Source: an uncultured beta proteobacterium
GTDB lineage: Bacteria; Pseudomonadota; Gammaproteobacteria; Burkholderiales; Gallionellaceae
NCBI GenBank assembly: GCA_963797045.1
Contig: CAWCNZ010000015.1
Coordinates: 118,381-150,380 of the forward strand
Reading direction: 5' to 3'
Length of the DNA stretch: 32,000 nt
Position numbers and translations under genes: made by a program. This document shows, piece by piece, positions 1 through 32,000 of the stretch. A model generated the notes under the pieces. It was not told the origin of the DNA. It did no database searches and saw nothing but the letters and a program-made list of their open reading frames with translations. The stretch's first letter is position 1. Every line of letters starts with the position of its first letter.

Positions 1-444
1 CTGCCCGGCCGAGCGCCCACCCGGATTGTAGGCGCTGGTGGCGATCTCGCTGCCCACCTCCACCAGCTTGCGCATGATGGCGCGCTCGCGCACGATCTCG
101 GCATAGCGGCGGATATTGGCGGCGGAAGGAACGTTCTGCGCCAGCGTGCCCAGATACACCAGACCACCCGCCTTCTCCAGCTCGGCATTGCTCTCCAGCG
201 ACTCCGCCAAAGTGATGACATCGACCGGCTGGGCGCGTTCGGTCAGACGCCCGATGTGGCGCCAGATCAGGCGGTGTTCATTGCGGTAGAAATCGCTCTC
301 GCTCAACAGATCGGCGACCTTGTCCCATGCGCTGGTATCCAGCAGGATGCCGCCCAGCACCGACTGTTCCGCCTCGACGGAATGCGGGGGGAGCTTCAGG
401 GCATCAAGCTGGGAATCGACGGGGGGAGCGGAATAGTTTTGCAT
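1..444 (-). CDS. dnaB: replicative DNA helicase DnaB, N-terminal part (continues past window start)
   Basis: Minus-strand translation from the ATG at 444-442 reads MQNYSAPPVDSQLDALKLPPHSVEAEQSVLGGILLD..., the DnaB N-terminal signature. The frame is open to position 1. Synteny rpsF-priB-rpsR-rplI-dnaB. Confidence 0.85.
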   Translation of the reverse strand, partial: MQNYSAPPVDSQLDALKLPPHSVEAEQSVLGGILLDTSAWDKVADLLSESDFYRNEHRLIWRHIGRLTERAQPVDVITLAESLESNAELEKAGGLVYLGTLAQNVPSAANIRRYAEIVRERAIMRKLVEVGSEIATSAYNPGGRSAGQ

Positions 445-492
445 GGTGTGGCCGCAAAATTCGGGAAGGAGATTCTACACTTTTCGGAAAAC

Positions 493-519
493 AAAAAAGG
501 GCTGTCGCCAGCCCTTTTT
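493..519 (-). terminator. rho-independent terminator after rplI
   Basis: GC stem gggctg/cagccc (499-504/509-514) with a 4-nt loop, flanked by an A-run and a T-run, 24 nt downstream of the rplI stop. Confidence 0.6.
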
Positions 520-542
520 CTTAACTACATGACAACGCAGGA

Positions 543-992
543 TTACTGCTCGCCCACCACCGACACGGTGACGTTAACGACCACATCCGGGTGCAACGCG
601 ACGGTGATCGCATGATCGCCGATCTGCTTCAGGTGGCCGGTCTCCATACGTACCTGGCCCTTTTCCACCTTGTGGCCTTGTGCCACCAGCGCCGCTGCGA
701 TGTCCGCATTGGTCACGGAGCCGAACAGCTTGCCGTCCACGCCTGCCTTTTGTGCGATCTGCACAGTCAAGCCTTCCAGCTTGGCGCCGCGTGCTTGCGC
801 ATCAACCAGCTTGGCTGCTTCAGCCGCTTCCAGCTCGGCACGGCGTGCCGCGAAATCCGCCACGTTGTGTTCCGTCGCACGCTTGGCCTTGCCTTGCGGG
901 ATCAGGAAGTTGCGCGCGAAACCGTTCTTCACTTTGACCACATCGCCCAACTGGCCGAGGTTGACCACTTTTTCCATCAGAATAACTTGCAT
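543..992 (-). CDS. rplI: 50S ribosomal protein L9
   Basis: 149-aa [39 protein letters not shown]..., typical L9, in the conserved operon position. Confidence 0.95.
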
Positions 993-1002
993 GATCTACT
1001 CC

Positions 1003-1272
1003 TTAGTGCAAATCGGTGTAAGGCAGCAAAGCCAGGAAGCGCGCACGCTTGACGGCCACGCTCAACTGACGCTGGAAGCGCGTCTTGGTACCGGTGATGC
1101 GAGCCGGGATCAGCTTGCCGTTCTCGGTGATCATTTCCTTCAGGATGTTCAGGTCCTTGTAATCCACTTCCGCGATCTTCTCTGCGGTGAAGCGGCAGAA
1201 CTTGCGGCGCTTGAACAATTGACGCGAAGAGCTGTTCTTCTTGTCATCTTTTTTCTTAAATACACGAGCCAT
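1003..1272 (-). CDS. rpsR: 30S ribosomal protein S18
   Basis: 89-aa ORF containing ...[41 protein letters not shown]..., typical S18. Confidence 0.95.
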
Positions 1273-1281
1273 GTTGTGCTC

Positions 1282-1578
1282 CTATCTCAATGTGACGTTA
1301 TCAATGTGCAACACCAGTTGCGCGATCTTCAGGCTGCGCTGCGCCAGGAAACCTTCGGCTCTCACCTTTTGTCCGGGTTGCAGGCGGCTGACTTGCTGTG
1401 CCGCTTCGCCCAGTGCCAGTGCCGGAACATCACACTGGACCTGGCGCTGCATCCCCGCTTCCTGCTGCATCGAGCTGTGGCGCAGTTTGAACGCCACTCT
1501 CGCCAATCCTGCCGGGGTGTAGCGCAAGCCTTCCAGCTCCACCACTTCCCCTTCGATCACACAACGGTTGCTGCTCAA
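1282..1578 (-). CDS. priB: primosomal replication protein N (PriB)
   Basis: 98-aa OB-fold-sized ORF lying between rpsF and rpsR, as in beta- and gammaproteobacteria. Confidence 0.8.
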   Translation of the reverse strand: MSSNRCVIEGEVVELEGLRYTPAGLARVAFKLRHSSMQQEAGMQRQVQCDVPALALGEAAQQVSRLQPGQKVRAEGFLAQRSLKIAQLVLHIDNVTLR

Positions 1579-1585
1579 TCCTTGC

Positions 1586-1978
1586 TTAAGCAGCCGCTGC
1601 CGGAGCTTCTGCTGCCGGAGCCGGTGCTGCTGCAGCTTCGCTGCCGAACGAACGCGACTTCTCTTCCTTCATCATGGCGGAAGGAGCGGTCACCGCTGCC
1701 TTGGTCTTGATGGTCAGGTGGCGCAGCACGGCGTCGTTGAACTTGAATGCGTGCTCGAGCTCGTCCAGCGTGGGCTGGTCGACTTCGATGTTCATCAGCA
1801 CGTAATGTGCCTTGTGGATCTTCTGGATCGGGTATGCCAGCTGGCGGCGGCCCCAGTCTTCCAGACGGTGGATGTGACCGTTCTTGCTGGTCACCAACGT
1901 GCGATAACGCTCGACCATCGCGGGCACTTGCTCGCTCTGATCGGGATGCACGATAAATACGATTTCGTAGTGTCGCAT
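1586..1978 (-). CDS. rpsF: 30S ribosomal protein S6
   Basis: [25 protein letters not shown]... starts at the internal ATG 1978-1976, preceded by aaggag. The tail is Ala/Pro-rich. The longer track ORF start at 2029 is unlikely. Confidence 0.92.
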
Positions 1979-2062
1979 TACATCTCCTTGTGGATTAAAG
2001 CCCCCCGACATATGTGGACGGTGGAGCAAGGGTTTAAAACTCCCTTTTTCAGGGAGGGGCGC

Positions 2063-2090
2063 ATTATAGGGATATTCCGTGCTGCGTCAA
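2063..2090 (-). promoter_or_regulatory. sigma70-like promoter of the rpsF operon
   Basis: On the minus strand: TTGACG (2090-2085), 16-nt spacer, TATAAT (2068-2063). A CTCCCT-GAAAA-AGGGAG leader hairpin follows at about 2040-2059. Confidence 0.55.
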
Positions 2091-2101
2091 GCACTAAGTC
2101 C

Positions 2102-4576
2102 TTAATCCGCCGCGAGAATGCGCAGCGGCGGGCGCAACGTCAGCTTGCGCGTCGCCAGCCATCCGGCCAGCATCACCACCGCCATTCCTCCGCCGCAACC
2201 GATGAACCAGATGGAAGTGTCTGGCTGATAGGGGATTTCCAGCACGAAGCGCGCCAGCACCCAGCCCAGCAGCACCGCCCCCGCGGCCGCAAACAGCCCG
2301 CTCAGCCCCCCAGCACGGCGAATTCGGACAGGTGCAGGCGCCGCAGGTAGCGGCTGTCCGCCCCCAGCGTGCGCAGGATCGCCGCCTCGTGGCTGCGCTC
2401 GTCCTGCGTCGCCAGCAGCGCGGCATACAGCACCGCGAGGCCGGAGAGCAGCGTGAACAGGAACACCGCGCTGACCGTCTGCGCAATCTGGTCCATGATG
2501 TTGCGCACCTGGCCGATCACCGCGCCGGTGTCGATCAGCAGCAGATTGGGGAACTCGCGCGACAGCTCGTCGCCCGCGCGCACCCGGTCCGGCGGCAGGT
2601 AGAAGCTGGAAAGATAGCTGGCCGGGAAATCCTCCAGCAGTTCCGGCGTGGCGATGACAAAGAAATTCACGCGCATCGAATCCCACTGCACCTTGCGCAG
2701 GTTGCTGACGCGCGCGGTGAAGCGGCTGCCCGCCACGTCGTAGGTGAGCATGTCGCCGAGATGGATGCCCAGCGTCTTGGCGATGCCCTCCTCCACGGAA
2801 AGTTCGCCGTTCGCTCCCCTTGCCCACCAACTGCCGCTCACCAGCTCGTTCCACGCCGGCATCTGCTCCATATAGGAGAGGTTGAACTCGCGCTCCACCA
2901 GCCCGCGGGCGCGCGGGTCGGGATAACTGTCGCCGCTGATGGCGCGCTCGTTGATGGCGACCAGCCGTCCGCGCACCATGGGCTGCAGTTCGGGAATCGG
3001 CAACGACTGCCGGGCAAAGAAATCCCGCACCGGCTGCACCTGGTCGGGCTGGATGCTCACCAGAAAGCGGTTCGGCGTTTCCGGCGGCAGCTTGCCCTGC
3101 CAGCTTTCCATCAGATCGGCGCGCACCAGCGTCAGCACCAGCAAGGCCATGCCGCCCAGACTGAGCGCCACCACCTGCACCGCAGCGTTGCGTCCGTGGC
3201 GCGCAAGGTTGTTGAGCGCGTGCCGCCACTGCGCCTGAAAGAAATACGCGTTACGCGCCAGGCCGTGCAGCAGCAGCCACGCCAGCCAGCCGAACACCAG
3301 CAGCCCCGCGAGCAAGCCGCCCAGCACGGTCAAACCCAGCTTCAGCGAGCCCGCATGCCACAGGAACAGCAGCGCCAGCACACCCAGCGCAAGGCCGTAG
3401 ACCAGCCAGCCGCTGGCTTCCGGCAGTCCCAATTCGCGGCGCAGCACGCGCAGCGGCGACACCCGGCGCAACTGCAGCAGCGGCAGAAAGGCGAAACCGA
3501 GCAACAGCGCAAAGCCGCTGGCCGCCGCCTTGAGCAGCGGCAGCACGCCGGGTTGCGGCAGGCTCGCGTCACGCATGGAAACGATGGTCTCGACCAGCAC
3601 TGCCTGCGTGGCATAGCCCAGCAAGCCGCCGAGCAACACCGCGACCACGCCGAGCAGGATGAACTGATACAGGAACAGCCATAACACCTGCCCCTGCTGC
3701 GCGCCGAGACAGCGCATCACGGCGCAGCCATCCAGATGGCGCAGCACGAAACGCCGCGCCGCCAGCGCCATCGCCGCGCCCGCAAGGATCGCCGTGGTGA
3801 GCGCCGCCAGGCCGAGGAAATGCTCGGCGCGCTCCAGCGCCGTGCGTATCTCGGGGCGCGCATCGCGCACGTCTTCCATCTTCTCGTTGCCGGTGAGCCC
3901 CGGCTCCAGCGCCGCGCGCAGACGCCTTCACCTGCAGCGCATCGCCCGCGATGAGCAGGCGATACGAGATGCGGCTGCCTTCCTGCAGCAAGCCGGTGGA
4001 CGCCAGGTCCGCGTCGTTCATCAGCACGCGCGGCGCAAAACTGGCGAAGCCTATGGACTGGTCGATGTCCTTCACGATATGCGCCGCCACCGTGAAGCGG
4101 CGCTCGCCGATGCCGACCTCGTCGCCGATGTTCACCTCGAGACGCTCCAGCAAGCGCTCATCCACCCACACCGTGCCGCGCGCCGGGATGGCCTGCGCCA
4201 CATGATGGCTGCCGTCGTCGATCTCGATCTTGCCGCGCAGCGGATAGCCCGGCTCCACCGCCTGTATCTCGGAGAGCAACACCTGCTCGCCATGCGCCAG
4301 CATGCTGGGGAAGGTGCGGCTCTGCACCACCTGCAAGCCGCGCGCTTCAGCCGATTTGCGATAGTTCGGAACGAACGGGCGCGTGGAAGTGATGCGCAGA
4401 TCGGCGCCGATCAGGCTCTGCGCCTGCTGCTGCAACGCCTGCCGCACGCGGTCGGCGAACAGACCGACGGTGGCAAGACTGCCTACCGCCAGCACCAGCG
4501 CCAGCAACAACACGCGCCACTCCCCGGCACGCCAGTCGCGGCGCAGAAGATTGAGGGAGAGGCGCAGCAAATTCAC
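2102..4576 (-). pseudogene. ABC transporter permease, FtsX/YbbP-like (about 824 codons), interrupted by two frameshifts
   Basis: Three minus-strand ORFs (3569-4618, 2302-3879, 2102-3229) form one colinear YbbP-like protein. Frame breaks are near 3915 and in the C6 run at 2305-2310. The GTG start at 4576 overlaps the upstream ATPase stop (GTGA). Confidence 0.8.
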
Positions 4577-5241
4577 GATGCCACCTGCCCCGCCGCAAGC
4601 CGCAACTGCTTGCCGCATCGTCTCGCCAGCGCTTCGTCGTGCGTGACCAGGATCAAGGTCGTGCCTTGCGCGCGGTTGAGTTCCAGCATGAGTTCGATGA
4701 CTTGCGCGCCGGTGGCAGCATCGAGGTTGCCGGTGGGTTCGTCGGCGAAAAGTATCCTGGGCTGGGTGACGAAGGCGCGCGCGAGTGCGACGCGCTGTTG
4801 TTCGCCGCCGGAAAGATGTTTGGGTAAATGAGTCGCGCGTGCGCTCAGGCCGACCTGTTGCAGCGATAGCTCGGCGCGCTGGCGCGCATCTTTTGCACCG
4901 GCCAGTTCCAGCGGCAGCATGACGTTCTCCAGCGCGTTGAGCGCGGGCAGCAACTGGAAGGACTGGAACACGAAGCCGGCCAGTTCGCCGCGCAGGCGGG
5001 CGCGCCCATCCTCATCCAGCGCAAACAGGTCGGTGCCATGCAGCAACACGCTGCCGCTGCTCGGCACGTCCAGCCCGGCGAGCAAGCCAAGCAGGGTGGA
5101 TTTGCCGGAACCGGATGCGCCGACGATGGCGAGGCTCTCGCCCGCCTCCACTGCGAAGGAGACATCCTGCAGGATGACCAGCGGCTGGTCGCCGCTCATC
5201 ACTTGCTTGGTAAGCCCTGCTGCTTGCACGATAGTCGCCAT
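4573..5241 (-). CDS. ABC transporter ATP-binding protein (YbbA/LolD-like)
   Basis: Walker A GASGSGKST, signature LSGGEQQRVALARA, Walker B ILFADEPTGNLD. Starts at MATIVQAAGL (ATG 5241-5239). Confidence 0.9.
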   Translation of the reverse strand: MATIVQAAGLTKQVMSGDQPLVILQDVSFAVEAGESLAIVGASGSGKSTLLGLLAGLDVPSSGSVLLHGTDLFALDEDGRARLRGELAGFVFQSFQLLPALNALENVMLPLELAGAKDARQRAELSLQQVGLSARATHLPKHLSGGEQQRVALARAFVTQPRILFADEPTGNLDAATGAQVIELMLELNRAQGTTLILVTHDEALARRCGKQLRLAAGQVAS

Positions 5242-5402
5242 GAGACCTTCCTCGAATTCGTTCACTGCTCGACGACAGTTTATCAGCCGGATATGGATTT
5301 GCACGCGACGATTCAGCGCCGGTTTTATTGCAGCAGAAACCGAACAGGTCATCCGCTGTAGAATGCCTTACATTTCCGCAACGCACAGTGCCACGTCATT
5401 CG

Positions 5403-6480
5403 ATGCACCACCCTCATCTCGTCGTTTCCATCTCCGGCCACGGTTTCGGCCATGTCGCGCAGACTGCGCCCATCCTGAACCTGTTGCACGAACGCATGCC
5501 GCAATTGCAGCTCACGGTGCGTTCCGCCGTGCCACTCGGACATCTGCGTTCGCGCATCCACGCACCATTCGCCCATCTGCAAAGCGAAGGCGACATCGGC
5601 ATGGTGATGTCCTCCGCACTGGATGTGCGTGTCGAGGACAGCCGCGCAGCCTATCGCGCTTTCCATGCGGACTGGGACGCGCGCGTCGAGAAAGAGGCGC
5701 ACCTGCTGCGCGAGCTCGGAGCGGACATGGTGTTCTCGAACGTGGGTTATCTGCCGCTGGCGGGAGCGCAACGGGCGGGCATCGCGAATGCGGCACTGTG
5801 TTCGCTGAACTGGTTCGACATCTATCGCCACTACGCCGGCGACGACGACATCGCCACACAGATACATGATTGCTATGCCAAGGCCGATGCCTTTCTGCGC
5901 ACCACGCCCGGCATGGCGATGGAGACGTTGCCCAATCTCGTCCCTGTGGCGCCCATCGCCGCCGTGGGCAATGACAGGCGCGACGAGCTGGATCGTCACT
6001 TGAAGTTGTCGAAGGAAGAGAAGCTGGTGCTGGTGAGCATGGGCGGCATCGCCAGCCGCCTGCCCATCGAGCGCTGGCCGCGCATCGACGGCGTGCGCTG
6101 GCTGGTGCAGGGCAGTTGGCAGGCGGACCATCCGGACGCCATCGTGCTGGAATCGCTGCCGCTAAGTTTCAGCGACCTGCTTTCCAGCAGCGACGTACTG
6201 TTGTGCAAGCCGGGTTACGGCAGCTTCGTCGAGGCCGCATGTAGCGGCACGCCCGTGCTTGTTCGTCGATCGCCCGGACTGGCCCGAATCGCCCGCATTG
6301 GTGGAATGGTTGCAGCGATACGGGACGTGCCGCGAGGTCTCGCGCGAGCAACTGGAGTGCGGCGCGATCCGGGATCCCCTGTTCGAACTGCTGGCCTCAC
6401 CTTTATCCGACCCACCGATTCCAACTGGCGCCGCCCAGGCCGCAGACTGGCTGATGCGCAGACTTTCCCCATTCGGGTGA
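5403..6480 (+). pseudogene. putative GT-B fold glycosyltransferase (GT1/GT28-like), frameshifted near 6258-6261
   Basis: N-terminus MHHPHLVVSISGHGFGHVAQTAPI and CKPGYGSFVEAACSGTPVL resemble MurG/MGT-type transferases. The sense continues in ORF 6259-6480 (FVDRPDWPESPALVEWL...). Total length is 3n+1. Confidence 0.5.
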
Positions 6481-6541
6481 TTGATTTCACCTGCCCGGCA
6501 CGGCAGGATGCAGCATCTTCAATTCCCATAAGTCAGACACC

Positions 6542-6962
6542 ATGATCGAATACATCTTTTTCGATGCCGGACTGCGCGACAAGTTCGTGAGCTATGCCAA
6601 ACAGCATGGCGCCCCCTGCAACACCGTCGAAGACAATCTGGGGCTGGTTGTGGAAGTCTCCGAGGATATCCCTGACGAGCTGTCGGACAAGCTGGAGGAG
6701 TATTACGAGGCGCTGGAAGATGAGCAGACGAATCAAAGCAAGGCGGATGGCGAGCTGAAGAGTCTGGCCGGATTCCGTTTCAACCTGCCGAACGGCGAGT
6801 CGCGCATGCTGCCGTTGCAGACCGACGTGGCGAACCGCCTGCTGGTGCATTTCACACTGGCCGAGATCCAGGCACTTGTTCGAGAACGTGGCGCGCTGCA
6901 CGCTCGATCCGAACGACGAGCATCTGTGCCACATACTCGCCGCGCAGGAAGACAAGAAATAG
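6542..6962 (+). pseudogene. conserved hypothetical acidic protein, frameshifted near 6877-6879
   Basis: The track ORF 6542-7195 runs through a terminator and antisense to slyD. Shifting frame at about 6879 gives ...FENVARCTLDPNDEHLCHILAAQEDKK* ending at 6962, just before the terminator. Confidence 0.5.
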
Positions 6963-6984
6963 GCCATCCTTCGGGCGAACCAGT

Positions 6985-7012
6985 AAAAAAGCCCGCTTGC
7001 GCGGGCTTTTTT
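6985..7012. terminator. bidirectional rho-independent terminator between convergent genes
   Basis: aaaaaa-gcccgc-ttgc-gcgggc-tttttt: a perfect 6-bp GC stem with an A-run and a T-run on either side. Confidence 0.75.
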
Positions 7013-7028
7013 GTTTGCAGTTGGCTGC

Positions 7029-7515
7029 TTAGTGGTGATGCCCGCCGTCGCCGTGCACATGGCCGTGCGCCAGCTCTTCCTGCGTGGCGGGGCGCACAGC
7101 CGGTGACTGTGCCGGAGAATTTCAGCGCCTTGCCTGCCAGCGGATGGTTGCCGTCAACGGTGACTTCGTCGTCGGTGACTTCGGTGACGGTGTAGAGCAT
7201 GTAGTCTTCGTCGTCATCGCCTTCCGCGCCGCCTTCGAACTGCATCCCTACTGCAACGTCCTTGGGGAACATGTTGCGCGGTTCGGCGCGCACGAGGTCG
7301 TGCTCGTATTCACCGAAGGCATCGTCCGGTTCCATGCTGACGGAGAATTTGTCGCCCACCGATTTGCCGTGCAGCGCCTCTTCGACGATCGGGAATATGC
7401 CGTCGTAGCCGCCATGCAGGTAGCTGATGGGATCGCTGTTCTTTTCCAGCAGCGCGCCGCCGGCGTCGGTCAGTTCATAGGTCAGCGAGACAACGGCGTT
7501 CTTTTCGATCTTCAT
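7029..7515 (-). pseudogene. slyD: FKBP-type peptidyl-prolyl isomerase SlyD, frameshifted near 7099-7103
   Basis: MKIEKNAVVSLTYELTDAGGALLEKNSDPISYLHGGYDGIFPIVEEAL.. is SlyD-like. After ...KFSGTVT the frame must shift to give VRPATQEELAHGHVHGDGGHHH* (His-rich tail, stop at 7029-7031). Length is 3n+1. Confidence 0.8.
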
Positions 7516-7994
7516 TTCATTTCCTTTAACAGTTTAATAATTTCCTGGGCGTGCCCGTGCGCATGGACGCCGTACAAGGCATGGCGCAACATTCCCTGCT
7601 TGTCGATGACGAAAGTGGAGCGCTGGACGGCGAGCTTCTTGCGCCCGTCCACTTCCTTCTCTTGCAGCACGCCGTATTGCTTGCAGATAAGCCCATCGAT
7701 ATCGGACAGCAACTGTACCGAAAGACCATATTTGTCGCGGAACGAGGCATGGCTGATGCAATCGTCGCGGCTGATGCCGACCACCAGAGTATCGAGCTTG
7801 TCGAACTCGCGTTCGTGGTCGCTGAACTCGTTCGCTTCCATCGTGCATCCCGGCGTATCGTCTTTGGGATAGAAATACAGCACGATGTTTTTGCCGCGTT
7901 GCGCGCTCAGACTGAACATATGCATGTCTGCATCGGCCAGCTCGAACTGCGGCGCTTCTGTTCCAGCCTGTAGTTGCACAACTTGTGATTGCAT
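7512..7994 (-). CDS. bcp: thioredoxin-dependent peroxiredoxin Bcp
   Basis: YFYPKDDTPGCTMEANEF active-site motif. The start at MQSQVV is preceded by aggagg. The stop overlaps the slyD start. Confidence 0.9.
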   Translation of the reverse strand: MQSQVVQLQAGTEAPQFELADADMHMFSLSAQRGKNIVLYFYPKDDTPGCTMEANEFSDHEREFDKLDTLVVGISRDDCISHASFRDKYGLSVQLLSDIDGLICKQYGVLQEKEVDGRKKLAVQRSTFVIDKQGMLRHALYGVHAHGHAQEIIKLLKEMK

Positions 7995-8069
7995 GGCGCC
8001 CTCCTGCCGGGGCATTTTAACCGAGTTTCATTTTGTCCAAAATGATTTTGCTGAGACTATAATTCCAGC

Positions 8070-9218
8070 ATGGATACCAAATTGACTTTGCTCGGCGGCC
8101 TGACCGTCAACCAATTCCTGCGCGACTATTGGCAAAAGAAACCGCTCCTGATACGCCAGGCGGTTCCCGGCTTCAAAGGCCTGCTCGACCCGCAACAATT
8201 GATCGCCTTGGCCTGCCGCGACGACGTGCAGGCGCGTCTGGTCACTCATCAACGCAGCAAATGGGCATTGCGCAACGAGCCGTTCGAGCCCGGGGATTTC
8301 GACGGGCTGACAAAAAAAGGCAAGTGGTCGGTGCTGGTACAGGGCGTCAATCACTTCCTGCCGAAAGGGGCTGAACTGGTCAAACAGTTCAGCTTCATCC
8401 CGCATTCGCGCCTCGACGACCTGATGGTGAGTTATGCCCCCAAGGGCGGCGGCGTCGGCCCGCACTTCGATGCTTACGATGTGTTCCTGGTACAGGGACT
8501 GGGGCATAGACGCTGGCAGATCTCCACGCAGGAGGATCAAACGCTGATCGAGGGCGCTCCCTTGCGCTTGCTGAAGGATTTCAGGGTGGAGCAGGAGTGG
8601 GTGCTGGAGGCGGGCGACATGCTCTATCTGCCGCCGCATTGCGCGCACAACGGCATCGCCGAGGATGACTGCATGACCTATTCCATCGGCTTCCGCACGC
8701 CGTGGTACCAGGAACTGGCGGAGCAGTTCCTCGTTTATCTGCAGGACCGCATCGAGATCGCCGGCACCTATGCCGATCCCGACCTCAAGACGCAGAAACA
8801 TCCTTCCGAGATCAGTGCGGACATGCTGCAGCAAGTATCGCAGGCGATCCGCAAGGTACAGTGGGATGACGAAGACGTGGCGAATTTCCTCGGCTGCTAT
8901 CTGAGCGAACCCAAGCCGCACATCTTCTTCGACCCGCCCGCTCGACCATTGTCGGAAGCCCGTTTTGCACAGGCAATGCAAGCGCGTGGCGTGGCACTGG
9001 ACCTCAAAACCCAGATGCTATGCAAAGACAGCACGGTATTCATCAACGGCGATGCGCACCCGGTCGGCAAGACCGCTTACCGCGTATTGCGCGAATTGGC
9101 CGACGCACGCGAACTGGCCGGAGTGGACAAACTGCCGCGTGAAGCAGCCGACCTGCTATATCAATGTTATCTGGATGGCTATCTCGCTCCGGCAACAGGC
9201 ACGAAGAGGCGCGCATGA
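8070..9218 (+). CDS. roxA: cupin/JmjC ribosomal protein oxygenase (RoxA/YcfD-like)
   Basis: 382 aa; N-terminus ...FLRDYWQKKPLLIRQAVPGF and GVGPHFDAYDVFLVQGLGHRRWQI (HxD Fe-binding region) resemble YcfD. Confidence 0.75.
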   Translation: MDTKLTLLGGLTVNQFLRDYWQKKPLLIRQAVPGFKGLLDPQQLIALACRDDVQARLVTHQRSKWALRNEPFEPGDFDGLTKKGKWSVLVQGVNHFLPKGAELVKQFSFIPHSRLDDLMVSYAPKGGGVGPHFDAYDVFLVQGLGHRRWQISTQEDQTLIEGAPLRLLKDFRVEQEWVLEAGDMLYLPPHCAHNGIAEDDCMTYSIGFRTPWYQELAEQFLVYLQDRIEIAGTYADPDLKTQKHPSEISADMLQQVSQAIRKVQWDDEDVANFLGCYLSEPKPHIFFDPPARPLSEARFAQAMQARGVALDLKTQMLCKDSTVFINGDAHPVGKTAYRVLRELADARELAGVDKLPREAADLLYQCYLDGYLAPATGTKRRA

Positions 9219-9706
9219 ATGACGCCGCCCTGCAACATACGCAGTTCGACGGCGTGGCCGACTATATCGCCGCGCTGGATACGGTGTGCGCCGCCGCGCA
9301 ACACACCCTGAGCATCTTCGAACAGAATTACGAGGGTATCGGCTTCAATTCCGAAGCGCGCTACAACACCTTGCGCCGCTTCCTGCTGGCCAGTCCGAAC
9401 AATCGCCTGCACCTGCTGGCGCATGACACACAGCATCTGATCCGCTACTGCCCGCGCATGATGATGCTGCTGCGCGAATTCGGCCATGGCATGTTCATTT
9501 TCCAGACGCCGCCGCACATGCTGAACGTGACGGAACCTTTCGCCGTCGCCGACGACGCGCATTACGTGCGCCGCTACCACTTCGACGACACGCGCGGCCT
9601 GCTGGCCAAAAACGACCCGGAAGGCGCGCGCCTGCTCAATTCGCGCTTCCACGAGATGTGGGCCTCGTCCCATTCCGGCGCCTCCGCCACGCGGCTGGGC
9701 CTGTAG
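9215..9706 (+). CDS. hypothetical protein
   Basis: 163-aa ORF. Its ATG overlaps the roxA stop (ATGA), suggesting translational coupling. No motif recognised. Confidence 0.6.
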   Translation: MNDAALQHTQFDGVADYIAALDTVCAAAQHTLSIFEQNYEGIGFNSEARYNTLRRFLLASPNNRLHLLAHDTQHLIRYCPRMMMLLREFGHGMFIFQTPPHMLNVTEPFAVADDAHYVRRYHFDDTRGLLAKNDPEGARLLNSRFHEMWASSHSGASATRLGL

Positions 9707-9853
9707 CCAAAACTTTACGCAGCAAATCGCTCTGGTATTTTCCAACGGAATTGCTAGAATGCTGCGCCTTTTGTAGTAGGAAGGTTGCTGCAAGGGTTAG
9801 GCTTCAATGAACCTTCACTCGATTCGATACTGTTATCCTAGGAAATGTACAAA

Positions 9854-10021
9854 ATGAAAAGCTCTGCTCTGATCGCTGCCCTGTTGGCCCTGTCTCTGTC
9901 TGCTTGTGGTGAAAAGGCTGCTGCTCCTGCTGCCGCTCCGGCCGCTGAAGTTGCTGCCGCTTCCGCTCCTGCTGCTGTTGAAGCTGCTTCCGCACCGGTT
10001 GCCGCTCCTGCTGCGAAGTAA
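9854..10021 (+). CDS. small Ala/Pro-rich lipoprotein (55 aa; not in the ORF track)
   Basis: MKSSALIAALLALSLSAC has a lipobox (LSAC), followed by an AAPAA-rich tail. An alternative in-frame ATG lies at 9845. A strong terminator follows. Confidence 0.6.
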   Translation: MKSSALIAALLALSLSACGEKAAAPAAAPAAEVAAASAPAAVEAASAPVAAPAAK

Positions 10022-10036
10022 GCTGAAAAGCATGTT

Positions 10037-10066
10037 AAAAAAGCCGACGCAAGTCGGCTTTTTTAT
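10037..10066. terminator. bidirectional rho-independent terminator
   Basis: aaaaaa-gccgac-gcaa-gtcggc-tttttt, between the lipoprotein gene (+) and the MBL hydrolase gene (-). Confidence 0.75.
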
Positions 10067-10084
10067 TGCCCGCAAATTTCCCCC

Positions 10085-10849
10085 TCAGGCGATCTCGCGC
10101 CAATCCAGCCCCTCGTCCTGCGTAGCGACGGCTATCCAGTCTTCGGCGCATCCCAACGCACCGCTCAAGGCCTGCACCGCCAATTCCGGCAGGTTGTTCT
10201 TGCGGCTGAGGTGCGCCGCGACGATATGCTGCAGCCGGCTGTTGTCCAGGCGCCGCAGCAGGGCCGCCGCATCGTCGTTATTGAGGTGCCCGAAGCGCCC
10301 GCCTACCCGCTGCTTCAGGCGGTAGGGGTAATCGCCGTCGGCCAGCATCCCGGCATCGTGGTTGCATTCCAGCACCAGCGCATCGCATCCGCTCAGGGTC
10401 GCCTCGATATACGGCGTCGCATGCCCCGCATCGGTCAGCACGCCCAGCCGTTTTGCGCCGTCGCCGAATACGAACTGCACCGGCTCGCCCGCATCGTGCG
10501 GCACCGGATACGGCTGGACCTCCATGTCGCCGATGGCGAACCTGCTATGGATGTTGATCTCGGAAACGGGGATTCCGGCGAACGCGGTGCTTTGAGCACG
10601 CAAGGTGCCGTGCGAGAGCCAGACGGGGATGGAGAATTTGCGCGCCAGTTTCGCCACGCCGGAGATATGGTCGCCATGCTCATGCGTCACGACGATGCCG
10701 TTCAAGGACTCAGGGGATATGCCGAGGCGCGACAGCCGCGCAACCGTCTCGCTCAGGGAGAAGCCGCAGTCCAGCAGGACGCAGGTTCGGCCGGCCTGCA
10801 CCACGAGGGCGTTGCCCTCGCTGCCGCTACCGAGCAGGGCGAAGCGCAT
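10085..10849 (-). CDS. MBL-fold metallo-hydrolase
   Basis: MRFALLGSGSEGNALVV... with the HEHGDH metal motif; 254 aa. The track ORF extends artificially upstream through bamC. Confidence 0.85.
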   Translation of the reverse strand: MRFALLGSGSEGNALVVQAGRTCVLLDCGFSLSETVARLSRLGISPESLNGIVVTHEHGDHISGVAKLARKFSIPVWLSHGTLRAQSTAFAGIPVSEINIHSRFAIGDMEVQPYPVPHDAGEPVQFVFGDGAKRLGVLTDAGHATPYIEATLSGCDALVLECNHDAGMLADGDYPYRLKQRVGGRFGHLNNDDAAALLRRLDNSRLQHIVAAHLSRKNNLPELAVQALSGALGCAEDWIAVATQDEGLDWREIA

Positions 10850-10857
10850 CGCCGCGA

Positions 10858-11452
10858 TTACTTGTCCAGGTTCTGGTACAGGGTTTCGACGAGGCGCGTG
10901 GTCTCGGCGTTGCTCTTGCCGTCCGCATCCACGACGGTCACCTCGGAATTCCCGGCCTTCTCGCGCACCACGACCTGAAGATCCGGCTGCTTCTTTTTGT
11001 CCTTGCCTGGCGCAGCCGCGACGAAATAGATGCCCTTGCTCCTGTCCTTGTCGGTCGCCACGATGCGCGCACGCTCCAGCGCCAGGCCGACCTTGCGCCA
11101 GCTGCGGTCGAACGGCTCGCCCAGCAGGATGCTCTTGGTGCCACCACTCTCCTTCAACCTGGCAGTTGGTGCGGCTGCGGCAACGGGCGCTGCCGCAGCG
11201 CTCGCCGGGGCGACACACGGCTGCTCTGCCGTCTTTTCTGGTGTATTCCGAATAGCTGGCGACTTTCGCGCCATCCGTTCCCGGAATGGTGTAGCGCTGT
11301 TCCGACTCCGGCACGGTCAGATCGGGAGGCACTTCCAGCGGCTGGGTCTGGATGGCGCCCGCCTTGTAGTCCACCTGCTTACGGTCGAAGATGCTGCATC
11401 CCGCCAGCAACGAAACGGCGGCGAATCCCAATACGATGTTCCTGACTTGCAT
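10858..11452 (-). pseudogene. bamC: lipoprotein downstream of dapA (BamC/NlpB-like), frameshifted near 11234-11250
   Basis: MQVRNIVLGFAAVSLLAGC (lipobox) in one frame continues as ...TAEQPCVAPASAAAAPV...ETLYQNLDK* in ORF 10858-11274. The break is at or near the T4 run 11234-11237. Length is 3n+1. Classic dapA-bamC synteny. Confidence 0.6.
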
Positions 11453-11463
11453 GACTGCTCCCA

Positions 11464-12351
11464 TCAAATGACTCCTGCCTGGCGCATCGCTGCTTCGACC
11501 GCAGGCTGGGCACCCGCGGAAAGCGGCGTCAGCGGCAGACGTATGTTGTTCTTCATCTTGCCCATGCGTGCCACCGCCCATTTCACCGGGATGGGATTGG
11601 CTTCGACGAACAGGTTGCGATGCAGCCCGAGCAGGCGGAAGTTGATCTCGCGCGCCTTGGCGACTTCGCCGTTCAATGCCGCCGTGCACATCTCATGCAT
11701 CAGCTTTGGCGCGACATTGGCGGTCACCGAGATGGTGCCGACCGCGCCGAGCAGCATCAGCGCCAGCGTGCTGGCATCGTCGCCGCTGTAGACGGCGAAA
11801 TCCTTCGGTGCGCGCTGCAACAGGTCGCTGCCGCGCTCGATACCGCCGGTCGCATCCTTGATGCCGACGATATTCTTGATCTGCGCCAGACGCAGCACGG
11901 TGTCGTTGCTCATGTCGGCGCCGGTGCGTCCCGGCACGTTGTACAGGATATGCGGCATGTCCACCGCCTCGGCGATGGCCTTGAAGTGCTGGTACAGACC
12001 TTCCTGCGTCGGCTTGTTGTAGTAAGGGACGACGGTGAGCGAAGCGTCTGCGCCCGCCTTCTTCGAGAACGTGGCCAGCTCGATGGCTTCCCTGGTCGAG
12101 TTCGCGCCGGTGCCGGCGATGATGGGAATGCGCTTGGCGGCATGCTTCACCGCTTCGGCGATCAGCATCTCGTGCTCTTCCACATTGACAGTGGGGGATT
12201 CGCCGGTGGTGCCGACCACCACGATGGCATCGGTGCCTTCGGCGATATGGAAATCGATCAACGCGCGGAAGGACGCCATATCCAGGCTACCATCCTCATG
12301 CATCGGCGTTACGATCGCTACGATACTTCCCTTGATCATGTTCGCTGCCAC
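11464..12351 (-). CDS. dapA: 4-hydroxy-tetrahydrodipicolinate synthase
   Basis: 295 aa with [25 protein letters not shown] and YNVPGRTG motifs typical of DapA. Confidence 0.95.
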
Positions 12352-12420
12352 TAAAAGAAAGTCCGCATTCTACCCCAATCGCCCCGCCCAACGCGACAAG
12401 AGCCGCGCCCCTGTGAAATA

Positions 12421-12693
12421 ATGCAGCCAACCGGAATCCACTCGACCATGTCCTCTATCACCCTGGCTCACCTGCATCCCGGCGACACCGCCACCATCGT
12501 CGCCATCCACGCCGAAGAAGCACTGCATCAGCGCCTGCTGGCGCTGGGGTTCCGCAGCGGCAAGCAGATCGAGTTGATCCGCAAGGCCAGCTTCTCCGGG
12601 CCATTGCAGGTCCGCATCGGCACCACCGACATCCTGCTGCGCCGCAACGAGGCCACCAAGATCAAGGTATGCAAAGGGGCGGGCTGCGCATGA
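12421..12693 (+). CDS. feoA: ferrous iron transport protein A
   Basis: Small SH3-like FeoA (LAHLHPGDTATIVAIHAEEALHQRLLALGF). The true start may be the ATG at 12448. The stop overlaps the feoB start (ATGA). Confidence 0.85.
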   Translation: MQPTGIHSTMSSITLAHLHPGDTATIVAIHAEEALHQRLLALGFRSGKQIELIRKASFSGPLQVRIGTTDILLRRNEATKIKVCKGAGCA

Positions 12694-14478
12694 AACGCAT
12701 CGCACTCCTGGGCATGCCCAACACCGGCAAGTCCACCCTGTTCAACCGCATGACCGGCGGCGCCGCGCGCGTCGGCAACTGGCCGGGCATCACCGTCGAA
12801 CTGCTCAGCGGCAAGATCCTGCTGGGCGTCGGACATGGTGGAGATCATCGACCTGCCGGGCATCTACGACCTGCACGGTTTTTCCGACGACGAACAGGTG
12901 GTGCGCCACTTCCTGCACGACAACGTGCCCGACCTGGCGCTGGTCATCCTCAACGCCACCCAGATCGAACGCCAGATGAGCCTGCTGCTGCAACTCAAGC
13001 AGCTCAACATGAACATCGTGGTGCTGCTCAACATGTCCGACGAAGCCAGGAAGTACGGCATCACCATCGACAGCAGGAAGATGTCGGAGATGCTGGACAT
13101 GCCGATCTTCCTGCTCAGCGGCAAATACGGCACGGGTTATCAGGAAGCGCTGCAGGCCATCGCCAAGGCGTTGCGCTACCCCACGCCCGGCATGGCGGAG
13201 CAGTTGCGCAGCCAGCTGGAGCAGGACGAGCACATCGAAACCGAGATGGCGCGCGTGCTGAAGCATGCGGTGCAGGTCCCGGCACAGTTGCCGGAGATCC
13301 TCACCGACAAGCTCGACCGCGTGATGCTGCACCCCTGGCTGGGGCTGCCGATCTTCTTCGGCATCATGTATTTGTTGTTCCAGGGCATCTTCCTGCTCGG
13401 CCAGCCGTTGCAGGGTTGGGTCGGGGAGGCACTCGGCTGGTTGCGCGAATCCGCACTGGAGCCCGCTTTCGCGGGATTGCCGGCGATGCTGAACGGCCTG
13501 TTGCTGGACGGCATCTACAACGGCGTGGCCACGGTCGCCGCCTTCGTGCCGATCATCGTGCTGTTCTTCCTGTTCATGGCCATGGTGGAGGACAGCGGCT
13601 ACCTGTCGCGCGCCGCGTTCCTGATGGACGCGCTGATGGCGAAGATGGGACTGGACGGGCGCGGCTTCGTCATGCTGCTGATGGGTTTCGGCTGCAACGT
13701 GCCGGCGCTGATGGGCACGCGCGTGATGCGCTCGCGCAGCCTGCGCCTGCTCACCATGCTGGTGATCCCGTTCTCGCTGTGCTCGGCGCGCCTGCAGGTG
13801 TTCGTCTTCATCACCGCCGCGCTGTTCTCGCCCAAGGCCGCGCCAGTCGTGCTGTTCAGCCTGTACCTGTTCAGCTTCGCCGCCGCCATCCTGACCGCAC
13901 TGCTGTTCAAAAAGAATTTCCAGAACAACGAACCGTTCGTGCTGGAGCTGCCGCCCTACCGTTTCCCCACCGCGCGCCAGATGCTGCTGCGCGGCTGGCA
14001 GGAAGTGCGCCATTTCCTGCGCCGCGCAACGCAGTTCATCGTCGCCGGCGTGGTGATCGTGTGGCTGCTCACGCACCTGCCGACATCAGCGACTCCCGGC
14101 GGAGCGGACACGTTCGCCGGCATGATCGGCAGCGTGCTGCATCCCGTCTTCGCGCCCATAGGCATCAACGAGCAGCTCACCATCGCACTGATCTTCGGCT
14201 TCGTCGCCAAAGAGATCGTCATCGGCTCGCTGGCGGTGATCTATGGTTTGAGCGGGGAAGCGCTGGGCAGCGCATTGGGACAGCAACTGGACTGGGTACA
14301 AGCCTACAGCTTCATGCTGTTTACGCTGATCTACACGCCCTGCCTGTCCGCCATCGCCACTTTGCGCAGCGAAGCGAAAAACCTGCGCTACACGCTGTTC
14401 GCGCTCTCGTGGTCGCTCGTGCTGGCGTGGCTGGTCAGCTTTATTTTCTATCAGGGAGCACGCGCGCTGGGATATTGA
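12690..14478 (+). pseudogene. feoB: ferrous iron transporter FeoB, frameshifted near 12831
   Basis: MKRIALLGMPNTGKSTLFN (G1 motif) in one frame continues as MVEIIDLPGIYDL... plus the polytopic membrane domain in ORF 12835-14478. Length is 3n+1. Confidence 0.9.
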
Positions 14479-14497
14479 GCGCGCGCAACGGGACTAC

Positions 14498-14729
14498 AGG
14501 GCGTTTCTAGGAATTCAAAATCCTAAGCAAGACAAGGCGCGAGCAAAAATTGCGACGCAGCATATGCGGTCATGACACGGTGCGGCGGAGCCGTCTGGTG
14601 CGGGAATGACCGCGTGCGCCACCTCCCGCAGACGGCTGCTTCGCAGTAACGTGTCGGTAGCGCAGTATGTGAGTAATTTTTGGGAGCAACGCCGTATTGC
14701 GACGGAGTTTGGATTCTTAGAAATGCCCT
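14498..14729. repeat. about 230-bp imperfect long inverted repeat (MITE-like or structured intergenic element)
   Basis: The termini agggcgtttctaggaattcaaaatcc (14498-14523) and ggagtttggattcttagaaatgccct (14703-14728) are reverse complements at 22/26. The arms pair further inward, including gagccgtctggtgcggg / cccgcagacggctgc. Confidence 0.55.
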
Positions 14730-15030
14730 ACGGTTGTTTCCAGGCCTGGTCAAGCAGCTCCTGCGCCCGGGCATACTTGGCATTGGCCTCATCCAGATCC
14801 TTCCTTGAGGCTGCTGCTTTCTGCCGGTCTTCTTCCAGACGCTTCTGGGAATCTGCCAGACGCTTCTCGGAATCGATCACCTTCTGCAGGTTGTCCTTGT
14901 GGTTCGCTTCTGCTTTTTCCAGGATCTCGCGCGCATATTCCACGCCGACCTGTTGCGCCGAGACATCCTTGGCTTGAGCCAGGGATGTCATCGAAACGAG
15001 CGCTGTGAAGAACAGACCCGTCTTCAGCAC
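14728..15030 (-). CDS. secreted coiled-coil protein (hypothetical)
   Basis: 100 aa with signal peptide MLKTGLFFTALVSMTSLAQA, then a charged helical sequence rich in K/E/A/Q. Confidence 0.6.
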   Translation of the reverse strand: MLKTGLFFTALVSMTSLAQAKDVSAQQVGVEYAREILEKAEANHKDNLQKVIDSEKRLADSQKRLEEDRQKAAASRKDLDEANAKYARAQELLDQAWKQP

Positions 15031-15045
15031 GGCGTCACGCGTGCG

Positions 15046-15612
15046 TCAGAACGAGAGCTGCACACCGATGTGCGGGCCGTTGATCAGCACCGCATCTGCG
15101 CCCGTGGTTTTCAGCCTGAACAAGGTCTTGCGATAGCCCGCATAGACCTGCACTTGCGGAGAAATGGAGAACTCGGCGCGTGCGCCATACTGCTCGTAGC
15201 GCTCCGCATCGCCGTAAGTAATGATCGTGGGTGCCAAATAGACTTCGCCCGCGAAGGCCACGCGGCGCTCCACCGGCAATTCGTAGCGCACTTGCACGCC
15301 GAGCGCGGCCGCCGATGCATTCTTCCGGGTCGGCGTCTCCCTGATGGTCGCGGCAACTACTTTTGCGCCAACGCCAATAGTCAGACCGGGCGCGTTGGTT
15401 TCGTCATTCGCCACCAGCAGCCCTACCCCGCCGATGATGCTGTTCTTGTCGTTGTACATCAGTTCCGCATAGACCTCAGACTTGCCGGAGAGGCCGCTGG
15501 CGACGCCGTATTTGAATTGGGCTGTTGTGTCGCTCAAGCCGATGTCCAGCGTATCTGCCGCAGCAAGCGTAGTCACAGACATCAAAGAGATTGCAAGGAT
15601 TTTACGCAACAT
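15046..15612 (-). CDS. small outer-membrane beta-barrel protein (YfaZ-like)
   Basis: 188 aa with a signal peptide, alternating hydrophobic beta-strand pattern and C-terminal ...GVQLSF (terminal Phe). Confidence 0.55.
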   Translation of the reverse strand: MLRKILAISLMSVTTLAAADTLDIGLSDTTAQFKYGVASGLSGKSEVYAELMYNDKNSIIGGVGLLVANDETNAPGLTIGVGAKVVAATIRETPTRKNASAAALGVQVRYELPVERRVAFAGEVYLAPTIITYGDAERYEQYGARAEFSISPQVQVYAGYRKTLFRLKTTGADAVLINGPHIGVQLSF

Positions 15613-15648
15613 TATTCACTCCTAAACGATTGCAGATTGATTCGATTT

Positions 15649-15662
15649 TGGCGGAGGCGGTG
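15649..15662. repeat. tRNA-distal att core (copy of the tRNA-Ser 3' end)
   Basis: Exact 14-bp match to 24839-24852. The flanking sequence differs on both sides. Confidence 0.75.
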
Positions 15663-15783
15663 GCTACCAAAATAGCGCCTCACACTCTCTCACGACATCT
15701 CAAGCGGGCTTGAAAGGTCAAACCGGCGGGAGTTTACACTGTGTCGCAACGGCTCACAACGACTCACGAGATTTCAACTCAAA

Positions 15784-15803
15784 CGATGGGTGAGGCGATG
15801 GGT
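15784..15803 (+). promoter_or_regulatory. tandem CGATGGGT motif pair, site A (possible integrase arm-type site)
   Basis: cgatgggt at 15784-15791 and 15796-15803 (12-bp period), about 120 bp inside the left att core. The same arrangement occurs at 18692 and 24775. Confidence 0.4.
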
Positions 15804-15861
15804 TAGTCACCAGTTGGCGATTAGTAAAGAACTGGGCGCTACTGCATGTTGCTCCACTGCG

Positions 15862-16755
15862 CTAACACGTCCATCCCCTTCCAGTAAGATGTCCAGCTTT
15901 TGCGGTTGGCACGTGATGAATGTCGCCCTGGATACCCTCCGTTGCGGGTCCTCCGTATGCCACGACGTTAATCTGGGCAAGTCCAACTTTCTGCTGTAGC
16001 GCAACTGAAGAGATGAACACGTCCCAGTGATAGCCAGCACCGTTGGGTATATTGGGGCGCGCCCAGCCGTTTTCGTGCCGATCCAGCCAAGCTACCTTTC
16101 CCGATACTGTTCCAAAAGCAGAGGTCGTGCCCTTCCACCATTGAAGGGGAGGACAAAAGGGATAATGCGTACCGTGCTGTTGTCTTGGCAGACGCCAATC
16201 GAATCGTGCGGTCCAGTGGTCAATCAAATTGCGGGGGTGATAAACACACAGGAGCTGTGTGGGGCCCATCCCTTGGGGTTGGAGGTGCAATAACCAACGC
16301 GTGTTCTCGTCGAGAGTGCTTTGTCCAATTACGTGATGCACTAGATTTCGACCTAATACCCTTCGCGTAAACATAATCACATCATCACCACTGGCTATAG
16401 CGCGTATAGCGGCTGCAGCCATTCTTTCTTCCCAGGGATTTGGCAGAAATGGCGCCCCAAATAGCTGCAGAAAACCCTTCCTCCACACTACTCCAGCCGT
16501 AACATGATGCTGCTGCGGTGGCAGAGCTGATCTCTGCCCTATCTTGCGAATTTCCTGCAAGGCGTGTTTTGCGGTTGGCCCTAAGTTTCGCTCTAAAGGC
16601 GCCGCATACTGTGTCCACAATTCAGGCCAATACTCCTGAAATGGCGGAAGAGAAATCCCATTCTGCTTGCAGGCTCGCAGCACAAAATCAAACTCGAGTT
16701 GTACCTCAGAGTCTGGCCGTCCGAGAAATAGTGCGGGGTCTAGCAACCCAATCAT
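15862..16755 (-). CDS. hypothetical 297-aa protein coupled to the ATPase (putative effector; two RNLxxH motifs)
   Basis: Its ATG overlaps the ATPase stop (ATGA at 16752-16755). RNLVHH (16333-16350) and RNLIDH (16216-16233) are present. The C-terminus carries GYHWDV...GDIHHV. No family recognised. Confidence 0.7.
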   Translation of the reverse strand: MIGLLDPALFLGRPDSEVQLEFDFVLRACKQNGISLPPFQEYWPELWTQYAAPLERNLGPTAKHALQEIRKIGQRSALPPQQHHVTAGVVWRKGFLQLFGAPFLPNPWEERMAAAAIRAIASGDDVIMFTRRVLGRNLVHHVIGQSTLDENTRWLLHLQPQGMGPTQLLCVYHPRNLIDHWTARFDWRLPRQQHGTHYPFCPPLQWWKGTTSAFGTVSGKVAWLDRHENGWARPNIPNGAGYHWDVFISSVALQQKVGLAQINVVAYGGPATEGIQGDIHHVPTAKAGHLTGRGWTC

Positions 16756-18350
16756 GGTGCCTCATCGGACTCAGGTTCGTCCCCCTCTCGCAGTTCTACA
16801 ACAGTTGAGTTTGGCGTAGCGAGGCCAGTTTTGCCTAACCTTGCGTAGTAAATCGCACTTTCTTCGTCGGTCGACTCGTCCATGAAGTCTGCGGGCCAAA
16901 TTTCCGATACGCCGCCCTCAGCGGTAAGGCGACTAGATGTGACACTAGAAATGCCTTGGGTATCTTGCTCGACGCTCAGCACTACTACATTCTCAAGTAG
17001 CCATTTTTCGAGGTCACTACCAGCGCCAGCCCGAACTGCAAGGCCGCGGAGCCTGCGAACTAAATGGTCGCTATGGGTTTCCACTAAGAGCCTACGGTTT
17101 GCACGCGCGAGACTCACAAGCCAGTGCGCCAAGCGACTCGCGACTTTGGGATGGAGATGGGCCTCAGGCTCTTCAAGCGCGATGTGAGTAAACGACCTGC
17201 ATTGTTTCTCATACTCTGCCAAGGTCATGCTTCCCGAGATGCCGGAGAATCTCAATGGATCGGCAAATAGGCCTAGCTCTACCAGTGGCAACAGGTAACT
17301 CAAGCCACGACCGACATGCAAAAGGCTGGCATCACCAAACAAGAGACGAAACCCAACATCTTGGATTTCTTCAAGCCGCAGAGGTGCGTTGACTGACAAG
17401 GCCTCCAATGTAAGGTTAACGGCCTCAACTAAAGGTCGTCCGAGAACACTATCAGGCGCGGTAACCGACGAGTCGTTAACATCACCTGGCGGCAGGAAAT
17501 GAACAATATCTCTTTGCCTTCGATGCAACAGTTGCGCTGCAAGTTCACCACTGGCCCCAATCTCACTTGGAGCCGTCGTAGCAATCTTAAAGAGGCTCGG
17601 AGGTGATTGCCGGAAAGAACCCAAATAATGCAGTTCAGACAACAAATCCTTCAGCGCTGCCAATGGCTGCGCAAAAAGGATCATGTAAGCGTTGTGCCAC
17701 GCCCGCTGCCGGTGGCGGGGACCGACAGCACTCCGATCTATCTGCAAGTATGGGATAAAGTGATCAAGTTCTACTTGAATATGTTCTGCGACAATCCCAT
17801 TCCACGAGCAAAGCCAAATGCCCTCCTCCCGCCACACTCTCACCGTTGGAGGAGAGACCTCATCCAAGGATTGGAGCTCTATCAATTCAATCTCTGCTGT
17901 GCCTTGGCGGTCGATTGTATGAATCTTAATTGATGTACGAAGCCTCTTTGTATTAGGGGGTGTTGCAAACCACCGCACTCCAGAATTCTTTGCTAAGTTA
18001 TCCAAGTCAGGCGATGCAACACTTGCGATAACCGCCGCCACATCGACATCTGATTCCCATTCAAGCTTTATTACGGGACCCTCCACCTTCGAAGATTGCG
18101 CGGGACGGCCAAAAGTAAGTTCACGAAGGCCAAATGCCTCCACCACTCCTTCTAGTCGAAGCGCCACGTCTGACCTGGGATCGGCAAGAGTCTGCTTAAG
18201 CAGCAAAATACTCTGGATAAGGGTGCTCTTGCCGGAATTATTTCTACCAACAATCACTGTAAGCGGAGCAAGATCAATTCTCGTCTCGGGCTTGAAAGAC
18301 TTAAATCGCTCGATGCAAATGGCGGTAAGTTTGGCATTGGAGCTATTCAT
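16752..18350 (-). CDS. ABC/OLD-type AAA ATPase (AAA_15/AAA_21-like), no fused nuclease domain
   Basis: 532 aa with Walker A GRNNSGKST, signature-like GRGLSYLLPLVELG, Walker B ALEEPEAHLHP, H-loop LLVETHSDH and an acidic C-terminal tail. Confidence 0.85.
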   Translation of the reverse strand: MNSSNAKLTAICIERFKSFKPETRIDLAPLTVIVGRNNSGKSTLIQSILLLKQTLADPRSDVALRLEGVVEAFGLRELTFGRPAQSSKVEGPVIKLEWESDVDVAAVIASVASPDLDNLAKNSGVRWFATPPNTKRLRTSIKIHTIDRQGTAEIELIELQSLDEVSPPTVRVWREEGIWLCSWNGIVAEHIQVELDHFIPYLQIDRSAVGPRHRQRAWHNAYMILFAQPLAALKDLLSELHYLGSFRQSPPSLFKIATTAPSEIGASGELAAQLLHRRQRDIVHFLPPGDVNDSSVTAPDSVLGRPLVEAVNLTLEALSVNAPLRLEEIQDVGFRLLFGDASLLHVGRGLSYLLPLVELGLFADPLRFSGISGSMTLAEYEKQCRSFTHIALEEPEAHLHPKVASRLAHWLVSLARANRRLLVETHSDHLVRRLRGLAVRAGAGSDLEKWLLENVVVLSVEQDTQGISSVTSSRLTAEGGVSEIWPADFMDESTDEESAIYYARLGKTGLATPNSTVVELREGDEPESDEAP

Positions 18351-18362
18351 CTTCCCTATCCC

Positions 18363-18635
18363 CTAGTGTTCATCTGCGCACACTACGACTGTTAGTGCAT
18401 CAACTTCAACTTGCATCACGACAACTATGCAATTTATTGAAAATTGGTCATTTGTGCTTGTACGCGAGTATAGCTTCTGGGCCTCGCAAATGAAATCTTC
18501 CAGCAAGATTCCCGTTTTCAGGGCGGTCTGTTTTCGCAGATGTAGATCAAAAATACCCCCCCACCCCGCAATCCCAATAACGACGGGAGCCGCGAAGGAG
18601 TTCCAATAGCGGCGCGACTTTGCGAGGAGGTACAT
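18363..18635 (-). CDS. hypothetical small protein with an N-terminal hydrophobic segment (first gene of the ATPase operon)
   Basis: 90-aa ORF ending 12 nt before the ATPase start. N-terminus ..RRYWNSFAAPVVIGIAGWGGIF. Its 5' end is duplicated in inverted orientation at 23828-23885. Confidence 0.4.
   Translation of the reverse strand: MYLLAKSRRYWNSFAAPVVIGIAGWGGIFDLHLRKQTALKTGILLEDFICEAQKLYSRTSTNDQFSINCIVVVMQVEVDALTVVVCADEH
18559..18616. repeat. inverted repeat copy 1 (5' end of the 90-aa ORF)
   Basis: The reverse complement matches 23828-23885 at about 52/58 positions by manual alignment. Confidence 0.7.
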
Positions 18636-18691
18636 CGCATCTCACCCGCGACAGAAAACAGCCCCCTAAAATTTTGGCCTGATCATTTGAG

Positions 18692-18711
18692 CGATGGGTA
18701 GCACGATGGGG
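18692..18711 (+). promoter_or_regulatory. tandem CGATGGGT/CGATGGGG motif pair, site B, overlapping the int start
   Basis: cgatgggt at 18692-18699 and cgatgggg at 18704-18711 (12-bp period). Each contains a candidate int ATG (18694, 18706). Confidence 0.4.
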
Positions 18712-19917
18712 AAGAGACAAACCGAACTGGGAGCGCTAGCTGTACAGCAGATAAAAAGTAGAGGTATTCACTTCGTTGGCGGCGTTGCCGGACTGGCAAT
18801 CAACGTCACCAAGTCCGGCTCGCGCAGTTGGATTTTGCGCTATCAGGTGGGCGGAAAGCGCAGAGACAAGGGCCTGGGTGGCTATCCTGACGTCACTCTG
18901 GCGCAGGCAAAGGAGGCAGCGAGGGCTGCGCGTGCCAAGATAGCCCACGGAGTTGACCCCATCGAGGATGGCCGCGCTTTGCGTAGCCAGTTGATCGCAT
19001 CCCAAGTTTCGGCCATCACATTCAGCCAAGCCGCAAAACAATATATCGACACTCACGAGGGTAGCTGGCGCAACGCCAAGCATACCCAACAGTGGAGAAA
19101 TACCATTCAGACCTACGCAGACCCCGTTATTGGGAGGGTGCTGATTCGTGATGTGGACTTGCCGCAAATCCTCAAGGTGCTTGAACCCATCTGGCGCACG
19201 AAGACCGAGACCGCCAGCCGGTTGCGTGGACGCATGGAATCCATCTTGGATTGGGCATCCGCCAGAGGCTTTCGCACGGAATCCAACCCTGCAAGGTGGA
19301 AAGGCCTGCTCGATAAGCTACTGCCCTCCCCCGGCAAGATCGCCAAGGCCGACCACCATCGCGCCCTGCCTTACGCAGGTATGCCCGAGTTCATGAAATC
19401 TCTGGCCGAACAACAGGGAATAGCACCCCGTGCTTTGGAATTTGCCATCCTGACCGCATGTCGTTCTGGCGAGGTGCGTGGCGCCAAATGGACGGAGATA
19501 GATATGGACAATGGGGTTTGGACAGTTCCTGCGATCCGCATGAAGGCTGGGAAAGAGCATCGCGTTCCGCTGTCTGCGGCCGCCCTGTCCATCGTCAAGC
19601 TGCAGAAGGAATCCGCATTCTGCGACTTTGTATTTCCAAGTTCGCGTAGCTCGAAGACGTCCGAAGGATCGCCACTTTCGGATATGGCTCTGCTAGCCGT
19701 TCTGCGCAGAATGGAAGTTCCGGCCGTCCCTCACGGCTTCCGCTCCACATTTCGGGATTGGTGCGCCGAAACGACCGACTATCCCAGAGAAGTGGCAGAA
19801 ATGGCTTTGGCTCACACCATTGGTGACAAGGTTGAGGCCGCCTACCGCCGGGGTGACTTATTCGACAAGCGCAAGCAGCTAATGCAGGACTGGGCTGACT
19901 TTGCCGACTCAAAATAG
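18694..19917 (+). CDS. int: tyrosine recombinase/integrase, P4-like (arm-binding DUF4102-type N-terminus)
   Basis: 407 aa. N-terminus ...GLAINVTKSGSRSWILRYQVGGKRRDKGLGGYPDVTLAQAKE. Catalytic region ...TACRSGEVRGAKW...HGFRSTFRDW...AYRRGD. Confidence 0.92.
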   Translation: MGSTMGKRQTELGALAVQQIKSRGIHFVGGVAGLAINVTKSGSRSWILRYQVGGKRRDKGLGGYPDVTLAQAKEAARAARAKIAHGVDPIEDGRALRSQLIASQVSAITFSQAAKQYIDTHEGSWRNAKHTQQWRNTIQTYADPVIGRVLIRDVDLPQILKVLEPIWRTKTETASRLRGRMESILDWASARGFRTESNPARWKGLLDKLLPSPGKIAKADHHRALPYAGMPEFMKSLAEQQGIAPRALEFAILTACRSGEVRGAKWTEIDMDNGVWTVPAIRMKAGKEHRVPLSAAALSIVKLQKESAFCDFVFPSSRSSKTSEGSPLSDMALLAVLRRMEVPAVPHGFRSTFRDWCAETTDYPREVAEMALAHTIGDKVEAAYRRGDLFDKRKQLMQDWADFADSK

Positions 19918-20006
19918 ATACCGAGAGGTAGCAAATCGATACCGCGAATATCGTTATTTATCAGCACATTATGCAAAGCATCAAAATAGTTTCAATCTGG
20001 AGTAGG

Positions 20007-20035
20007 TTGTAAGTCGCTGCTGGGCCGTTTATAGC
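20007..20035 (+). promoter_or_regulatory. candidate sigma70 promoter for alpA-repA
   Basis: ttgtaa, 17-nt spacer, tatagc. The RBS aggaga lies upstream of the ATG at 20077. Confidence 0.3.
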
Positions 20036-20076
20036 CCCGTACACAATTAAGTGGGCGGGTTTATATAGGAGAGCAC

Positions 20077-20292
20077 ATGAAACAGCCCGCAGAAGCAATA
20101 TCACTACCGATCCTCGTTGGATATATACGTCAGGCAGAATTGCTGAAGATAATCCCATTTTCTTCGGCCACTCTTTGGCGCAAGGTCAAAGCTGGAACCT
20201 TCGTCCAACCGGTAAAACTCTCAGCCAGAGTAACCGCTTGGCCCCGTGCGCAAGTTAATGCATGGATGCAGGAACAGGAGGTGCGGAAATGA
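20077..20292 (+). CDS. alpA: AlpA-family transcriptional regulator/excisionase
   Basis: 71 aa; ...LLKIIPFSSATLWRKVKAGTFVQPVKLSARVTAWPRAQVNAWM is typical of the AlpA/Phage_AlpA HTH. Confidence 0.85.
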   Translation: MKQPAEAISLPILVGYIRQAELLKIIPFSSATLWRKVKAGTFVQPVKLSARVTAWPRAQVNAWMQEQEVRK

Positions 20293-21386
20293 GCGTCTTA
20301 CATAACCTCCCGGCCCCCGTGCAAAATGTACCCGTAGCCCACCCGATCTCTTATGGGAGTCTCACTATGTACTCGGCAAGTTGTTTGCCGTTTCAGCGCA
20401 AGATGCCGTGGCTAATCGATGACATTTTCCCTCTCACAGGACTTGCATGCGTATACGGGGCAAGTGGTGCTGGGAAGTCCTTTATTTGCCTCGATATAGC
20501 CGCCAAAGTCGCAAGCGGCATGAAATGGTTTGGGCATCCGACCAAGCAATGTCGCGTAATCTACATTTGCTTGGAAGGTAGTTCAGGCTTACCTGTCCGC
20601 ACGGCTGCATGGGAAAAGCACCATGGGATACCGTTCCCCGAAGATGTGCAATTCGTAGTCAGTCCTGTTGCGATCAATTCTCCGGCTGATGTTCTCAATG
20701 TAGTCAACCTCATCAAGGTATGGGGTGGTGCCGACGTGATAATCATCGACACACTGAATCGGTCCGCCCCGGGAGCAGAAGAGAATTCATCATCCGACAT
20801 GGGGAAAATTATTGCCGGAGCGTCAGCACTCCAGAAAGCGACGGGCGGTTTAGTGCTTTTCGTCCATCACTCCGGAAAGGAATCTGTCCGCGGCATGCGG
20901 GGGCACTCCAGCCTCCATGCGGCGCAAGATGCCGTGCTTGAAGTGAAACGCAATGAAGGAGGCGCCCATACGGTGACACTGGCCAAGTCCAAGGATGGTG
21001 AGGACGGCATTAGTCACGGCTTTAACTTGGTATCAGTGGAGCTTGAGACTGATGAATCAGGCAAGGTGGACAAATCTTGCGTGGTAGAAGAAATCGACGG
21101 TGCTGTCGCCACGAAAGCGCAGGCGGAACCGAGCGGTAAGCACCAGAAGCTAGTCTTGGCAGCAGCCAGAGAGATTATCGTCAATCAGCGGGCGCAACGT
21201 GAACTGGGCATGCAGGATGCCCCCGAAGGCATCCCATTCCAAGAGATGCTTTCCAAAGCAACTGATGCCCTGGTAAGCGTCGACCTGAAACACCGCAGGC
21301 AAAGGGCGACGGAAGCGCTAGGGAGCCTCATCGAGCAGGGCTATCTGACTTGGAAGGAGGATTTGTTGGCTCTGCCAGCTAACTAA
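20289..21386 (+). CDS. RepA/AAA_25-like (RecA-fold) replication ATPase
   Basis: Walker A GASGAGKS, Walker B VIIIDTLN and HHSGKE are typical of AAA_25/RepA-like helicases of islands and plasmids. The start overlaps the alpA stop (ATGA). Confidence 0.8.
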   Translation: MSVLHNLPAPVQNVPVAHPISYGSLTMYSASCLPFQRKMPWLIDDIFPLTGLACVYGASGAGKSFICLDIAAKVASGMKWFGHPTKQCRVIYICLEGSSGLPVRTAAWEKHHGIPFPEDVQFVVSPVAINSPADVLNVVNLIKVWGGADVIIIDTLNRSAPGAEENSSSDMGKIIAGASALQKATGGLVLFVHHSGKESVRGMRGHSSLHAAQDAVLEVKRNEGGAHTVTLAKSKDGEDGISHGFNLVSVELETDESGKVDKSCVVEEIDGAVATKAQAEPSGKHQKLVLAAAREIIVNQRAQRELGMQDAPEGIPFQEMLSKATDALVSVDLKHRRQRATEALGSLIEQGYLTWKEDLLALPAN

Positions 21387-21405
21387 CGTCTGGTGCAAGC
21401 AACAC

Positions 21406-21449
21406 GTCCCGATTTCCCGCCCTTCCTAAGGCAAACGGGAAATCGGGAC
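21406..21449 (+). repeat. hairpin family copy 1 (perfect 14-bp stem, CCTAAGG-containing loop)
   Basis: gtcccgatttcccg / cgggaaatcgggac with a 16-nt loop cccttcctaaggcaaa, 20 nt after the repA-like stop. No U-tract. Confidence 0.65.
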
Positions 21450-21544
21450 GGATTCTGCGCGGGAGTTTCCCGGTTCCCGAACACACCCAGTTATTGAAGT
21501 AAGCCTAGGCTTCCTAATCGTGCGCAACAACTTAAGAATGCTCC

Positions 21545-22195
21545 CTAGCTTCCTGTAGCAGGAGTCCATTCCCAGTCCTCATCCTTCAAATTGTCGCTCT
21601 TGGGTAGCCACGAAGAGGGGTGAGTCCGCCGAAAAAGCTGGAGGTTTGCTCCCTTCCCGCCCAATCGGTTGTATATTTCAGCCTGAACCAAATTGCGCTT
21701 GCTGGCACTGGCGGTGCAGCAATTCACTACCACATCCCCTTCCCTTACCGCCGCTTCCAATCGATCTCCGAAGTCTTCTCTCCCCCCATTTCTCCACACC
21801 TCAAGAAAGACTTGATCACGCACACAACTGGTATGAATTCCAAGTGAGCATTGATACTGCACGGCATTCATCAGTATCAAACCATAATCGGATGGGGTAA
21901 TACTCCGCAACACCGTAGCCACACGAGTGCGGATGTTTCTTCCTGTTGCCCCTTTGGCCGGGCCAATGTCCCCCCTGAACTCATCTGAGTGAGGGGATTC
22001 CAGAATCATGATTAGGCACTTCCCGTCCGCCCTGTCCTCTATTCGCCTGCGTTCAAAGTCCTTCTGCAGTTCCTGAAATTTGCATATATCGCCAACGTAT
22101 TGGTCTTTGCACACAGCTGGAGGGACTTTACTTTCTGTAGCTTTACAGAACTCATCCAACTTCTCATGTGCAATCGTTCTGAAATCGATTTTCAT
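21545..22195 (-). CDS. divergent uracil-DNA glycosylase superfamily protein
   Basis: 216 aa. ILESPHSDEFRGDIGPAKGATGRNI aligns to the family-4 UDG motif (GEAPG..E..G.PF.G.AG..L). LMNAVQYQC and the C-terminal THPSS (HPS motif) are also present. Confidence 0.55.
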   Translation of the reverse strand: MKIDFRTIAHEKLDEFCKATESKVPPAVCKDQYVGDICKFQELQKDFERRRIEDRADGKCLIMILESPHSDEFRGDIGPAKGATGRNIRTRVATVLRSITPSDYGLILMNAVQYQCSLGIHTSCVRDQVFLEVWRNGGREDFGDRLEAAVREGDVVVNCCTASASKRNLVQAEIYNRLGGKGANLQLFRRTHPSSWLPKSDNLKDEDWEWTPATGS

Positions 22196-22333
22196 TGCAG
22201 ATTCGGGCCCGATTAAACTTCGATGGGCGCGCAATCCTTCCGGTTACATCACACCGGGAACCTTACGCACCGGATTCATTCTGTACCATATATGCGGGTG
22301 CGTAAAGTCGGGTGGACTGCCAAGATTTTGGCG

Positions 22334-22627
22334 ATGAGTCGAGACGATGCACTACTGGAGGCGTTTGCTGCGGAGCTGAAAGCACGGCGGGCAGCGCTGA
22401 AACTGTCGCAGGAAGAACTTGCTCACCGCGCCGAAATCAACCGGACATACATAGCAAAGCTGGAGCTCGCACAGAATCAGCCGACACTGTGCGTATTGCA
22501 CCAACTGGCCCTAGCCCTCGACGATGAGTTACCGGAAATACTTCAGGCGGTCTTGATACGCTACAAACGGAGTAAGCCAGCGCCAGCCACGACAGGGGCA
22601 CGAACTACCCGCCAGCCACGGAAATAG
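22334..22627 (+). CDS. XRE-family HTH transcriptional regulator
   Basis: 97 aa; LKLSQEELAHRAEINRTYIAKLELAQNQPTLCVLHQLALAL is a canonical HTH_3. Divergent from the UDG-like gene. Confidence 0.85.
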   Translation: MSRDDALLEAFAAELKARRAALKLSQEELAHRAEINRTYIAKLELAQNQPTLCVLHQLALALDDELPEILQAVLIRYKRSKPAPATTGARTTRQPRK

Positions 22628-22653
22628 GTACAGGAGCGCGTCTGCCTGCGCGC

Positions 22654-22941
22654 TTAAGAGAAGTACTTCCTTGCTAACGTCTCGTCACCCCAGCAGAAGT
22701 TGGAGTACATGCCGTCCCGTAGCTCGCGGTACACATGCCCTAAATACAATCCACGCAGACTTACCGCTACGATGCTGAAAAGCATGTTGAGAACGAAATC
22801 TGAAACCACAGCGAAGATGATCTTCTGGGATGGGGTTGCCGCGCTGTCCTTCGTCAGGAAATACTCGGCAACCCCGCACTCACCATCAACCTGAATGGCC
22901 TCCTCGAAGGAGGTGGCATGAATTGGAATGATATAAAGCAC
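22654..22941 (-). CDS. hypothetical protein with one hydrophobic segment
   Basis: 95-aa ORF, last gene of the lipoprotein/Zn-ribbon operon. Hydrophobic stretch IIFAVVSDFVLNMLFSIVAV. Confidence 0.45.
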   Translation of the reverse strand: MLYIIPIHATSFEEAIQVDGECGVAEYFLTKDSAATPSQKIIFAVVSDFVLNMLFSIVAVSLRGLYLGHVYRELRDGMYSNFCWGDETLARKYFS

Positions 22942-22950
22942 AGCTTTGCA

Positions 22951-23130
22951 TCAACCTGGCATCGACTCGATATGATTCCATTCGCCGCAATATGGGCAAA
23001 TGTTTACTGCCCGTTGATTTGGATAGTGCCCCTTGCCTGTAAGGGCGCAGTTCTGACACCAAACGCTATTGCATGAAGTGCATCGCTTCATATTTGACCC
23101 GCTCGTTGAGCAGTATTGACAACTTGCCAT
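22951..23130 (-). CDS. zinc-ribbon protein, 59 aa (not in the ORF track)
   Basis: MASCQYCSTSGSNMKRCTSCNSVWCQNCALTGKGHYPNQRAVNICPYCGEWNHIESMPG has four CxxC pairs. A strong SD (gggggag) lies 7 nt upstream. Confidence 0.6.
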   Translation of the reverse strand: MASCQYCSTSGSNMKRCTSCNSVWCQNCALTGKGHYPNQRAVNICPYCGEWNHIESMPG

Positions 23131-23148
23131 TGTGACTCCCCCTTTTAG

Positions 23149-23427
23149 TTATTGCTTCTTGGCTCGCTCAAAGCAAACGGACGCAGACGTACCAACCTTG
23201 TGGTCAGTCGTGTACTCCGACACGTAGACCATTTTCCACCCGTCATACTTTGGGAACAGTTTTGCCATTTCCGCGTTGTCCCTCATGTCGATTTCTTGGC
23301 ATCTTGTCTCTATACCTGAACCGCTGGCGACGGATAGCCCAGAGTCCCATTTTGCCGATGTGATAACGGCCGCTTGGCAGCCTGCCAGAACTAAGCATAC
23401 GGTTAATGCGCTTAATGCAACTTTCAT
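23149..23427 (-). CDS. lipoprotein (hypothetical)
   Basis: 92 aa with signal plus lipobox MKVALSALTVCLVLAGC. First gene of a three-gene minus-strand operon. Confidence 0.65.
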   Translation of the reverse strand: MKVALSALTVCLVLAGCQAAVITSAKWDSGLSVASGSGIETRCQEIDMRDNAEMAKLFPKYDGWKMVYVSEYTTDHKVGTSASVCFERAKKQ

Positions 23428-23454
23428 TACTTCTCCCTTCAGTAGTTACCCAAC

Positions 23455-23516
23455 AAATTAATCTCGAAATTAATGATTAATTGCTCAAATTAATTTCACC
23501 AACTAATTGCATTAAT
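23455..23516. promoter_or_regulatory. AT-rich region with iterated AAATTAAT boxes
   Basis: aaattaat at 23455, 23467 and 23487, with attaat(t) variants at 23476 and 23511, immediately upstream of the lipoprotein operon. Confidence 0.4.
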
Positions 23517-23531
23517 TTCCCCAGCATCGAA

Positions 23532-23732
23532 TTACTTCAGGCCATCAAGTACCGACGGATGGCGACGCAGGATATCCAGCAGCGCCATTCGCTCTGCCTG
23601 GGCGCGAGGTACATTCGAGTCGAACTCGATAATTCCGGCCCGCTCCTCAAAGTCCTCGCGCTGACCTGCGTCGAGTACTTTGACCAACTCGACGACGAGC
23701 TTGTCCTCCGGCTCTTCCATGCAATGCTCCAA
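23532..23732 (-). CDS. hypothetical small acidic protein
   Basis: 66 aa. ERAGIIEFDSNVPRAQAERMAL resembles a motif I recall from phage and ICE accessory proteins. No firm assignment. Confidence 0.45.
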   Translation of the reverse strand: MEHCMEEPEDKLVVELVKVLDAGQREDFEERAGIIEFDSNVPRAQAERMALLDILRRHPSVLDGLK

Positions 23733-23802
23733 ACCCTGAATAGAAATAGGGCTGCAATTAGTTGCGGCGAAATTTTGGGGAGAATTTGGTTGGAGGGGAA
23801 AA

Positions 23803-23898
23803 ATGCAGCGGATGCGCCTTCGAAACCCGCGCCGTTATTGGAACTCCTTTGCGGCTCCCGTCGTTATTGGGTTTGCAAGGAGGGGGATTACTGATTAG
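23803..23898 (+). pseudogene. truncated paralogue of the 5' end of the 90-aa ORF (31 codons)
   Basis: MQRMRLRNPRRYWNSFAAPVVIGFARRGITD* versus MYLLAKSRRYWNSFAAPVVIGIAGWGGIFDL... A strong SD (ggagggg) is retained. Stop TAG at 23896-23898. Confidence 0.5.
23828..23885. repeat. inverted repeat copy 2
   Basis: Matches the reverse complement of 18559-18616 at about 52/58 positions. Confidence 0.7.
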
Positions 23899-23906
23899 CT
23901 TGGCGA

Positions 23907-23948
23907 TCCCGGTTTTCCCGGCTGCCTAAGGGGGACGGGAAACCGGGA
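23907..23948 (+). repeat. hairpin family copy 2
   Basis: tcccggttttcccg / cgggaaaccggga (one bulged T), loop gctgcctaaggggga. Homologous to 21406-21449. Confidence 0.6.
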
Positions 23949-24007
23949 AAGAATTCAGGGATGCAGAAATACCTCAAAAGTGAGGATGAAGAATGGCTCA
24001 CTGGCAG

Positions 24008-24556
24008 TTAGGCGATTCCCAGTGAGCTCGCCCTTTCCAGAAAGGCCTGTTCTGCATTTCTAGGAAGCAGTGGTTCGCTGGGCAGTCCGTCCGCCAGACC
24101 TGCAATCGGTAGAGGTGGGAGCAACGCATCTGGCTGATTCGGCATGTATGCTCGAAGCTCCAATGAAAGGATGTCATTATCAACTTCATGCACTTCCTTG
24201 GGCATCGGCCACGGCAGGCAAAATCGTTCTGCGACAGCGCATTGAATGGCCTCTTCTATCCTGACGTAGTCACCCAGTTGCCGCTTGGCTGGACGCGGAA
24301 TGTCCACAACGTAGGCCTCGCTTGCATCATGGAGCAGCGCCCAGCGCAAAAGGGTCTGGTTGTCTCCATATCGTTGCCTCATCAGTTCAGCGGCCAAAAT
24401 GCTGTGTTCCGCTACTGAATAGAACTGACTGCAATGACCGCCAAAACGGCAGAGCTTAGACAATGCACTGGCAATATCCTGAAGTTCGATTATCGAAGGG
24501 GATGGCTTGAGAATGTCGAACCATTTGCCAGTTGAAGTCAGAATGGACGAGGTCAT
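24008..24556 (-). CDS. HD-domain metal-dependent phosphohydrolase
   Basis: 182 aa starting at MTSSILTSTGKWFD. RFGGH...YSVAEHS...LLHDASEAYVVDIPRPAK matches the H..HD..D pattern of phage/island HD hydrolases. Confidence 0.75.
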   Translation of the reverse strand: MTSSILTSTGKWFDILKPSPSIIELQDIASALSKLCRFGGHCSQFYSVAEHSILAAELMRQRYGDNQTLLRWALLHDASEAYVVDIPRPAKRQLGDYVRIEEAIQCAVAERFCLPWPMPKEVHEVDNDILSLELRAYMPNQPDALLPPLPIAGLADGLPSEPLLPRNAEQAFLERASSLGIA

Positions 24557-24774
24557 ACGTAGTTCTTTCTGGAATTTGAGTGGGCGTAATCCTAACCACA
24601 ATTCCGCCTGTACGCGAAATTTAGCTGTATGCGGCGATCAATGCCTTGGTAGATAAGGACTTCCCCTCCAACTCCTTTCGGCGTTGGCTTCTAGCTGCAA
24701 CTAGGGAATAGATTGGCCGGGGATTCCCGGTATGCGAACGGCCTGATGCCTGTATCACTACGTATCAAGCCAGA

Positions 24775-24794
24775 CGATGGGTAAAACGATGGGT
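24775..24794 (+). promoter_or_regulatory. tandem CGATGGGT motif pair, site C (possible arm-type site next to the tRNA)
   Basis: cgatgggt at 24775-24782 and 24787-24794 (12-bp period), about 45 bp from the att core at 24839. Confidence 0.4.
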
Positions 24795-24838
24795 AAAGAC
24801 CCATTACCACTAAAGAGCCCTTGAAAGACAAGGGATAC

Positions 24839-24928
24839 TGGCGGAGGCGGTGAGATTCGAACTCACGAACGACTCGCATCGTTGCCAGTTTTCAAGACTG
24901 GTGCATTCAACCGCTCTGCCACACCTCC
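24839..24928 (-). tRNA. tRNA-Ser (anticodon UGA), with encoded CCA
   Basis: Minus-strand sequence GGAGGTGTGGCAGAGCGGTTGAATGCACCAGTCTTGAAAACTGGCAACGATGCGAGTCGTTCGTGAGTTCGAATCTCACCGCCTCCGCCA. It has a long variable arm and anticodon loop CTTGAAA. It closely resembles E. coli serT as I recall it. Confidence 0.92.
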
Positions 24929-25122
24929 AAATGACGCTAGGTGCCGGCCTACGGCTCAAGGTTCACCCGAAAGTTCCTTCACCCACTGCACAGCCAGCAC
25001 ACAATGGCGCGCATGATACCTGAAATACCCCACGTCCCCAACGGGCAAGGTTGCAACTTTGACACTGCTTCTGTAGTCTCACGCCCGTAGTCGAAACCGA
25101 CCCGTTTTCTCAGGAGGAACTC

Positions 25123-25812
25123 ATGCAATTCGGAACCCAAACAGTCGCACAAACCACGACGCTTGCCGCCGTCCAGAACAAGGTCCTGCGCAACACCTAC
25201 ATGATGCTGGCGCTGACCATGATCCCCACGGTCATTGGCGCGCTCATCGGCGCCTCGATGAACCTCTCGTTCATGGCGGAACATCCCATCATGTCCTCGC
25301 TGCTGATGTTCGGCGCGATGATGGGCATGCTGTTCGTCGTCACCGCCCTGCGCAACAGCGTGTGGGGCATCGTCGCCCTGCTCGGCTTCACCTTCGTGGC
25401 GGGCGTGTTCCTCGGCCCCATCCTGCAAGTGGCGCTGCACCTGAAGAACGGCGCAGAACTGGTCGGCATGGCCGCGGGTGGCACCGGCATCATCTTCTTC
25501 ACGCTGGCCACCATCGCCACCGTGACGAAGAAGGATTTCAGCTTCATGGGCAAGTTCCTGTTCATCGGACTGGTCCTGCTGATCGTCGCGTCGCTGGCCA
25601 ACATCTTCTTCCAGATCCCCGCGCTCAGCCTGACCATTTCCGCCATCGCCGTGATGATCTTCTCCGCCTACATCCTGTACGACGTGAGCCAGATCGTGCA
25701 CGGCGGCGAGACCAACTACGTGATGGCGACGCTGGGCCTGTACCTGAACATCTACAACCTGTTCATCCATCTGCTCAATCTGCTGATGGCGTTCAGCGGC
25801 GAACGCGAATAA
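25123..25812 (+). CDS. Bax inhibitor-1/YccA family membrane protein
   Basis: 229 aa with seven hydrophobic segments. ...LRNTYMMLALTM... and ...YILYDVSQIV.GGETNYV.ATLGLYLNIYNLF are typical of the BI-1/YccA family. Confidence 0.88.
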   Translation: MQFGTQTVAQTTTLAAVQNKVLRNTYMMLALTMIPTVIGALIGASMNLSFMAEHPIMSSLLMFGAMMGMLFVVTALRNSVWGIVALLGFTFVAGVFLGPILQVALHLKNGAELVGMAAGGTGIIFFTLATIATVTKKDFSFMGKFLFIGLVLLIVASLANIFFQIPALSLTISAIAVMIFSAYILYDVSQIVHGGETNYVMATLGLYLNIYNLFIHLLNLLMAFSGERE

Positions 25813-25890
25813 GCCTCGCCGCACCCAGCCAAAGGCGGCGCAAGCCGCCTTTTGTTTGTGCAGACCACACCTGAATCAGGGAATACATCC

Positions 25891-26241
25891 ATGGAATTGA
25901 AAGCATTCCTGCAGCGCCTGAACGATGCGCCCGACAGCATCTCGTTCGAGGACACGATGGCAGTGATCGACGCGCTGTACGAGTTCACCCCGACCACGTT
26001 CCAGAACGGCAGCCAGCTCAACGAAGCAGGCAAGAACAACGGCTCCTGCAAGCTGTTCGCGTTCGCCAGACTGCACGGGCTGTCACAGCAGCAGACACTG
26101 CATTGCTTCGGCGCCTATTACCGGAACGACGTGCTGCGGCATCCGGACGGCACGGACCACCAGAACATACGGAACTTCATGCAGACTGGCTGGGTCGGTA
26201 TCGAGTTCGGCGGCGATGCGCTGACGCCGAAGCAGGCATAG
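25891..26241 (+). CDS. HopJ type III effector family protein
   Basis: 116 aa. ISFEDTMAVIDALYEFTPTTFQNG..NEAGKNNGSCKLFAFA..FGAYYRNDVLRHPDGTDHQNIRNFM matches the HopJ family pattern. Confidence 0.75.
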   Translation: MELKAFLQRLNDAPDSISFEDTMAVIDALYEFTPTTFQNGSQLNEAGKNNGSCKLFAFARLHGLSQQQTLHCFGAYYRNDVLRHPDGTDHQNIRNFMQTGWVGIEFGGDALTPKQA

Positions 26242-26247
26242 ATAGTC

Positions 26248-26715
26248 TTACGCCTGCGGCTTGCGCTGCTCCGGCCGCACGCGCGGAGCCAGCAGTTCAT
26301 CCCCGTCATCCGCATCCAGCGCCTCGCCTTGCGCGTTGGTCATGGGCTGTTCGTAATCGCTCCAGCCGCGCACGCCGGTTCTGAGCGAAACGACGTTGGT
26401 AAAGCCCATACGCAACAACATGTCGGCAGCCAGCACCGAACGCTTGCCGGAGCGGCAGATGACCACGATCTCCTGCTCGCGCCCGGCGGCCAGTTCCGGC
26501 ACGGTCTCGTCGTAATCCCACTCGCAGGATTGCTCCAGCACGCCGCGCGGCACGTTGATCGAGTCGGGGATACGCAGTTTGTCGAATTCCGCGGGTTCGC
26601 GCACGTCGAGCAGGAGGGGCTTGCTGCCCGCGGCCAGCGCCCGGCTCAGGTCCCACGGCATGATCTCCTTCACGCGCGTGAGCGCTTCGCTAACCAGATC
26701 GTCGTAACGTGCCAT
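26248..26715 (-). CDS. rhodanese-domain sulfurtransferase
   Basis: 155 aa starting at MARYDDLV. LLLDVREPAEFD and active-site loop VVICRSGKRS. Confidence 0.85.
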   Translation of the reverse strand: MARYDDLVSEALTRVKEIMPWDLSRALAAGSKPLLLDVREPAEFDKLRIPDSINVPRGVLEQSCEWDYDETVPELAAGREQEIVVICRSGKRSVLAADMLLRMGFTNVVSLRTGVRGWSDYEQPMTNAQGEALDADDGDELLAPRVRPEQRKPQA

Positions 26716-26738
26716 TGCCGTAGTCCCTTCACCTAGTC

Positions 26739-26815
26739 GTTCCCGCGAAAGCGGGAATCCCGTATTTGAAAATGCATTTTGTCCGAACCCGCTGGATTCC
26801 CGCTTTCGCGGGAAT
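26739..26815. repeat. pair of inverted REP-like palindromes (TTCCCGC-GAAA-GCGGGAA)
   Basis: The hairpin at 26739-26759 and its reverse complement at 26796-26815 (attcccgctttcgcgggaat) are separated by an AT-rich spacer, between rhodanese and rlmD. Confidence 0.7.
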
Positions 26816-26824
26816 ACAGCGAGG

Positions 26825-28132
26825 TTATTGGCGCTCGAACAGCGCGATGGATTCGACATGCGAAGTCTGCGGGAACATGTTCATCACGCCCGCCGCCTTC
26901 AGCGTATAGCCCTTCACATGCACCAGCACTTCGGCGTCGCGCGCCAAAGTGGACGGGCTGCATGAGACATAGACGATGCGCCTGGGAGCCGTTTCGTCGC
27001 TAATGGATTTCATCAGTTCGATCGCGCCGTCGCGCGGCGGATCGACCAGCCATTTGTCGAAGCGACCGGCCTTGACCAGGGTGGCCTCATCCATCTCGAA
27101 CAGGTTCATCATCTGGAACGTCGTGTTGCCGGAGAGGCCGTTGTATTCGGCGTTCTGCCTGGCGCGCCGCACCAGCGCGTCGCTGCCTTCGACACCCAGC
27201 ACCTGCGCACCGCTGCGCGCGATGGGCAGCGTGAAATTGCCCAGGCCGCAGAAGAAATCGACGATGCGCTCGTGCGGCTGCGGATCAAGCAAGCGCATGG
27301 CGCGGCTCACCATCAGTCGGTTCATGTCGCTGTTCACCTGGGTGAATTCGGTCGGCGCGAACGGCATGGTGATGCCGAATTCCGGCAGGCTGTAGGAGAG
27401 TTGCGGCGCATCCAGCGGATAGAACGGCTTGACCGTCTCCGGCCCTTTGGTCTGCGTCCAGAACTGCACCTGATGCTTGTCAGCGAATTCCCGGATCAGG
27501 GCCTCATCCGCAGGCGAGAGCGGCGCAAGGATGCGCAGCACCAGCACATCCACATGCTCGCCCACCGCCACTTCGATCTGCGGGATGATGTCGCGTGCGG
27601 TGAACTTTTCGTTCAGCTCGCCCAGCAGCGGCAACAGCGCGGCGATCTTGGGCGTGAGGATCTCGCAGTGCTGCATGTCGGCCACATACTTGCCGTTCTG
27701 CTCGCGGAAGCCGACCAGCGTCTTCTCTTTCTTCAGCACATGCCGCACCGACAGGCGCGCGCGCTGGCGGTAGGCCCAGGGCTGGCCGTAGATCGGCGGC
27801 AGCATGACTTCGGGCTTGACCTTGCCGATGCGCTGCAGATTGTCTTCCAGCACGCGCTGCTTCACGGCAACCTGCGCACGCGAATCCAGATGCTGCATGG
27901 AACAGCCGCCGCACACGCCGAACACCGGGCACTTCGGCTGCACGCGCATGAACGACTGTTTCAGTATCTGTTCGACCTTCGCCTGCTCGTAGTTGTTCTT
28001 CTTGCGATACGAGGAATAGGTCACGCGTTCGCCGGTCAGCGCGCCTTCGATAAAGATCACCTTGCCTTCGGCATGCGCGATGCCGCGACCTTCGTGATCG
28101 AGCGATTCGATTACAACAATGTTCTTTTCCAT
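26825..28132 (-). CDS. rlmD: 23S rRNA (uracil-C5)-methyltransferase RlmD/RumA
   Basis: 435 aa with an N-terminal TRAM domain ([27 protein letters not shown]), Fe-S cysteines [14 protein letters not shown] and a SAM-MTase core [12 protein letters not shown]...VYVSCSP. Confidence 0.92.
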
Positions 28133-28138
28133 ACTTCC

Positions 28139-28801
28139 TTAATCTCCTCCACCACCACAACCGCCGCCGCAACTGCTTCCACTATCCCCGCTCTCGCCAC
28201 CGCCGGTATCCCCGGCACATCCGGAATCACTGCCACCGCAACCGATACTGGAAGCGCAAAACGTGTTACTGGAGGACGTCGCCGCATTCGCACAATTCAG
28301 GCTGTAGAAAAAACCTTGCGCGATGCCGAGCTGCGCATCCAGCGCAAACAGCAATGGCAAGCGACTGGGCTGCTTCGGATCGATACCCTCGATGCGGCAG
28401 GCATGGAACCAGGTACGGCGTATCCCAGCGGTCGCCAGCTGCGGCGAGGACATCGCCTCGACCGGCGTGTGATGCATAAAGCGACCGAATGCCTTGTCGC
28501 AGAACTGCCGGTAATGGCGCGTAAACAGGATGAAGTCATGCCACAGGTCATCCACCACCTGCGACGGCATGGAGACGAACTTGCCGCGTGCCCGCTGGCA
28601 GATCTCGAAATACTGCCGCAAGCCTTCGCGCACCAGTTCTTCCTGCGCACTGCTCAAGTCCGGATGTTTCTGGCGGAAACGGCCCAGCACCGCATCCGGC
28701 ATGCGAAACTGGTCGAGAAATTGCCGGCGGGAATTAGCTATCCACTTGCGATACAAAATGATCGCCGTAGTCGCCAATATCAACAACAGAATGATTTTCA
28801 C
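28139..28801 (-). CDS. membrane-anchored protein with Gly/Cys/Ser-rich C-terminal tail (GRDP/DUF1399-like core?)
   Basis: 220 aa with N-terminal TM MKIILLLILATTAIILY, core DDLWHDFILFTRHYRQFC and tail ...GCGGSDSGCAGDTGGGESGDSGSSCGGGCGGGGD. Confidence 0.6.
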   Translation of the reverse strand: MKIILLLILATTAIILYRKWIANSRRQFLDQFRMPDAVLGRFRQKHPDLSSAQEELVREGLRQYFEICQRARGKFVSMPSQVVDDLWHDFILFTRHYRQFCDKAFGRFMHHTPVEAMSSPQLATAGIRRTWFHACRIEGIDPKQPSRLPLLFALDAQLGIAQGFFYSLNCANAATSSSNTFCASSIGCGGSDSGCAGDTGGGESGDSGSSCGGGCGGGGD

Positions 28802-28819
28802 AGGCGCCCCAACCGACTA

Positions 28820-29608
28820 TTACAAGGGCTTGGTAGCGGGCCAGGCGGCGAGGTATTCGGCCCAGTGTTTCTCGCTGGATTTGGCCAGCGTGCTGCGCAC
28901 CAGTTCCAGCTCCTGTTCATAACGCGCCTTGGTGAACTGGCCGCGCATCAACTGGAAGCGCGCGAACACCAGCTACGTATTCACCACATCGGTCTCGCAG
29001 TAGTTGCGTATCTCGGCCAGCTTGCCTTGCTGATACGCGTCCCACACCTTGCTGCCGTCCATGCCCAGCTTGCCGGGGAAGCCGATCAGCTTGGCCAGCT
29101 CGTCCAGCGGCGCGTTGGCGCGGCCGGTGTACATCGCCAGCAGGTCCATCAGGTCAAGGTGGCGCGAGTGGTAGCGGCTGATGTAGTTGTTCCACTTGAA
29201 GTCCTTGTCGTCCTCGCCCTGATCCCAGTAGCGCGGGCACTGGATGCCGTGGATCAACCCGCGGTAGTGCAGCACCGGCAGGTCGAACCCGCCGCCATTC
29301 CAGCTCACCAGCTGCGGCGTGTATTTCTCGATGCCGTCGAAGAAGCGCTTGATGATGCTGCCTTCATCCTCTTCCGGCTCGCCCAGCGACCACACCTTGA
29401 AATTGTCGCCCTCGCGCAGCACGCAGGAGATGGCTGCGACACGCTGCAGGTGATGGGGCAGGAAATCGCTGCCGGTCTTCTGGCGGCGCATCTGGAAGGC
29501 CATCTCCGCCACCTCGGCATCGCTCACCGCGACGTCGAGCTCATACAACGCGCGCAGCCCGGCGATGTCGGGGATGGTTTCGATGTCGAAGACTAAGGTT
29601 GGGTTCAT
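28820..29608 (-). pseudogene. PolB-exonuclease-like 3'-5' exonuclease (RNase H-like fold) with an in-frame TAG at 28973-28975
   Basis: MNPTLVFDIETIPD...SWNGGGFDLPVLHYR...YCETDVVNT*. The frame stays open and looks conserved for 50 more codons (LVFARFQLMRGQF...AAWPATKPL*) to 28820. Confidence 0.75.
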
Positions 29609-29800
29609 GGTGTTGGAGCCGGTGGCAGGCAAAGTGTGATTTTACCAAACCCCAAGACCAACCAGCATAAATCGCCAACTGAAAACGTAGCGAGGACGGC
29701 CAGATGCAAGGCGCACGGAGCGCAGCGACCGAGACATACCATTTTGGTAGGCGAGGGAGTGAGCACCGCGCAACGCCGCAGATGGCCGCCGCAGTAGTTT

Positions 29801-30397
29801 TTAGCGGTATTTGCGGATCAAGCCTACCAGCACGCCAAATATCTCCAGCGAGCCCTGCGGCCGTATCACCGGAAAAGCCTGATTGGCCGGACGCAGGATG
29901 TATTGGCCGCGTTCCCGGTCCAGTGTCTTCAGGGTGAATTCGTTGTCCACGATGGCCACCACGATGTCGCCGACATTGGCGAGGTTGCGCTTCTCCACCA
30001 CCGCGACATCCCCGTCATGGATGCCCGCATCGATCATGGAATCGCCCTTGACCGGGATGAGCGTGGTCGTGGAAGGCTTATCGATCAGCATCTCGTCGAT
30101 GACGAAATACTCGCCGTGCGTCTCGTCCACCGCGGCCGGCATCCCGGCCCGCACCGATGAATCCGCCAGAGGGCGGGCAAAGAACTGGCGACTGGGTATC
30201 CACATCCCGTCCGGCGTGCGCTCCAGAAAACCGGCTTTCTCCAGCCGGTCCAGGATCGCCTTGACCCAGGACTTGGAAGCGATGCCGAACACCTCGCACA
30301 AGGCGGCATAGGAAGGGATGCTCTTCCAGGAAGCGTAGTAATCCTGAAGCTTGGCCAGATACTCGGCGTCTCGGGCACTTGGATCGGAATCGGTCAT
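29801..30397 (-). CDS. lexA: LexA-like S24 autopeptidase repressor (non-canonical N-terminal domain)
   Basis: 198 aa with an N-terminal wHTH-like region, an AG cleavage-type site (VRAGMP), GDSM (Ser nucleophile) and FTLKTL (Lys). Palindromic operators lie in its own promoter. Confidence 0.8.
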   Translation of the reverse strand: MTDSDPSARDAEYLAKLQDYYASWKSIPSYAALCEVFGIASKSWVKAILDRLEKAGFLERTPDGMWIPSRQFFARPLADSSVRAGMPAAVDETHGEYFVIDEMLIDKPSTTTLIPVKGDSMIDAGIHDGDVAVVEKRNLANVGDIVVAIVDNEFTLKTLDRERGQYILRPANQAFPVIRPQGSLEIFGVLVGLIRKYR

Positions 30398-30411
30398 GAT
30401 GTCACCTCTAC

Positions 30412-30425
30412 AGAACGAACGTTCT
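30412..30425. promoter_or_regulatory. operator 1: AGAAC-N4-GTTCT palindrome
   Basis: agaacgaacgttct, located between the -10 element and the SD of the lexA-like gene. Confidence 0.6.
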
Positions 30426-30428
30426 TGC

Positions 30429-30457
30429 ATGCTAAAGAACGGGCGTTCTGTTGTCAA
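30429..30457 (-). promoter_or_regulatory. sigma70 promoter of the lexA-like gene
   Basis: On the minus strand: TTGACA (30457-30452), 17-nt spacer, TAGCAT (30434-30429). The spacer contains operator 2. Confidence 0.6.
30436..30449. promoter_or_regulatory. operator 2: AGAAC-N4-GTTCT palindrome
   Basis: agaacgggcgttct lies exactly within the -35/-10 spacer. Confidence 0.6.
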
Positions 30458-31150
30458 CCACCAAAGGCAACGTTTGGATTGCCGGCCCAGTTCCGGGGGA
30501 TAGAAGCGCGAGCCCAGCGTCGCGCCCTTGATGCGATCGAAGCGGTCGTCCATCGCACTGCCAGATGCGCCAGACGGTCGTCGGGAAGCGGGTGCGTCTT
30601 GAACAGCAGCGCGACGCGCCCTCGTCCTTGGCAAAATGACCGATCTGATGCAGCACGCCGGGCAAGCCGTAAGCGTCGTAGCCGGCGCGCGTCGCCAGCA
30701 CCACACCGATGCGATCCGCCTCGAATTCGGGTTGTCCAACGAGCGCGCAACGATCTCCGCGCTGCTGCCAATCAGTTGCTGTACCTTGTCGCTGCCGCCG
30801 ACCTGCTTCGACAGCGCCTTGCTGCCTGCGTCGAGCAGTTGCCCTGCTGCAACAGCTTCAGGTGATGCTTGCGGATGACGTGGCCGATCTCATGCCCCAG
30901 CACACCGGCCAGGTCGGCCTCATTCTGCAGCAAACGATACAGGCCAGCGTGACGAAGATGTAGCCGCCCGGGGCTGCGAAGGCGTTCACGTCTTCCGACT
31001 GGATCACGCCGAAATGCCATGGCAGGTCGGGGCGCTCGCTCTGGCTCGCCTACCTGGTTCACGTACTTCTGCAGCCTAGCGTCCTTGACCAGCGGCGCCG
31101 CCACCAGCAGGTTGCCGGCGATCTGCCGGCCGATGGGGCATGCACAGCAC
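30454..31150 (-). pseudogene. M48-family Zn metallopeptidase remnant (5'-truncated, at least 4 frameshifts)
   Basis: Recognisable pieces are spread over three minus-strand frames: IGRQIAGNLLVAAPLVKDARLQKYVNQVG / SERPDLPWHFGVIQSEDVNAFAAPGGYIFVT / LLQNEADLAGVLGHEIGHV (HEXXH) / GYDAYGLPGVL / LLFKTHPLPDDRLAHLA. Confidence 0.7.
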
Positions 31151-31159
31151 CGCGACTGC

Positions 31160-31709
31160 GCAGACATAGTCTGCGAAGTACACCGGATAGTTGCGCAGCA
31201 CGCCGTCGGAATCCACCGTCGTTGTGTGTCCCCAGGCGCACGCCCGCCAGCGCCGCCTGGAAGTGCGGCAGCACCACGCCGACCGTGGCGTCCTGTTCCG
31301 GCTCCTCGTCCGGCAGCGGAGTCACCCCCGGGATCTGCGCGGCCTTGATCTCGCTGGTCGCGTCAGTGGACGGATCGAGCAGCAGCATCGGGAAGAAGGT
31401 GTTGTTGGTCTTGGCGATGGCCGCATCGAAGTAGGCATCGCTGTCCGGGTTGAACACGTCCGCGTCGCTTAACAGGATATCGAACACCATCGCCTTGGGT
31501 TGCTGCTTCTCGATGTTCTCCAGGAACTCGCCCAGCACCTGCCGCGGCCAGGGCCAGCGTCCATAATCCGTGTCCATCGCCGCAAGACTGGCCTCGTCGA
31601 TGTCCACGATCACGATGTCCGGATCGGGCTTGGGCGGCGCGATGCGATAGCGCACCATGGCATCGAACGCGAAACGGATACGGCCGAGAATGATCAGTTG
31701 CAGTTTCAT
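31160..31709 (-). pseudogene. CHASE2 sensor-domain gene fragment (truncated at both ends, frameshift near 31215)
   Basis: DIVIVDIDEASLAAMDTDYGRWPWPRQVLGEFLENI..AMVFDILLSD is the CHASE2 N-terminal pattern. After GTHN the sense continues in another frame (VDSDGVLRNYPVYFADY). The fragment then abuts the M48 remnant. No TM or output domains. Confidence 0.6.
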
Positions 31710-31740
31710 TGTGCGAAGTCTACCAGCGGCAAACCTTACT

Positions 31741-31772
31741 GAAAAAGAAAAGACCGGAGTCAAGCTCCGGCC
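31741..31772 (-). terminator. rho-independent terminator (minus-strand orientation)
   Basis: On the minus strand: ccggag-cttga-ctccgg followed by tcttttcttttt, at the junction between the CHASE2 fragment and the AT-rich right edge. Confidence 0.5.
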
Positions 31773-32000
31773 TTAGGGTATACCTGAATCAATTTCAAAG
31801 AAATCAATCCAGGCTACTACAACAACGTATAGATTTCCATTCGATCAACCATTCGCATGACAACACGAATAAAGATGTTTTGAACGACAAGCAGATGCCA
31901 GACTAGCAGCCTTTCAATTGAGTCCAATACTATTGACACTGCATGGCGTCATGACTATCCCTGGACAATGATGAGATCCAGACGAATCGTCATAGTAAAA

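Follow-up and report, generated by a model that had tools for sequence, protein, structure and literature searches.

A translationally coupled ABC ATPase and partner gene pair on a tRNA-Ser island, probably an NsnA-less relative of the Menshen and HEC-03 defence systems

A lower-GC island in the genome of an uncultured Gallionellaceae bacterium carries three closely packed minus-strand open reading frames, and a sequence-only reading of this DNA had proposed that they form an undescribed anti-phage operon; how many of the three belong together, and is their combination new? In the window (the whole 32,000-nt stretch of DNA analysed) all three frames were found where that reading had put them, including the 12-nt gap (18351-18362) separating the 90-aa ORF from the 532-aa ATPase gene and the ATGA overlap between the ATPase gene and that of its 297-aa partner, and the att repeat, integrase and low-GC island around them proved to be as it had described. 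The locus contains the following features.

15649-15662, plus strand: tRNA-distal att repeat TGGCGGAGGCGGTG, an exact 14-bp copy of the tRNA-Ser 3' end
15862-16755, minus strand: 297-aa partner, presumed effector (homologues, alignment, AF2 model)
16752-16755, minus strand: ATGA stop/start overlap of the ATPase and partner genes (sequence)
16752-18350, minus strand: 532-aa ABC ATPase of the NsnB / HEC-03 lineage, DUF3696-tailed and of OLD-ABC type (PADLOC, Pfam, BLASTP, conservation)
18363-18635, minus strand: 90-aa ORF (ORF list)
18467-18498, minus strand: conserved 32-nt block upstream of the ATPase, within the 90-aa ORF (promoter-like TTCATT-16 nt-TATACT)
18694-19917, plus strand: tyrosine integrase, divergent from the ATPase operon (Pfam Arm-DNA-bind_3, Phage_int_M, Phage_integrase)
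24839-24928, minus strand: tRNA-Ser(tga), the integration target (ARAGORN; Rfam tRNA, 58.5 bits)

The island is about 9.2 kb in size, is integrated at tRNA-Ser and carries the ATPase and partner genes as cargo. A second exact copy of the 14-bp repeat, the proximal att repeat, is located at 24839-24852 at the 3' end of the tRNA-Ser gene, and two matches were obtained in 0 of 100 shuffles. The GC content is 0.49-0.55 within the island compared with 0.60-0.65 outside it. No helicase gene was identified in the island.

The 90-aa ORF had been taken for a small membrane protein and the first gene of the operon, an assignment that had to be abandoned. Its hydrophobic stretches are weak, with Glu and Asp residues within one of them, it has no family match, and tblastn detected no similarity to it in any related locus. 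Locus L029, where the ATPase is 80% and the partner 69% identical, is the nearest relative whose upstream region differs; the only part of its upstream DNA in common with the window is the 32-nt block inside the ORF. With the upstream DNA of L029 and L030 this block shows 90.6% identity, while the remainder of those regions does not align, and it looks like a promoter of the ATPase gene, a putative assignment based on its promoter-like elements; a strict consensus promoter scan made no call on it. Most likely the 90-aa ORF simply overlies the promoter. As it is not conserved in related loci, only two of the three frames make up the unit.

The ATPase and partner genes are conserved as a pair and coupled in translation. 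The two are neighbours in related genomes as well: in 24 of 26 loci the ATPase gene immediately precedes that of the partner in the same orientation; of the remaining two, one is a contig cut at the partner gene and the other a 76-residue fragment. Of 28 related loci, 17 have the 4-nt overlap, and a further six, whose alignment begins a codon late, probably have it too. Sequence identities of the two proteins correlate across the related loci (r = 0.96), and purifying selection clearly acts on both genes. A third conserved gene family was not found across 24 loci, and the ten upstream neighbours scanned were unrelated housekeeping or restriction-modification genes (ValRS, aconitase, XhoI etc.). 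The pair occurs in Myxococcota, Gammaproteobacteria, Cyanobacteria, Magnetococcales, Leptospiraceae, Vulcanimicrobiota and others. Searches of 50,697 phage and 72,556 plasmid records yielded no homologue of the partner, and only distant relatives of the ATPase. At four loci one of the two genes is frameshifted or truncated; gene decay is common for costly defence genes.

The ATPase contains the motifs listed below, those of the ATP-binding core (Walker A, signature, Walker B and H-loop) all at the places given by the sequence-only reading and invariant or nearly so among 43 homologues.

18222-18248, minus strand: Walker A GRNNSGKST, residues 35-43, with K41
17607-17627, minus strand: Q-loop position with Arg, YLGSFRQ
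17271-17312, minus strand: GRG signature GRGLSYLLPLVELG, residues 347-360
17148-17180, minus strand: Walker B ALEEPEAHLHP, residues 391-401
17064-17090, minus strand: H-loop LLVETHSDH, residues 421-429
16872-16919, minus strand: DUF3696-like tail motif EGGVSEIWPADFMDES, residues 478-493 (alignment to canonical NsnB)
16755-16787, minus strand: acidic C-terminal end EGDEPESDEAP, residues 522-532 (conservation)

Among the same homologues K41, E393, E394 and H426 are invariant, as are G347-R348-G349 and R247. Pfam identified AAA_15 and AAA_21 and no other domain, in keeping with the description of an AAA_15/AAA_21-type ATPase devoid of TOPRIM and HNH domains; DUF3696 itself was not reported by Pfam, and weak profile matches were obtained with SMC_N and RecF. 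In alignments the tail motif is matched by EGGVSD-WPPGFFDQS in a canonical plasmid-borne NsnB and by WPKGFFD in the ATPase at locus L027, and within it W485, P486, F489, M490, D491 and E492 are invariant. The C-terminal consensus is EGxEPExDxAP, with P526 invariant and E525 and P532 nearly so. The AF2 monomer model of the ATPase has a pLDDT of 82.8, falling below 50 in residues 482-522. A Foldseek search with this model returned the retron Eco8 effector as top match, and matches to SMC heads, GajA, Rad50 and PtuA besides. An association with a retron was rejected, the island containing neither a reverse transcriptase gene nor an Rfam ncRNA.

The best PADLOC match of the ATPase was Menshen NsnB (2.8e-49, covering profile positions 2-337 of 345), followed by PDC-M55A and HEC-03B; NsnB was also the top PADLOC model for a canonical NsnB (2.6e-94) and for NsnA-less relatives (~7e-77). 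All three features of Menshen NsnB-type ATPases were found in the window protein, namely GxG replacing SGG in the signature, Arg at the Q-loop position and a DUF3696-type C-terminal helix with a tail like the WPxGFFD of the Menshen system (NsnA-NsnB-NsnC; PMC12065111). In BLASTP alignments canonical NsnB matches it at the signature, Walker B, H-loop and DUF3696-like WPxxFxDE tail. On this sequence evidence the ATPase is assigned to the DUF3696-tailed NsnB / HEC-03 ATPases. It differs from NsnB in its larger inserts and extra acidic C-terminal tail, and in its acidic Walker B pair EE, in place of which EN is found in the published NsnB of S. silvestris and DS in that of Gluconobacter. With its relatives it falls in a tight clade of ~530-aa proteins, each of them longer than canonical NsnB. 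The partner gene occupies the nsnC position and encodes a protein of NsnC-like size (about 300 aa), whose N-terminal alpha/beta and C-terminal domains may correspond to the inPIN plus effector layout of Menshen NsnC. No match of the partner to an NsnC model was obtained, however, and NsnA (ParB-DUF262 + ParBDB) is absent here and in related loci, no DUF262 being present among the ten upstream neighbours scanned.

A two-gene operon lacking NsnA, in which a DUF3696-type ABC ATPase gene is followed by an overlapping effector gene, is also the arrangement of HEC-03 (Hma-embedded candidate 03) from Pseudomonas cichorii, a validated system in which a DUF3696 ATPase is combined with a PIN protein and both genes are required for defence (bioRxiv 10.1101/2024.01.29.577857). 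Its ATPase aligns end to end with that of the window by BLASTP (24% identity, E = 4e-16, 445 columns), and the HEC-03B PADLOC model matches at 2.8e-24, as expected for a DUF3696-type ATPase. The window ATPase is ~70 residues longer and has NsnB, not HEC-03, as its top model, and whereas the HEC-03 effector is a 157-aa VapC-like PIN protein, the window partner has 297 aa in two domains and gave an hhalign probability of 0.2 when its family alignment (A1) was compared with that protein, so that the second gene is not recognisable as a PIN. Since an ATPase with a downstream effector and no NsnA has thus been validated, the pair is not a wholly undescribed system, contrary to what had been proposed. 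The sequence-only reading had also been unable to place the pair in a named family, which holds for the partner and not for the ATPase.

Other systems are more distant. Septu (PtuA/PtuB), PARIS (AriA/AriB) and Gabija (GajA/GajB) likewise consist of an OLD-type ABC ATPase controlling a separate or fused toxic effector, and the ATPase model is structurally similar to GajA and PtuA (Foldseek E about 1e-9 to 1e-8), but PADLOC scores were much weaker than for NsnB (AriA 2e-23, GajA about 1e-14) and the NCBIfam model of PtuA reached 21 bits against a cut-off of 500. An HNH partner as in Septu was not found, the partner has no TOPRIM or DUF4435 match as expected of AriB, and similarity to the GajA and Old models of Gabija / OLD systems is confined to their ATPase half, with no TOPRIM domain in the protein and no GajB-type helicase gene in the island. 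Closer in organisation are NsnA-less pairs of a long NsnB-like ATPase and a ~335-aa partner in a Klebsiella P2-like phage (OK490394) and an Acetobacter plasmid (NZ_CP021526), which share with the window pair an NsnB top match in PADLOC (~7e-77 for these two), an overlapping downstream partner of unknown family, a mobile element as host and the lack of DUF262. Their ATPases are 605-648 aa in size compared with 532 aa, and the C-terminal domain common to their two partners (E = 6e-12) is not shared by the 297-aa family. The pair probably represents a relative of Menshen and HEC-03 that lacks NsnA and uses a new effector.

The partner consists of an alpha/beta domain (residues 1-130) and a beta-rich domain (residues 131-297), modelled by AF2 with a pLDDT of 92.3 and a pTM of 0.90. 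The family alignment A1 of 44 members revealed invariant R131, R136, N137, R175, N176, D186, D225, H243-W-D245, N263 and H281, together with eight invariant Trp residues and C170; two further Cys, C201 and the C-terminal C297, are almost invariant. That the partner lacks the features of PtuB, AriB and GajB was borne out, and searches of PADLOC, Pfam, NCBIfam, PHROGs and PDB sequences gave no match. Foldseek searches of the model against PDB and BFVD returned no match, to PIN domains or otherwise, and the A1 profile against PDB sequences and the 44 members singly against Pfam gave noise only. All 165 homologues are unnamed or hypothetical. The family is rare. A search of 1.84 billion representatives yielded 130 clusters, almost all of a single ~300-aa architecture or its fragments; shuffling of the C-terminal domain, as in NsnC or polymorphic toxins, was not seen among these 130 matches. 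A His-Me/HNH reading of H243...N263...H281 found no support either, the predicted structure being strand-helix-strand-strand, not beta-beta-alpha, with no HNH profile match in the partner or any of the 44 aligned homologues. The effector role of the partner, and any nuclease chemistry, are guesses because it has no recognisable catalytic fold.

The genomic contexts of the pair elsewhere point to defence. It lies immediately upstream of drmA (DISARM) at L001, L006 and L010, in the last case between drmMI and drmA; it adjoins XhoI and an Eco57I-type methylase and, on an ICE-like contig, a restriction enzyme of type ISP, and further neighbours include type I RM, GmrSD, HNH and TA genes. At one locus a second pair, of AAA_15 and DUF3226, is adjacent, and at another the pair is at the edge of a prophage-like element; at several loci the neighbours are housekeeping genes only. 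The proposed anti-phage footprint of mobile-island cargo is matched, at the level of context, by the island here and by defence-rich neighbourhoods elsewhere.

Taken as a whole, we consider it rather likely that the pair is a self-contained anti-phage or anti-mobile-element module of two genes, carried as cargo of the 9.2-kb island, in which the ATPase controls the 297-aa effector. By analogy with NsnB, GajA, PtuA and AriA, the ATPase probably forms ATP-dependent oligomers. As there is no NsnA-type (ParB-DUF262) sensor, infection is probably sensed by the ATPase itself, its enlarged beta-rich inserts being the likely sensing surface. The partner would probably be held via the DUF3696-like C-terminal tail, a putative docking site suggested by published AF3 models in which NsnC sits on the DUF3696 tails of NsnB (PMC12065111). 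A phage cue may then lead to ATP binding or hydrolysis and to release or activation of the partner, whose C-terminal domain, with its invariant His, Asp, Asn, Arg and Trp, would probably be a toxic enzyme, most likely acting on nucleic acid, that stops phage replication or host growth.

Four other explanations were weighed against a defence module. The pair could stabilise its island in the manner of an addiction or toxin-antitoxin system, with the partner as toxin, the ATPase as antidote and loss of the element killing the cell. Carriage on a mobile island here and on an ICE-like contig and a prophage-like element elsewhere would fit, as would the Pfam label of AAA_21 ('AbiEii toxin, type IV TA') and ATGA coupling, which is typical for toxin-antitoxin pairs; nevertheless, at many loci the pair is on a chromosome among housekeeping genes, without mobility genes nearby, and the closest characterised relatives are phage-defence systems, making this explanation unlikely. 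The two readings overlap, because abortive-infection systems often act like toxin-antitoxin pairs. Location immediately upstream of drmA at three loci might instead indicate a non-autonomous accessory of a larger system such as DISARM or restriction-modification, but DISARM genes are absent at most loci, the window included, and the embedding of independent systems in DISARM, BREX and RM loci is a described phenomenon; dependence of this kind seems very unlikely.

An SMC/RecF/Rad50-like ATPase serving DNA maintenance in the cell together with an accessory protein would agree with the Foldseek matches to SMC and Rad50 heads and the weak SMC_N and RecF profile matches. The 532-aa protein has no coiled coil, however, and the rarity of the family (the 130 partner clusters), its patchy distribution across phyla, variable context and pseudogenes, and its position in a low-GC island here render a housekeeping role highly improbable. 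The least probable of the four is a Menshen system decaying after loss of nsnA: although NsnB is the best PADLOC match and the gene order is that of nsnB-nsnC, a conserved third gene was present in none of the 24 loci, and the tight clade of ~530-aa ATPases, all longer than canonical NsnB, and the clear purifying selection on both genes speak against decay.

Systems that combine an ABC ATPase with an effector (Gabija, Septu, PARIS, Menshen, HEC-01 to HEC-04) make up a major branch of bacterial immunity. As the family is rare, its ecological weight is small, and the value of the pair is mechanistic. It represents a clean and strongly conserved NsnA-less version with intact ATPase catalytic motifs, which could show whether the ATPase alone can act as the sensor. 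The partner may add a new effector activity, given its confident predicted structure with no Foldseek match and its invariant His, Asp, Asn, Arg, Trp and Cys. It is possible, if doubtful, that it is an enzyme whose fold and chemistry have no solved or described relative, acting under an ABC ATPase that needs no dedicated DNA sensor to sense infection; if so, it would constitute a new effector class for ABC-ATPase immunity, and a natural test of what an NsnB-type ATPase can do when NsnA is lacking.

Three minus-strand ORFs of 90, 532 and 297 aa, which a sequence-only reading had taken for a candidate three-gene defence operon, were present exactly as claimed, with a 12-nt gap between the first two and an ATGA overlap between the second and third.

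18363–18635, minus strand, ORF of 90 aa (ORF scan)
16752–18350, minus strand, ATPase gene, 532 aa (ORF scan)
15862–16755, minus strand, partner gene, 297 aa (ORF scan)

Relatives of the 297-aa partner were sought by scanning one genome per species, which identified 26 loci spanning Myxococcota, Gammaproteobacteria, Cyanobacteria, Magnetococcales, Leptospiraceae, Limisphaerales, Vulcanimicrobiota, Pseudomonas and Cupriavidus. In 24 of them, the gene immediately upstream on the same strand encoded a homologue of the 532-aa ATPase, so that the check on co-occurrence proposed with the operon came out in favour of the ATPase–partner pair; of the remaining two, one was a contig that breaks off at the partner gene and one a 76-residue fragment. 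A 4-nt stop/start overlap joined the two genes in 17 of 28 loci and is probable for 6 more, and the identities of ATPase and partner to the window proteins were closely correlated across related loci (r = 0.96). Clustering of all neighbouring ORFs of the related loci yielded no third conserved family. The 90-aa ORF, for which the operon claim did not hold, gave no tblastn match in these loci, and L029, the nearest of the relatives whose upstream region differs, has in common with the window only a 32-nt block at approximately 18467–18498 (TTCATT-16 nt-TATACT). On these grounds, the 344-nt divergent region reads as a promoter and 5' leader, and the 90-aa ORF is probably spurious.

The proposed lower-GC island with an att repeat was borne out by a GC content of 0.49–0.55 in the stretch carrying the three ORFs vs 0.60–0.65 in the flanks, and by an exact 14-bp repeat of the tRNA-Ser 3' end at the island ends (15649–15662 and 24839–24852; two matches in 0 of 100 shuffles). 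The island of about 9.2 kb codes for a tyrosine integrase with an Arm-DNA-bind_3 domain, an AlpA-like regulator, an AAA_25 protein and an HTH protein.

20262–21386, AAA_25 protein of the island
22223–22627, HTH_3 protein of the island
21545–22234, 22654–22941, 23149–23427, 23481–23894 and 24008–24601, island ORFs without a family match

No capsid or packaging genes were found among the island genes at 20262–24601, and the island is therefore not demonstrated to be a 'satellite'. Just beyond it, a tandem 21-nt direct repeat (14831–14872, 90% identical) lies within a 100-aa minus-strand ORF (14728–15030). At 24802–24942, Rfam matched the sRNA sX4 below threshold (34.7 bits, gathering score 70); the match overlaps the tRNA-Ser gene and probably reflects the tRNA itself.

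The ATPase contained all the motifs claimed for it: Walker A at 35–43 (K41), GRGLSYLLPLVELG at 347–360, Walker B at 391–401 and the H-loop at 421–429. The view that the pair could not be placed in a named family did not survive, as the ATPase was assigned by its alignment with that of HEC-03 and by its top PADLOC match, NsnB of the Menshen system (2.8e-49, nearly the full profile). The next matches were PDC-M55A (6.6e-32), HEC-03B (2.8e-24), AriA (2e-23), and GajA and Old (both ~1e-14). For calibration, canonical NsnB from a Gluconobacter plasmid (DUF262-DUF3696-hypothetical operon) scored 2.6e-94 and two long relatives without NsnA ~7e-77; the order of matches was identical throughout. BLASTP against Gluconobacter NsnB aligned the GxG signature, Walker B, H-loop and tail (EGGVSEIWPADFMDES in the window ATPase, EGGVSD-WPPGFFDQS in the plasmid protein). 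NsnB was described as having GxG replacing SGG, Arg replacing the Q-loop Gln, and a DUF3696 tail (PMC12065111), and the residues invariant in the window ATPase clade (G347-R348-G349, R247 and W485/P486/F489/D491) fit this description. Homologues numbered 488 at E <= 1e-10, mostly of ~520–560 aa among the 120 matches listed, and none of the best 120 of the 488 carried a DUF3696 Pfam annotation. The clade is tight. An AF2 model (pLDDT 82.8) had an SMC/Rad50/OLD-type head, a beta-rich insert and a disordered tail (482–532), with Foldseek matches to the retron Eco8 effector, SMC heads, GajA, Rad50 and PtuA. ATP hydrolysis is plausible because Walker B retains two glutamates, E393 and E394. Residues 522–532 (window 16755–16787) form a conserved acidic C-terminal motif, EGxEPExDxAP, after a variable linker.

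NsnB and the window ATPase have the GxG signature, the Arg at the Q-loop position and a DUF3696-like tail in common; however, Walker B reads EN in S. silvestris NsnB and DS in Gluconobacter NsnB vs EE in the window ATPase, and canonical NsnB lacks the acidic end. In HEC-03 of Pseudomonas cichorii, a DUF3696 ABC ATPase gene is followed by an overlapping gene for a 157-aa PIN protein, and phage defence needs both (bioRxiv 10.1101/2024.01.29.577857). HEC-03 is thus a validated precedent for the architecture of the pair; its ATPase aligns with that of the window over 445 columns (E = 4e-16), whereas the PIN protein and the partner family are dissimilar (hhalign probability 0.2). P2-like phages of Klebsiella and an Acetobacter plasmid carried further NsnA-less pairs with other partners, for example at loci L039 and L027.

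L039, 2352–5298, NsnA-less pair of Klebsiella phage Kp4845-1 (OK490394)
L027, 2948–5765, NsnA-less pair of the conjugative Acetobacter plasmid NZ_CP021526

Both encode an NsnB-like ATPase of 605–648 aa and an overlapping partner of ~335 aa; the two partners have a C-terminal domain in common (E = 6e-12) and matched no PADLOC model. The window pair is probably a relative of Menshen and HEC-03 that lacks NsnA and has a partner not described before.

For the partner by itself, PADLOC, Pfam, NCBIfam, PHROGs and PDB sequences gave no match. Searching each family member against Pfam, and the family profile against PDB sequences, was equally negative. When 1.84 billion cluster representatives were searched exhaustively with an HMM, only 130 relatives emerged, nearly all of ~300 aa or fragments thereof, indicating a small family with one architecture. 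Two profile matches, P0362 (590 aa, positions 240–297 matched at its C-terminus only) and P0369 (415 aa, positions 153–291 at its N-terminus only), may be fusions or assembly artefacts. In the AF2 model (pLDDT 92.3, pTM 0.90), strands and helices alternate in residues 1–130, an arrangement that would fit a Rossmann- or PIN-like domain without demonstrating one, and residues 131–297 are mostly beta. Invariant residues (D6, R131, R136, N137, R175, N176, D186, D225, H243-W244-D245, N263, H281, eight tryptophans and C170), together with the nearly invariant C201 and C-terminal C297, point to an enzyme that may have a metal site. In residues 170–297 (window 15865–16248), the invariant C170, the nearly invariant H173, C201 and C297, and the conserved H280 and H281 could form a structural or catalytic metal site.

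At several loci the pair had defence genes as neighbours. At locus L010 (99–12349) it lies between drmD-drmMI and drmA of DISARM, with the partner gene frameshifted, and at L001 (107–5614) and L006 (6403–9505) immediately upstream of drmA, in L006 an N-terminal fragment only. It adjoins XhoI and an Eco57I-type methylase in one Pseudomonas genome, and, on a contig that also encodes a conjugative coupling protein, a type ISP restriction enzyme; DarT/DarG, MADS mad2 and ScaI are further neighbours. One locus has HNH_2 and toxin–antitoxin genes on one side and type I RM and GmrSD on the other. At L034 (4155–6121) and L035 (559–2525), a 394-aa AAA_15/AAA_21 ATPase and a DUF3226 protein are encoded immediately upstream, giving two ABC-ATPase modules in tandem. 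At one further locus the pair lies at the border of a prophage-like element carrying VapE and an S24 repressor. No partner homologues were found in the phage or plasmid collections searched. Some loci had housekeeping neighbours only, and in four loci the ATPase or partner was frameshifted or truncated. Context and homology support the pair as a candidate defence system, and this part of the original proposal stands, while 'undescribed' gives way to a relationship with Menshen and HEC-03.

The ATPase probably oligomerises, in analogy to the predicted NsnB4-NsnC2 assembly and to the solved complexes of Septu, PARIS and Gabija. Its DUF3696-like tail would hold the partner, its own inserts would sense infection, and its ATP cycle would release or activate the partner, which would then exert a growth-arresting or phage-targeting enzymatic activity. 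We consider this mechanism as a whole somewhat favoured; an addiction module, a role as an accessory to DISARM or restriction-modification, a decayed Menshen and a housekeeping SMC-like function are each judged less likely. If the partner has a new fold or activity, the pair would gain importance.
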